Assembly: GCA_024720975.1 (NCBI GenBank)
Contig: JANJXX010000003.1
Location: 85,543-149,542, forward strand
Direction: 5' to 3'
Source: Thermoproteota archaeon
GTDB taxonomy: Archaea; Asgardarchaeota; Njordarchaeia; Njordarchaeales; Panguiarchaeaceae
Length of the DNA stretch: 64,000 nt
The notes beneath the pieces are model-generated. The model was given only the letters and a program-made list of their open reading frames with translations. It was not told the origin of the DNA and searched no databases. This document shows positions 1 to 64,000 of the stretch, in pieces (position 1 is the first letter of the stretch; every line of letters starts with the position of its first letter). The position numbers were made by a program, and so were the translations under genes.

Positions 1-1
1 T

Positions 2-703
2 CCCTATCAATGAATCTACAAGGCTATCAAATTCATCCAGGACTTTTTTTATGAAATTTGGCACTTCATTTTTGCCGGTAATTACATGGTAGAAGCTATG
101 CATTATCCAGTCTAAATCGCTTAAAACGATAAAGTAATTCTCCAGGAAATGAAACTCTAACAGTCCCTCCAGAACCCATTTTCTTATCTTTAGCTCTTTC
201 TCTAAAATTTCGGCGAATTTCCGCCAACCAAGCACGCTTCTAAGTAGTGGGTTAAGATATACCCTCCTTTTTACGATATCCTCAATAAGGTTTCTTTTTT
301 CGTGTTTGATTAAAACTTTACCATTTCCGGCTAACCAGTCTGGAACGCCAACGCCATATAACACTCTGAATGGGTACGATAAGGGAACATTATATACCAC
401 CACGGATCTTTTATGCATCGATAGAATCTCAAATATGTAAGGAAACTTTACATCTAGACTACTACAAACTCTGGTGCTGCCTCCTTCTGCATTAAAGAAA
501 CCAAACACACCATGCTTTCCAGGATTTACCCCGGTGAATATGGATGTCCAAGCAGGCACTGTTTGTGGAGGAAAGCAAGCTTTGGCGATTGCCTTAAAAT
601 ATCTCTCTGCTAAAAAGCTTATCGAATTTAGATGCCCTTTATTGGAAAGTCGCCTCAAACACTCCAAGCTAAGTCCATCGATACCAAGAACAAAAACACC
701 CAT
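2..703 (-). CDS. Alkaline phosphatase-superfamily / type I phosphodiesterase-nucleotide pyrophosphatase (3' end runs off the window)
   Basis: Not in the ORF track. Manual translation from ATG at 703 gives MGVFVLGIDGLS...FPPQTVPAWTSIFTGVNPGKHGVFGF, carrying the 'GIDG' metal ligand, the Thr nucleophile and the 'TGxNPGKHG' motif. Confidence 0.88.
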   Translation of the reverse strand, partial: MGVFVLGIDGLSLECLRRLSNKGHLNSISFLAERYFKAIAKACFPPQTVPAWTSIFTGVNPGKHGVFGFFNAEGGSTRVCSSLDVKFPYIFEILSMHKRSVVVYNVPLSYPFRVLYGVGVPDWLAGNGKVLIKHEKRNLIEDIVKRRVYLNPLLRSVLGWRKFAEILEKELKIRKWVLEGLLEFHFLENYFIVLSDLDWIMHSFYHVITGKNEVPNFIKKVLDEFDSLVDSLIG

Positions 704-839
704 ATTTCAAGCACCAGATTAAGGTATTAATTAATTCTGGTGATACAAAGGTTTGGTTTCTGTGAATGCTTCTCAGCGCCGCATCTGACCAAAGAAGTTG
801 ACTTATGCAGTATTGTATCTAAAAATAAAATGCTTTAAT

Positions 840-1709
840 TCAATATGCACTTAGCTCCCCTCGCTTTCTTACGCTATCATATGCAATACTAAAGATCTTT
901 ATGGATATCGGATATCCAACCACAATGTAAATGACCATATACAAGATGTCTCTAATGATTCTTGAATGCAGCAGATTTGCGCCCCATATAAGCGAGTACC
1001 TTATTGCATCCAAAGAGAATGTTAGAGGTAATAGAAGAGAGACAAATCGAAGCTGCGTTGGTAGCAGCAAGACTGGAAAGAAAACTCCACTTAGGAGATT
1101 GTTTATCCATGTTATAAGCCATCCTATAGGATCCCCCTGCTTAAATCTTAAGACCATAGCAGCAGATATTATGCCTATAGGCAAATTCGCGAGCACTAGC
1201 AATATAACAAGAATAGAAAGAGTCAGCATTGTCTCCAGATTTATCACGAGTGCAGCATTCAATGCCAGTCCAATCCCAATTATTAAGACAAGGAAAGCCG
1301 TAGAATATAGGAAGTAGTACAATACATCGCCTAAGAAAATTATGATGAAGCTTGTAGGAGTGGATAAGACACTTTCTAGCGTCCCATGAAATTGCTCAAA
1401 TCTAAGCGTTATAGAGAGACTTCGAAGACTAGCTGTAACGTAGTGTGATACGGCAATCCCAATTAGAGCAAATGTGAAATAACTTTGTCCATAACCTGCT
1501 TGACTTATACTCTCAGGCTTAACTATGAAGGCAAGAAGAAAATACGTTAATACCATGAAGAACGTATTAGCAAAATCAAAAACGATCCATATCTTATAGT
1601 TAAATCGTATCTTTGCCCTCCTGATCATAGCGATTATAACTTTATCCCAAGGTGATACACTACTAGATTCCTTAGATCCAATAACTTCAAGAACTTCCTC
1701 AACACGCAT
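840..1709 (-). CDS. ABC-2 type exporter permease
   Basis: About 6 TM helices, 'GTLE' and 'SGVFFP...LP' motifs. Start moved to ATG 1709 behind a GGTG SD. Confidence 0.88.
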   Translation of the reverse strand: MRVEEVLEVIGSKESSSVSPWDKVIIAMIRRAKIRFNYKIWIVFDFANTFFMVLTYFLLAFIVKPESISQAGYGQSYFTFALIGIAVSHYVTASLRSLSITLRFEQFHGTLESVLSTPTSFIIIFLGDVLYYFLYSTAFLVLIIGIGLALNAALVINLETMLTLSILVILLVLANLPIGIISAAMVLRFKQGDPIGWLITWINNLLSGVFFPVLLLPTQLRFVSLLLPLTFSLDAIRYSLIWGANLLHSRIIRDILYMVIYIVVGYPISIKIFSIAYDSVRKRGELSAY

Positions 1710-1719
1710 TAGAGGGCAC

Positions 1720-2613
1720 CTAATAGGCAGCCAGAATTCCCTCCTTCTTTGCAATTTCGAGATATTTATTGAAAACTTTGAAACCCAGGTAAACGAGCGG
1801 AAGGAACGCTATAAGAAATACCATGTGAAAGATCATTTTAGGATGAAGGAGGGGTAGTTCATCCATAAGCGTCCTCCTAAAAAGTTCTAATCCATGCGTA
1901 AATGGGAGAGATAAACTGATGTAATAAAGTGGCGCAATGTTATAGAGCAATGATATTGGATAGAGAACTCCACCTAGAAACTCCATAGCTACTGACAAGA
2001 AAAATAACATTGTCTCAAGCTCCTTATGCTTTATATACATTCCAGCGGCGATTACACCTATTCCGGAATGGACTACTATCGTTAGCAGCAATACAAATAT
2101 TGCTTGAAACCAGGCTAGGAGGTTTGTAGATATACCAGCACCCAGGATCATGCCAATGATTATAGCGCCAACAAACCAAAAAGAGGACCAAGAAAAGCCG
2201 TACATTATCTGACCAACAAGCCATGATTTGAGATTATCAACGTCTGCAACTACGAGGCTTTCAAGTGTTCCCTCTGATATTTCATGCGAGAGTTTGTGAG
2301 CTAATCTAGAAATTGACGACCATAGATAGCGAGATAGACTTATCCCAAGCACTGCAAATGCTAGGTAGTCTGGAGAATATCCCAAAGAACTCAGAGCTTG
2401 TTTAGATATAAGAAAGCTCACGAAGTAGTATATCAGAACACTAATGGTTATGTCTATTATATCTATGGCGATAGCCATTCTATACTCAAAGAGAATCCTA
2501 AGTTGATAGTATAGTGAGGCTACTGCTCTGGTAATAAAGGATTCATGCTTCTTTTCCTTAACCTGAAATATGTTTAAGACCTCATCAACCTCACTGACCA
2601 CATTTAACACCAT
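1720..2613 (-). CDS. ABC-2 type exporter permease (paralogue of the neighbour)
   Basis: 'EGTLE' and 'GGVLYP' motifs; same C-terminal G-x-L-x-AY as 840..1709. Confidence 0.88.
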   Translation of the reverse strand: MVLNVVSEVDEVLNIFQVKEKKHESFITRAVASLYYQLRILFEYRMAIAIDIIDITISVLIYYFVSFLISKQALSSLGYSPDYLAFAVLGISLSRYLWSSISRLAHKLSHEISEGTLESLVVADVDNLKSWLVGQIMYGFSWSSFWFVGAIIIGMILGAGISTNLLAWFQAIFVLLLTIVVHSGIGVIAAGMYIKHKELETMLFFLSVAMEFLGGVLYPISLLYNIAPLYYISLSLPFTHGLELFRRTLMDELPLLHPKMIFHMVFLIAFLPLVYLGFKVFNKYLEIAKKEGILAAY

Positions 2614-2627
2614 AACATCAAATTAGT

Positions 2628-3617
2628 CTAGACTCTCGGTTCCGTGCCTGCAAGTTTTAGAAAGGCTTCCTCCAATGTTGGGAGCATCCTCTGAACGGAT
2701 TCTATATTGTATTCCCGGAGAGTGCTGGTTATCTCCGGGATTGCTGTAAAGTAATCTGTTACCAAAACCCTAATTACTATGTTTCGCTCAGAGACTTCCT
2801 TAGATAGAATTCCATTTACGACCGGAAGTTGTTCGAGCTTTTTTATGATATCTTCGAGGACGCCCTTATCTTCAACTAGTCGTATCTCAACTACCTTCAT
2901 ATTTGCTACTTTCTCTCTTAGCTCCCTGGGAGTTCCTAAGAATATTATTTTACCACGATTGATCACAGCCATTCTATCGCAAAGCATTTCAACCTCTTGC
3001 ATGTTATGAGATGTAAAAAGTATTGTTTTCTTGGCTCTATCAACAAGTTCCCTAAGGAGCATTCTAACATTCCTTGCACTCTCTACATCAAGACCCAGCG
3101 TAGGTTCGTCGAGTATTAGTATATCAGGATTGTGAATTAGCGCTCTTATTAACATGAGCTTGACGCGCATACCAGTGGAGTAATTCATTACGAGCTTGTG
3201 AATATCCTTCTCGAGTCCAAGGAATTTAATCATTGCATTGATCCTACGCTTAGCAACGTCCTTCGGAACATTTTGCAATCTGGCGAAGAACATCAAGTTG
3301 TCATACCCAGAAAGCCGCCAGTATAAAGCCCTACCGCCCGTTTCTCCCATCATCCAGCCAACTCTTTTTCTCACTTCAACAGGCTCCTTCAGTATTGAAA
3401 ATCCATCTATCCATGCCTCACCTTCATCCGGAATTAACAATGTTACCAACATTTTTGTATAAGTTGTTTTACCAGCTCCATTAGGACCCAACAAACCAAA
3501 GAATTCTCCCCGCTTAATTTTCAATGAGATGTGATCCACAGCAACAACTTCTTTTTTCTTTGACTTAAATATCTTCGTCAAATCTTCTGATACAATCACA
3601 TAATCCAACACAAACAC
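2628..3617 (-). CDS. ABC exporter ATP-binding protein (DrrA-like)
   Basis: GPNGAGKT, YSTGM signature, ILDEPT, SH switch, C-terminal 'TLEEAFL'. True start probably TTG 3608. Confidence 0.93.
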   Translation of the reverse strand: MFVLDYVIVSEDLTKIFKSKKKEVVAVDHISLKIKRGEFFGLLGPNGAGKTTYTKMLVTLLIPDEGEAWIDGFSILKEPVEVRKRVGWMMGETGGRALYWRLSGYDNLMFFARLQNVPKDVAKRRINAMIKFLGLEKDIHKLVMNYSTGMRVKLMLIRALIHNPDILILDEPTLGLDVESARNVRMLLRELVDRAKKTILFTSHNMQEVEMLCDRMAVINRGKIIFLGTPRELREKVANMKVVEIRLVEDKGVLEDIIKKLEQLPVVNGILSKEVSERNIVIRVLVTDYFTAIPEITSTLREYNIESVQRMLPTLEEAFLKLAGTEPRV

Positions 3618-3953
3618 CTAATAAGACCTTATTCTCTCAACAAGTTCTACTATTTTAGCGGATTCTTCCAATTTTCTTTGAAGCGTCAATTTCCCTTCAT
3701 CTGTCAAAAAATAAACACGACGGGCGGGGCCACGATTACTTATCTCCAACTTAGATTTCACAAGACCCTTCTTCTCCAGGCGTCTGAGTACTACATATAC
3801 AAGAGCTCTTGATATATCTTGATCCAGGATCTTTTTAAGAGCATCCGTCAATGCATATCCGTGAAGGGGCTCTTTTGATAGGATTTTCAATACTGCTAGT
3901 GAAACTATACAGGTTTTAAGGTTCTTCCTTTGGTGTTTTTGGCCCCCACCCAG
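3618..3953 (-). CDS. PadR-family transcriptional regulator
   Basis: 'LKILSKEPLHGY', 'LRRLEKKGLV', 'GPARRVYFLTDEG'. The frame is open upstream of TTG 3890 to a CTG at 3953 placed 7 nt after GGTGA. Confidence 0.88.
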   Translation of the reverse strand: MGGGQKHQRKNLKTCIVSLAVLKILSKEPLHGYALTDALKKILDQDISRALVYVVLRRLEKKGLVKSKLEISNRGPARRVYFLTDEGKLTLQRKLEESAKIVELVERIRSY

Positions 3954-4095
3954 TTATAGTTCACCTAGTAAGCTAGTTAACAAAGTTATCTATGATGAAA
4001 TTATAAGAAAATCTATATATCGGGAGATTGTTAATGACTCTATTATTCTTATTGATTTTTGAATGTTTGCTTAATAGTTAGGTAGTCAAGCACTG

Positions 4096-4758
4096 GTGAA
4101 ATCATTGAGAGCTTACGAGGAAGCTGATCCTAGTCGGTTAAGTTATCTGGTAATGCTTACGTTTGATAAATCTGTTGGACAAGATAAGATAGATGAATTC
4201 TCTGATTCTCTGCTTAGGAACTTAGGCGGAAGAAAGAGAATCTATAGTAATTTCTGTATCATATCCAGCAGAGAGCGAATAACATTTATCTGGCCGGCTC
4301 AGAGTCAAACAAATAATGCTGTTGTAATTTCAAGAGCTAATACTATCCTATACAAAAAGCTCCAGAGGATACTCCTGAAGACATTATTAGGCTTAATTTT
4401 CGCTGCCCTAGCCGTAGCTGGTGTTGTAGCGTACTTGCTATGGACTGAATATTTTGAATGGTCATTGTTTGAACGTGCGTTCAGAGTGGCTACACGCTTA
4501 GCTGTGTACACATTGAGTGCTTTCATAGCGGCATTAGCGCTAACTGAATTGATATCACTTGATTTAAATCGTAGGTTCATCCATAAACTGGACTGGCTGA
4601 GAAATATTATTTTAAACAACGCAGAGAAAGTGTTTAGTGAAAAAGTTGAGAAAACATCTGACTTACCAGAACCTCTTCGAGGAACTCTTGCTTGCATTAA
4701 AGCACAACAACTACTAGCATGGGGTCAATTGGTAAGAATTAGGCTACCAGGACTCTAA
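4096..4758 (+). CDS. Hypothetical membrane protein (2 TM)
   Basis: 220-aa ORF filling the gap, two hydrophobic segments. Confidence 0.6.
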   Translation: MKSLRAYEEADPSRLSYLVMLTFDKSVGQDKIDEFSDSLLRNLGGRKRIYSNFCIISSRERITFIWPAQSQTNNAVVISRANTILYKKLQRILLKTLLGLIFAALAVAGVVAYLLWTEYFEWSLFERAFRVATRLAVYTLSAFIAALALTELISLDLNRRFIHKLDWLRNIILNNAEKVFSEKVEKTSDLPEPLRGTLACIKAQQLLAWGQLVRIRLPGL

Positions 4759-4809
4759 AATTTTCAATTTTCAGTTGCTCAAAATTAGATAAACGGAAAA
4801 TGGAAGAAC

Positions 4810-5406
4810 TTAAAGTGATTTTAGAAGAACTTCGAGCTGCACCTTTGCCTTATTAATAACATCCATGTAAAGATTATTTCCGTGAGAATCTATCGCGACT
4901 ATCAGTGGACCAAAATCCCTGACCTTAAATAACCATACAGCTTCCGGCACTCCTAACTCCTCTAACCAGAAGACGTCCTCTACATCCTCGATTGCCTTGG
5001 CTGCAAGCAGAGCTGCACCTCCAACAAATGCACCATAGAAAGCACCGAATTTTCTCATTGCCTCCGTTGTTCTTTCAAACATTCCTCCCTTACCTATGAC
5101 TCCTCTTATTCCTGTCATCTCAATGAACTCTGCTTCCATTATCTCCATCCGTGCAGAGGTTGTTGGCCCAGCTGCTACAACTTGCCATTTATCACCCACT
5201 TTTTTGACAACAGGACCAACATGATATACTAATAGGCCCTGCGGGTCAAATGGTAGTCTTTCACCCTTCTTTAGTAACTCAAGTATCTTCTTATGAGCAG
5301 CATCACGTGCTGCGAATATTTTGCCACTTATGTAAACTATATCTCCGACTTTAAGCTTTCTAACATCTTCCTCACTTAGTGGGGTTTTAAGATGGTACTC
5401 GACCAT
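4810..5406 (-). CDS. Class I (Fe-S) fumarate hydratase / tartrate dehydratase beta subunit
   Basis: 'ARDAAH', 'GPTTSARM', 'IGKGG', 'DFGPLIVAIDSHGN' motifs; AGGTGA SD before ATG 5406. Confidence 0.93.
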   Translation of the reverse strand: MVEYHLKTPLSEEDVRKLKVGDIVYISGKIFAARDAAHKKILELLKKGERLPFDPQGLLVYHVGPVVKKVGDKWQVVAAGPTTSARMEIMEAEFIEMTGIRGVIGKGGMFERTTEAMRKFGAFYGAFVGGAALLAAKAIEDVEDVFWLEELGVPEAVWLFKVRDFGPLIVAIDSHGNNLYMDVINKAKVQLEVLLKSL

Positions 5407-5415
5407 GTTTCTCAC

Positions 5416-6285
5416 CTATTGATAGACCCTTATCTCATCACCAGAAACCTCAACAAAAGCTTTCCTTAGAGCCCAACAGCTGAAGCATACGCCAGTTAGG
5501 AGGGTTGCAGGGTGTCTAGACGCCCACTCTATTCTTGCATTAAATATTGTCCACCTACCTCCAAGACCCATAGGCCCTATCCCGAGACTATTTGCCTTAT
5601 CTACGATTTCGCGCTCGAGTTTAGCTAACTCCTCATTTTTGCTATTCTCGTCCATCCTCGCTAACAAAGCTTTCTTAGCTAGTTTCATTGCTAGGTCTTC
5701 TGTGCCACCTATTCCTATTCCAACGAATGTTGGAGGACATGGCATCGAACCGGCATCAAACACAGATCTTATGACAGCTTCAACAACACCTTTCAGACCC
5801 TTTGCAGGTGGAATTGAATGCAGTTTTGCAACATAGCTTGATCCACCACCTTTAGGTAGCACTGCTATCCTGAGAGTGTTCCCATCTACATGATCCCACG
5901 AGATGTCTGGTATGCCTTGTCCAACATTATTTCCAGTATTTTTCTCAGTTAACACGTCTATGGCATTGGGTCTTAACGGTATGCTTCTCGTAGCTTCAAC
6001 TGTCGCATCGATAAGAACTTTTTTAATTTTTGAGGCTCTTATAGGGAAATCATCACCAATCTCTACATAATAGCTAAATAGACCAGTATCTTGACAAATT
6101 GGTGCCCTCATCTCACGCGCAATACGCACATTCTCGAGAATCGCCTTTAATTGTGCTTTACCCATTTCTGTTTCAGTTTCATATGCTCTTCTAATCATGT
6201 TTTCTACGTCTGGAGGGAGATTACATTCAGCGAGAGTTATCGCCTCAACAACTTTTTTAAGCAATAAATTGCTCGATATTTCCAA
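5416..6285 (-). CDS. Class I (Fe-S) fumarate hydratase / tartrate dehydratase alpha subunit
   Basis: 'PICQDTG', 'PKGGGS', 'PCPP', 'GIGPMGLGG', 'CWA' motifs supply the three Cys ligands. Confidence 0.93.
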   Translation of the reverse strand: MEISSNLLLKKVVEAITLAECNLPPDVENMIRRAYETETEMGKAQLKAILENVRIAREMRAPICQDTGLFSYYVEIGDDFPIRASKIKKVLIDATVEATRSIPLRPNAIDVLTEKNTGNNVGQGIPDISWDHVDGNTLRIAVLPKGGGSSYVAKLHSIPPAKGLKGVVEAVIRSVFDAGSMPCPPTFVGIGIGGTEDLAMKLAKKALLARMDENSKNEELAKLEREIVDKANSLGIGPMGLGGRWTIFNARIEWASRHPATLLTGVCFSCWALRKAFVEVSGDEIRVYQ

Positions 6286-6420
6286 GATTTTTCACCGGTG
6301 GGAGTTTTCAGAAAAGAGGCATAAAAAATCAGGATATATCACACAGTATATATAGATCTTTCCTTGGCTTTAGAATTACACAGTAAGAATAATAATGATA
6401 CACTTCGACATTAAGCTATC

Positions 6421-7317
6421 TCATTTTTCTAGACCCGGATCCCATACCCTAATTGTTCTGTCCTCACCACCACTGACCATCTTTAAGTCGGGGCTCCAGT
6501 CAACTGATACTACTTTTCCTGTGTGACCGTGCAGTTCTCTTACTAATTTTCCCTCAACATCCCATACTCTTATTACTCCATCATCACAGCCAGCTGCTAT
6601 GTATAGCCCGTTTGGAGACCATTTCATAGTCATTATTCCTGCTGGACACCTAAAAGCTTTCACCGGTTTCCAATCTGGATAGCTCCAAATCCTTATTACT
6701 CTGCCTTCACAAGCACTAGCTAGGAGATTGGTTGCAGGATTCCAATGAACTAACTTCACTGCTCCCAAATGACCTGATAGTTTCGATAATATTGATCCTT
6801 TCTCAACATACCATATAAATAGGTTATTGTCCGCACCACCTGTAGCTATATAAGCTCCTTCCCTCTTCTCCCAATCTACTGCTAAGACTGGGCCTAGGTG
6901 TCCTCTCAGTATTTGCAAACACTCTCCTTTACCTACGTCCCAGATGTTTATTGCCTTATCAAATGATGCACTAGCTAATCTTTCTGACCTGTGGTCCCAG
7001 CTGAGCGCAGTTATCTTGTCCGTGTGGCCAACGAGCTCAGCTACATTTCTTTGTAACCTAGTATCATATACAGCTATCCTTAAACCATCCAAGACAAACG
7101 CAAACATTGCCGAATTGGGAGCCCAGCTCGCAAGAGTGACTTCACCCTTAACTCCAATATACCTCCTGGGACGTAACGTGTCTGGATCCCACATAATGAA
7201 TGCCTTATCTTTGGCTGAGCTTAGAAATAGCTTGCCGTCAGGAGACCATGCCACAAAGTTTATTTGTTCTTTATGCTCCTCAATAACTGCATGGGAGGGT
7301 TTATTCAAATTCACCAC
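6421..7317 (-). CDS. Stand-alone 7-bladed WD40 repeat protein
   Basis: Seven ~42-aa GH...WD-type repeats, e.g. GHTDKITALSW...ASASFDKAINIWD and GHTGKVVSVDW...GGEDRTIRVWD. Confidence 0.93.
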   Translation of the reverse strand: MVNLNKPSHAVIEEHKEQINFVAWSPDGKLFLSSAKDKAFIMWDPDTLRPRRYIGVKGEVTLASWAPNSAMFAFVLDGLRIAVYDTRLQRNVAELVGHTDKITALSWDHRSERLASASFDKAINIWDVGKGECLQILRGHLGPVLAVDWEKREGAYIATGGADNNLFIWYVEKGSILSKLSGHLGAVKLVHWNPATNLLASACEGRVIRIWSYPDWKPVKAFRCPAGIMTMKWSPNGLYIAAGCDDGVIRVWDVEGKLVRELHGHTGKVVSVDWSPDLKMVSGGEDRTIRVWDPGLEK

Positions 7318-7444
7318 CTAGGCTACTAAATATTGGTCTGAATTTTGGTTAAATAGGTTAGTATATGAAACTCTAGAAAGATTTGTATTCATGACAAACC
7401 AAAATGCTGTTCAAGCGAGAAATTGTAGTGGTGAAAATGACAGC

Positions 7445-9286
7445 ATGAAACCTCACGAACTCTTTCCTTACAGCTTTAGAACTGATCAGAAGAAACTCCT
7501 CGAGGATATTTATGATTATGCTAAGATGGGAGCAACTATACTACTTCATGCTCCCGCTGGTTATGGAAAAACGATAGTTGTTCTCTCAGCACTACTACCA
7601 ATAGCGCTTGAGGAGGATAAGACTATCATCTGGGCTGTTCGCACGGGGAATGAGACTGATCGACCAATCGAAGAGCTTCGTGCCATAATAGAGAAGACCA
7701 AATTGCCTATATATGGGATCTCAATACGCGGAAAAAAGGATATGTGTCTTCTAGCAAGGAAAAAGGGAATACTAGACCATGAAGGAGTGACAGTACTTTG
7801 CGATAAGATGAGAAATAAATGTCCATTTTTCTCTGGTCTTAAACTCTTTCGTAGTATTCCAGACAAACCCCTTACATTTACTGAGTTACTGGATTTTGCA
7901 GCGACGAAGAAAGTATGCCCGTATTATTACCAGCTTAGGACGATACCAAATGCAAGACTTGTGTCTGTCAACTATAATTATGTCTTCTCACCTTCTGTAA
8001 AATGGGCTTTGATGAGTTACGTTGATTTTAAAGACTCAATCCTTGTTGTTGATGAGGCTCATAATTTACAGCACGTCATGGCGAACGTAAATTCTGATAA
8101 AATAACGATTGGAACTGTAGATAGAGCAATAGATGAATTGCGAGGACACGCACCTTCCCATGTGGAGCTTCTCCAAAAGGTTATGAAACTTAGGGAGATT
8201 CTTATTAAAGAGGGGGAAAGCATTCCGACTGAGGATGATGTTTTTGATCCAATTGAACTCATAGAAGGAGCTGACATAAATGAGGATGATTTTGAAACTG
8301 CGTGGGAAATTGTTGATGAAATTTACGCGCGAAAAATTGCTAAAGGCGTTTCACCCAGATCATCCTTGAGACATCTTTTCGATTTCTTAGAGACGGCAAT
8401 CAAAAATCGGGGAAAGAGAGGAATAGCATTCATAAAATCCAAGGAAAAAAACCAGTATGCGTTTGAAGTGTGGGACATGCGCGCATCGGAGGTTCTCAAG
8501 CGTGTATGGAGGTTATTTAGTTCGAGGGTATTCATGTCTGGGACTTTAGAACCCCTAGACGAATTCGCAGAAGTCGTAGGAGTTTCTTCGTATAGGAAAC
8601 TGAAAGGTACTTTTCCAATACCAAAGGAGAACGTCCTTGCACTGATTTTGGAGGGAGTAACTACGCGTGGAGAAGAACTTCCAGATGATATGGTAGATAG
8701 GTACGTTGATTGTCTTAAGAGAATTCTGCAGGCAGTTAATGTAAACACTGCCATCTTCTTCGCAAGCTATCGAATAATGAACAGAATACTTCCCAAGCTA
8801 TTAGATAAGCTAAGTGCGTCTAACAAATATGTAATAATTGAAAGAGAGGAAATGCGAGGAGATGAAGCCAAGAGAGCCCTAAGCTTACTACGAGAGAAAA
8901 AGAATGTCGCTCTTTTTGCTAGTATCTCCGGGAGATTTGCCGAGGGAGTTGATCTACCAGGCGAGACCCTAGATGGTATTATTACTGTGGGAATACCATT
9001 CGAGAGACTAACAGTAAGGACGATAGTTTACATGGAATATTACAAAGAGCTTTATGGAGATGAAAAGGGTGTATACTATAGTTACGTTTTGCCAGCCCTT
9101 CGGAAGGTTGCACAGTCAATGGGACGTGCTATTCGTTCGCCGAATGATAGAGCTTTTATCGTCGCAGCAGATGAGCGATTCTCTGAAAGACGGAATTTTG
9201 AGCTCCTACCAGAATTCTTTAGAAAGTACTCTAAAAAAGTAGATATAGATGAAGCATTAGAGCTTCTGACCTCTTTCCTGTCTTAG
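7445..9286 (+). CDS. xpd: XPD/Rad3-family Fe-S DNA helicase
   Basis: Q motif 'FPYSFRTDQ', APAGYGKT, four Fe-S Cys (KDMC, LC, KCPF, VCPY), DEAH, SGT, QSMGRAIR. Confidence 0.92.
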   Translation: MKPHELFPYSFRTDQKKLLEDIYDYAKMGATILLHAPAGYGKTIVVLSALLPIALEEDKTIIWAVRTGNETDRPIEELRAIIEKTKLPIYGISIRGKKDMCLLARKKGILDHEGVTVLCDKMRNKCPFFSGLKLFRSIPDKPLTFTELLDFAATKKVCPYYYQLRTIPNARLVSVNYNYVFSPSVKWALMSYVDFKDSILVVDEAHNLQHVMANVNSDKITIGTVDRAIDELRGHAPSHVELLQKVMKLREILIKEGESIPTEDDVFDPIELIEGADINEDDFETAWEIVDEIYARKIAKGVSPRSSLRHLFDFLETAIKNRGKRGIAFIKSKEKNQYAFEVWDMRASEVLKRVWRLFSSRVFMSGTLEPLDEFAEVVGVSSYRKLKGTFPIPKENVLALILEGVTTRGEELPDDMVDRYVDCLKRILQAVNVNTAIFFASYRIMNRILPKLLDKLSASNKYVIIEREEMRGDEAKRALSLLREKKNVALFASISGRFAEGVDLPGETLDGIITVGIPFERLTVRTIVYMEYYKELYGDEKGVYYSYVLPALRKVAQSMGRAIRSPNDRAFIVAADERFSERRNFELLPEFFRKYSKKVDIDEALELLTSFLS

Positions 9287-9298
9287 AGAGTATCGCCT

Positions 9299-11035
9299 TT
9301 AGCCTTGACCCCAGCGGAATATCTTATCTTTGACAGTCTCTCTTATAAGATCAATTATCCTATCAGGACGACCCCCTTCTAGTATATTAGGTGACTCGTT
9401 AACAATCCCTCTAACTGCAGATATTATCTCATTTGCTAGCGCCTCATCCTTAATTTTCACTACATCTCTACCATCAATAAGCTTTATCCAAGGTGGAGTC
9501 ACTTTCAGGCAAAATTTTCCGGCAACAACCTTAACGGCATCTTGTCTAATCTTAACCACAGTTTCTCCCCAAACAAGTTTATATTCTTGAGGACTCGCCA
9601 CCGCAGTAAGCTTTCCCCTCCTAACACTAATTCCTCTAGGAGAACTCAATACCGAGGAACTACCCCAAGATACTTTGACTCTATTGCCCCTCACAGATAT
9701 AAATACCCAGCCTCTATCAAGATCGCTTATGGCCAATAAAGTTCCTTCGAACGGCTTTTTAATTTCGTCTATCCTCCCCTCTTGGATCTTTATTGGACCA
9801 ATTCCGACGTACTCTCCACTCCTGGTATCTATTACCGTTATTGGTCCGACCTTGACATAATCCATATCCTCATCAGAGTACACCTTTATGAAGGGCAGCT
9901 CTACAATTGAACGTCCATGCCTAGCAAAATGCTTTCTTAGCACTTCCAGCGCCTCCTTAGCACTGGAGAATAGTTCACCAAAGTATATAACATCTCTCTC
10001 TGGCTGCATGCGAAGACTGCCCAGTATTTGTTCATAGACATTCTCATCGGTAATAATACAAACTCTGTCGGCCTCACCTCTAAAGTTTCTTCCACTAACA
10101 TCTACATCATAGGATATCTCTCCAAAGATGAACAATCCTCTAGGAGTCCCATCTATCGTTAGAGGCATCAGATATGAGTTGCTCTGAACTATGAGTTCTA
10201 TATTACCAGGCAAAATCAAACTTTGAGTATGCTGGAGACTGTATATGTCGGTTTTTATGTTAATCTTCGCCAATCTTGGCGAAATTCCTTCGAATCTTAT
10301 CAATGCTATGGCGACTATTGCTGCGACAAACAATAGCGCTGTCGCCTGCCAAATTTGCGACAGGAAGATGCTCCATGTGGGATTGACTAGTTTTAGCAAA
10401 CCAAGTATGGACGCAATTATACCTACCGCTAACATATACCAGAATGCTGTAATTACTGCACCTCTTATGGCCATTGCCGTGTAACCTAAGGACAAATTTA
10501 TAGTGAAATTTCTGGCTACTGCGCTGACGATAAGCAGTAGTAATGACACTATTATTAGTTTGTCGGCGTCACCAAATATTGTTAATAGGCCTGTCATTAT
10601 GTTCAATTTGACTAGAATCCAATAAGCAAAGATTCCAATACACGTAGACCTAATGGCTCTCGCAATTGTCACTAATACACTCTGCGAGACTCCAAGGAAT
10701 TCATCTTCAAGATCTGTAGTTGACACGAAAGCCACTATTGATAACACAATGAATGCATCTTGAAGCCAGACCGGAGCATATACTCCGGTGTTGAGTTTAA
10801 ACATATCTGCAAGGATAAGAGCAATGGCTGCCAGCAGGAATAGTGCAGCCGTGCTCTTATTAGCATTAGGATAATAGTTCCTCATTCGTATGATACCTAT
10901 GCTCAGTAATACTGAGGCAATCAATAAAATAACCCAGCTCTCAGCAACATGGCAATATTTGGTTATGTCGTCAAGACAAAGTATTATAGCGACACCCACA
11001 GCTACTAAAAGTGCATCAAGACCTCTACTCATCAT
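9299..11035 (-). CDS. Polytopic membrane protein with large beta-rich C-terminal domain
   Basis: About 8 N-terminal TM segments followed by a soluble beta-rich region; ATGA overlap with the upstream ArsR gene. Confidence 0.75.
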   Translation of the reverse strand: MMSRGLDALLVAVGVAIILCLDDITKYCHVAESWVILLIASVLLSIGIIRMRNYYPNANKSTAALFLLAAIALILADMFKLNTGVYAPVWLQDAFIVLSIVAFVSTTDLEDEFLGVSQSVLVTIARAIRSTCIGIFAYWILVKLNIMTGLLTIFGDADKLIIVSLLLLIVSAVARNFTINLSLGYTAMAIRGAVITAFWYMLAVGIIASILGLLKLVNPTWSIFLSQIWQATALLFVAAIVAIALIRFEGISPRLAKINIKTDIYSLQHTQSLILPGNIELIVQSNSYLMPLTIDGTPRGLFIFGEISYDVDVSGRNFRGEADRVCIITDENVYEQILGSLRMQPERDVIYFGELFSSAKEALEVLRKHFARHGRSIVELPFIKVYSDEDMDYVKVGPITVIDTRSGEYVGIGPIKIQEGRIDEIKKPFEGTLLAISDLDRGWVFISVRGNRVKVSWGSSSVLSSPRGISVRRGKLTAVASPQEYKLVWGETVVKIRQDAVKVVAGKFCLKVTPPWIKLIDGRDVVKIKDEALANEIISAVRGIVNESPNILEGGRPDRIIDLIRETVKDKIFRWGQG

Positions 11036-11439
11036 TCTTTCTCACCTTGTAAGAATTTTTTATGAACGTCAACAATGAGAGAATATACTTCCTTACCCTT
11101 GTCGGAAATTACATACTTTCCTCGTGAACGTTCTTGAAGAACAAGATTAAATCTTTGGAGTTTAGACAAATGATGCTTCAGAGAGGATGGACCAAGTTCG
11201 AGTATAGATTCGAGTTCTGTAAAATATCTATCTCTCTCCCAGAGGAGTTCAAGTATCATTATTCTCTCTGGGCTGCTAAGAACTCCAAAGAACTCTGCCA
11301 GTAGCTCTATATTCATCTTCATTTCTGGATAACGCATTATTCTCTTCTCTCTTTCTCGCTTAAGCTCTGCAATTTCCTGCTTAAGCCTCTCGATTTCCTG
11401 CAATAGCTCTTTAACCAAACTTGTTGAGTTGTTCGACAA
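11032..11439 (-). CDS. ArsR-family wHTH regulator with N-terminal coiled coil
   Basis: 'FGVLSSPERIMILELL...SSLKHHLSKL...LV...RGKYVIS' motif; heptad N-terminus. Confidence 0.88.
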   Translation of the reverse strand: MSNNSTSLVKELLQEIERLKQEIAELKREREKRIMRYPEMKMNIELLAEFFGVLSSPERIMILELLWERDRYFTELESILELGPSSLKHHLSKLQRFNLVLQERSRGKYVISDKGKEVYSLIVDVHKKFLQGEKE

Positions 11440-11460
11440 TATGTATCACCAATACATATT
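11438..11460. promoter_or_regulatory. Perfect 9-bp inverted repeat over the SD and start of the ArsR gene (candidate operator or RBS hairpin)
   Basis: AATATGTAT-cacca-ATACATATT. The spacer is the SD (TGGTG on the minus strand), with a TTTAAATA TATA-like box about 20 nt upstream. Confidence 0.5.
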
Positions 11461-11578
11461 ATTGTAGTATAATTTTATGTATTTAAACTTTATATTTTTG
11501 AATAATGCTCAACAGAAAAGAAAATAGGACAATCACCGAGCTCTGCATCGCTAGACCATCTAATTCTGTGTTGTAATA

Positions 11579-12316
11579 TCATGTCCTTCCATACTCAAGC
11601 TCAGGCATGTGCTTTTTAGCCATTCTTATTATCAACTCTCCGGTTGGCAACATTCCATGATTGTTATTAAGAAAGAAATATACTTCATCGCTAGGGTTGA
11701 TCTTCTCTCGAACTTTTACAAAAATTTCCAGGAGCTCCTCCTCTGAGTACACATGACTGTACCAGGCCGTCCTACCATGGAGTCGCATATAGAGTTTGTT
11801 TGTTGTCTTGAATACTTGATTTACAAAGTCTGGAGCATCAACAGAAACCATCGTAGCTCCAAGATTTCTGAGCCACTTCTCCCACTTTTGATTGAACCAC
11901 TCCTTATTTCTAAACTCTATCGCAAAAGTATCGCCTAAAGAGGTTTCTTGAATAAACTTCTCCAGTCTTTCTACCGCTGTTACTGTCGGTCTAAGCGATG
12001 GGGGACACTGGAAGAGGTAAAACTTTATTATACCCTCTTTTTCCATTGGTTCGAATAGACTCCTAAATTTTTTCCATAAATCAAATGCTTTCTCACCAAA
12101 TCTACATCTATGTGTTATGAGTTGATTAACTTTGATTGCCCAGGCTAGCGTTCTTCCTCTTCTGGCCCAGCTCTTAGGCAGCGATGCGTGTGGAAATCTA
12201 TAGAAGGACATATTGAGCTCAATTGCATTAAACTCGACGTTCTCAATGTACCATTCAAGACTTCCGCCCTTGTTCCAGAAGTAGTTCCATCCGCTTGTTC
12301 CAACGTATAATATCAT
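11579..12316 (-). CDS. DUF72 family protein
   Basis: 'YVGTSGW', 'ELNMSFY', 'LFQCPPS', 'AIEFRN', 'YMRLHGR', 'FFLNN' motifs. Confidence 0.9.
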   Translation of the reverse strand: MILYVGTSGWNYFWNKGGSLEWYIENVEFNAIELNMSFYRFPHASLPKSWARRGRTLAWAIKVNQLITHRCRFGEKAFDLWKKFRSLFEPMEKEGIIKFYLFQCPPSLRPTVTAVERLEKFIQETSLGDTFAIEFRNKEWFNQKWEKWLRNLGATMVSVDAPDFVNQVFKTTNKLYMRLHGRTAWYSHVYSEEELLEIFVKVREKINPSDEVYFFLNNNHGMLPTGELIIRMAKKHMPELEYGRT

Positions 12317-12397
12317 CCAAGACACTTCATTCACTAGAACTTTGGATTTGTATTGATTCTCTTACTAAAATTAATTTTAATGTATTGGTGATGATAT

Positions 12398-13279
12398 TTG
12401 ACTACGAGATTACAATGCGCTACGTTCTCTATAGTTGCAGCCGACGTGGAGGCCGGCCTTTGGGGAGTTGCAGTGGCCTCAAAATTTGTTGCTGTTGGTG
12501 CTTTGGTCCCCTGGGCAAAAGCTAAAGTCGGTGCTATAGCAACCCAAGCATGGGCGAACATATCATTTGGTCCGAGAGGGCTAGAACTACTCTCACAGGG
12601 ATTCTCTTCTGAGGAGGTTCTTGATAAACTCCTACGTGACGACGATATGAGGGAACACAGACAAGTGGGTATAGTTGATTACTTAGGTAGAGTTGCTGCT
12701 TGGACTGGATCGCAATGCATAGCCTGGGCTGGACACGTTATTGGCGAAAATTATGTTGCCCTTGGAAACATTTTGAGAGGTCCAGAGGTTGTAGAAGCTA
12801 TGGCTAAAGCCTTTGAGACAACGAAAGGAGATATAGTAGATAAGCTACTAGCAGCGCTTGAGGCTGGAGACAACGCAGGAGGTGATCGACGTGGAAAGCA
12901 ATCTGCTGCCATACTTGTGGTGAAGGAAGGGGGTGGGTATGGAGGCTATACAGATCGATATGTAGATCTGAGAGTGGATGATCATCCTGATCCAGTAAAG
13001 GAGCTTAAGAGGATATTTAGGATTTGGGACTTGACATTGCTTACAAGAGAAGATCCTAGCGACGTTGTAAAACTCGAGGATGTTGCAGAAAAATTACAGT
13101 TAGCACTCAGTAAGCTCGGATATTACAAGGAAGCAATCAATGGAAAGCTCACTGAGGAGACATTAAAAGCTTTGGAGGATTGGATGCTCATAAATAACTT
13201 TGAGAACAAAATGAGAAAAGATGGTTATATTTGGGGCAGCGTTTATAGGTATCTCCTAGATCTAGCTGGCCTACATTAA
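12398..13279 (+). CDS. DUF1028 Ntn-hydrolase-like protein with C-terminal peptidoglycan-binding-like helical domain
   Basis: 'TFSIVA', 'GAIATQA', 'GGDRRGKQSAA', 'DLRVDDHPDP' motifs; SD GGTGA before TTG. Confidence 0.9.
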   Translation: MTTRLQCATFSIVAADVEAGLWGVAVASKFVAVGALVPWAKAKVGAIATQAWANISFGPRGLELLSQGFSSEEVLDKLLRDDDMREHRQVGIVDYLGRVAAWTGSQCIAWAGHVIGENYVALGNILRGPEVVEAMAKAFETTKGDIVDKLLAALEAGDNAGGDRRGKQSAAILVVKEGGGYGGYTDRYVDLRVDDHPDPVKELKRIFRIWDLTLLTREDPSDVVKLEDVAEKLQLALSKLGYYKEAINGKLTEETLKALEDWMLINNFENKMRKDGYIWGSVYRYLLDLAGLH

Positions 13280-13648
13280 AACATGAAACCACTAAACCGT
13301 TTTTCTCCATGAAATCTTTTAAGCCGTTTGAGCTGCTACAGGCACTTAGAACAAAAGAGAAACTAATGAAACAGAAAAATTTCTAAATACCCTTATGAAC
13401 TAACATCAAGCCTCTTGCTTAATGGAGGCAAAATATCATCGGAAGCGGGAGGATATACCTATCTCTCGAGAAGGGCTCAGTGGTGCCCGTCGATGCAGCT
13501 CCTGATAACCCTGCTAACCAAATGAGCAGATGCTGGAGGAAAGTCCGTGTTGACAATATCTATATTCCAAAAATACCGAAAATAATAACACGGGCAGTCA
13601 CAAAAAATCATACTGCAATTCAGGATAAAGGGCATTAGCAGCTCCAGT

Positions 13649-14965
13649 CTACTTATATGCGGAAAAGATAGGTTTTGTTTTAAGTACACGTCTATGCAAC
13701 TCAAATACTACAAATCCGGCGAGAGAAATAATACTGGATACAAAAGATAAGCAGGCTATTGCAAATATTTCAACTTCGATACCACTATATCCCACACCAG
13801 AGTAGAAGCTTTTTAATGCATCCAGCAAAATTCCGGACGTTAGTATAGGTAATACACCAAAACTTAACGTTTCTACCATGTTGTATCGCCCTAAGTACTT
13901 GCCCCGAGCGTTTTCTGGAATAATATCAGCTACATAAGAGTAGGATACATTCATAAATATTACTCTATGCATACCCATCAATATGCTGACTGGAATAAAC
14001 CAGATTATTTGTCTAGGAATAATATACAAGATTGGTAGGATTACACCTAAGAGAAAACCGACTCTAAGTACCGGAACCCTACCTTTTTTATCAGAAATTC
14101 TACCAATTATTGGGTTCATAGCAAATTGTGTCATAGACGATACATTACTTAGCATGCTCATTTCAAGACTTGAAGCCGAAAGAGCTATTCTTAGGTAATA
14201 GTTGAGTATCCTGAATATTGATGCAAATGCTAGAGTGCTCATAGACATTGCCAACATGAATGCATATAATACATTCTTAGCTGCAAAATCTGCGCTTTCT
14301 CCCACTGGATTTCTCCTCGTTGGTTCTACTCTTCTAGTTTCTCTGACAGCTAATGCTATCACTAGCACACTCACAAACATTATAGCTGAAGACATATAGA
14401 AGAGATAGGGAAAGCCTGCAGCTCTAGTTGGATAGTCATAAATTACGCCACCAAAGAAAACGCCAAACATTCTGCCTATGGCTTCGATGGAATATATTTG
14501 ACCTACTACTAATCCTCTTGTTTCTTTCACAGTTAGATCCGCTAAAAGAGCAGACCAAGCGACGTTGCTCATCGACCAAATACTTTCTAATATTGTCAAA
14601 CCCACTATGAGATAATACGCATATAGAGTTGGATTGTCGGTAACATCATACCCAGTAAATACACTCCACGCGTGAGGCGTGAGTAGGATAAAAAATATGC
14701 CAGCTACTGTTTCCCCGACAATAATAAACGGTTTTCTCTTTCCCATGTAGTCAGTACGAGGACCCCATATAATTGATTGCGTTATAGAATTGGCAAGCAT
14801 AGGAAGAGTCATGACAAGCATTGCTTCTGTAAAGCTTCGTTTAAGAACCTCAAGCATGTATAGGGTTAGAAATGCGTAGAATAGACCCCTTCTAACAGCC
14901 AACATAAATTGGAACGCGCCCAGACCCACAATATTTCGTTTTTCCAATTTCAGCGCCGAGGACAA
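13649..14965 (-). CDS. MFS transporter
   Basis: About 12 TM segments; motif A variants 'GPRTDYMGKRK' and 'GRISDKKGR'. Confidence 0.9.
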   Translation of the reverse strand: MSSALKLEKRNIVGLGAFQFMLAVRRGLFYAFLTLYMLEVLKRSFTEAMLVMTLPMLANSITQSIIWGPRTDYMGKRKPFIIVGETVAGIFFILLTPHAWSVFTGYDVTDNPTLYAYYLIVGLTILESIWSMSNVAWSALLADLTVKETRGLVVGQIYSIEAIGRMFGVFFGGVIYDYPTRAAGFPYLFYMSSAIMFVSVLVIALAVRETRRVEPTRRNPVGESADFAAKNVLYAFMLAMSMSTLAFASIFRILNYYLRIALSASSLEMSMLSNVSSMTQFAMNPIIGRISDKKGRVPVLRVGFLLGVILPILYIIPRQIIWFIPVSILMGMHRVIFMNVSYSYVADIIPENARGKYLGRYNMVETLSFGVLPILTSGILLDALKSFYSGVGYSGIEVEIFAIACLSFVSSIISLAGFVVFELHRRVLKTKPIFSAYK

Positions 14966-15115
14966 ACATTCACTAAGCTTACGAAAAATTCTATCGAACT
15001 TTCCGTACTCGATAAAAATAATTATGGCACTATATCCAAACGCTTCCTACTTTTATAAATAGCATATTAATTAACATCTCTACGAAAAAAGAGCTCTATT
15101 AGTATTTCTCGAACA

Positions 15116-15670
15116 CTATAAGAATTCTAACACTCTCCTTGGGTCTGTAGCTATGAACTTTCCTTTTCCTAGATAGTATGCCTGGCTGGCCTTGGAGACG
15201 TCGAGAGTATAATCTTTGCTGAATAAATCCTCTCTATACCAGGCGTAAACTATTTCGCCTATAAAGAAATCATGGTCGCCAGTTCTAACAGTGTCAGTAA
15301 CTTTACACTCGAGAACTACTATGCTATCAGCAATTAAAGGGGCTCTTATCTTTTCGCCATTGAAGGTTTTAATGTTAAATTTCTCAAACTTGTCAATTTT
15401 AGCTCCACTTACGCTACCAACATCCCAAATCAGCTTGGATAATTCGAATGGAAGGAAGTTTACTCCAAATTCCCTATGTTCTGTAATCAACTTATGTGTG
15501 AATCTTTTCGGTGCTATGGATACACCATACAGCGGAGGATCCAAGGACAGGTACGTATGCCAGGACGCCGCCATCGCTGTCGCTCTTCCCGGAATACCCG
15601 CTGTTACTACCACCGTTAATTTAGGATATGTTAGATATGCATAATTTTTGTCCTTGAATGGCTTAAGCAT
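15116..15670 (-). CDS. Flavin reductase-like protein (DIM6/NTAB family)
   Basis: 'LSLDPP', 'GSVSG..DKF', 'LEC', 'GDHDFFIGEI' motifs. Confidence 0.9.
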   Translation of the reverse strand: MLKPFKDKNYAYLTYPKLTVVVTAGIPGRATAMAASWHTYLSLDPPLYGVSIAPKRFTHKLITEHREFGVNFLPFELSKLIWDVGSVSGAKIDKFEKFNIKTFNGEKIRAPLIADSIVVLECKVTDTVRTGDHDFFIGEIVYAWYREDLFSKDYTLDVSKASQAYYLGKGKFIATDPRRVLEFL

Positions 15671-15747
15671 AGCTGCATCACCACACACTCATTGAACCTA
15701 AAATTAGTTTTAATTTTAGATCGTATGAGATGCCTATCTTCCAAACT

Positions 15748-16902
15748 TTATGGCGGCTCATTTTGACTCAGGACAGGCTTTCCTGCAATGTACGTTTGAA
15801 TTACATTCATTTCAGATCCCCTTAGGACAATAGTTTTATAAATATCACCCACGAAGGCTACATTAGGTTTCGCTAGGTCAAATACGAAGAAGTCCGCTTG
15901 ATAACCGATGTCTATTATTCCAGTCTTTAATTTAAGGGCTTTGCTGGGTGTTGCTGTAACGGCAGATAGTAGCTGCTTTGGGTCAGGTGTTGCTCCTTGG
16001 ATTCTAGACAACCTGACAGCAGTTTCAAGTTCTCTAAATATATCTGGCGAATTCAACATTATATTGTCTGTCCCTAAAGCAAATGGAATGCTTAGTTCGA
16101 TCGCATCAGCTATAGGTGGCGGCTTGAGTCCTAGATATAAGTTAGCTCGAGGACAAAAAGTGATTAGCTTGTTTTTCTGAGCAAGCAAAGCTAATTCTTC
16201 GTCTTCTGCATAATTTAAATGAATAACAAAATCAAAGTCCAAGTTCAATTCTAGGGCTCTGCTAATATCTGATACTCCAAACTTCTTGATACTTTCCTCA
16301 CGCTGTTCTATTGTCTCTGAACAGTGAAATGCTAGATACTTATTCATTTCCTTTGTTTTTTCCGCGAAACTAATAAGTTCTTCATTCCGATATGCGTTAA
16401 GAGAACTCAATCCAAGACCGTCAGAAATTTCTAAGACATCCTCCACTGAGCATCCGTCAGGCCTTCCCATAGCAAATCCGTTGAGTGGAAATTTAGAAAT
16501 AGCATCTCTCAAAAGCTTTACTCCTAGCACTCCACCCTCTCGAAAATCAAAGAAAGTCGTTATTCCCCTGGCAGCCATTTCTTTTAACGCCGTTACCATA
16601 CCATCGACTAATTTTTCGGGTGGTGTCTCTGAGAGGATCTTAAACTTAATGCTATCTGGCCTGGCCACAGACTCAAATATTGTCAACCCGTAGGCCTTCT
16701 CACGAGCAATAGCATCACCGATATGAGTGTGCATATTTATGAATCCAGGAACAAGTACAGCCTCCTCATAAAAGACATGAGCCTCACTTCGTTTTCCACC
16801 TATAAGTAACCTCGATATTTTGCCACTCTCAATGTAAACTAACACGTCTTTGCATAGTCTGAGGTCAGGACCTATTAGTGCGTATGTTGCACCAATAATC
16901 AC
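15748..16902 (-). CDS. Amidohydrolase-family metal-dependent deaminase
   Basis: 'PGFINMHTH', 'FHCSE', 'IH', 'CPRAN', 'LGTDN', 'G..ADF' motifs. Confidence 0.9.
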   Translation of the reverse strand: MIIGATYALIGPDLRLCKDVLVYIESGKISRLLIGGKRSEAHVFYEEAVLVPGFINMHTHIGDAIAREKAYGLTIFESVARPDSIKFKILSETPPEKLVDGMVTALKEMAARGITTFFDFREGGVLGVKLLRDAISKFPLNGFAMGRPDGCSVEDVLEISDGLGLSSLNAYRNEELISFAEKTKEMNKYLAFHCSETIEQREESIKKFGVSDISRALELNLDFDFVIHLNYAEDEELALLAQKNKLITFCPRANLYLGLKPPPIADAIELSIPFALGTDNIMLNSPDIFRELETAVRLSRIQGATPDPKQLLSAVTATPSKALKLKTGIIDIGYQADFFVFDLAKPNVAFVGDIYKTIVLRGSEMNVIQTYIAGKPVLSQNEPP

Positions 16903-17029
16903 GTTATGCTCCCCACTTATAGAACCTAAGCACTGATTGAAGGAATGAAACCTCTGCCTAAATATATCATAGCTATATTCTTAATCATTTATGCAGTTTG
17001 TATTAGCCAACAAGTTTTTGGTGAATTTC

Positions 17030-17986
17030 ATGAGAATGACCATAGATCTTCATGACAAGAGGCTTGGAGACGTCATCATTCACAATCCTAGGGATCCTGT
17101 AGATATTGGAATAATTGGAGCACCATTTGACGGCTCAACAAGGGGTAGACCAGGCGCGCGCTTTGCTCCTAGGTGTATCAGAGAAAGCCTGTATTCTATG
17201 ACTACTTTTGTTAATGATGTAGACCTAGAGAATATTCGCATCGGTGACTTTGGAGATATCGAAACGTCATTCAGCTCGGTTGAACGAAATAAGGAAGAAA
17301 TATACTCAGCAGTTAGGGAGGCGCTAAGAAAGTGCAAAAGGATAATAGTAATTGGGGGAGATCACTCAATAACTGAACCAGCTTTCAAAGCCTTTAGCGA
17401 GAGTAGGGAAAGCGTAGGACTCATCGTTTTTGATGCACATCTGGATCTTAGAGATTTAAAAGCCGGAACAGTTTCTAGTGGTACCGTTATGGAAGATATT
17501 CTCAAGAATTTAGGCAATAAGATAAAGCCAGCGAACTTGGTCTATATAGGCATAAGAGATTTTGTTAATCCTAAATATTACGTCGAGAAAGCAAGAAGAC
17601 TGGGGGTTAAAATATACAAAGCACAAGATATACTTTACAGCACACCTGAAACATTTAGTGCACTACTTGAAGATGCTATAAGCAGGGCATCAGATGGCAC
17701 TAATGGGGTTTACATAAGCTTTGATGCTGATGTTATTGATTGCTCCTTTGCGCCTGGACTAAATGCTCCTAGTCCACTAGGATTAAGACCCGAACACGTT
17801 GTACAAGCACTTACATTCTTTGGATCTAAGGACGTAGGAGCTCTTGACATTACTGAAGTTTCGCCACCCTATGATCCGACAGGAAACACGTGCAAAATTG
17901 TATCCGCATGCATAATTGGTTTTATTGCCGGTTCGGCAAAAGTTTTAATGGAAACTCCACATAAAGTAACTAGAACTGATCAGTAG
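17030..17986 (+). CDS. hutG: Ureohydrolase, most likely formimidoylglutamase (agmatinase not excluded)
   Basis: GGDHS, DAHLD, SFDADVID, TEVSP motifs; HutG-like 'SSGT' and 'GIRDFVN'. Confidence 0.75.
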   Translation: MRMTIDLHDKRLGDVIIHNPRDPVDIGIIGAPFDGSTRGRPGARFAPRCIRESLYSMTTFVNDVDLENIRIGDFGDIETSFSSVERNKEEIYSAVREALRKCKRIIVIGGDHSITEPAFKAFSESRESVGLIVFDAHLDLRDLKAGTVSSGTVMEDILKNLGNKIKPANLVYIGIRDFVNPKYYVEKARRLGVKIYKAQDILYSTPETFSALLEDAISRASDGTNGVYISFDADVIDCSFAPGLNAPSPLGLRPEHVVQALTFFGSKDVGALDITEVSPPYDPTGNTCKIVSACIIGFIAGSAKVLMETPHKVTRTDQ

Positions 17987-18048
17987 CGATGCAATAATAG
18001 GGCATTTTTATCTCTCAATCAGAACTAAAAGATAAGAAGTGAAGGATT

Positions 18049-18474
18049 ATGAATGAAAGAATAAAGACTGGCGTGAGCCTACCAAAGGAAATCATTAGAA
18101 TCCTGGACGAATACATGAAGCTCACTGGACTAAAAAGTAGATCAAAGGTTCTATCTGATGCCGTTTTGAATTTCATTAATGAGCAAATTTGGCTAGAGAC
18201 TGAAAGGGATATAACTGGAGTTCTCATAGTCGTCTACAATGAAAAGAGAGGAGATACTGTAAGGAGGTTCCTAGACGTCCAACACGATCATTTAGGTGAG
18301 ATAGTAGCTACAATGCATACCCATGTAACGCACGATAAATGTTTGGAGGTCATACTAGTTAAGAGTAAATCAACATATATACGCCGCCTTGTAGGAGAAA
18401 TCCAGAACATCACTGGCATTGAATACACTAAATTTGTCCCAATACCCATGCAACAGGATTCTAAGCATGACTAA
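18049..18474 (+). CDS. nikR: NikR-family (RHH plus ACT-like) regulator
   Basis: 'GVSLP...SRS' RHH domain; Ni ligands 'QH', 'HTH', 'KCLE'. Confidence 0.85.
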   Translation: MNERIKTGVSLPKEIIRILDEYMKLTGLKSRSKVLSDAVLNFINEQIWLETERDITGVLIVVYNEKRGDTVRRFLDVQHDHLGEIVATMHTHVTHDKCLEVILVKSKSTYIRRLVGEIQNITGIEYTKFVPIPMQQDSKHD

Positions 18475-18716
18475 TGGTGGAGAACTCTTTAAACATTTTT
18501 GAAATAGATGAGCTTAAAATAAACTCCACCTGTCGAATTCCTCGGCGCAGAACCTACTATGAAGACGACCCCCTGTGGATGATACGATTCTCAATAGATG
18601 ACTTTTCCTAGCACACGGACTCATGCTTGAAAAAGCTTTGACGCGAAGTGGTTTGACCCTAATAGTGACAGAAAACGTGACAAGCTCTGGAGGAAGCAAG
18701 GCTAATTAAAACTGAT

Positions 18717-18738
18717 GTCTACGTGCACTCACGTAGAC
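18717..18738. other. Perfect 9-bp hairpin/palindrome between convergent nikR and ttuA
   Basis: GTCTACGTG-cact-CACGTAGAC, followed on the minus strand by ATCAGTTTT. Confidence 0.5.
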
Positions 18739-18765
18739 TAGAATTAACCCACGGATATCTTAATT

Positions 18766-19707
18766 TCAACTGACTAACCCCAGAGTTTCCGTGTTTCGTT
18801 TGCCGGCGCTATCTATGAGTCTACAGAAGGCACACAATTCTGTCTCGCTTTCAGTTGGAAATTCACACTTCTTGCATAAATGTGTGGGTTGCTTGAATGC
18901 GGCCATCTGCTCACGCAGCTTAAGAATGGAACGAATAAAATTTATTTGAGACACAGGATTCGTTTTTAGTATGTGGTCCCATAGGCTCCTATACTTATGC
19001 AATGTTGCCCCTTTACTCAGAGGACAATCCTCTCCAATCACTGGAATCTTATTAAGTTCTGCGTACAATCTGTTTTCCATTTCTGATAAGTAAAACTGAG
19101 GCCTTATTTTCCCAACTAGTTTGATGTCATTTCGAGGTGGTGAAAACTCCGATTGCATCCTCAGTATCGTATACATGTCTTGAGAAAGTAAAGCCTTGAG
19201 AAGTATTGTTGATATATCATCTATGTTATGTCCCGTGGCTAAGTAATCGAAACCACACTCATAAGCAACCTTGTTCAGCACCCATCTCTTAACAATACCA
19301 CAAACAGCACATGGAGGTCTTTTACTCACTCTAATTAGCTCAGGTATTGTGTAACCTATCTCCTTCTTGAGATCGTATACTATTAGTACGACCCCTAATT
19401 TTTTTGAGAACTCTCTCACTATCTCCTCGCTCTTTCTAGAGTAGTCGAAGATTCCTAGATTTATGTGAAATGCAGTAAAGTTAGCTCTATCATCAACTTT
19501 GCTTATTTCACTAAGCGCGTGAAGTAAGGCCATTGAATCCTTCCCGCCTGAGGTAGCTACAAGTACCTCTCCATGAATTTTATGCTTATCGAGGACTCTC
19601 CTGATCCTACCAATATAGTATCCTTTAAAATGCTCGCCGCACAAGGATAGGTTTGCATACGGGAGACGAACTATCGCAGAACTATCACAAAATCTACACT
19701 TTTTCAA
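18766..19707 (-). CDS. ttuA: tRNA 2-thiolation protein, TtuA/Ncs6 family
   Basis: N- and C-terminal zinc fingers, PP-loop SGGKDS, 'PCAVCG', 'TGHNIDD', 'CP' motifs. Confidence 0.9.
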   Translation of the reverse strand: MKKCRFCDSSAIVRLPYANLSLCGEHFKGYYIGRIRRVLDKHKIHGEVLVATSGGKDSMALLHALSEISKVDDRANFTAFHINLGIFDYSRKSEEIVREFSKKLGVVLIVYDLKKEIGYTIPELIRVSKRPPCAVCGIVKRWVLNKVAYECGFDYLATGHNIDDISTILLKALLSQDMYTILRMQSEFSPPRNDIKLVGKIRPQFYLSEMENRLYAELNKIPVIGEDCPLSKGATLHKYRSLWDHILKTNPVSQINFIRSILKLREQMAAFKQPTHLCKKCEFPTESETELCAFCRLIDSAGKRNTETLGLVS

Positions 19708-20025
19708 AAGCCTTCACCCTTAGTGCTTTTCTCTTCCCGATCATTTAAGTAAATCAATTTGTCAACGGTCCTCCCATGTACACGCACATGATATGCGGAA
19801 TATGTGACTAAAAAATCGTTCAGAATGATTTAATGTGCAGAAGACTCATAGCAACTTAGTCTCTAGCGGTTTAATATTTAAAAAGATTTTTAATATTTGT
19901 ATTCGAATCAACAGTCGTCTAAATCTTGCTAGATCAACTGATAGATGTTTTTGAAAATTTTAAACGCCCTGAATTCCGATGCCATATGCACGAATAAGCA
20001 AGCACGGCGGGGAGAGTGATCCCCC

Positions 20026-20931
20026 TTGGAGCTTTCAGTTATAATTCCGACGCTTAATGAGGAAAAAAACATAGGTTATGTGCTCTACAAGATACCTAAG
20101 CAAGTCTGGGAGATGGGAGAAGTCATTGTTGTTGATTCGTCAAGAGACAAAACTCCAGTTATAGCACAAAAGTTCGGTGCAAAAGTAGTGAGAACGCCTC
20201 CTAAAGGTAAGGGTCATGCCATGAAAATTGGAGCTCAGGAGGCTAGCGGGGATATTCTAGTATTCATGGATGGAGATAGAACAGATCCTCCCGAATACAT
20301 ACCACTAGCGGCTGAAGCTGCTAATGAATACGATGTTGTGATCTGCGCTAGAAATCCTGATCACAAACGAGGTAGCTATCGATACAGGTTATTTTCATAC
20401 GTTTATATGCCCCCGCTCTGCAGGCTATTTCGCGAAATAGGCTTTGAAATACGAGGCGATCCTCTTGCCGGTTTCAGAGCTATGAGAAAAAGTATCTGGA
20501 ATAAACTCAAACTGAGATCTAACAACTTTCTCATCGAAACTGAAATGAATATCAAGATTTTGCTCCTTGGATTAAGCGTTCTAGAAATACCTATACCGAC
20601 TTTGCCGAGAGGCAATGGTATCCTAAAAAGCAAATTCATCAGAAGCTTCGACCAGCAGATGCAGATCATAAGAACTCTTCTCTATCTTAAGAACTCAAAC
20701 ATTTTGCCCAGATTGAGCCGAGCCAAATTTACGTTCTTAAGTGAGGAACTCCTGAATACGTTCAATGAGGAAGAACGCCTAATAATCGAAGAGGCACTTC
20801 TAGGAAGGCTAAGAGCGCATATATTCTGCTCCAAACTACCAACTCCATCAGGCTATGGTGGATACTATGGAGACTTCCTCATAAATTACATTAACTTTCA
20901 AGGATTCAATCAAAGATTGAAGATTTGCTAA
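20026..20931 (+). CDS. GT2 glycosyltransferase (DPM-synthase-like)
   Basis: 'SVIIPTLNEE', 'VVD.S.D.T', 'GKG', 'FMDGD', 'D..AGFR' motifs. Confidence 0.9.
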   Translation: MELSVIIPTLNEEKNIGYVLYKIPKQVWEMGEVIVVDSSRDKTPVIAQKFGAKVVRTPPKGKGHAMKIGAQEASGDILVFMDGDRTDPPEYIPLAAEAANEYDVVICARNPDHKRGSYRYRLFSYVYMPPLCRLFREIGFEIRGDPLAGFRAMRKSIWNKLKLRSNNFLIETEMNIKILLLGLSVLEIPIPTLPRGNGILKSKFIRSFDQQMQIIRTLLYLKNSNILPRLSRAKFTFLSEELLNTFNEEERLIIEEALLGRLRAHIFCSKLPTPSGYGGYYGDFLINYINFQGFNQRLKIC

Positions 20932-20959
20932 GTTAGAAGCATCTAATTGCTACCACTCT

Positions 20960-21655
20960 TTATGCATCCAAAATTTTCTCCAACTGTTTTGTAGACGACT
21001 TCTCATCGCTTCTCATAGCCATATACATGATTCCTATGATAAGCCATATTGTTGCAAGATCTGCAATAAGGCTATTATTACCAATAGTATTAATGAACAT
21101 CTCAGAGAAGAATATTATAGCGGCAATTAATATTAGTTTTCCAAAGAAACATGGAATGATACTCCTGAGAAATCCAAATCTAGCAAACCCCAGTGGCACC
21201 AAGATTACATCATCTGGTATTGGAGTCATAGCCGCAAAAAATACGGCCGAGCAAACTTTCCATTTGTTTCTTTCTAGCACTTTTCTCAATTTTAAGTAGA
21301 ATGCTTCATGTTTCTCTGTAATCTTCCTTCCTAGAGCGCCTAAGACATAACTAGACATCTCCCCAATGGCCGCTGCTGACGCCGCTACAATTGCAAGAAT
21401 CACTAAGTTTACGCTCGATTGAGCAGCATACATTAATACGAGAGGATAGGGGATTACTATAAGCACACTAGCATTGCTTATGATTGTTACGATAAAGACA
21501 ATTAAATAAATTGTCATTGGGTCTGCAGATTTGATAATGTCTAAAAAGTACTGTGATATTGACATGCCGTGGTACATTGACGGATCATACAGGTTTATGC
21601 CTATTAAAACAAACGAGATAGCGAATCCAATCAGTAGCAATAGATTAGGCTTCAT
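20960..21655 (-). CDS. DedA/VTT-domain membrane protein
   Basis: 'GEMSSYVLG', 'AMTPIPDD', 'GK' motifs; multiple TM segments. Confidence 0.8.
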   Translation of the reverse strand: MKPNLLLLIGFAISFVLIGINLYDPSMYHGMSISQYFLDIIKSADPMTIYLIVFIVTIISNASVLIVIPYPLVLMYAAQSSVNLVILAIVAASAAAIGEMSSYVLGALGRKITEKHEAFYLKLRKVLERNKWKVCSAVFFAAMTPIPDDVILVPLGFARFGFLRSIIPCFFGKLILIAAIIFFSEMFINTIGNNSLIADLATIWLIIGIMYMAMRSDEKSSTKQLEKILDA

Positions 21656-21862
21656 TCAATTCACTTTGATATTTTGGAACAAAGATTTAAAACACTTCTA
21701 GTAGAAAGTTTTCACTATGCACATTTTAAGTCTCTAGTGATTCTTACTTTAAAAAATTTAAAAACTATGGCTTAATCACTGGATCATTTTGGTGGCTTAA
21801 TTACCCTAATTAAAGAAGAACCTCAGAAATAAAAGTTAGTAATAGGCTTGATGCTCTAAATT

Positions 21863-24055
21863 TTATAACCACAACAATACAAACAACGCACCAAAGACTA
21901 TAGCGACGTTATTGACCAGTTTTAGGACTATATGTATACTTGGACCTGCCGTATCCTTTAAAGGATCACCAACGGTATCGCCTACAACAGCTGCTTTGTG
22001 CGTGTCTGTGCCCTTCATACCTAACCTCTCTAGGTATTTCTTGGCATTATCCATTGCCGCACCTCCTGTGTTCATAAAGAAGGCTAGGGCTATTCCAGAC
22101 ACTGTAACACCTAAAAGAAATCCTCCCACCGCAGTATAACCCAATGCAATGCCAACTGCTATTGGTGCAGCAAGAGATAGTAAGCTAGGTATTACCATAC
22201 TCTTTTGCGCAGCCTTGGTTGTTATATCAACAACTTTCGCGTAATCAGGTTTTTCCTTCCACTCGAGTATTCCGGGTTTTTCTCTAAATTGTCTTCTGAC
22301 TTCATTAATAATCTCTCCTGCAGCCGAACCTACCGCCCTGATTGCAAATGCAGAAAACACAAATGGCAGTATAGCACCTAACATTAGACCTATTATTATT
22401 GCAGGCTCAGCCAAATTTAGAACAATATTTTGACCATACTGTACGATTTGACCTGTGAATTCATGAAGCGCTTTGACGATAACCTCTAAATATGCTTGAA
22501 ACAGTAGTAAAGCAGCCATAGCGGCACTTCCCATAGCGAAGCCTTTAGCTAGAGCTTTTGTAGTATTCCCTGCAGCATCCAGAACATCAGCGGTCTTTCC
22601 GACTTCCTCCTCAATACCCGACATTTCTATTATACCACCTGCATTGTCAGCTATAGGACCGTAGCCATCCATTGCTAGTATAATACCTGTCAGCGAAAGC
22701 ATTCCTATTGTAGCTGCTACAGTTCCATAAATCCCTCCCAAGAATTTAGGATCAAAGAATGCTATACCCTCTTGCACCTTGAGTGGGTAAACCTCCGCGA
22801 ATTTCTGACCAAGAATGTATGCAAATATCAATGCCATAGCTACAATCACCACTGGCAGGCCTGTTGACTCCATACCAACTGATAATCCCATGTGTATATC
22901 CGTTGCTGGACCTGTCTCTGCCGCTTTAGCTATTCTTTTCACTGGAATGTGCTCGCCAGTGTAATACTCCGTGATAACTTCTATTGCTAATGCCGCCAAC
23001 AGACCAGCGAGTGATGCTATATATAGGTATATACCCGCACTCCCAAACATGTAGATCATAATGAAGTAAAACATCACCGATATAATTAATACGGACGCTA
23101 TCAGACCATTTCTAAGCGATACTAATGGATTTATGAGTTCGTCCTTAGACTTTGGCTCTTTGGGTCTAACAAATAATGCACCACCTAGCGTAGCTAATAA
23201 GCCAAATGCTCTTGCCACTATGGGGAATAGTATGAAGTATACCTGTTTTGTTAGTAAAAATAGTGATGCTCCTATTATCATCGAACCTATGTTCTCTGCG
23301 GATATAGACTCAAAGAGGTCAGCACCGCGTCCGGCACAATCACCAACATTATCTCCCACGTTGTCGGCTATTGTTGCCGGGTTCCTCGGATCATCTTCTG
23401 GAATTCCAACCTCGACCTTTCCGACTAAGTCAGCTCCAACATCAGCGCCTTTCGTATAGATACCTCCTCCTAGCTGCGCGAACAAGGCTGCAAGGCTCGC
23501 TCCAAATCCAAATCCCATTATTAGTTCCGGCACCTTGTCAAGCTTACCGAATGCTGCCCAGTATCCAAAGAATAGTATTGCAATTCCGAGTAAACTCATA
23601 CTCACGACCATTAATCCTAGGACTAGCCCACCGTAAAAGGCTATTTTTAAGGGCTTTGCCTGAGATCCTCTGGCCGCTTGAGCTACTTTCACATTTGCTA
23701 GGGTTGCAACATCCATTGAAAGCCATCCTGCTAGGAGTGAGAATATTGCTCCTAGAAGAAAGGAAAATGATATGTAAGGTATTCCCGTATATATCTTTAG
23801 GTCTATTGCTAGATACACTATTAGAGCTATAACTATAGAGATCATCAGAACCGTTCGGTACTGTCGCTTTAGGTAAGCTTCGGAACCTTCTCTGATCGCC
23901 CTGTGAACTAGTATCATTCTCTCTGTGCCAGACGGCAGGGAGATTATGTACTTTCGCAAATATAAAGCTACTAATACTCCAACAACAGCAGACACAAATA
24001 TTATTATGGAGAATGGATTCAGTAAGACGTCATGTAAATTGATCGAGTCAGTCAT
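21863..24055 (-). CDS. hppA: Membrane-bound pyrophosphatase (K+-independent H+-PPase signature)
   Basis: GGGIYTKGADVGADLVGKVE, DNVGDNVGD, EYYT, GPIADNAGG, GNTTKA, GDTVGDPLKD motifs. Confidence 0.96.
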   Translation of the reverse strand: MTDSINLHDVLLNPFSIIIFVSAVVGVLVALYLRKYIISLPSGTERMILVHRAIREGSEAYLKRQYRTVLMISIVIALIVYLAIDLKIYTGIPYISFSFLLGAIFSLLAGWLSMDVATLANVKVAQAARGSQAKPLKIAFYGGLVLGLMVVSMSLLGIAILFFGYWAAFGKLDKVPELIMGFGFGASLAALFAQLGGGIYTKGADVGADLVGKVEVGIPEDDPRNPATIADNVGDNVGDCAGRGADLFESISAENIGSMIIGASLFLLTKQVYFILFPIVARAFGLLATLGGALFVRPKEPKSKDELINPLVSLRNGLIASVLIISVMFYFIMIYMFGSAGIYLYIASLAGLLAALAIEVITEYYTGEHIPVKRIAKAAETGPATDIHMGLSVGMESTGLPVVIVAMALIFAYILGQKFAEVYPLKVQEGIAFFDPKFLGGIYGTVAATIGMLSLTGIILAMDGYGPIADNAGGIIEMSGIEEEVGKTADVLDAAGNTTKALAKGFAMGSAAMAALLLFQAYLEVIVKALHEFTGQIVQYGQNIVLNLAEPAIIIGLMLGAILPFVFSAFAIRAVGSAAGEIINEVRRQFREKPGILEWKEKPDYAKVVDITTKAAQKSMVIPSLLSLAAPIAVGIALGYTAVGGFLLGVTVSGIALAFFMNTGGAAMDNAKKYLERLGMKGTDTHKAAVVGDTVGDPLKDTAGPSIHIVLKLVNNVAIVFGALFVLLWL

Positions 24056-24249
24056 TCAGGACCCCCCACATAAGTCGACGATTTCATGAAATAGCTACTT
24101 AAATGCCGAATTTTAAGTGATTAGAATTTTAACGCGAACTCAATGCAGAGATCACTAGAAGCGATATTGATTATAGAAATATTCACTAAATTTTAAAGCT
24201 GTAAAATTCGTCATTGTTAGTACTGTCTTCACAATGATTAATTGTATAG

Positions 24250-25704
24250 ATGACTAATTTGGTAAAAGAACAGCTGGGATCAACTAAGGAGATATTCACT
24301 GTAATTTCTATCGCAACACTAGCCAATTTTCTAACTGGCTTTAATGCTCGACTTGCCATAGTTGGCTTGCCTACTATTATGTATGAATTAAGTGCTGATG
24401 TGTTCCAGCTGATATGGGTAATTCAGGGATTCATGCTTGGTTCAACTGCCATTCAGCTCATAGTTGGCAAATTAGCAGATCAATTTGGAAGAGTGAAGTT
24501 ATTCAACTTCGGAATACTAGTCTTTAGCCTGGGGACTTTAGCTGCAGGCTTAAGCACTAACCCACTTTCTCTGATAATTTCTAGAATTATTCAGGGTATT
24601 GGAGGAGCATTTTTAATATCTCTGACTGTAACTATCTTAGCAGATAGTGTTTCGCCGAGCAGGCTTGCTACTTGGCTTGGCTTGAGTCAAGTTGCATGGA
24701 GAGCTGGAGCTCTAATGGGATTAACAATAAGCGGGTTCATAATAGACTATCTCGGCTGGAGATGGATTTTCTTGATACAATTACCTCTGGGTCTGTTTGC
24801 ATTGACTTGGAGCCTTTTAAAACTTAGAGAAAGGTACAAGCCCTCTGAAAAACCTTTTATAGACCTCATCGGATTCATCTCATTCACTGTAGCTATAGTT
24901 TCAATACTCCTTGGTCTGACTTTTCATGGATATGGCCTCTTAGAAGAATCGCTTTACATTCTACTTCTCGGATTAGCCGTCATGGCATTCTTCATAATTT
25001 GGGAACTTAAGTCAAAGCATCCAGCATTGGATTTAAGAGTCTTCAAGATATGGCAATTCAGTGGTGGTATAGTATCACAACTACTTTATTCTATAGGATT
25101 TGGTGCATCATTGACACTACTTGCTATATATCTTCAATCTGTAGATGGGTTTACTCCATCACAAACAGGACTACTACTGATACCATTTGAGCTTACCTTT
25201 CTCGTGTTTGGACTTATTGGCGGTAGACTTGCAGACGCCATCGGTTTTGCCCCCGTGGCAGCCACAGGCCTTGCCATTGGATCTATTGCACTCTACAAAT
25301 TATCAACAATGAATACACTAACAGAAATACTCCTTGGGGAATTTCTACTCGGAGCTGGAACTGGCCTCTTTGTATCACCAAACACGGGCTCTATAATGAA
25401 TTCTGTGCCACCACACAGAAGAGGAGTAGCCTCTTCACTCAGGACAGTATCATTTCAGATTGGTTTCATCGCTAGCCTAAACATAGCTATTCTCTCTATG
25501 ACTCAGATTCTACCTTATGAAGTTGTCTCAGCACTAATAACACATAGACATACAACCGGATTGAACAACAATCTTGGAGTTGAAATATGTAAATTATCAG
25601 GCGCTATCAAGCATTCACTTGGAATTCAAGCATTTATAATGGCACTTGGAATACCATTCACGATATCCAGACTTACTCTAAAGCGCAAAAACGTAGGTAA
25701 ATAG
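24250..25704 (+). CDS. MFS transporter, DHA2 (14-TM drug:H+ antiporter) type
   Basis: 'GKLADQFGR', 'RIIQGIGGA', 'GWRWIFLI', 'P.LDL' motifs. Confidence 0.9.
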   Translation: MTNLVKEQLGSTKEIFTVISIATLANFLTGFNARLAIVGLPTIMYELSADVFQLIWVIQGFMLGSTAIQLIVGKLADQFGRVKLFNFGILVFSLGTLAAGLSTNPLSLIISRIIQGIGGAFLISLTVTILADSVSPSRLATWLGLSQVAWRAGALMGLTISGFIIDYLGWRWIFLIQLPLGLFALTWSLLKLRERYKPSEKPFIDLIGFISFTVAIVSILLGLTFHGYGLLEESLYILLLGLAVMAFFIIWELKSKHPALDLRVFKIWQFSGGIVSQLLYSIGFGASLTLLAIYLQSVDGFTPSQTGLLLIPFELTFLVFGLIGGRLADAIGFAPVAATGLAIGSIALYKLSTMNTLTEILLGEFLLGAGTGLFVSPNTGSIMNSVPPHRRGVASSLRTVSFQIGFIASLNIAILSMTQILPYEVVSALITHRHTTGLNNNLGVEICKLSGAIKHSLGIQAFIMALGIPFTISRLTLKRKNVGK

Positions 25705-25781
25705 ATAGTTAAAGTCTTACTCTTTATGCTAATTACAATTATTAGATAATGCACCTCTAACTCGTTATATCACTACTATGA

Positions 25782-26663
25782 GTGTTCAAGGAGAGACAAA
25801 TGAGAGAACGACTTTCGAGTGAGTTCGTAATTGGACTACTTTACACGATACTGATTGGTCTCATTACTATTTTCATGCTATATGTTCCAGCTATTTGGAT
25901 CGCTAGTAGCTTTCTTATAACTGTTATAATTTTTGTATCACGTTTCTTAGCTGGATTTGGATTGCTCGGACTTATATTTACAGCCATACTTTACATACTG
26001 AAATACATCCCGAAGGATTACAGAAAAAAGAAGACGACCTTGGTACTCGTCCGTTTTATACTTTGCTTGTCGTTAATAGCCTCGATAATTCTACCACTTT
26101 GGGGTTTGATTCCGATTGCTATAGGTGATGCGCATATATCACTGCCCAGCGTACTCTATGGTTTAACCTCCTTCGTAATAACAATGTACCTAGTTCCATT
26201 GTGGCGCGAGAGAAAATTGCCAGAGGAGGAAAGAGGCTTCATTGAGTCTATAAGAGCAACTTTCGGTAGATTTTTGAGAAAAGTGAAGAAAGGTTACTAC
26301 TATTACTTTTCGAAGGATTATATAAAAGCATTTTCAGTCGATTTCATATATCTAAAAACGCAGATAGATTCTAAACGCACTCGACTCGGAAAGCTTTTCT
26401 TTCCGCTGGTAATAGCAGCAACTGCTTACTGCCCCCCAGCTCTGGCCATTGGACTAGTGTATATTGCAAGACTTCGCAGGGAATTAATACGTATTGTCGA
26501 CAATGTAGCACTTAGCATAATGCTTCTAGTCTCTCTTGTCGCACCGATGATAGTGTTATCAGTCACGGGTTATGTCCTAATCTGGAATCTAGCATACTTT
26601 TTAGGTAGCGCACTGGCAGCAATGACTTTTGGTCCCACTGTTATCGACTTAATCAGAGGCTAA
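25782..26663 (+). CDS. Hypothetical polytopic membrane protein
   Basis: Several TM segments with a basic central loop. Confidence 0.65.
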   Translation: MFKERQMRERLSSEFVIGLLYTILIGLITIFMLYVPAIWIASSFLITVIIFVSRFLAGFGLLGLIFTAILYILKYIPKDYRKKKTTLVLVRFILCLSLIASIILPLWGLIPIAIGDAHISLPSVLYGLTSFVITMYLVPLWRERKLPEEERGFIESIRATFGRFLRKVKKGYYYYFSKDYIKAFSVDFIYLKTQIDSKRTRLGKLFFPLVIAATAYCPPALAIGLVYIARLRRELIRIVDNVALSIMLLVSLVAPMIVLSVTGYVLIWNLAYFLGSALAAMTFGPTVIDLIRG

Positions 26664-26794
26664 TTAGGGAAAGATTTTAACTCAGAGACACTAAAAGCTT
26701 AATACAGAATTGCTAATGGAAACTCGGTTACGGACAAGATTCAATCTAGTAACCATTCATTAATATGAGAATGTCTCTATCTCGACGGCGAAAC

Positions 26795-27472
26795 TTAGAT
26801 TGCGTCTGGAAGGCTTAGTAATACTCCTAGCAAATCCAATAACATAAGGAATATTCCTCCTCCAAGTAAAACAAACGAGAGTACTGATACAAAAAGATAC
26901 ACGCGAGCTATCAGAATTAGCCCTAGTGACAACAAAATTCTCGATGGGAAAGTTCCAAGGAAAGTGCGTCTGGCATCTACTAGTAGATACTCCTGGAGTT
27001 CATTTTTACCTTTTAGAATTTTTCTAAGGAGGTTTTCTGCTCTCTCCAGGTATTTTTCTTCAGAGTAAAATACATAAACTTCAGCTATGTGACCCTGATT
27101 TATATCTTTGGTGCTATTTAGCAGCTTCCTATGATAATCTTGAACAACTATTAGTAGTCTCTTCACTAGATTCATGCTCGACACATACTCTAACAACAAG
27201 CCAGAAGCTATTACGCCTAGGCCTATTGTTAGTGCACTTTCGTAGTCTAGGACTAAACCCACTAGATCTAGAGTTAAGACGATGAGAATTATTACTAGGA
27301 CTATTCCAGTGTACCGCTTTAGCTTATGCATTAGGGTATTAATGTCTTCTAGTTCCGTTTCTGAAATCACTAGATAACCGCGCAACTCGTCTACTTTCAC
27401 TTTTGCTATACGAAGTGATAACTCGGACTCAGAGTTCAAATTCTCCTTCGTACAGAACCCCCCGCTTTCCAC
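26795..27472 (-). CDS. Hypothetical membrane protein (two TM hairpins)
   Basis: Four hydrophobic segments; start uncertain because of a 44-nt overlap with the upstream ORF. Confidence 0.6.
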   Translation of the reverse strand: MESGGFCTKENLNSESELSLRIAKVKVDELRGYLVISETELEDINTLMHKLKRYTGIVLVIILIVLTLDLVGLVLDYESALTIGLGVIASGLLLEYVSSMNLVKRLLIVVQDYHRKLLNSTKDINQGHIAEVYVFYSEEKYLERAENLLRKILKGKNELQEYLLVDARRTFLGTFPSRILLSLGLILIARVYLFVSVLSFVLLGGGIFLMLLDLLGVLLSLPDAI

Positions 27473-27788
27473 GGTGGTAATATTCTAATTTTAGCATGCA
27501 TTTTTGGGAATTGAAAAGCTCTCGATAATAATAACGATTGATCTTGATGCGAAATTCCAAATTCGCCAGACATTGAACGCAAATTTTTTTAATTGCTTTG
27601 ACTTGGAGGAATATGCTCAGCATCTTCTTATCTGTATCTACTTGCTCACGGAGGTCAATTGTGTGACAGGGATTTGCAACATTAATGAAACCCCTAATAA
27701 CTGTAAGACCGCCTATTGTCTCTAATGTTACCTGTTCTTGCACTGTTCCACACTTACTCGATAGGATTTCAAAGACGATACCACTCAT
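27429..27788 (-). CDS. Small hypothetical beta-protein with NPC...CxQC motifs (PrcB-C-like?)
   Basis: GGGGT SD before ATG; 'ANPCH' and 'ICVQC' motifs. Confidence 0.6.
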   Translation of the reverse strand: MSGIVFEILSSKCGTVQEQVTLETIGGLTVIRGFINVANPCHTIDLREQVDTDKKMLSIFLQVKAIKKICVQCLANLEFRIKINRYYYRELFNSQKCMLKLEYYHRGKRGVLYEGEFEL

Positions 27789-27897
27789 ATGAAACCCCAG
27801 CGAAGCAGCACATAATAGCTAAACGGAAAAATTAATAAATATGTGATACTTATGCACCTGATACATCTTTAAATACTCACTGACCTTATATGTAATT

Positions 27898-28413
27898 TTG
27901 GGTGAGCTTGTGTTAAGGTTCTCTTATGATGAGTTGAAGTCATTCTTAACCGGAGCGAGGAAGGTCTCTATATTGGCTGTTGGTAACCTATTAAGAGGAG
28001 ACGATGGCGTAGGTATAGTTGTGGGAAATATGATAAGAAATAGCGCTCCCGTGGATGTATATATATGTGAAACAACACCAGAAAATTACCTGTACCGAAT
28101 AGTCTCCGGAAATTATACGCACGTTATAATTATTGACTCTGCCATGGCAAATGCTAGTCCTGGTGACGTATTTTTTATTGATCACAATAAATTAGTGGAA
28201 ACTACGATATCTACTCATGGCATTCCACTTTCTCTCATTGTTGAGTTTCTAGAGATGAACAATATTAGAGTCCTGGTAATTGGCATACAACCGGAGGATA
28301 CTTCTATCAGAGAAGGCTTGTCTGAGGCTGTTAGGAGGGCTGCAGTAAATCTGTCTCAAGTACTGATCAAAGCTTTTAATGAAGTTCTCAGCAAAGACCA
28401 AATCTCATCATGA
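27898..28413 (+). CDS. hycI: Hydrogenase maturation protease (HycI-type)
   Basis: 'VGNLLRGDDGVG', 'ETTPEN', 'IID', 'STHGIPL', 'IGIQP' motifs. Confidence 0.92.
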   Translation: MGELVLRFSYDELKSFLTGARKVSILAVGNLLRGDDGVGIVVGNMIRNSAPVDVYICETTPENYLYRIVSGNYTHVIIIDSAMANASPGDVFFIDHNKLVETTISTHGIPLSLIVEFLEMNNIRVLVIGIQPEDTSIREGLSEAVRRAAVNLSQVLIKAFNEVLSKDQISS

Positions 28414-28502
28414 ATCAGCGATTCTGGGGCTCATCATAGGAGTAACTCGCTAATAAGATAAATTAATAGATTAAAGTGGGAATAAAAATATTTGGCAACT
28501 AT

Positions 28503-31500
28503 TCAGAGTTTTTGCATTTTGCGCTTCTTAATAAATAACAGTCCCACAAATACTACAGTAACTAAAATCGTTATAATCAGCGATATGAGGAATGGGCCAA
28601 GGATTATTATAGTTACTTTCATTGGCTTCCACAGATAAATGCTTCTTGATGCACTAAAGCCCCCAACACTGGCCCTTATTTCATATTCACCTAAGTCTAG
28701 TCTCTCATATTCTCTTACAATTCCTTGATAAAGGACGATTTTGCACTTTCCTTTTGGCGCATCTAGCTCATAAGTCCTTGAGTCTCTTCCAATTATCGTG
28801 ACTTTAGCGAATTCGGGCTCCCTTAGATCATAGAGAACTTCGATAGTCAAGGTATACAGTATATGTATCTCGGACAGGTCTTCAGCAAATATTGGATACT
28901 CCAACAAGGTATCTATTAGCCAAATTCTCGAAAATCCATCAGCTCCCAGTGTAAAGATTTGTGAGTTGATCACAGTAACGTTGGAGAACATCATTGCTAA
29001 TATCGTTAGATCGATGAGTTCAGACGCATAAGCATCTATTCTATAGCCCATTTGTTCATTGTAAAATTTAGTAACTCCCAGTATATTCTTAAGCTCTACG
29101 TGACCATAAACAAATACATCAACAATTCCAACTTGTGATTTACTGATGTATAGTCTGGTTCCATAGCCTGGATTTAATAGGCGCACAAAGGATGAAGAAA
29201 TTTCCAGGTCGCTTGGGCCTCCTACAATGAGATATAATGATCTTGAATTATTCATCAGGATACTTGAAGACGCATTTATGAGAATTATTGACGCGCTTAA
29301 ATTTTCAAGACTTACTAAAGCTCCATGAACCGTAATGTTGAGCATAGTTATCTCTACTTGACTAACACTTATGTTCCACGGCGCTCTATCAGCTATGTCA
29401 GTTGTTGTTGACTTGGGTAAAGAACCTTCTCCTAGATTTCTTAGAGTTAATCCAAGGTTAACGATGCTGAAGTTTAAACCAATCTTTGATTCATTTATAA
29501 CAATGTCACCACCATATCTCATAGAGACGGAACCCACAGTACTAGACTTGATAATTACTGTTGAGGTATACGATGAAACATCCACTTTATGTACCTTGGA
29601 GTCGCGTAATTCTAATCTCGAGAACTCCCCAACTACAAAGCTCCACCTTGATATTTTTGTATCGATAAATAATCCCCTTGAGAATAGCGGGATGTCTTCT
29701 GGGGCTGATGCTTTGTATAGATATGTTGGTTGAACCCCCTGAGCATAGGCTTCAGTGAAGATTATATATATCGATAACCCTATCTCTGACCCAACTATTG
29801 AGAACTCCGTGAGATAAGGCATGAAATCTCCAATATTTGAGTTTAATAACACGACATCACAAAGAACCAATCGAGCTTTTTCAACGTAACTCGATGATAT
29901 GTATGCCTCCGATCCTTCTGCTAGTATTTCATTTATTCTAGAATTTTCTACGAGAATTTTCGATTCCACTAGGTTCATAGTACGTATTTTGGAATTTCGT
30001 ATGCTTATGTTTGAACGATATGCATCGATGCTTACCTCGAGAATCGTTGTGTTTATTATCCTCAGGTTTTTGGAGATATCCAAGGAAATCGGCTTGTATG
30101 CCCCAACACCATCGATATTTACAACATCCTCGATCTGGGATAATCCAAGATAGAGGCGCGTAGCTGAGTTCCTAATTATCGCTGAGACGTTCGCTCCTCC
30201 TTCAAGATGCACCTCTGAGTATCCATAAACTCTACTATTTTCTAAGATCAACATTCCATTGTAGGCAATTCCTACCGATATCACATCAGACTCGATAATC
30301 TCTAATTCAACGCGTCCATAAATTCCGAGTCCGATTGCATACCAACCAGTTATGGATGTATTAACCAACGTGAGCTTTATTGGTGTTGATGCGTTAACAA
30401 ATTCGCTTAGGGTCGCATTCTCATAGTACCCAGGCCTTAGCTTTAGTCTATAACTACCCTCAAGAAATCCTAGTATTATGTTTGCTGTCGTCTTTGTCAT
30501 AAAAACGTCTGATTCAATAATATATGTGTATATAGACGTAGTTTCATTGAAGGCAACGCTAGAGCCCCAGATTATTGTTATTGACGATAATTTTGAATTG
30601 TATATCACTAGTTTTGATCCGTAAATTCCCATTAAGTCGCTAACTATAACGTTTTTAACTCTCGCTGTGGCATTGGATATGTAAAGTTGCGATAAAAGCG
30701 AATTCTCCACGGTGAATTCTCCTAGAGATAGATCTAAGATCCAAGACCCATGAGAGTTTACAACATTTATTCGCCAACTCTCATCAACATTTAGAACATC
30801 TGAATTCCAACTGGATATGTACCCAGGTTTAAGGTTGCGAATTACGGCATTTTCTTCTGATATTGCTATGTATATTGTGACCACGGATTTATCAATAAAA
30901 ATGTCTGTACCACTTATTGCAGCTACAACACCTCCATAAGATGACAAGATACGTGCTTTAGCAGCATTGCCAAGGCCAGCTACGATATCAAATACCACGC
31001 TATTCAGGTTAATCTCGGCATTTCCAAGGACATAAACAGTGTTCAGAATTGATCTATAAGCATTTGTCTTAGATCCCCCCGATGCAAATATTGTATCAAT
31101 TATTGACTCTACTATATCCACACTGGAATCATGTGTTACACGTACTAGTGACGCCTCAGAGGATTCAATCGATAATCGGCTGTTGTAGAAGAGATATATC
31201 CAGCCTAGGATTGAGCTTTTTACAACTATATTGCTATCGTAAGAAAGTATATCCCAGCCAAGTACATATACATTAGACAGATTTATCGACCAACCACCGC
31301 TTTTAACAAGAATCATATAATGTATATCGCCTGGCTTTAGATTCTCGATCTCCACATTTTCAAGCTTATAAACGAGACCGAACCAGATCATGCTGTCTCT
31401 TGCCAGTATGTTAGCCGAATCATAGACTCTAAGCCAGTATAGAATCTTCGACTTTTCCGAGATTAGTTTAGACGAATTCTCAACATCGATTACCGCAGAT

Positions 31501-34469
31501 CTTGAGTCGGATAACGTTACATTTGAGATGCCACTTATTCTCGCCTCAACTATAGTTGAATTGACTATAGTCACCTCTGAGGTTCTTGCTTGTATGCATT
31601 CTACTCTCGATGATGATACTTCCATCTCGGAATTTTCAAGATCCATTACAGTTACGAAACTAGTGCTAATGCTTCCAACTGAGCTATTTAACTCAACATT
31701 TTTAGCTTTCACATTCTGAGCACTAAGCTCAGAGTTTTCTGCTATATATACCCTCAACAAATCCGATACATTTTCAAGAGCAACAGTACTCGTTTTCAAT
31801 ACTGATAGGAATGTTAAGTTTGCACATAAAATAGTAAGCGTCGAATTTTCTGATTCTATTATCAAGAGCCTGGAATTCTCTATCCTAATTGACACGTTCT
31901 TTAGAAGGAGACTCCAGCCTCTAACATAAGCATCTTGGAAGGTTATATTGGAATCTCCTACTGCTAGGATTCGATCATGTTTTCCAGGCATCAATTCATG
32001 CAGTATTAGATCTCTAAAATTGGCTAGTACTAACGAAACTGTAATGTTAGATGCGAAGAGAGAGGCTTTAGAAGAGTTGATATAGATATTAGCAATTATC
32101 GAACTTCGCACTGTGACGTTGCCTTTAGTGGTATAAACGCTTGTTACTGTTACATTATCTAAGTATATAGACCCGTTCCAAGATATAATGCCAAGTGCTA
32201 TCGTTGAATTCAAAACGAGACAGTCAAAACCTATATGCGACAAGTTTAGGTATTCTATAAGACCTTCACGCAGATTCGATAGCTCAATTGAGCTGTCCAC
32301 CGCCTTCAATACTAGACTAAAAGTCGAGTTAGACGCATTTAAGGTATTACCTGGGACTATCTCGATGCTACTAAGCACTGTCTTGTAAATTTTTAGTGAC
32401 GAATTTGACGCAACTAATCTTGCTACCATAAGAGAATCTGTCAAATTGGCTTTAGCGTTTCTAAGGTATACGTCCATGCTACTCAGTATCGTACTATTTC
32501 TTACGGTTATATTAGAGTTAGCAATGTCTACCCAGCCGTTCAATATCATTATTGAGTTTTCAACTATGATGGTTGAATTATCGCAGAGTAAGTCATGTAT
32601 TATAACGGTTTCATTCTTCACTAACAGGCTGCCGTTGATTATTGTCACATTCCCCTTATCAATAATGTTACCAATAGTTTTGGGTACTATAGAGAGTGTA
32701 GGATCGCCTAGTAAGACATACTCAGCAACGGTTTTCCAATCAATGTAATAGCCCGTGATAACATTCGTTATTGGATTTCCTGCAACATATTCTGCAATTG
32801 TTCGTGCCCAAACCTGTCCAAGATTTCGCACTGATGCGTCGAATACGTTCTTTATTGTTCTCCAGAAGATCTCACCCATAAGCCCAGTTGTTACTAACTC
32901 TCCTATGTATCCCCAGGCTATTTTCGTGGATCCCAAGAACGCAATAGCACCGCCATTCGGGTTTAGAACTAAAGCTTCGCCAAGGCCATCTATATCCTTA
33001 AACCATCCGGCATCACATGAAAGTGCTATGAATATGGGATATATCTTGTTTATCTGGGCATATGCATCTCCGATGGTATACATCTGCGAGAATGTAAGAG
33101 CGAGACTGTCTGGTAAACCATGACCAGTGAACGCTATAAGATATGCTCCCTTATCGAACTCTACTCTGAAAGTTGCTCGGGTTAGGTTTCCTAGAGTCTC
33201 ATAAAGCTTCACTATTGTTGCATTCCTCACGAAGTTCTTTGAGAATTCAAGCAGGTACTCACCCTCGGGGTAACCTATTTGGAAGGTATCAGTTCCAGCG
33301 AATATGACCCTTGAGTACATAGGACTTGTAGGATAGTACTGCGCTATCTTTTCGATGACGCCGATAGCTTCAGTCAGATTACTCGCAGGTATACGCCCGA
33401 TAAGCACATCTGGAATTCCATCTACCTTGTCATATCTAAGATCTCCCCAAAGACCATCTCCATTATCGTCCCAAGAGTACTGTAAATCTGCATAGTACAG
33501 ATCTGTCTCCACGAATTTACCATCTATCTCTGGATCATCGTCATAAGCACCGTCTGGTATGTATACCTCCCTGACTGGGACAACATCACTATCTCCTAGA
33601 ATAATGACATATATAACGTTGTAGTTCTGAACAAAACTTCTTATGCAGTTTCTTATTTTCTCTGGAGAATCTCGTCCTTCGAATTCACTATATATGTCTT
33701 CTACGAATTTTACTACAGATCTTAGACCCTCCCTGGATTTTAGACTTACTAGTTTTTCTGCAGCTGTTGATAAATGTCTTGACGTTATTATCAGTAGATC
33801 AATTGAATCTTCACGAGCCTTCGTTGCTGGCTCTCGTACTTGGTACCTTAGATCCATGCGAATATCTTCATAGATTACTACTTGATTTTTGTCCAATAGT
33901 CTTAAGGGATATATGCGAATCACAAGATACGTTGTTCTCTCCAAAGTTGCTGGGTCTATACCGCGATAAATGTTCACCGTGTAAAGTGGAAAGTCTGCTT
34001 TGGGGTATGGTCTCACCAATCTGAGATCTCCAGCAGTTGAAGCTAGTGCTATTGGGTAATTACCGCTACTGTATCCATATAGGTATCTTTTTGAAATAGG
34101 CTCCAAGAACACTCTCACATTTTCTGCATTGTAAGGCAATTTTATTATTGTAATATTGACCGGAAGTAAATTGCCCTCCACCGGCAGAATCTTAGTGTTC
34201 GAAATAGAAGGTATGGCTCCGGTAGACCAAGTATCATCAAGCAACCTAAATCTCAGATGAATAGACATTTTAAGTGTCTTGTCGGGGTTCGTTATTAATT
34301 GATTGAGAATTCTACTTTCCTTGATGTAATTTGGATCCTGGTAATCATTCATAATATTTGCGGTGGCGTTATCTTTATCGAGTACGAATATCACTTGTAG
34401 TGACTGAGCAGCGGCCACTGGCGTCATGCTCATTAATATTACTATTGCAAGTGTGGCGTATTTATTCAT
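28503..34469 (-). CDS. Giant secreted, C-terminally anchored C25 (gingipain-like) cysteine peptidase with long beta-solenoid region
   Basis: Signal peptide, propeptide, C25 motifs (LGD..VP, TDLYYADL, IGRIP, FTGHG, SCDAG, GGAIAFLG, LLGDP), about 1300 aa rich in I/V/S/N, C-terminal TM plus KKRK. Confidence 0.88.
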   Translation of the reverse strand: MNKYATLAIVILMSMTPVAAAQSLQVIFVLDKDNATANIMNDYQDPNYIKESRILNQLITNPDKTLKMSIHLRFRLLDDTWSTGAIPSISNTKILPVEGNLLPVNITIIKLPYNAENVRVFLEPISKRYLYGYSSGNYPIALASTAGDLRLVRPYPKADFPLYTVNIYRGIDPATLERTTYLVIRIYPLRLLDKNQVVIYEDIRMDLRYQVREPATKAREDSIDLLIITSRHLSTAAEKLVSLKSREGLRSVVKFVEDIYSEFEGRDSPEKIRNCIRSFVQNYNVIYVIILGDSDVVPVREVYIPDGAYDDDPEIDGKFVETDLYYADLQYSWDDNGDGLWGDLRYDKVDGIPDVLIGRIPASNLTEAIGVIEKIAQYYPTSPMYSRVIFAGTDTFQIGYPEGEYLLEFSKNFVRNATIVKLYETLGNLTRATFRVEFDKGAYLIAFTGHGLPDSLALTFSQMYTIGDAYAQINKIYPIFIALSCDAGWFKDIDGLGEALVLNPNGGAIAFLGSTKIAWGYIGELVTTGLMGEIFWRTIKNVFDASVRNLGQVWARTIAEYVAGNPITNVITGYYIDWKTVAEYVLLGDPTLSIVPKTIGNIIDKGNVTIINGSLLVKNETVIIHDLLCDNSTIIVENSIMILNGWVDIANSNITVRNSTILSSMDVYLRNAKANLTDSLMVARLVASNSSLKIYKTVLSSIEIVPGNTLNASNSTFSLVLKAVDSSIELSNLREGLIEYLNLSHIGFDCLVLNSTIALGIISWNGSIYLDNVTVTSVYTTKGNVTVRSSIIANIYINSSKASLFASNITVSLVLANFRDLILHELMPGKHDRILAVGDSNITFQDAYVRGWSLLLKNVSIRIENSRLLIIESENSTLTILCANLTFLSVLKTSTVALENVSDLLRVYIAENSELSAQNVKAKNVELNSSVGSISTSFVTVMDLENSEMEVSSSRVECIQARTSEVTIVNSTIVEARISGISNVTLSDSRSAVIDVENSSKLISEKSKILYWLRVYDSANILARDSMIWFGLVYKLENVEIENLKPGDIHYMILVKSGGWSINLSNVYVLGWDILSYDSNIVVKSSILGWIYLFYNSRLSIESSEASLVRVTHDSSVDIVESIIDTIFASGGSKTNAYRSILNTVYVLGNAEINLNSVVFDIVAGLGNAAKARILSSYGGVVAAISGTDIFIDKSVVTIYIAISEENAVIRNLKPGYISSWNSDVLNVDESWRINVVNSHGSWILDLSLGEFTVENSLLSQLYISNATARVKNVIVSDLMGIYGSKLVIYNSKLSSITIIWGSSVAFNETTSIYTYIIESDVFMTKTTANIILGFLEGSYRLKLRPGYYENATLSEFVNASTPIKLTLVNTSITGWYAIGLGIYGRVELEIIESDVISVGIAYNGMLILENSRVYGYSEVHLEGGANVSAIIRNSATRLYLGLSQIEDVVNIDGVGAYKPISLDISKNLRIINTTILEVSIDAYRSNISIRNSKIRTMNLVESKILVENSRINEILAEGSEAYISSSYVEKARLVLCDVVLLNSNIGDFMPYLTEFSIVGSEIGLSIYIIFTEAYAQGVQPTYLYKASAPEDIPLFSRGLFIDTKISRWSFVVGEFSRLELRDSKVHKVDVSSYTSTVIIKSSTVGSVSMRYGGDIVINESKIGLNFSIVNLGLTLRNLGEGSLPKSTTTDIADRAPWNISVSQVEITMLNITVHGALVSLENLSASIILINASSSILMNNSRSLYLIVGGPSDLEISSSFVRLLNPGYGTRLYISKSQVGIVDVFVYGHVELKNILGVTKFYNEQMGYRIDAYASELIDLTILAMMFSNVTVINSQIFTLGADGFSRIWLIDTLLEYPIFAEDLSEIHILYTLTIEVLYDLREPEFAKVTIIGRDSRTYELDAPKGKCKIVLYQGIVREYERLDLGEYEIRASVGGFSASRSIYLWKPMKVTIIILGPFLISLIITILVTVVFVGLLFIKKRKMQKL

Positions 34470-35363
34470 CTAAACCACCCCCACAACTTTAAGGCTCATA
34501 AGACGTTTACGCACATTTTCAATAATTCTTCGCCCTCGCCCTGCATTTAAAACTCCTAAGATGAAGAATATGAAGGCAAGAGTGGCAAGACCTTGGATAA
34601 ATATTGAGAGCAGATCTAAAACACCACATGCAATGTACATATTTCCTCCACTCCTCATACTTTTGGCTCCTGACATAATTTCTCTCATGATATCGAGACC
34701 TATCATTCCTTCCTTAGATACTTTCTCATACCCAGCTGGGGAGGCCATAGTCATTGATCCTGTAGATATTCCATAGCCACTAAATGTTGCCATTGCCTGA
34801 ATACTAGAAATCAGCTTGTTCGCAAACTCCTTTATGCTAATTCCAATAAAAATAAATGCTAAGCCTATGCAAAGGTATACTACAGCGTTTGAGGCCGTTG
34901 CATATAAATTTAAACCTAGTGATATATGTTGCAATCTACTCTGAATGTAATCAAAATCTAGAAGAGGCAGGTGCGTATTTATGTAGTCGAGTTCTGCAAT
35001 ATAACCCCATAGAATAAGAGCTATGATTAATTCAGCCAAACCGCTAACGAAGAAAAGTACTCCTGATGCTATATTGTACTTCTCTCGGCGTTCAATTCGA
35101 AGCGCCGAATACAGTATGTAGAGGGTCACGATAAACCATATTACACTAGAGATTACGTTAAGCGTAAATATCTGATTTTGCGCACTAAGTATCTTTCTCA
35201 TATAATACAACTCCGTATATTCAACTACACTGTAGTATATCTGAAGACTCCAACCCTGGAATACAAACATTAGAATCCATAAAGCGAATATTCCATGCTC
35301 AAAAGCTCTGCCCCTTCGTTCCTCTCTCACGCCAAGAAGCTCATCTAACTTCGAAATTTCCAT
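34470..35363 (-). CDS. Hypothetical polytopic membrane protein abutting the C25 gene
   Basis: About 6 TM segments; its stop is directly adjacent to the C25 start. Confidence 0.7.
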   Translation of the reverse strand: MEISKLDELLGVREERRGRAFEHGIFALWILMFVFQGWSLQIYYSVVEYTELYYMRKILSAQNQIFTLNVISSVIWFIVTLYILYSALRIERREKYNIASGVLFFVSGLAELIIALILWGYIAELDYINTHLPLLDFDYIQSRLQHISLGLNLYATASNAVVYLCIGLAFIFIGISIKEFANKLISSIQAMATFSGYGISTGSMTMASPAGYEKVSKEGMIGLDIMREIMSGAKSMRSGGNMYIACGVLDLLSIFIQGLATLAFIFFILGVLNAGRGRRIIENVRKRLMSLKVVGVV

Positions 35364-35433
35364 GTCGAACGTCCTCTTTTAGAGCCGAGTTTAGAAATGC
35401 AAAAATGTCTACATAAAGCTGCATCCAACATTA

Positions 35434-36282
35434 CTACAAAGTAAAAGGAGGCCTGCTCAGTTTTATAGGCTTTCCATTAACAAAAGTTTCGATTTCAACA
35501 TAATCGGAGAGAATCCCTGCTCTGACCTTTTTCATTAATACTTCCTCTACTTGGAAAACTCCCGCTCCATCGGTCATATTAATTTCTATCCTTATTGGCT
35601 TCTGATGTCCCTTCTTTATATCAACCTCAACTATGCTCAGCGCTGACAAAGAATGTATATCGACTTTTCCAATGCTGTAGGGACGCCTGCTACGGCCAGC
35701 GGCCATATCACAACCATCAGCAATTTTAATCACAGAACCTTCCACAGTATATGCAAACACATCTTCATCGTGGCTGTATATTGCATTTGCTACATGCGCA
35801 TAGATAAGCCACTTCTTTTCTAACGGCTCGTCTCTCCAGATTCTCCTGACGTACTTCCAAATAATCTTATTTGCTACAAGCAACGAGAAGCCATAGTGAA
35901 ATTCTCTGTGAACCATATTACCTAAGTCGTGAATAAACGCTGCCAGTGCCACAACTGCAGCAGCGTCGTCGAAAGAGCCAACATTTGACGATACAATATT
36001 TGGTTGCACATGATCCTTGAGTAATATTAGAATCTTCAGCGCATTTCTAGTTGTTATTATTGCATGCGCACGTCCATGATCATTATACTTTAGGTACTGG
36101 ACTATTATGTGATTGGTGGCATTCTGTGCAGCTTTTATTTCTGGATCGCGGAGCATGGTCTCAATGAGGGCCATAGTCCTACTCAGACCGTTCTGCCTTG
36201 GAATATCTCTTAGCTCACTTACGATGTTCTTAATGCGCATTTTTTCTGAAATCTGAGGCTTTATTTCCAGGTAGTCGCTCAT
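35434..36282 (-). CDS. HD-domain metal-dependent phosphohydrolase
   Basis: 'YNDHGRAHA', 'IHDLGN..HR..H', 'SHD', 'IADGCDM..GRSR' motifs. Confidence 0.88.
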   Translation of the reverse strand: MSDYLEIKPQISEKMRIKNIVSELRDIPRQNGLSRTMALIETMLRDPEIKAAQNATNHIIVQYLKYNDHGRAHAIITTRNALKILILLKDHVQPNIVSSNVGSFDDAAAVVALAAFIHDLGNMVHREFHYGFSLLVANKIIWKYVRRIWRDEPLEKKWLIYAHVANAIYSHDEDVFAYTVEGSVIKIADGCDMAAGRSRRPYSIGKVDIHSLSALSIVEVDIKKGHQKPIRIEINMTDGAGVFQVEEVLMKKVRAGILSDYVEIETFVNGKPIKLSRPPFTL

Positions 36283-36392
36283 GGAATACACACTCTTACA
36301 ACCAAACAACAGAGGTAAAAGAACGCAGGTAGTATCAAAGCGTTTTGGAGAATTTTAAAGACAATTAAAGGAGTCGAGTTAAAAATAAGAGA

Positions 36393-38249
36393 TCAAAACA
36401 TATGCCATTCTTTTTCTAGTGCTATTGGGTCAGCACCCAATGCCCTGCGGATTAATTCTTTTATCTCAGTCGAAATTAAAATTGGTGGCCTCTTCAACCT
36501 GTAGCGTACCTCTCTTATAAGGCTTTCTACTTCATCTTTTCTTCCACTAAGGTCTAGCTGCACTAAGTTAGCTTTTGTTCCTTTTAGTAGCGTCTCCGCC
36601 GTGTATACTATCAGACCGATTCCTACGATCCATCCTATTATAGGTATCATCATCAAAGCCACCCCGATGAGTATTAAGACAACTCCTAGAGCTGTATTTA
36701 AGGCTGTTGGCTCCGCTTTCAGGATGCTTATCGTTTCAGTTATTGACATGTCTCCCCAACATGGATATTGTAATACTAGCCTGTCACCTCTTTTCCTGAA
36801 GAGCATTTTCGAAATCGCAGTCTTTTTATCAATACTACAATAACTTCTATATGATGATGAACTTATTATTGCTTCAGTCACATCAGTGATTTTTAGTTTA
36901 GGATTGCCCTGAAATGGACTAAATACTCTTGTTGCAATTGCGTAAAGCCTCACTGATGTGCGCATTTCCCGCTCAATAGATGGTTTCGGAAGCTCTTCCT
37001 TTACTCGCGCTTCTTCCATTGGTTTAGGCATAACGGGAATTTTAGTCTCCACACTTATTTGCTCTAATTGTTTAGCTTCTGACACTATTCCCCGCTTGCT
37101 GATTATGTCTCCAAACCCAATGAGATTTACCTGTCTTATAAACTCTCGTATTCTATTTGGATCTTTAGACTTCGAGATTGCCTCCTCAAAAGCTCGTTCA
37201 GCGGCTTTTCTTAGCAGCTCTCTAAAGCTAGCTTCTGGGAAAATATAAAGTAAGTCGGCAATTTCTCCACTTAACAGGCCCCGGCTTTTTCCCTTAAGAA
37301 CGTCTGCCCAAGAATCGTGAGGCAATCTGAAGGAGTAGTGAGGTGCTCTAGCAAGGTATCTTCTAATCTTATTCAAAGTTTGGCTTCCTAACAAAACTGC
37401 TCGAGGGGGTGCCTCCTCACCTTTTATCTCTCTTCTAGCCTCAATATACACCGCATCAAACAAATCCTGGTGCATTTCATACTCGGGCATTAGTGTCATT
37501 GTCATTAATGTCAGGAGAGTTTCCAATCTATCATCAGCATCACCGACAACACTCCAGAGTATTCTATCAACATACTCAAGCATACCCTCCGGTATCTTAT
37601 TAGCAAAATCGATGTCTAAAACATTCCTACGGGAGATCACAAGATCCCTTATGACTTGCCAAATGTACACTGGAAGCCTTCCAGCCTTCTTGACAACCAC
37701 ATCCGCTGCTTCGGGTTTTACCTCTATACCCTCCCTACGAGCAAACCTAGATAATATCTCATTCAAATACTTCTCAGCCATTTCCTCAACTAATACTATT
37801 CTGAAAATCGAATCCGGTTTTTCTCCAAGCTTCGATCTAAGTTCATCTAGTAACTCAATCCTAGAAGTAGCTATAAGCATTCTCGGACGGTTCTCAACAA
37901 TTGATCTCAAAGACCGGATATCCATCCCAGGAATATCATCATAAAACAAAACTATACCAGCGGATTCATGATCCCTTCTCAAAACCTCCCCATTTATAAC
38001 CTTAGCCACACGATAACCCATGTCCATGAGTCTCCTGAGAACCATAGATAATAAAGCGGTCTTCCCAGTACCAGCTTTACCAATTATTAGAACGCACTCA
38101 CCTCTCTTAATGTGTTCTATTGCTTCATCCAGAGCCTTTGAGCGATTATCATCGAACACGAACTCATCGTAGATATAACTAGGTAATCTTAGGAATCCCT
38201 CCGCACCTACCAGTTGATCAGGAGAGTTTATGACTTCATAATACGACAT
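36393..38249 (-). CDS. P-loop ATPase (STAND-like architecture) with C-terminal TM hairpin
   Basis: GKAGTGKT, Walker B IVLFYDD, 'ATSR' sensor, 'AGRLP' GxP-like motif, 'PHD' motif, two TM helices near the C-terminus. Confidence 0.75.
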   Translation of the reverse strand: MSYYEVINSPDQLVGAEGFLRLPSYIYDEFVFDDNRSKALDEAIEHIKRGECVLIIGKAGTGKTALLSMVLRRLMDMGYRVAKVINGEVLRRDHESAGIVLFYDDIPGMDIRSLRSIVENRPRMLIATSRIELLDELRSKLGEKPDSIFRIVLVEEMAEKYLNEILSRFARREGIEVKPEAADVVVKKAGRLPVYIWQVIRDLVISRRNVLDIDFANKIPEGMLEYVDRILWSVVGDADDRLETLLTLMTMTLMPEYEMHQDLFDAVYIEARREIKGEEAPPRAVLLGSQTLNKIRRYLARAPHYSFRLPHDSWADVLKGKSRGLLSGEIADLLYIFPEASFRELLRKAAERAFEEAISKSKDPNRIREFIRQVNLIGFGDIISKRGIVSEAKQLEQISVETKIPVMPKPMEEARVKEELPKPSIEREMRTSVRLYAIATRVFSPFQGNPKLKITDVTEAIISSSSYRSYCSIDKKTAISKMLFRKRGDRLVLQYPCWGDMSITETISILKAEPTALNTALGVVLILIGVALMMIPIIGWIVGIGLIVYTAETLLKGTKANLVQLDLSGRKDEVESLIREVRYRLKRPPILISTEIKELIRRALGADPIALEKEWHMF

Positions 38250-38371
38250 TGTTATCACAATTAAAACGACTAAGATAACGTGCGGTCAATTAATTAAAAT
38301 ATTATTAATTGAAAAATAAATTAGCTACTATATCGAGAACAAAAACGAAGAAAAATCTCTGAGAATGATAC

Positions 38372-38704
38372 CTAACGAACACGCGAACCAAGTTTGACTG
38401 GCTTATCTATTGTCAAGACGGATACTTGTGAACCATCGTCAGCGGCGAGAAGCATTCCCTGGCTAGTTACTCCTCTAATAACTTTAGTCTCTAGATTAGC
38501 TAACACTATTACGTACTTTCCTAGAAGTTCCTCCTTAGGATACCAAGGTTTTATACCTGCCACTAGCGTTCTTACTTCATTTCCAATATCTACTTTAAGA
38601 ATATATAGCTTATCTGCCTTAGGGTGATCAATAACTTCTGTTATTTTACCAACACGTAGTTCCAATTTTTCAAAGTCTTCGAGGGACACCACTTTCATGT
38701 GCAT
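38372..38704 (-). CDS. Stand-alone tRNA-binding OB-fold protein (MetRS beta / Trbp111 / CsaA family)
   Basis: 'FEKLELRVGKI', 'HPKADKL', 'LVAGI', 'ANL..K.IRGVTSQGMLLAA' motifs. Confidence 0.92.
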   Translation of the reverse strand: MHMKVVSLEDFEKLELRVGKITEVIDHPKADKLYILKVDIGNEVRTLVAGIKPWYPKEELLGKYVIVLANLETKVIRGVTSQGMLLAADDGSQVSVLTIDKPVKLGSRVR

Positions 38705-39327
38705 TACCCCATAACTAAAAGCCTCTTTCTTAGATTATCGAGTATTTTTTCCCTAGCTACTGATGCATCCCACTCTCCTTTTGTGAAATACTTTTGCGTA
38801 ACAGAACAAAGTCCAGCTCTAGATAAGTCCTCCAATAAGGTATTGATTATGGACTCTATAGTTTTGTCATCGAGTTTATTCAGGAGCTCAGGAGCATGTT
38901 CTTTGACCGCATCTGCGAAGACCTCAGTTATTTTTCTAATTTCTCTTCTCTTAGCTGTATCCATAAATTCTACTAGCTTTTCTGCGATTTTCGTAATGAC
39001 ATCCCCTAAGGCTCTCCTCGTCACACCTGCTGCCTCCTCAGCAATTTCACTAATTGGAGGTTTAGCACTTGGTAGTGTTATACCGTACTTTTCTAGGATT
39101 CTTCTTAAGAGATCGATATTAATCTCGTGCATAGATTTTCTTCGCTCGTCTACTGGGAGACCTAATTTCTTCACCAATGGAAAACTCAATCCTAAAGCTT
39201 CAATTTCTTTTCTAGAAAATCCTTTTCCTCTCACCAAACGTTTTACTCGGGGGCTTAAGACGAGAATTTCGTTTCTTAGTAGGATGATATCCTCATTAGA
39301 GACCCTAGGGAATTTTCCATGTGACAT
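38704..39327 (-). CDS. Ribosomal protein eL13-like domain fused to an unknown ~120-aa helical domain
   Basis: 'RGKGFSRKEIEALGL....KKLGLPVDERRKSMHEINIDLL' matches the eL13 core; GGTGA SD before ATG 39327. Confidence 0.75.
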   Translation of the reverse strand: MSHGKFPRVSNEDIILLRNEILVLSPRVKRLVRGKGFSRKEIEALGLSFPLVKKLGLPVDERRKSMHEINIDLLRRILEKYGITLPSAKPPISEIAEEAAGVTRRALGDVITKIAEKLVEFMDTAKRREIRKITEVFADAVKEHAPELLNKLDDKTIESIINTLLEDLSRAGLCSVTQKYFTKGEWDASVAREKILDNLRKRLLVMG

Positions 39328-39618
39328 TTGAGAGTCACCTATCAAAGATTCGTACCAGAGTTTAATTCCGATGAATTTGATCTATTGAGGATTATTGTAT
39401 AAACTTTATAATGGAGACCTTAAGCTAGAATGTTCTACCAACAATCACATAAGCATTATTGAGCCCCTGAACGCTCAGTACTGTGACACCAAAGTAAATA
39501 GTAAGCTCAAGAGTGTTGAAGACACTTAATCCAGAGCTACGGATCACTTTTGCGCGTGTGATGCATCTGCTTTAGGTACTGCATGCAGCGTTAGTTGCTG
39601 ATGTTCTTCGTTTTTATT

Positions 39619-49830: not shown

Positions 49831-50430
49831 TCATTCAAATACTATTCCATCACTTTTGGTTATTATACCCCTGTAGAGAAAGTATATCTGCCTCAAAGCT
49901 GCATAGTAATCAAAGTCTGTTATTGCTACCGTTGCATCCATTGGGACTACGACTTTGTAACCATGAAGTGCTGCTGTCCCAACTGTGTGCAAAACGCATA
50001 TATTTGCGACCACACCACAAACAACAACATACTCAATTCCTTTAATCCTAAGGATATGATCCAGAGGTGTTCCAAAAAATGCATCATATCTCATCTTTCT
50101 TATAATTACATCTTCCTCCCTTGGCTTCAGTTCATCAACTATTTGCCAACCCCAACTTCCCTCTATGACGTGCTTAGGCCAAACTCTAAATTCAAAATCA
50201 TCCTGCCGATGCGTATCCATCGTAAAGACAATTAGAACGTCTTTCTCTCTAGCTTTTCTTATAAGATTCTGTATCCTAGGAATTATTTTTTCAGCTCCCT
50301 TTACGTAAAGAGCACCGCTAGAACTAACAAAATCATTTTGCATATCTACGATTATTAGACTTGTTTTGCTAGCAGGTAACTGAACATTCTCAACAACCTT
50401 AAATTCAGGGACCTCAACCGTAATCATCAT
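49831..50430 (-). CDS. Isochorismatase-family cysteine hydrolase (nicotinamidase-like)
   Basis: 'VDMQNDF', 'DTH', 'WPKH', catalytic K, 'ANICV' motifs. Confidence 0.9.
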   Translation of the reverse strand: MMITVEVPEFKVVENVQLPASKTSLIIVDMQNDFVSSSGALYVKGAEKIIPRIQNLIRKAREKDVLIVFTMDTHRQDDFEFRVWPKHVIEGSWGWQIVDELKPREEDVIIRKMRYDAFFGTPLDHILRIKGIEYVVVCGVVANICVLHTVGTAALHGYKVVVPMDATVAITDFDYYAALRQIYFLYRGIITKSDGIVFE

Positions 50431-50649
50431 TAACACCTAACTTATTCCTAAATACTCCTACTAAGAAAATATTAAAGAGGACTTGAACCCAGCAAAGCTA
50501 ATCCTAGAACCTCCTATGAAGCGAATTTACACCAGTCCACAAAGACTTTAACGAACAATGGAGAAGAGGGCGGAATATTTGAATATCTGTATTTATTATA
50601 ACAAAATTTGCGGAGAAATATTGACTGAGCAGCTCTGGGGTTCTTCGGC

Positions 50650-53592
50650 ATGAAATCAGCAATCTACAGCCTCAAAATGTCATTTAGGAGACCAGCCGTC
50701 TGGGCTGGAACCATTCTGAGTATATTGTTAGCTACCGGGCTATTGTTTGGTGCATTCATGTCAATCGATTACGCAAACGCAGCTCTAGTAAAACAGTGCA
50801 CTAATACTGTACTCGTAGACTTTATGGTTGATATATATCATACCTCCGAAGGCGCAGTTTCTATATTTAATCAAATTGCAAGCAATTACAATGAAATTCT
50901 GAGCGGGTTAAAAAATATTTCACATGTAGAAAAAGTAGAGCTTATGTTCAGTACGATTGCATGGGGACTTGAGCTACTTAAAGAAAACACATCGTCGATG
51001 GATATTTTAAAATTCGATGACACTCCCATAGTTCCCATATTCCTAGTGCAACGCAACCCGGAATTTGATGGCGTTCTTATTAATGGCAGCCTGTACGCAA
51101 ACTGCATAGCCCTAGGAAGGGAACTTGCTAGGCACCTTAACGCCGAAGTTGGATGCCAGGTACAAATTAGGGACACATTTTCAAGTAAGTCACACAACTT
51201 TACAGTCTCAGCAACAGTGTATTTCGGAGGCGAGTTCTATGATAGATATTACTGGTCGACAACTGGAGCTGGTTTCTATGAGATCATAACCTCTATTAAT
51301 CCTATTCTTGCTGGCACTCTAGTTACTATGCCAGAGCTTCCTAGATATCAGAATCCTAACTATGGCATCATTGTCTACTTCGACTACTGGAGTGATTTCT
51401 CAAATTTGCTGAATGAAACCCTTAGCATACCTGAAAAGGCGTTAATTGCGGGAGGGTTAACTAGGATATTCATTGTATCGGATAGAAGCTTTATTGATCC
51501 GCTGGATCTAAGCAAGACTCGGATTCAGATTCACAACCTGTACAGCAATATATATAAATATCTACAAAGAATTATCCCAGCTGAGAATTTCAAAATCAGT
51601 AACTTCTTGGATACTATGATCACATTGCTCGATATGCAGCTATTAGGAGTTAAGCTGAGTTCTCTTCTGACTTTGCTTCCTATACTTGTACTCAGCATAA
51701 TATTGTCACTTATAACAAACTGGATTCTAGTAAACAAAAGAAAAAGAGAGTTAGGTTTGCTTAGAATACGTGGCATGGGCTCCAGCCAAGTCTTCTTGAA
51801 CTTTCTAGTCGAATCCATAGTCATTGGTGCTATGGCCGGCATGCTAGGTTTCATAGCTGCCAGTGGTATATCATACCTGATTACAAAAACCACTGCTGGA
51901 GGCTTTGCAGAAGTAATAGAACCTTCTAGTTTTCTCTTTGCTATCTGTGATGACTACATTATTCCAGCAGCTATAACCGGCGCTATCTTATGTCTCACAT
52001 CTATACTATACCCAGCTAATAAGGTATCAAAATTAGATCTGCTCTCATCAATCTCTGAGTATACACCAGAGATCGAAGCCGAAGTCAAAGTCGGCAAAGT
52101 TCTACTTGCTTTTATGGCAATATCTTTCTACGGTATTCTTGAAATGCTCTTAGGAATGCCAACACTGAGATTTATTTTATCCGAAGTTATGAGAGGTAGG
52201 TATTTCATAGCTTTATTGCTTATATTATACATTCCCGTTTATTTCGTTAGCATCTTTGGTGGACCATTTATCTTAGCTTATGGTTGTGCAAAACTGATTG
52301 CGGCACATTCAGATAAGCTATCTGGAGTTCTAGAGCTTACTTCTAAACCCTTCAGTGGCGACTTCAGCAGATTAGCCGTTGAACAATTCATCAGAAAGAA
52401 AACAAGAGCTTACAAAGTAATTCTCATAATAGCGCTCACTCTCACATTCGGCATATATTACGCAATAGATAACGCCACGACTAGAATGCGAACCCAGATA
52501 GAACTAGAAATTTCAATCGGGGCGGATGTAAAAGTCGAATTTGATTTACCAATAAGTCTTCCTGAGGTAGAGTCGAGGTCTATAAACGATACAATCTATG
52601 GTGTTGATGGAGTTAAAAGCGCCTCTTACGTAATTAATTTATACGTTACGAAAAATGAGCTCACAGAAATCGATCAAATAATTATTCTCGATAAATTCTA
52701 CTTAGATGTTAGCTATATGAAAGAGGAATACATTGACGGCATTTCCTTATCAAAGCTTAAAGAAGCATTACTAGATCCAAAAGCAATATTACTACCAGTA
52801 CGCTATAAGTATATAGAAGGTTGTAGCATAGGATCAACTATCAATTTCATAATAGGAAAAGAAATGTACAATTTTACAATAGTGGGTTACATTAAGTGGC
52901 TACCCGGACGATTCAATATAATAGAGCTTCAGACAACGGCTAGGGTAGCATTTGTTGGACTGTCTGTAATTGATCGCATCAATGATCTCAAAAGCCATCT
53001 ACTCGTTGATACTATTTTAATCGACGTCAAAGATTCATACGATGAATTTCTTGTTGGGGAAACCATAAGGAAAGATCTCGAAAAGAAAGGTTTGTATACT
53101 TACGTTCAAGTATATAGAAAGGCCCTGGAAAGCGCCAATAACAATTGGTTCGTTACTTTTAGTTATATGATTTCTGATGCAGTATTTTATCTATCAATAA
53201 TAATGGCTCTGACGAGCATGATTTTGACTATGGCAACTTCAATCCAGGAGAGGAGAAGAGAGATTGCATTACTTAGAGTTCGGGGAGCATCACTGAGAGA
53301 ACTTCTTGGAATGGTATTAGGAGAAGCCGCCATAATTACAATTCTAGGCTACGTTCTTGGGCTAGTGCTGGCAATGGTGTTTACATATGGCTACTTAACA
53401 ATGGCTTTCTCGGCATTCTATATTATTTCTGGAGCGCCAGTAGAATTTCCGCCTGGATATATAATGACAATTCCGCAGGGACTATACCTTATCATCGGAT
53501 TAGCATTTGCTGCATTTCTTCTATCAGCCTCAATACCCCTGCTAGTGATTGCCAAAGAAGATATTTCGAAAGAATTGAGGATCACTCACTAG
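50650..53592 (+). CDS. MacB/FtsX-type ABC permease (two FtsX repeats)
   Basis: 'RKRELGLLRIRG' and 'RRREIALLRVRG' repeats; large extracellular loops. Confidence 0.9.
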   Translation: MKSAIYSLKMSFRRPAVWAGTILSILLATGLLFGAFMSIDYANAALVKQCTNTVLVDFMVDIYHTSEGAVSIFNQIASNYNEILSGLKNISHVEKVELMFSTIAWGLELLKENTSSMDILKFDDTPIVPIFLVQRNPEFDGVLINGSLYANCIALGRELARHLNAEVGCQVQIRDTFSSKSHNFTVSATVYFGGEFYDRYYWSTTGAGFYEIITSINPILAGTLVTMPELPRYQNPNYGIIVYFDYWSDFSNLLNETLSIPEKALIAGGLTRIFIVSDRSFIDPLDLSKTRIQIHNLYSNIYKYLQRIIPAENFKISNFLDTMITLLDMQLLGVKLSSLLTLLPILVLSIILSLITNWILVNKRKRELGLLRIRGMGSSQVFLNFLVESIVIGAMAGMLGFIAASGISYLITKTTAGGFAEVIEPSSFLFAICDDYIIPAAITGAILCLTSILYPANKVSKLDLLSSISEYTPEIEAEVKVGKVLLAFMAISFYGILEMLLGMPTLRFILSEVMRGRYFIALLLILYIPVYFVSIFGGPFILAYGCAKLIAAHSDKLSGVLELTSKPFSGDFSRLAVEQFIRKKTRAYKVILIIALTLTFGIYYAIDNATTRMRTQIELEISIGADVKVEFDLPISLPEVESRSINDTIYGVDGVKSASYVINLYVTKNELTEIDQIIILDKFYLDVSYMKEEYIDGISLSKLKEALLDPKAILLPVRYKYIEGCSIGSTINFIIGKEMYNFTIVGYIKWLPGRFNIIELQTTARVAFVGLSVIDRINDLKSHLLVDTILIDVKDSYDEFLVGETIRKDLEKKGLYTYVQVYRKALESANNNWFVTFSYMISDAVFYLSIIMALTSMILTMATSIQERRREIALLRVRGASLRELLGMVLGEAAIITILGYVLGLVLAMVFTYGYLTMAFSAFYIISGAPVEFPPGYIMTIPQGLYLIIGLAFAAFLLSASIPLLVIAKEDISKELRITH

Positions 53593-53601
53593 GTGAGATA
53601 A

Positions 53602-54498
53602 ATGAGCGAAGTTGTATGCGAGGACCTGATAAAAATCTATAAGATCGGAAAAGTAGAAGTAGTTGCTCTGAGAGGTCTAAATCTGAGAGTAGATAGAGGA
53701 GAATTCAGAGCAATTGTAGGTCCATCAGGGTCGGGTAAAACAACATTGTTGAATATTATCGGAGGAATAACAAAACCAACAGCCGGCCGTGTCTATGTAG
53801 ATGACGTAGATATAACCAATTTACCGGAGAAAAATCTAGTTGCATATAGAAGAAAGAAAGTCGGCTTCGTCTTCCAGTTCTTTAACCTTGTTCCAACCTT
53901 AACTGCTCTAGAAAACGTGGAATTACCGATGGTACTAGCTGGTATTCCCAGAGAACAAAGGAGGAATAGGGCTATAGAGCTTTTGAAAATCGTTGGACTT
54001 GAGGGTCGAATGCATCATAAACCATCTGAACTTTCAGGAGGTGAGCAACAAAGAGTTGCCATTGCCGCTGCATTAGCGAATGATCCACCACTAATTCTTG
54101 CGGATGAACCTACAGGAGAGCTAGACAGTGTAACTGGTCTCCAAATAGCCGAACTATTCAAGAAACTCCACACTGAACTGAACAAAACAGTTATAATAGT
54201 CACACACGACGCTTCTATTGCTAAGCTAGCCGATAGAATATCAAGAATCGCAGATGGTATCATAGTGGAAACATTTATACCAGCTGAAATCAAAGAAGCC
54301 GCAAAAGTGGAGTTCAGTATCCACGAGAAAGTTACAGAGCTCGAGAATAAGAAATTGGAAATAACTAAAGAAATCGAAAGACTTAAAAAGGACTTATCAA
54401 GTGGAAGAATAACACCTGACGAGTTCGTTGAGAGATATGCTAGACTAAAAGATAAGCTCGAAGAAATAGAGAAGGAGCTCAGATCTCTAAGAGTCTAA
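53602..54498 (+). CDS. LolD/MacB-type ABC ATPase with C-terminal coiled-coil extension
   Basis: GPSGSGKT, GFVFQFFNL, LSGGEQQR, LADEPTGELD, VTHD motifs. Confidence 0.93.
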   Translation: MSEVVCEDLIKIYKIGKVEVVALRGLNLRVDRGEFRAIVGPSGSGKTTLLNIIGGITKPTAGRVYVDDVDITNLPEKNLVAYRRKKVGFVFQFFNLVPTLTALENVELPMVLAGIPREQRRNRAIELLKIVGLEGRMHHKPSELSGGEQQRVAIAAALANDPPLILADEPTGELDSVTGLQIAELFKKLHTELNKTVIIVTHDASIAKLADRISRIADGIIVETFIPAEIKEAAKVEFSIHEKVTELENKKLEITKEIERLKKDLSSGRITPDEFVERYARLKDKLEEIEKELRSLRV

Positions 54499-54999
54499 CT
54501 TTTCCATTTGTTTCTTAAATTTTTCTACTATCTCTATTACATCCTCTACTCTTGCAGCCGAGTGAATAATGTCATTCCTACGGTCATCGATTTTACTTCC
54601 AGCTAACTTTTCTGACCACCCACCAAAGCCTTTGACAGCCACTATAGGTTTGTTATACATCCACGCATAAGCAAGCTCGGAGAGTGTGCCACTTCTTCCG
54701 CCTATTGCAATTACTAAATCTGCCATTAATGCAACAATTTGATTTCTAGCCCAGCCGATTCCCGTTGGTATCACAATGTCAACAAACTCATTTGCTTCAT
54801 TCTTATCGAAACCAGGTAAAATACCAACTGTTATTCCACCAGCTTTTTTTGCTCCCCTACAAACAGCCTCCATTATACCACCCCTCCCGCCGGTGACCAC
54901 AACAACACCCATTCGAGCAAGCTCCTCTCCTAATTTCTCAGCAAAAAGTAATTCATCTGCATTGGTTGCCTCTGAGTCGCCAATAATTGCTACAGTCAT
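54487..54999 (-). CDS. LOG/SLOG-family protein (TIGR00725-like)
   Basis: 'TGGRGGIMEA', 'VGILPG', 'ARN', 'GG.SGTLSE' motifs. Confidence 0.9.
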   Translation of the reverse strand: MTVAIIGDSEATNADELLFAEKLGEELARMGVVVVTGGRGGIMEAVCRGAKKAGGITVGILPGFDKNEANEFVDIVIPTGIGWARNQIVALMADLVIAIGGRSGTLSELAYAWMYNKPIVAVKGFGGWSEKLAGSKIDDRRNDIIHSAARVEDVIEIVEKFKKQMEKLDS

Positions 55000-55088
55000 T
55001 AGCCTAGGCAAGCATACACACCGAGCATTTAAAAGCCTTATTAGGTGAATACTATGACTACTCAATTGATAGCAATAGCAGGGCTTCA

Positions 55089-55805
55089 TTATCGCATCAA
55101 TTCATCGGGATTTACATCTCTTATTTTTCTAGCGGGTATACCAACCCAAAGCCCCCTATCGAGCTTTGCATCTTTAGGAATTAATGTGTATGCGCCCAAA
55201 ATTACGTAATCATCTAACACTGCTCCTGGCATAATAAGCGCATTAAAGCCTATCAGGCAATACTTTCCGATCTTAACGCGCCTGAATATTATGCGCCCGG
55301 GTTTATCAGCTATGTGCGCCAATATTTTAGCACCACCCCCGATCACGCTGAAATCTCCAACTTCAGTGAGAAATGGATCTGTCGTCCATCCTTGGAATAA
55401 TACTCCCTTTCCTATTTTCGCACCGAAGAGCTTGAAAACCAGTAGTTTTGCATGTATGAACATCCGCCCGGCAATTAGGGAAATTGTGTATAATCCTTGT
55501 GCCAGAATCCATTTAAAAACCTCTTTGTTTTTTACAGTTAGCTCATATTCACCTTCCTTTGGAGTCAGTCTAGCAATCCTAAATAGAAAACCCGGGATGA
55601 ATAGAAAGCTGCCGAAGGAGACTCCAAACAATAAAAGGAGATACTTGAGAGTACCAAATGCAAATTGCATAACGTCCTCAGAAATGTGCAGCTGGTAATA
55701 TTTTATCAGTATTATCGGAGGAAGCATACACAGAAGAAAAACAGAGAGCAAAATTAGGCCAATTAAGACATTCAATATCGCACTTTTAATGTCCATCGCT
55801 AACAC
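55089..55805 (-). CDS. Membrane-associated hexapeptide-repeat (LbH) acyltransferase-like protein
   Basis: Two N-terminal TM segments, 'GAKIGKGV', 'VKIGKYCLIG..A.IMPG', 'GIPARKI' motifs. Confidence 0.85.
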   Translation of the reverse strand: MLAMDIKSAILNVLIGLILLSVFLLCMLPPIILIKYYQLHISEDVMQFAFGTLKYLLLLFGVSFGSFLFIPGFLFRIARLTPKEGEYELTVKNKEVFKWILAQGLYTISLIAGRMFIHAKLLVFKLFGAKIGKGVLFQGWTTDPFLTEVGDFSVIGGGAKILAHIADKPGRIIFRRVKIGKYCLIGFNALIMPGAVLDDYVILGAYTLIPKDAKLDRGLWVGIPARKIRDVNPDELMR

Positions 55806-55887
55806 ACGAAGAGCTAATCCTTAAAGGTGAAATCATAGGCCGCTATCTTAGGTCGCTAAAATTCCCAAAATTCCAAAAACACTGTGA

Positions 55888-57018
55888 CTAATATACTATA
55901 TCTAATAACAATGCATTTAGATCTTCTAAACTAGTTTTAGCCTTAATGCGCTTTAGACCCTTATCCAGCGTCCTATAGCATGTAGGACATGTTGTTGTGA
56001 TTATTTCTGCCTGCGTATCAACAAGCTCTTGAGCTCTCTCTAAGCTGGCTTTCAAATGGAGTTGCGGATTATAAGCACTCACCATACCACCGCCACCACA
56101 ACACCTTGCAAAGAATTTATTGTATTTGGGCTCTATCAGATCTCCTAGGGCCTCTATAAGTTTTCTTGGTTGCTCAACTAGCTTAAGTTTTCGGGATAGG
56201 TCACAGGGATCGTGATATGTAAATGTTCTATTTAGTCTATTAAGTTTTATTCTACCGCAATCGAACTCCTCAAAAACACTCATAACCACATGCGTGGCCT
56301 CTAATTCAAATCCATCAATGAATTTAGGATATATCTCCGAGATTGTATACACACATCCAGGGCAGGGGGACACTATTTTCTTTATCCCTCTCTCTTTCCA
56401 AGCCTTGTAGTTGGCTTTCGCTATGGCATCAAAGGTTTCCCAATCACCAGTTAAGAATACTGGATACCCGCAACAACCTTCGATTTCTGGTACATATACA
56501 GCTTCGACTCCAATTTTTTCTAACAGGAGGTATATTGCATGGATTCTTTTAGGATATAAGTATGGATATATGCATCCCGTGAAGAATAACACTTGACCAC
56601 GCCGCCTGATATTGGCGTTCTTGGCCCACACTGCTCTATCCTCTCTCGGGAGTCCATAGGGATTGCCAAATTTTGCCACAGAGTCTACCACTGTTTTAAT
56701 TGGTTCTGGAATTTTTCTAGCTACGAAGAGTTCCCGCCGTAATGCCGTGAAGATGTTCGTCGGAAATAGAGCACATTTTGCATCACAAAAACCGCAGAGG
56801 AAACAATTAAATGAACTATCAACGAGACTTTCACTGAAATCTATCTTCCTTTCTACAAGAGCTCTAATTGTTATCATCCGTCCCCTAGAGGAGTAGTGCT
56901 CAAAGCCAAGTACTTTGTACGGAAGACATCCCTCCTGACAATAACCACAGCGTGTTCTATTACAAGTGTATACCTCGTCTCTCCACTCGCCCAATTTCCT
57001 GAGTTCCACTTCTAACAC
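55888..57018 (-). CDS. CCG-domain Fe-S oxidoreductase (GlcF/HdrD-like)
   Basis: Two ferredoxin-type Cys motifs, FFTGC, CCG, CPGC, YHDPC, CCGGGG, CPTC. Confidence 0.9.
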   Translation of the reverse strand: MLEVELRKLGEWRDEVYTCNRTRCGYCQEGCLPYKVLGFEHYSSRGRMITIRALVERKIDFSESLVDSSFNCFLCGFCDAKCALFPTNIFTALRRELFVARKIPEPIKTVVDSVAKFGNPYGLPREDRAVWAKNANIRRRGQVLFFTGCIYPYLYPKRIHAIYLLLEKIGVEAVYVPEIEGCCGYPVFLTGDWETFDAIAKANYKAWKERGIKKIVSPCPGCVYTISEIYPKFIDGFELEATHVVMSVFEEFDCGRIKLNRLNRTFTYHDPCDLSRKLKLVEQPRKLIEALGDLIEPKYNKFFARCCGGGGMVSAYNPQLHLKASLERAQELVDTQAEIITTTCPTCYRTLDKGLKRIKAKTSLEDLNALLLDIVY

Positions 57019-58490
57019 CTTAACCCCCTATATTTTTCTTCGATATCTCTGGGCAACACAAACTTCTTGCCCGGGTTCATTATCCAATTTGGGTCAAAAA
57101 TCTCCTTTATCTTTCTCATATATTCGAGCGCTCTCCCATGCTCATATTCCATTACATCTAGGAGCCGCCATGTGTCTCCGATATATGTTGATGCTGTTCC
57201 TTCTAAATCTATTGCAATCTTACTCATTTCCTTAACGTACTCATAGAATCTCTTTACTTCATCTTCTGAGTCACCAACATAAACAGCACAACTTACGCTT
57301 GGGGAAATACACCCAATCCTCTCGTTATATATGTTCATTCCTAGTATTTTTAATCCGTGTTTCTCGACAGCTCTGACAAACTCTCTATGAAGGTCCTCCA
57401 GTCTTCCCGGAGGAACACCGACATCCGCGGCTCCAAACTTCCTGCTCCTTTGTGAATCTGGCCACTTTTGCTTGAATGGATCAAAATCTAAAGTATGCTT
57501 ACTTTTCCACCAGGATTCTATAATCTCCCTTTCCTCAATAATCTGGCCTCCAAACTTTTCTATAATTTTTCTAGCGTGGTCTTTAGCAAAATCTACAAGT
57601 TCCTTGTCCCCTGACATAGAGAAGAATAGAATAGCTTGTGTTTCTTCAGGTACTTTAGGCTCTCGGCCATATTTTACTCTATATGCATGCGTGTAAAATT
57701 GAAGCCTGAATCTATCATTTATGTTTATAGCATCAATGGGCAATCCCGAAGATAGAAGCTTTTGAGCAGCATTAACAGCATCTTTTATTGATTTGAATAA
57801 AGCACCATCCACCCATCTGTATTCTGGAATTGGTAGGACACGTAATGTAACCTCTGTAATTACACCGAGTGTTCCCTCGGAGCCCACAAACAGTGCATGA
57901 AGTTTTAGACCTGAAGATGAGCAGTAGGCTTTCCTGTTTCCAACTCGAATGATTTCGCCGCTCCCAGTCACGACTACAGCCGAAAGTACGTGATCAAGCA
58001 TTTTTCCCCATCTTACACCAAATGTTGAATCATTATCACAAGCGATTGCTGCGCCAAGCGTAGACGTTGGTTTTGACTCAGGGTCGTGAGGGAGCCATAG
58101 ACCGTATTTGGAAAGTTCATCGTTTAGTGCCTTAATTGTAATGCCAGCCTGCGCGGTCACTGTGAGATTTTCCCTGTCAATCTCAAGTATTTTGTTGAGC
58201 CCTTTCGTATCAATAACCACTCCACCGTAGAAAGTTAGTGTACCCCCACCCATGCCAGTCATACCTCCAACTGGCACTACCGGTATGTGGTATTTGTTGC
58301 ATATTTTAACGACTGCTGCAACCTCCTCTGTAGTCTCAGGTCTTACTACTAGATTTGGAAGAATAAGCTCCTCTGCGGGTCTTGGGGACCAGTCTCTTGA
58401 ATACGCCACAAGTGTAACTATGTCATCTCTAACCTTATCTGCACCAATTGCATTGGAGATTTCAGCTTTAATTGCCTCTAGGTTAATCAA
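57012..58490 (-). CDS. FAD-binding oxidoreductase (VAO/GlcD family), divergent cap domain
   Basis: 'VVRP.TTEEV', 'DP.S', 'GSEGTLGVITE', 'FDP..IMNPGK' motifs. Confidence 0.9.
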   Translation of the reverse strand: MINLEAIKAEISNAIGADKVRDDIVTLVAYSRDWSPRPAEELILPNLVVRPETTEEVAAVVKICNKYHIPVVPVGGMTGMGGGTLTFYGGVVIDTKGLNKILEIDRENLTVTAQAGITIKALNDELSKYGLWLPHDPESKPTSTLGAAIACDNDSTFGVRWGKMLDHVLSAVVVTGSGEIIRVGNRKAYCSSSGLKLHALFVGSEGTLGVITEVTLRVLPIPEYRWVDGALFKSIKDAVNAAQKLLSSGLPIDAININDRFRLQFYTHAYRVKYGREPKVPEETQAILFFSMSGDKELVDFAKDHARKIIEKFGGQIIEEREIIESWWKSKHTLDFDPFKQKWPDSQRSRKFGAADVGVPPGRLEDLHREFVRAVEKHGLKILGMNIYNERIGCISPSVSCAVYVGDSEDEVKRFYEYVKEMSKIAIDLEGTASTYIGDTWRLLDVMEYEHGRALEYMRKIKEIFDPNWIMNPGKKFVLPRDIEEKYRGLRC

Positions 58491-58650
58491 TTAGAAACAC
58501 CTAGAACACTCTACTCTAATTTTTCTATTACGACAAAACGAGGTATTTTGCTTTACGTATATAAAGAAAGAAACTTTTAAAGATTGTTTCCTCAGCTCAA
58601 CGACCAAAAGTTCGACGCTTCTTGAGTGAGAGAAAATTAAGGAAAGCTTA

Positions 58651-59538
58651 TCACAACGATTCATAACCTAATCTTTTGATAATTTTTTCTACAGGACTCT
58701 CGTTTAGATGAAGCCCTAAATCTCTTGGATGCAAACCGAGAGAAAGTCCTAGAAGTTGAGTTAAATATATTACAGGAATCGATATATCCTCCTTTAGTAC
58801 TCTGCTTATTTTCTTTTGTCTCAATTCATATGACTGTTGACAGAGAGGACATATTGTTACTAATGCATCAAATCCCCTCCTTTTGATAGCAAGAAGCTTC
58901 TTTCCCCTTATTAGGTCCGCATTCTCTACATCCACGTTTGCCAAGAGAGCCATACAGCAGTCAAACTTTTCGGGATAGTATGGACAACTAACTCCAAGTG
59001 ATGATAAGATATCTTCGATTATGCTAGGATCCTCTGGATTCTTATCAACTGAGAATTCCCTGGGTCTCAACACGTGACATCCATAGTGGATAGCTAATTT
59101 TAGACCGTCTAATTTTAGTCTGGAATTTTCGATTATCCTTTTCAAGCCTATATCCTCGCTTATGACCTTTACTATATGCTTAATCTTAGCAAAACCAGTA
59201 AACTTCAGGTTCTCTTTACTTAAGATGTTATTGATTAGAGAAAATTCATCATGCGATTCCATGATTATTTTTTTCGCCTCATTAAGTGAGAGATAGCAGC
59301 CATTGCAAAGCGTTATTATGTCTCTTCCTTCCCTTTCAGCAATAGCCATTATTCTAGCCGCAAGTACCAGCCAAGTATTCATATTAACGCAAGCTAGTGG
59401 TTTCCCACAACATTGTTGCTCCGGAAAATCTATGTAATCTATCCCAAAGAAATCCAAAATTTTCCTCGCTGAGATCTCGTATTGATATTGAGATGTCCAG
59501 ACGGCACATCCTTGGTATAATATATAAGTCAAAGTCAA
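58651..59538 (-). CDS. hdrB: Heterodisulfide reductase subunit B
   Basis: YQGC, CCG, CNGC, HYGCH.LRP, CCM, CP.C, 'IPVIYLTQLLGL' motifs. Confidence 0.92.
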   Translation of the reverse strand: MTLTYILYQGCAVWTSQYQYEISARKILDFFGIDYIDFPEQQCCGKPLACVNMNTWLVLAARIMAIAEREGRDIITLCNGCYLSLNEAKKIIMESHDEFSLINNILSKENLKFTGFAKIKHIVKVISEDIGLKRIIENSRLKLDGLKLAIHYGCHVLRPREFSVDKNPEDPSIIEDILSSLGVSCPYYPEKFDCCMALLANVDVENADLIRGKKLLAIKRRGFDALVTICPLCQQSYELRQKKISRVLKEDISIPVIYLTQLLGLSLGLHPRDLGLHLNESPVEKIIKRLGYESL

Positions 59539-60023
59539 TCACCTAGATTTATCGGAAATAATGTTTCATCATAGAGCCTTCTAATTAGCTCTTTGCTAAC
59601 GACGGGAGTTCTTAGGTTAAGATCTTCCCTTTTAATAAGCTTTCTATCTTTGCTTACAACACCCATTTCAGGCGTTATTCTACCGTAAACATAGATATTT
59701 TTAGCCATTTTGATCCACGCTTCCGGGGGCAGCTTCTTCTTTGAGGCTATATTTCTTAATGCAACGATGACACTTGCAGGATGAACATCCATTGGACACC
59801 TCTCACTACACTTCAAGCACTGCGTGCAGTACCATATTATTCCTGATTGAATGAGCTCATCAATGAAACCTAAGTACGCCAACTTAACGATTTTATTAGG
59901 TCTATACTCACTGTGAACCTCTGCAACTGGACATCCAGAAACACATCTATTACAGACGAAGCATATTTCCGGTTTTATCCAGTACAGTATTCTCTTGAGT
60001 TCCTTCGTCAAAGAGTCATGCAT
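59535..60023 (-). CDS. hdrC: Heterodisulfide reductase subunit C
   Basis: CFVCNRCVSGCP and WYCTQCLKCSERCP motifs. Confidence 0.92.
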   Translation of the reverse strand: MHDSLTKELKRILYWIKPEICFVCNRCVSGCPVAEVHSEYRPNKIVKLAYLGFIDELIQSGIIWYCTQCLKCSERCPMDVHPASVIVALRNIASKKKLPPEAWIKMAKNIYVYGRITPEMGVVSKDRKLIKREDLNLRTPVVSKELIRRLYDETLFPINLGD

Positions 60024-61990
60024 CTATGCCACCTTAATGCGCCTTCAATCTCCAGAAGTATTGGTTCTAGGAAAACGTTTGGTATAGTTATAGCCCCACT
60101 GGGACACGCCGCCGCACAAATGCCACAGCCAATACATAAGGCTTCGTCAACGGTAATTTTGCTAAGTGACCCTTCTTTTTCTATCGATAAGGCGCTAAAT
60201 GGACACACACGGACACATATCAAGCACTTAGAGCACAGTTCGTCGTTAACTTTTGCTTTGAACGGTTCAAGTTCCAGCTCGCCCTTTGCAAGGAAGCTTA
60301 TAACTCTGGCAGCGGCACCTTCAGCATGAGCAACTGAGTCTGGTATATCTTTGGGACCTTGAGCGACGCCAGCTACGAATATTCCCGCTATGGGAGTTGC
60401 TGTTGGATCTAATTTAGGATGCTTTTCGAGGATAAAGCCATCTGAACTCCTGGGAATTCGCAAAATCTCGGAGATCTTTTCATGATCTTTTGATGATTGC
60501 AGTCCCGTGCTTAGGATTACTAAGTCTGCTTCTATGTTAAGTATTTTGTCTGTTGAGGCATCGTATACCTGCACGATTACCTTCCCATCATGATCTTCCT
60601 TAAGTTCAGAGGGAAGTCCTTTTATGAATATTATCCCCCTTTCTCTGGCTCCTTTATAGAATTCTTCAAAACCTTTACCAAATGCTCTGATCTCGGGGGC
60701 ACATATATATATTGTAGCATCCTTGAGTTTTTCTTTTGCGATTATTGCATGTTTTATTGATTCTACGCAACCGATTCGACAACAATATTCATTATAGTTT
60801 ACATTCCTGAAGCCAACACACTGTATAAAAACTAAAGTCCTGGGCTCCTTTCCGTCACTGGGACGTATAATTTCACCATTCGTTGGACCGGCCACATTAG
60901 TGAGTATCTCGAACTGAATGCCTGTGATTACATTCCTGAACTTTCCATAGCCATACTCAACTACTCTAGATGCGTCAAAAGGCTCTCCACCTATCGCTAC
61001 TATTATCGCTCCAAAGGTATCTTCAATTATCTCTTCATTCATATCAAATTTGATCGCATCCCTGTCACATGCTTTATAACATAAACCACAGACATCCCTT
61101 TTAAGTTTAAGCCTTAAGCAGGCATTTGGATCTATTAAATACGCGTTAGGATATGCCTGAGGAAACGGAATGCAAATTGCTTTTCTCTTACCAAGACCAA
61201 ACCACCATTCATTAGGGACTTCCACTGGACATTTCTCAGAGCAGTTTCCACATGCTACACACTTGGCTTCATCGACGTATCTGGGTTTCTTTAAAATTTT
61301 TACATGAAATTTCCCAGGTCCACCACGAACTTCAATTACCTCAGAGTTTGTGAGTATTTTTACATTATTAAGCTTTGTCACTTCTGAGATCCTTGGGGCG
61401 AGTATACATTGTGCGCAATCAAGTGTCGGAAAGGTTTTGTCAAAGAACATCATTTTACCCCCGATCGTAGGTGCTTTATCAACTATGGTTACCTCGTAAC
61501 CTGCCTTTGCCAATTCTATAGACGCATGAATGCCGGCGATGCCCCCGCCTATTACTAGAACTTTTCTTTGAACTTCTCTCTGTATCTCTTCAAGAGGAAC
61601 AAACGAAGAGACTTTTCTGATGGCCATTGCAATGATCCTTTTAGCTTTTTCCGTTGCTTTTTTTGGATCAGTATGAACCCACGAGCATTGCTCTCGAATA
61701 TTTGACATTTCTAGCAGATATTTATTGAGTGATGTCTCTGCAACTGCTCTTCTGAAGGTCTCCAAATGCATTGAAGGCGAACATGCAGCTACAACAACCC
61801 TGTTTATACCAAGCTTCTTTATGTCCTCCTTTATAAGGTTCTGCCCCGTAGACGAACACATATAAACGTAATCTCTTGCAATAATGACTCCGGGCAATTT
61901 TGATGCAAAATCTCTTAATTCACTTACGTTTACTGTGCCAGCAATATTTTTGCCACAGTGACATATATAAACGCCTATCCTTGCTTCCAA
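60008..61990 (-). CDS. hdrA: Heterodisulfide reductase subunit A
   Basis: 'IGVYICHCGKNI', 'AACSP..H', 'NIREQCSWVH', GGGIAG, 'DKTFPTLDC..C', inserted and C-terminal ferredoxins, 'GPKDIPDS'. Confidence 0.96.
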   Translation of the reverse strand: MEARIGVYICHCGKNIAGTVNVSELRDFASKLPGVIIARDYVYMCSSTGQNLIKEDIKKLGINRVVVAACSPSMHLETFRRAVAETSLNKYLLEMSNIREQCSWVHTDPKKATEKAKRIIAMAIRKVSSFVPLEEIQREVQRKVLVIGGGIAGIHASIELAKAGYEVTIVDKAPTIGGKMMFFDKTFPTLDCAQCILAPRISEVTKLNNVKILTNSEVIEVRGGPGKFHVKILKKPRYVDEAKCVACGNCSEKCPVEVPNEWWFGLGKRKAICIPFPQAYPNAYLIDPNACLRLKLKRDVCGLCYKACDRDAIKFDMNEEIIEDTFGAIIVAIGGEPFDASRVVEYGYGKFRNVITGIQFEILTNVAGPTNGEIIRPSDGKEPRTLVFIQCVGFRNVNYNEYCCRIGCVESIKHAIIAKEKLKDATIYICAPEIRAFGKGFEEFYKGARERGIIFIKGLPSELKEDHDGKVIVQVYDASTDKILNIEADLVILSTGLQSSKDHEKISEILRIPRSSDGFILEKHPKLDPTATPIAGIFVAGVAQGPKDIPDSVAHAEGAAARVISFLAKGELELEPFKAKVNDELCSKCLICVRVCPFSALSIEKEGSLSKITVDEALCIGCGICAAACPSGAITIPNVFLEPILLEIEGALRWHRCMTL

Positions 61991-62017
61991 GAATAATCCC
62001 TCTACGTAGAAGAGGAT

Positions 62018-62455
62018 CTAACGACCAAGACGCTCCTTTATTTCCCTCTCTATCCAGTCCTTGATTTTGTCCGTTTGAGTTCCAGCTATCAGGTCTCCTA
62101 TATCTCTTTCTACATCATATGCCTCCATTACTAACAGCCACCCTTCATCATATGGACTTCTATTTATTAGGGATGGATCATCATACAGTCTTTCATTAAC
62201 ATATAGGACTTTACCACTGACAGGTGAGCGCAATCTTCCTACCCATTTTCCACTTTCGATTGTTACTATTACGTCGCCTTTGGAAAATTCTTCTCCGATG
62301 CGCGGAAGATCCACAAAGTCTATTCTTCCGGATTCCTTTGCCGCAAAATCGTCTATTCCAATACGTACTTTATTCTTTTCTATAGCTTTAACCCACAGGT
62401 GATCTTCTTTATGATAATATAAGTCCTCCGGAAACTCGTAGTTATGCACTTTCAT
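62018..62455 (-). CDS. Lipoate-binding protein (LbpA / GcvH-like)
   Basis: 'IESGKWVG' lipoyl-Lys motif, 'SPVSG...VN', 'INRSPYDEGW'. Confidence 0.92.
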   Translation of the reverse strand: MKVHNYEFPEDLYYHKEDHLWVKAIEKNKVRIGIDDFAAKESGRIDFVDLPRIGEEFSKGDVIVTIESGKWVGRLRSPVSGKVLYVNERLYDDPSLINRSPYDEGWLLVMEAYDVERDIGDLIAGTQTDKIKDWIEREIKERLGR

Positions 62456-63588
62456 AGAGTACCACCACGCATTATTGCTGAATCTGTCTTTTTAATTTGG
62501 GCGATTATACCTAGAATTTGAGAAACGAGCGTTTCATCATCACTGGTTACATTAAAGCCCAGATTTTGAAGCAAGTTGCTAGCATTGAAATTCTCCAACT
62601 CATTAATACTCTTATTTATCAGGGCCATTTCGAGTGAGTCTATGAGTTCTGGGCGACTAAGGAAGAAGTCTCCAGATATTGAAATATCTAAGATTTTCCC
62701 GTCTCTGACCTCAGCTATGATTCTTATCAACTTCTCTGCTTTTTCTGTGAGCTGGATTATATAGTGGTTTTCCATGATCTTTACTTGCTGTTTATTACCA
62801 AGCCTCTCCAACATTTCTCTATGCTTCTCTCGGCATCTAAATGTCCACTTGTTGTCTCAATACTTCCTCATGAGCATAGACATGTAATCTTTCTCATAGC
62901 TAGTGAGTTCTCCTTCAACAAACTCAATTCCAAAAGTTTCTTTGAAACATTCGATATATACCTTTTCAATTTCCTCCATCGATGGTTTTCTCCCTAGTTC
63001 TCTCTTTAGGGACGTAACCCACTCTCCTATACTCCTGACCACCTTGTCCCGCATTTTCTCATCAGGTATCTTAAGCACGGATGCAGTAACCTCTGGTTTG
63101 AAATCTGCAATAATATTACCGACGATAACTACGGCATTCCCGAAGGATACCGCCCCATTTCCCGAAGCCTTCCTATTGTTTACTATTACATCGTTAATTG
63201 GTCTATATTCAGCAGGAAGACCAAACCTCCTGTAAGTACAAACTGTTGGTCTGAGAAATCTCTTAAATAGCTCTCTTATACCTATAGGTGCATGTTTTCT
63301 GTTAACAATTATATGATAGAAAAACTGATCACTATCAAGATACACGGTACCGCCTCCGACCTGTCTCCGTACTAGTTCTATCCCCAGCTCTCTGCACTTA
63401 TTCAGGTCCACATCGAGCTCAGCAATTTGATGCACGCCTATGCATACGTATGGTCTGCTAGGCCAGCATATATGCAAAGTATTAGGAGCCTTACCACTAG
63501 CGACACTCTTAGCAATAGCCTCATATGATGCATGCACAGCAAGGGGTTCTAAGGCTCCACTCTTAACCAGTCTCCACTTTTCAACCAT
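62452..63588 (-). CDS. lplA: Lipoate-protein ligase, catalytic plus C-terminal domain in one frame, interrupted by an in-frame TGA at 62859-62857 (read-through, pseudogene or error)
   Basis: 'PYVCIG.HQ', 'RRQVGGGTVYLD', 'NDV...RKASGNG' motifs, then KY*DNKWTF continuing in frame to 'ISGDFF'. Confidence 0.85.
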
Positions 63589-63739
63589 ATTCATCACCAG
63601 AAGAATCCCATCCATAACAATATGTTTGGACTACTTGAGGATCAAACTGTACTAATTATCTTGTTTTGGATACTTTAGATTTAGAAAACTTACAAGGGGT
63701 ATAAAAATAGATTTGAGCAAGATCTGGATTCAGCTAGAT

Positions 63740-64000
63740 CTATTCCCTAGGAATGCTTTCCGGTGTCGCTTCAGGGGTAGCCACTAGTCCAAGTACATAT
63801 ACCTCTCTAAGTGGTGGTATTGCTTTCCTTAGAAATAGGTATAGCAATGTTATGCCGCCTGCAAATAGTGCTCTTTCAATTATAACGAGAGGTATAGCCA
63901 TATTCCAGTAAATTGCGGGTATGTTGAAAGCATATAAGAACATTACAGAACCAACACAATGATCTATGAAGGTTGCTCCTAACGAGTACAAATAGATCTT
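63740..64000 (-). CDS. C-terminal part of a membrane protein, possibly an ECF S-component (5' end off window)
   Basis: Frame open to the window edge; TM helices with 'TFIDH..GS' and 'W...IP....ER'. Confidence 0.55.
   Translation of the reverse strand, partial: KIYLYSLGATFIDHCVGSVMFLYAFNIPAIYWNMAIPLVIIERALFAGGITLLYLFLRKAIPPLREVYVLGLVATPEATPESIPRE

Follow-up and report, generated by a model that had tools for sequence, protein, structure and literature searches.

Among the described systems closest to the locus analysed here is the MvhADG-HdrABC complex of methanogens, reported, it is said, by Wagner and colleagues in 2017 (PDB 5ODC). GlcD-type or D-lactate dehydrogenases are also found paired with an iron-sulfur protein of the HdrD or GlcF kind, as in the glycolate oxidase GlcDEF and in the D-lactate dehydrogenase of sulfate reducers with its HdrD-like subunit. 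The association of an Hdr-like complex with a lipoyl carrier and a dedicated ligase is the hallmark (PMC6067878) of the sHdr-LbpA-sLpl(AB) sulfur-oxidation system (Cao et al. 2018, PMC6067878; Tanabe et al. 2023, PMC10332631), and PMC11094781 states that tusA and dsrE always accompany sHdr. In non-methanogenic archaea, the disulfide used by Hdr is described in the literature as unknown. Kohtz et al. (2022, ISME Commun, PMC9723716) placed GcvH in the Ehe hydrogenase/HdrA2B2C2 cluster of Culexarchaeia and suggested, as speculation, its lipoyl moiety as a possible disulfide. The idea of a lipoyl-GcvH as Hdr disulfide has thus already been proposed, and the sequence-only reading of our locus had overstated its novelty.

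The window, the whole stretch of 64,000 nucleotides analysed (JANJXX010000003.1, positions 85,543-149,542), belongs to a 1.36 Mb assembly that is 81% complete, and absences are therefore not proven. The cluster occupies positions 55888-64000 of the window. ORF and profile searches placed all of its genes on the minus strand: an ECF-S-like membrane gene is followed by lpl(AB), the gene for a GcvH-like carrier and hdrA-hdrC-hdrB and then, across a gap of 160 nt, by genes for a VAO/GlcD-type flavoprotein and an HdrD-like protein. The co-directional, tightly packed arrangement described earlier was confirmed together with its spacings: an ATGA overlap joins lpl to gcvH, 27 nt separate gcvH from hdrA, hdrA and hdrC overlap by 16 nt, hdrC and hdrB by 4 nt, and the flavoprotein and HdrD-like (CCG) genes by 7 nt. 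The gap (58491-58650) contains an A/T-rich box, TTTATATA, about 65 nt 5' of the flavoprotein start, which, read straight from the sequence, may be a candidate second promoter. A CoA-disulfide-reductase/Nox-like flavoprotein is encoded 6 kb upstream.

The hdrA gene (60008-61990, minus strand) encodes a 660-residue protein whose residues 2-653 align to residues 3-651 of the 654-residue HdrA of PDB 5ODC (E 5e-202), the DCxxC segment included, whereas sHdrA (6TJR) matches residues 329-565 only. As had been proposed, HdrA is of the full-length methanogen type (bifurcating type) and is not sHdrA, judging from these alignments. It carries no fused MvhD. HdrC (59535-60023, minus strand; 162 residues; Fer4_8/Fer4_17) shows two [4Fe-4S] motifs of the form CxxCxxCxxxCP in its translation. 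HdrB (58651-59538, minus strand; 295 residues) contains two CCG domains (PF02754) and, like HdrC, keeps all its cluster cysteines: the ten that bind the clusters are invariant across an alignment of 21 sequences, and the second motif reads CCM, not CCG. Among PDB entries, it matches HdrB2 (9SFI_C, E 6e-52) and HdrB (5ODC_B, E 2e-49) best. Despite this likeness to the methanogen complex, the cluster proteins miss all NCBIfam Hdr equivalog cut-offs (HdrA, NF040770 (HdrA2), 803 bits against 1100; HdrB, TIGR03288, 210 against 345; HdrC, TIGR03290, 82.8 bits, below cut-off), and neither mvhD, a hydrogenase nor any other evident electron donor for HdrA was found in the cluster. A distinct Mvh-Hdr set is encoded about 120 kb from the cluster, and its HdrB is only 29% identical to that of the cluster. 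The single mvhD copy of the genome, likewise about 120 kb from the cluster, is outside the window; the earlier statement that the window lacks gcvP/T, a 2-oxoacid dehydrogenase (E2), mvhD, tusA and dsrE holds. Searches of the 81%-complete genome also found neither mcrA nor comA, a marker of CoM synthesis, which makes CoM-S-S-CoB an unlikely substrate here.

Regarding the two genes downstream of the gap, the 492-residue flavoprotein (57012-58490, minus strand) is a VAO/GlcD-family FAD protein (PF01565, FAD_binding_4; PF02913, FAD-oxidase_C), and the 376-residue HdrD-like protein (55888-57018, minus strand) combines an N-terminal domain for two [4Fe-4S] clusters (PF13183, Fer4_8) with two CCG domains (PF02754) and all ten cysteines. 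The HdrD-like protein has TfrB and LdhH as its best NCBIfam matches, all below cut-off. This composition is that of GlcDEF and of the D-lactate dehydrogenases with an HdrD-like subunit, but the unit found here is tied to a lipoyl carrier and lacks the metal site. Compared with glycolate oxidase (9QGZ) and D-lactate dehydrogenase (8JDC), YNERIGCIS replaces HxGDGNxH and TYIG replaces EHG, so that the His/His/Glu site of D-2-hydroxyacid dehydrogenases is missing; it is also missing from the flavoproteins of three other loci (L002, L006 and L035), whereas the second GlcD of the genome (on C11) retains it. On these residues, the flavoprotein is no ordinary GlcD or D-lactate dehydrogenase, and since the lost site binds the metal and the 2-hydroxyacid, its substrate is probably different.

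The carrier (62018-62455, minus strand; 145 residues; PF01597, 110 bits) is the only GCV_H or lipoyl-domain match in the genome. It resembles GcvH in fold family, in size and in the position of its lipoyl-lysine (K70, within ESGKWVGR), and every one of its nearest solved structures is a GcvH. It differs in being less acidic (pI 5.06) and in its lipoyl-lysine motif, E[ST]GK[WY] in carriers of its kind compared with ES[VME]KA in GcvH encoded next to gcvT (here E-S-G-K-W, there E-S-V-K-A). It also falls inside a well-supported "GKW" clade that is split (SH-aLRT 99) from every one of the phylum's nine GcvH encoded beside gcvT, and in genomes that encode both types, the gcvT-adjacent GcvH is a distinct paralogue. 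The genes for the P and T proteins, gcvP and gcvT, were not found in the 81%-complete genome, nor was E2 or another lipoyl domain. The view that the carrier is not a true GcvH was thus borne out, and clade and motif, with the failure to find gcvP and gcvT, support the conclusion that it does not function as a glycine-cleavage H protein.

Upstream of the carrier, lpl(AB) (62452-63615, minus strand) comprises an LplA catalytic domain (62857-63615; PF21948, 134 bits) and an LplB-like domain (62452-62814), PF10437/NF053749 matching its C-terminal part. A ligase next to the carrier, as predicted, was confirmed, and it is the only LplA/LipB-type catalytic domain found in the genome, with the catalytic lysine in an RKASGNG motif. 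In the assembly, however, the ORF is broken: two ORFs share one reading frame and are separated by a TGA at 62857-62859. A 98% identical relative (L035) has GGA at this place and a single product of 378 residues, and plus-strand position 62859 is C, giving GGA, in contigs from all four of the public hot-spring runs, which stem from four studies. These sequences indicate that lpl(AB) is probably whole in reality, with the ATG at 63588 as its probable start. Searches of the 81%-complete genome turned up neither lipA nor LipS (LipS1/2).

The membrane gene (63740-64000, minus strand) is truncated at the contig end to its last 86 codons. The full protein of 246 residues was taken from contig C29 (L034:8905-9645), which overlaps the window end over 616 nt at 97% identity; the length of the protein is put at 243-246 residues. 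It is a multi-pass protein whose hydrophobic segments number about five to six, and Pfam and NCBIfam profile searches gave no match. In the ESM Atlas, it reached a feature score of 0.95 (218 of 256 features in common) with clusters automatically named 'ECF transporter S component'. These language-model features, the sole basis for an S-component-like assignment, are a lead, not proof. The S-component suggested earlier is thus no more than a likeness, and adjacency to lpl was seen only within the same species.

To what extent the carrier is linked to Hdr genes was assessed in related genomes and metagenome loci. The order lpl-gcvH-hdrA-C-B-flavoprotein-HdrD-like is retained in relatives at 72% carrier identity. 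Beyond these, at least six families of the phylum have GKW-clade carriers that adjoin hdrCBA(-mvhD) or GlcD/HdrD-like genes, in other gene orders: hdrC-B-A-mvhD with a convergent gcvH (G030, G040), co-directional gcvH-hdrC-B-A-mvhD (G015), hdrB-gcvH (G032) and HdrD-like-GlcD-like-gcvH (G037, G016, G018). Within 2.5 kb of the carrier, hdr genes were present in 17 of 80 metagenome loci of this carrier type and GlcD/HdrD-like genes in 17, either being present in 30; lpl was near the carrier in another 25. No such neighbour was nearby in 27 loci, and in 22 of these one of the flanks is shorter than 900 bp. The carrier and an HdrB orthologue of the window type co-occur in two families of the order and are both missing from the other two. 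The link to hdr genes seen in the sequence-only reading is therefore conserved. Its proposal of a downstream dehydrogenase partner fared less evenly: independent linkage of the carrier to the flavoprotein/CCG pair fits electron exchange, whereas the flavoprotein lacks the dehydrogenase metal site.

The sole visible use of lipoate is thus a carrier and ligase clustered with Hdr and a second Hdr-like enzyme, which makes the lipoyl disulfide the best substrate candidate. From gene linkage and phyletic pattern, in which related genomes are non-independent samples, we put at roughly 0.55 the probability that the CCG-domain enzymes use the dithiol/disulfide of the carrier as their substrate. Alternatively, carrier and ligase could merely be co-located with HdrACB and the HdrD-like protein, these acting on a small-molecule (hetero)disulfide or other thiol and the lipoyl protein serving, for example, as a general thiol buffer, as an antioxidant or as a scaffold on which lipoyl groups are assembled. 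Such a role would agree with the position of gcvH on another contig than hdrACB in two species of the same genus (G001, G004; in G001, 4 kb separate gcvH from the flavoprotein/HdrD-like pair), and the Nox-like flavoprotein upstream indicates that other thiol systems exist. In a large sub-branch of the carrier clade, the QSRKW type, the only neighbours are lpl and LipS genes, as expected of an assembly scaffold; no second lipoyl acceptor that could receive the group from a scaffold was found in the window genome. Neither was an OsmC/Ohr-type lipoyl-dependent peroxidase detected in the genome search, nor, as stated above, mcrA or the CoM synthesis marker. CCG-domain genes adjoin the carrier in several families and several gene arrangements, as they do at 30 of the 80 metagenome loci; chance cannot explain this, and we consider mere co-location unlikely.

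A divergent sHdr-LbpA system, in which sulfane sulfur bound to the carrier would be oxidised to sulfite by the Hdr-like complex, is very improbable. The hallmark trio is present, including a non-glycine-cleavage GcvH-like carrier and CCG subunits, the ligase lineage is of archaeal origin and the carrier pI exceeds 4.5 as in LbpA (a criterion from a preprint). By contrast, HdrA is full-length, sHdrA having roughly 350 residues, and the gene order is A-C-B, with one hdrC and one hdrB, where sHdr has C1B1AHC2B2. Searches for tusA, dsrE and LipS1/S2 found none of them in the 81%-complete genome, whose Mvh and POR genes speak of an anaerobic context and not of sulfur oxidation. The carrier, which has no cysteine at all, lacks both conserved LbpA cysteines, and its earlier assignment to the LbpA type was not sustained. 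An ordinary glycine-cleavage H protein with a salvage ligase beside an Hdr operon, gcvPT lying in the unassembled 19%, is scarcely credible: the GcvH subfamily model NF002270 is barely passed (118.6, cut-off 117) and the nearest structures are GcvH, but the TIGR00527 equivalog cut-off is missed (104.9, cut-off 115.85), gcvT was found in none of the 14 genomes of the order (the window genome and 13 others), and clade and motif separate the carrier from the gcvT-adjacent GcvH.

A close counterpart of a lipoyl disulfide serving Hdr is that proposed for Culexarchaeia, which are likewise non-methanogenic hot-spring members of the TACK group and in which a GcvH-type gene neighbours HdrB and an HdrABC-type complex predicted to bifurcate. 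Their cluster, however, has a group 4 [NiFe] hydrogenase of the membrane-bound kind at its centre and includes SdhA and CdhA; a ligase, a flavoprotein/HdrD-like pair and a transporter are not described for it (PMC9723716), and a glycine cleavage system is reported there whereas none was found in the window lineage.

Taken together, the cluster may constitute a self-contained redox module around a protein-bound lipoyl group. Lpl(AB) would attach salvaged lipoate to K70 of the carrier, and the resulting dithiolane/dithiol would be a substrate both of the noncubane-cluster (CCG) site of HdrB within HdrACB and of the HdrD-like protein that partners the atypical flavoprotein. The carrier would act as a two-electron thiol/disulfide shuttle between a bifurcating/confurcating HdrA, with ferredoxin, and the second oxidoreductase; serving both CCG enzymes, it would thus take the part played by CoM-S-S-CoB in methanogens. 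We can only infer the direction of flow and the electron partners, including the donor to HdrA: as a guess, HdrACB would reduce the lipoyl disulfide and the HdrD-like/flavoprotein pair would re-oxidise it, passing electrons to an acceptor, the reverse direction being proposed for electron disposal. Against this reading, lipoamide (about -290 mV) lies at a much more negative potential than CoM-S-S-CoB (about -140 mV); with H2 as donor, it would therefore serve bifurcation poorly as a high-potential acceptor, and this bifurcation would run near equilibrium. A protein-bound lipoyl disulfide would be a candidate answer to the long-unknown substrate of Hdr outside methanogens.

The cluster runs on the minus strand from position 64000 down to 55888, within a window that forms the final 64 kb of contig C23 of the source assembly (1.36 Mb, 29 contigs, 81% complete), and DNA of the source organism is present in hot-spring metagenomes from several studies (public runs). 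ORF listing and family scans placed first, from position 64000, a membrane-protein gene of which the window includes the last 86 codons, followed on the same strand by a lipoate:protein ligase gene, the gene of a 145-aa GcvH-like carrier (62018-62455) and the genes of HdrA (660 aa), HdrC (162 aa) and HdrB (295 aa). Between hdrB and the gene of a 492-aa FAD_binding_4/FAD-oxidase_C flavoprotein lie 160 nt of intergenic sequence containing a TTTATATA box. The product of the last gene, ending at 55888, has 376 aa and the domain layout of HdrD, namely two [4Fe-4S] motifs together with two CCG domains (cysteine-rich domains that bind noncubane [4Fe-4S] clusters). The gene order, shared direction and all spacings proposed in the sequence-only reading were correct. 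A hexapeptide-repeat acyltransferase gene (55089-55805) lies on the same strand 82 nt past the cluster, and likewise in L035, the locus of a 98% identical relative.

The window end (63385-64000) overlaps the end of contig C29 over 616 nt, and many linked variants were found in this stretch across public runs. As the overlap is only 97% identical, the break between C23 and C29 is caused by strain variation. Contig C29 supplies the complete upstream gene, which encodes a 246-aa membrane protein, multi-pass by hydropathy. No Pfam or NCBIfam family model matched this protein; a language-model search scored it at 0.95 to clusters auto-named ECF S component, which points to a possible S component. 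Using tblastn, no copy was detected in any other fetched locus, so that the idea of lipoate import beside the ligase is confined to the window species. It should also be noted that a 451-aa protein resembling CoA-disulfide reductase/NADH oxidase (TIGR03385, 226 bits, below cut-off) is encoded on C29 about 6 kb upstream of the ligase (L034:2443-3798) and in the relative (L035:1511-2866); it is encoded close to the lipoyl cluster and might be an NAD(P)H-linked disulfide reductase.

Regarding the ligase, two ORFs (252 and 120 aa) lie in one frame and are split by a single TGA at 62857-62859. The relative reads GGA (Gly) at this site and encodes a single 378-aa two-domain product, and the GGA base was found in the contigs of each of four public hot-spring runs, from four studies. 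Because of this agreement the lpl(AB) gene is most likely whole in nature, the TGA being probably a rare variant or an assembly error and not recoding. A two-subunit LplA/LplB organization, as in Thermoplasma, was rejected since the ORFs share a frame and the stop is GGA in relatives and in the four runs.

To place the cluster in its genomic context, the whole assembly was searched; at 81% completeness, the gene absences reported here are not proof. A single GCV_H gene and a single LplA/LipB-type catalytic domain were found, with no further lipoyl or biotinyl domain. The sequence-only reading had named mcr, CoM synthesis and gcvPT for a genome check, and the search of this 81%-complete assembly, which covered comA as the one marker of CoM/CoB synthesis, detected no mcrA, comA, gcvP or gcvT and no E2 core. 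Neither lipA nor, by tblastn, a LipS1/S2 homologue was found in this assembly. Since no lipoate synthesis genes were found in the genome, lipoate would have to be obtained by salvage, which would fit an importer encoded beside the ligase, an adjacency limited to this species. A role of the carrier in a lipoyl-dependent peroxidase was discarded because the genome search found no OsmC/Ohr.

Because the ligase and the sole carrier share a tight unit with two enzymes whose CCG sites reduce disulfides, in a genome where no lipoyl-dependent enzyme was found, we propose as the simplest account, with a probability of about 0.55, that the lipoyl dithiolane of the carrier would be the substrate of the CCG sites of HdrB and of the HdrD-like enzyme, with a chemistry and direction that we infer. 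It is rather unlikely that the genes are merely co-located without shared chemistry, Hdr acting on a small-molecule disulfide and the carrier having a separate role.

The linkage itself was followed in other genomes. The order lpl-gcvH-hdrA-C-B-flavoprotein-HdrD-like is complete in relatives whose carrier is 72% identical and in one genome of the same genus. Two further species of this genus have hdrACB on a separate contig, and in one of the two a distance of 4 kb separates gcvH from the flavoprotein/HdrD-like pair. The arrangements differ elsewhere in the phylum: in other families, gcvH is convergent to hdrC-B-A-mvhD (two genomes), precedes hdrC-B-A-mvhD in the same direction, follows hdrB, or stands last in HdrD-like-GlcD-like-gcvH (three genomes). 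When metagenomes were scanned with an alignment of the carrier clade, 80 loci were obtained. Within 2.5 kb of the carrier gene, hdr genes were present in 17, GlcD/HdrD-like genes in 17 and either or both in 30; lpl was found in 25 loci, mostly together with a LipS gene. None of hdr, GlcD/HdrD-like or lpl was seen in 27 of the 80 loci, 22 of which have less than 900 bp of flank on one side. The linkage of the carrier gene to hdr or GlcD/HdrD-like genes is thus conserved, in several gene orders, in other families and in metagenomes. Within the order, the carrier and an orthologue of the window-type HdrB (46-72% identity) are confined to the same two families, and in the other two families neither was found, only an Mvh-type HdrB of about 30% identity; this co-occurrence is a pattern among kin genomes and not a statistical test. 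In two CCG-rich genomes (G024 and G034) no extra GcvH paralogue was found beside a CCG gene. Eight metagenome loci (L053, L056, L081, L085, L087, L093, L110, L111) contain multi-HdrA operons, in which the carrier gene has hdrC-hdrB as its neighbour and, after these, HdrA-like regions that are repeated or very long, with one or two mvhD genes.

We then examined the Hdr proteins of the cluster. Residues 2-653 of HdrA align with residues 3-651 of the 654-aa methanogen HdrA 5ODC_A (E 5e-202), including the N-terminal cluster domain, the TrxR-like FAD domain and the inserted and C-terminal ferredoxin domains, whereas sHdrA (6TJR) matches only residues 329-565, the central third. The best solved matches of HdrB are methanogen HdrB2 and HdrB, and an alignment of 21 HdrB proteins, either carrier-linked or related, shows no change at any of the ten CCG cysteines. 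Two [4Fe-4S] cysteine motifs are visible in the HdrC translation, and the HdrD-like protein also keeps its cysteine motifs. Curated equivalog cut-offs were missed by HdrA2 (803 versus 1100), HdrB (210 versus 345) and HdrC (83 versus 160). The end-to-end HdrA alignment, the retained CCG cysteines and the missed cut-offs identify HdrACB, by homology, as divergent but of the classical HdrABC architecture rather than of the sHdr type, which bears out the full-length methanogen-type assignment made earlier. Co-folding of HdrB with the carrier gave a score of 0.00 against a mark of 0.32, a result that weighs neither for nor against binding.

The established association of an Hdr-like complex with a lipoyl carrier is sHdr-LbpA-sLpl(AB), which the window cluster resembles in outline, but it is very unlikely that the cluster is a divergent sHdr sulfur-oxidation system. 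HdrA has 660 aa against about 350 aa for sHdrA, the gene order is A-C-B with one B/C pair instead of hdrC1-B1-A-hyp-C2-B2, no TusA or DsrE sulfur transferase was found in the genome (no PF01206 or PF02635 match), and the carrier lacks the LbpA cysteines.

The flavoprotein and the HdrD-like protein have the GlcD-like and CCG domains first assigned to them (FAD_binding_4, 133 bits; FAD-oxidase_C, 73 bits), but the flavoprotein lacks the His/His/Glu metal/substrate site of D-2-hydroxyacid dehydrogenases of the VAO family: compared with the structures of glycolate oxidase (9QGZ) and D-lactate dehydrogenase (8JDC), with which it aligns, HxGDGNxH is replaced by YNERIGCIS and EHG by TYIG. This loss is common to its closest relatives, and the second GlcD homologue of the genome retains the site. 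Other carrier-linked GlcD-like proteins are mixed, the site being kept in some, among them the fused 858-aa GlcD-CCG proteins of L075 and L089, and absent in L046, L141 and L052.

The carrier has the GCV_H fold with a lipoyl-lysine (PF01597, 110 bits; profile matches to GcvH structures, E 1e-33), and its solved-structure matches in the PDB are GcvH only. Its TIGR00527 score of 104.9 is below the equivalog cut-off of 115.85, and its closest homologues form a small group of 60-76% identity. In genomes of the phylum with several GcvH-like genes, the gcvT-adjacent copy was always a weaker match to the window carrier, the best match lying elsewhere. The lipoyl-lysine motif is ES[VME]KA-like in nine proteins encoded next to gcvT and in nine further canonical ones, bacterial or other, and E[ST]GK[WY][VI]G in all Hdr- or GlcD/CCG-linked carriers. 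A contig search with the carrier alone returned only seven distant bacterial GcvH, which provided canonical outgroups. In a maximum-likelihood tree of 126 proteins, 21 canonical rows are split from the 105 others with an SH-aLRT of 99, and the window carrier is nested among Hdr- and GlcD/CCG-linked rows. According to a 2026 preprint, LbpA can be told from GcvH by its separate place in trees and by its lower acidity (pI above about 4.5); with a pI of 5.06, compared to a median of 4.26 for the 21 canonical GcvH, the carrier falls on the LbpA side by pI. The 145-aa protein has no cysteine and hence none of those typical of most LbpA (PMC6067878). The LbpA-type assignment thus holds for acidity and separation from canonical GcvH and not for the cysteines. 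That the carrier is an ordinary GcvH whose partners are encoded in the 19% of the genome that the assembly lacks is hardly credible, as gcvT was found nowhere in the order (0 of 13 other genomes, 66-91% complete) and the tree separates the carrier from canonical GcvH.

Two other forms were observed. A tight, acidic sub-branch of the carrier clade (median pI 4.2) carries QSRKWIGK at the lipoyl-lysine, and its genes in metagenome loci (e.g. L051, L054, L055, L057, L060-L062, L066, L067) in every case immediately precede lpl and a LipS-type radical-SAM gene, with no hdr gene as neighbour; this type may be a lipoyl-assembly scaffold. In addition, a distant homologue of 225 aa (P0035) fuses a GcvH-like and a TusA domain (PF01597 and PF01206), joining lipoyl carrier and sulfur carrier.

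Contig C23 carries a second Hdr set, at a distance of about 120 kb from the cluster and outside the window (C23:17000-26200; L033:5175-14166). Its genes, on one strand, are mixed with those of Mvh hydrogenase and 2-oxoacid:ferredoxin oxidoreductase (POR) in the order ferredoxin, POR alpha, POR beta, mvhD, mvhG, mvhA, POR gamma, hdrC, hdrB, hdrA, an unusual interleaving by which the POR genes come to lie within an Mvh-Hdr operon. Identity to the window proteins is 49% for the HdrA of this second set and only 29% for its HdrB.

What was observed directly comprises the parts with intact cofactor motifs, a carrier clade of its own and a gene linkage that recurs. Lipoamide has a potential of about -290 mV, at which H2-driven bifurcation to ferredoxin would be near equilibrium, and the loop may therefore run either way. 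In the forward direction, HdrACB would reduce the carrier, which the HdrD-like/flavoprotein pair would re-oxidise on some acceptor; in reverse, the pair would load the carrier, and HdrACB would confurcate its electrons with those of ferredoxin. No donor or acceptor for the HdrA flavin is encoded in the cluster. A fuller version of the proposed lipoyl mechanism, which we regard as tentative, is that a closed thiol/disulfide loop, protein-bound and encoded by the operon, replaces CoM-S-S-CoB: a bifurcating-type HdrACB would reduce the carrier and ferredoxin, a new VAO-type flavoprotein paired with the HdrD-like protein would re-oxidise the carrier, or the loop would run backwards as a way of disposing of electrons, and a dedicated S-component would import lipoate.

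Kohtz et al. 2022 (PMC9723716) reported that the Ehe cluster of Culexarchaeia includes a GcvH gene next to HdrA2B2C2 and HdrB, and suggested that GcvH could present an unknown disulfide to Hdr, so that the core idea is already published as speculation. The source organism was not assigned to Culexarchaeia, since the MAGs of that group have been reported to contain the Ehe cluster and a glycine cleavage system, neither of which was seen here. In the literature we found no description of the seven- to eight-gene arrangement, of the clade of carriers with the GKW-type motif as such, or of the equal tie to GlcD/HdrD-like pairs.

HdrABC-type complexes occur widely outside methanogens, in archaea and in anaerobic bacteria, where genome papers routinely assign them an 'unidentified heterodisulfide', and the question of their substrate is as old as their discovery there. 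The locus offers a compact, nearly minimal test case, in an organism with apparently no other lipoyl-dependent enzyme, which still retains ligase, single carrier and probable importer, clustered with HdrACB and another CCG-domain enzyme; a long-standing question thereby becomes a compact experiment on seven genes with the holo-carrier as substrate. If the proposal is true, a substrate would be assigned to a large class of electron-bifurcating enzymes, and a further role would be added to those of protein-bound lipoate in 2-oxoacid and glycine metabolism and in sHdr sulfur oxidation. If the fuller version holds as well, the carriers with the GKW-type motif that accompany hdr genes across Thermoproteota and in many metagenomes would supply the 'missing heterodisulfide' of non-methanogenic HdrABC in general.
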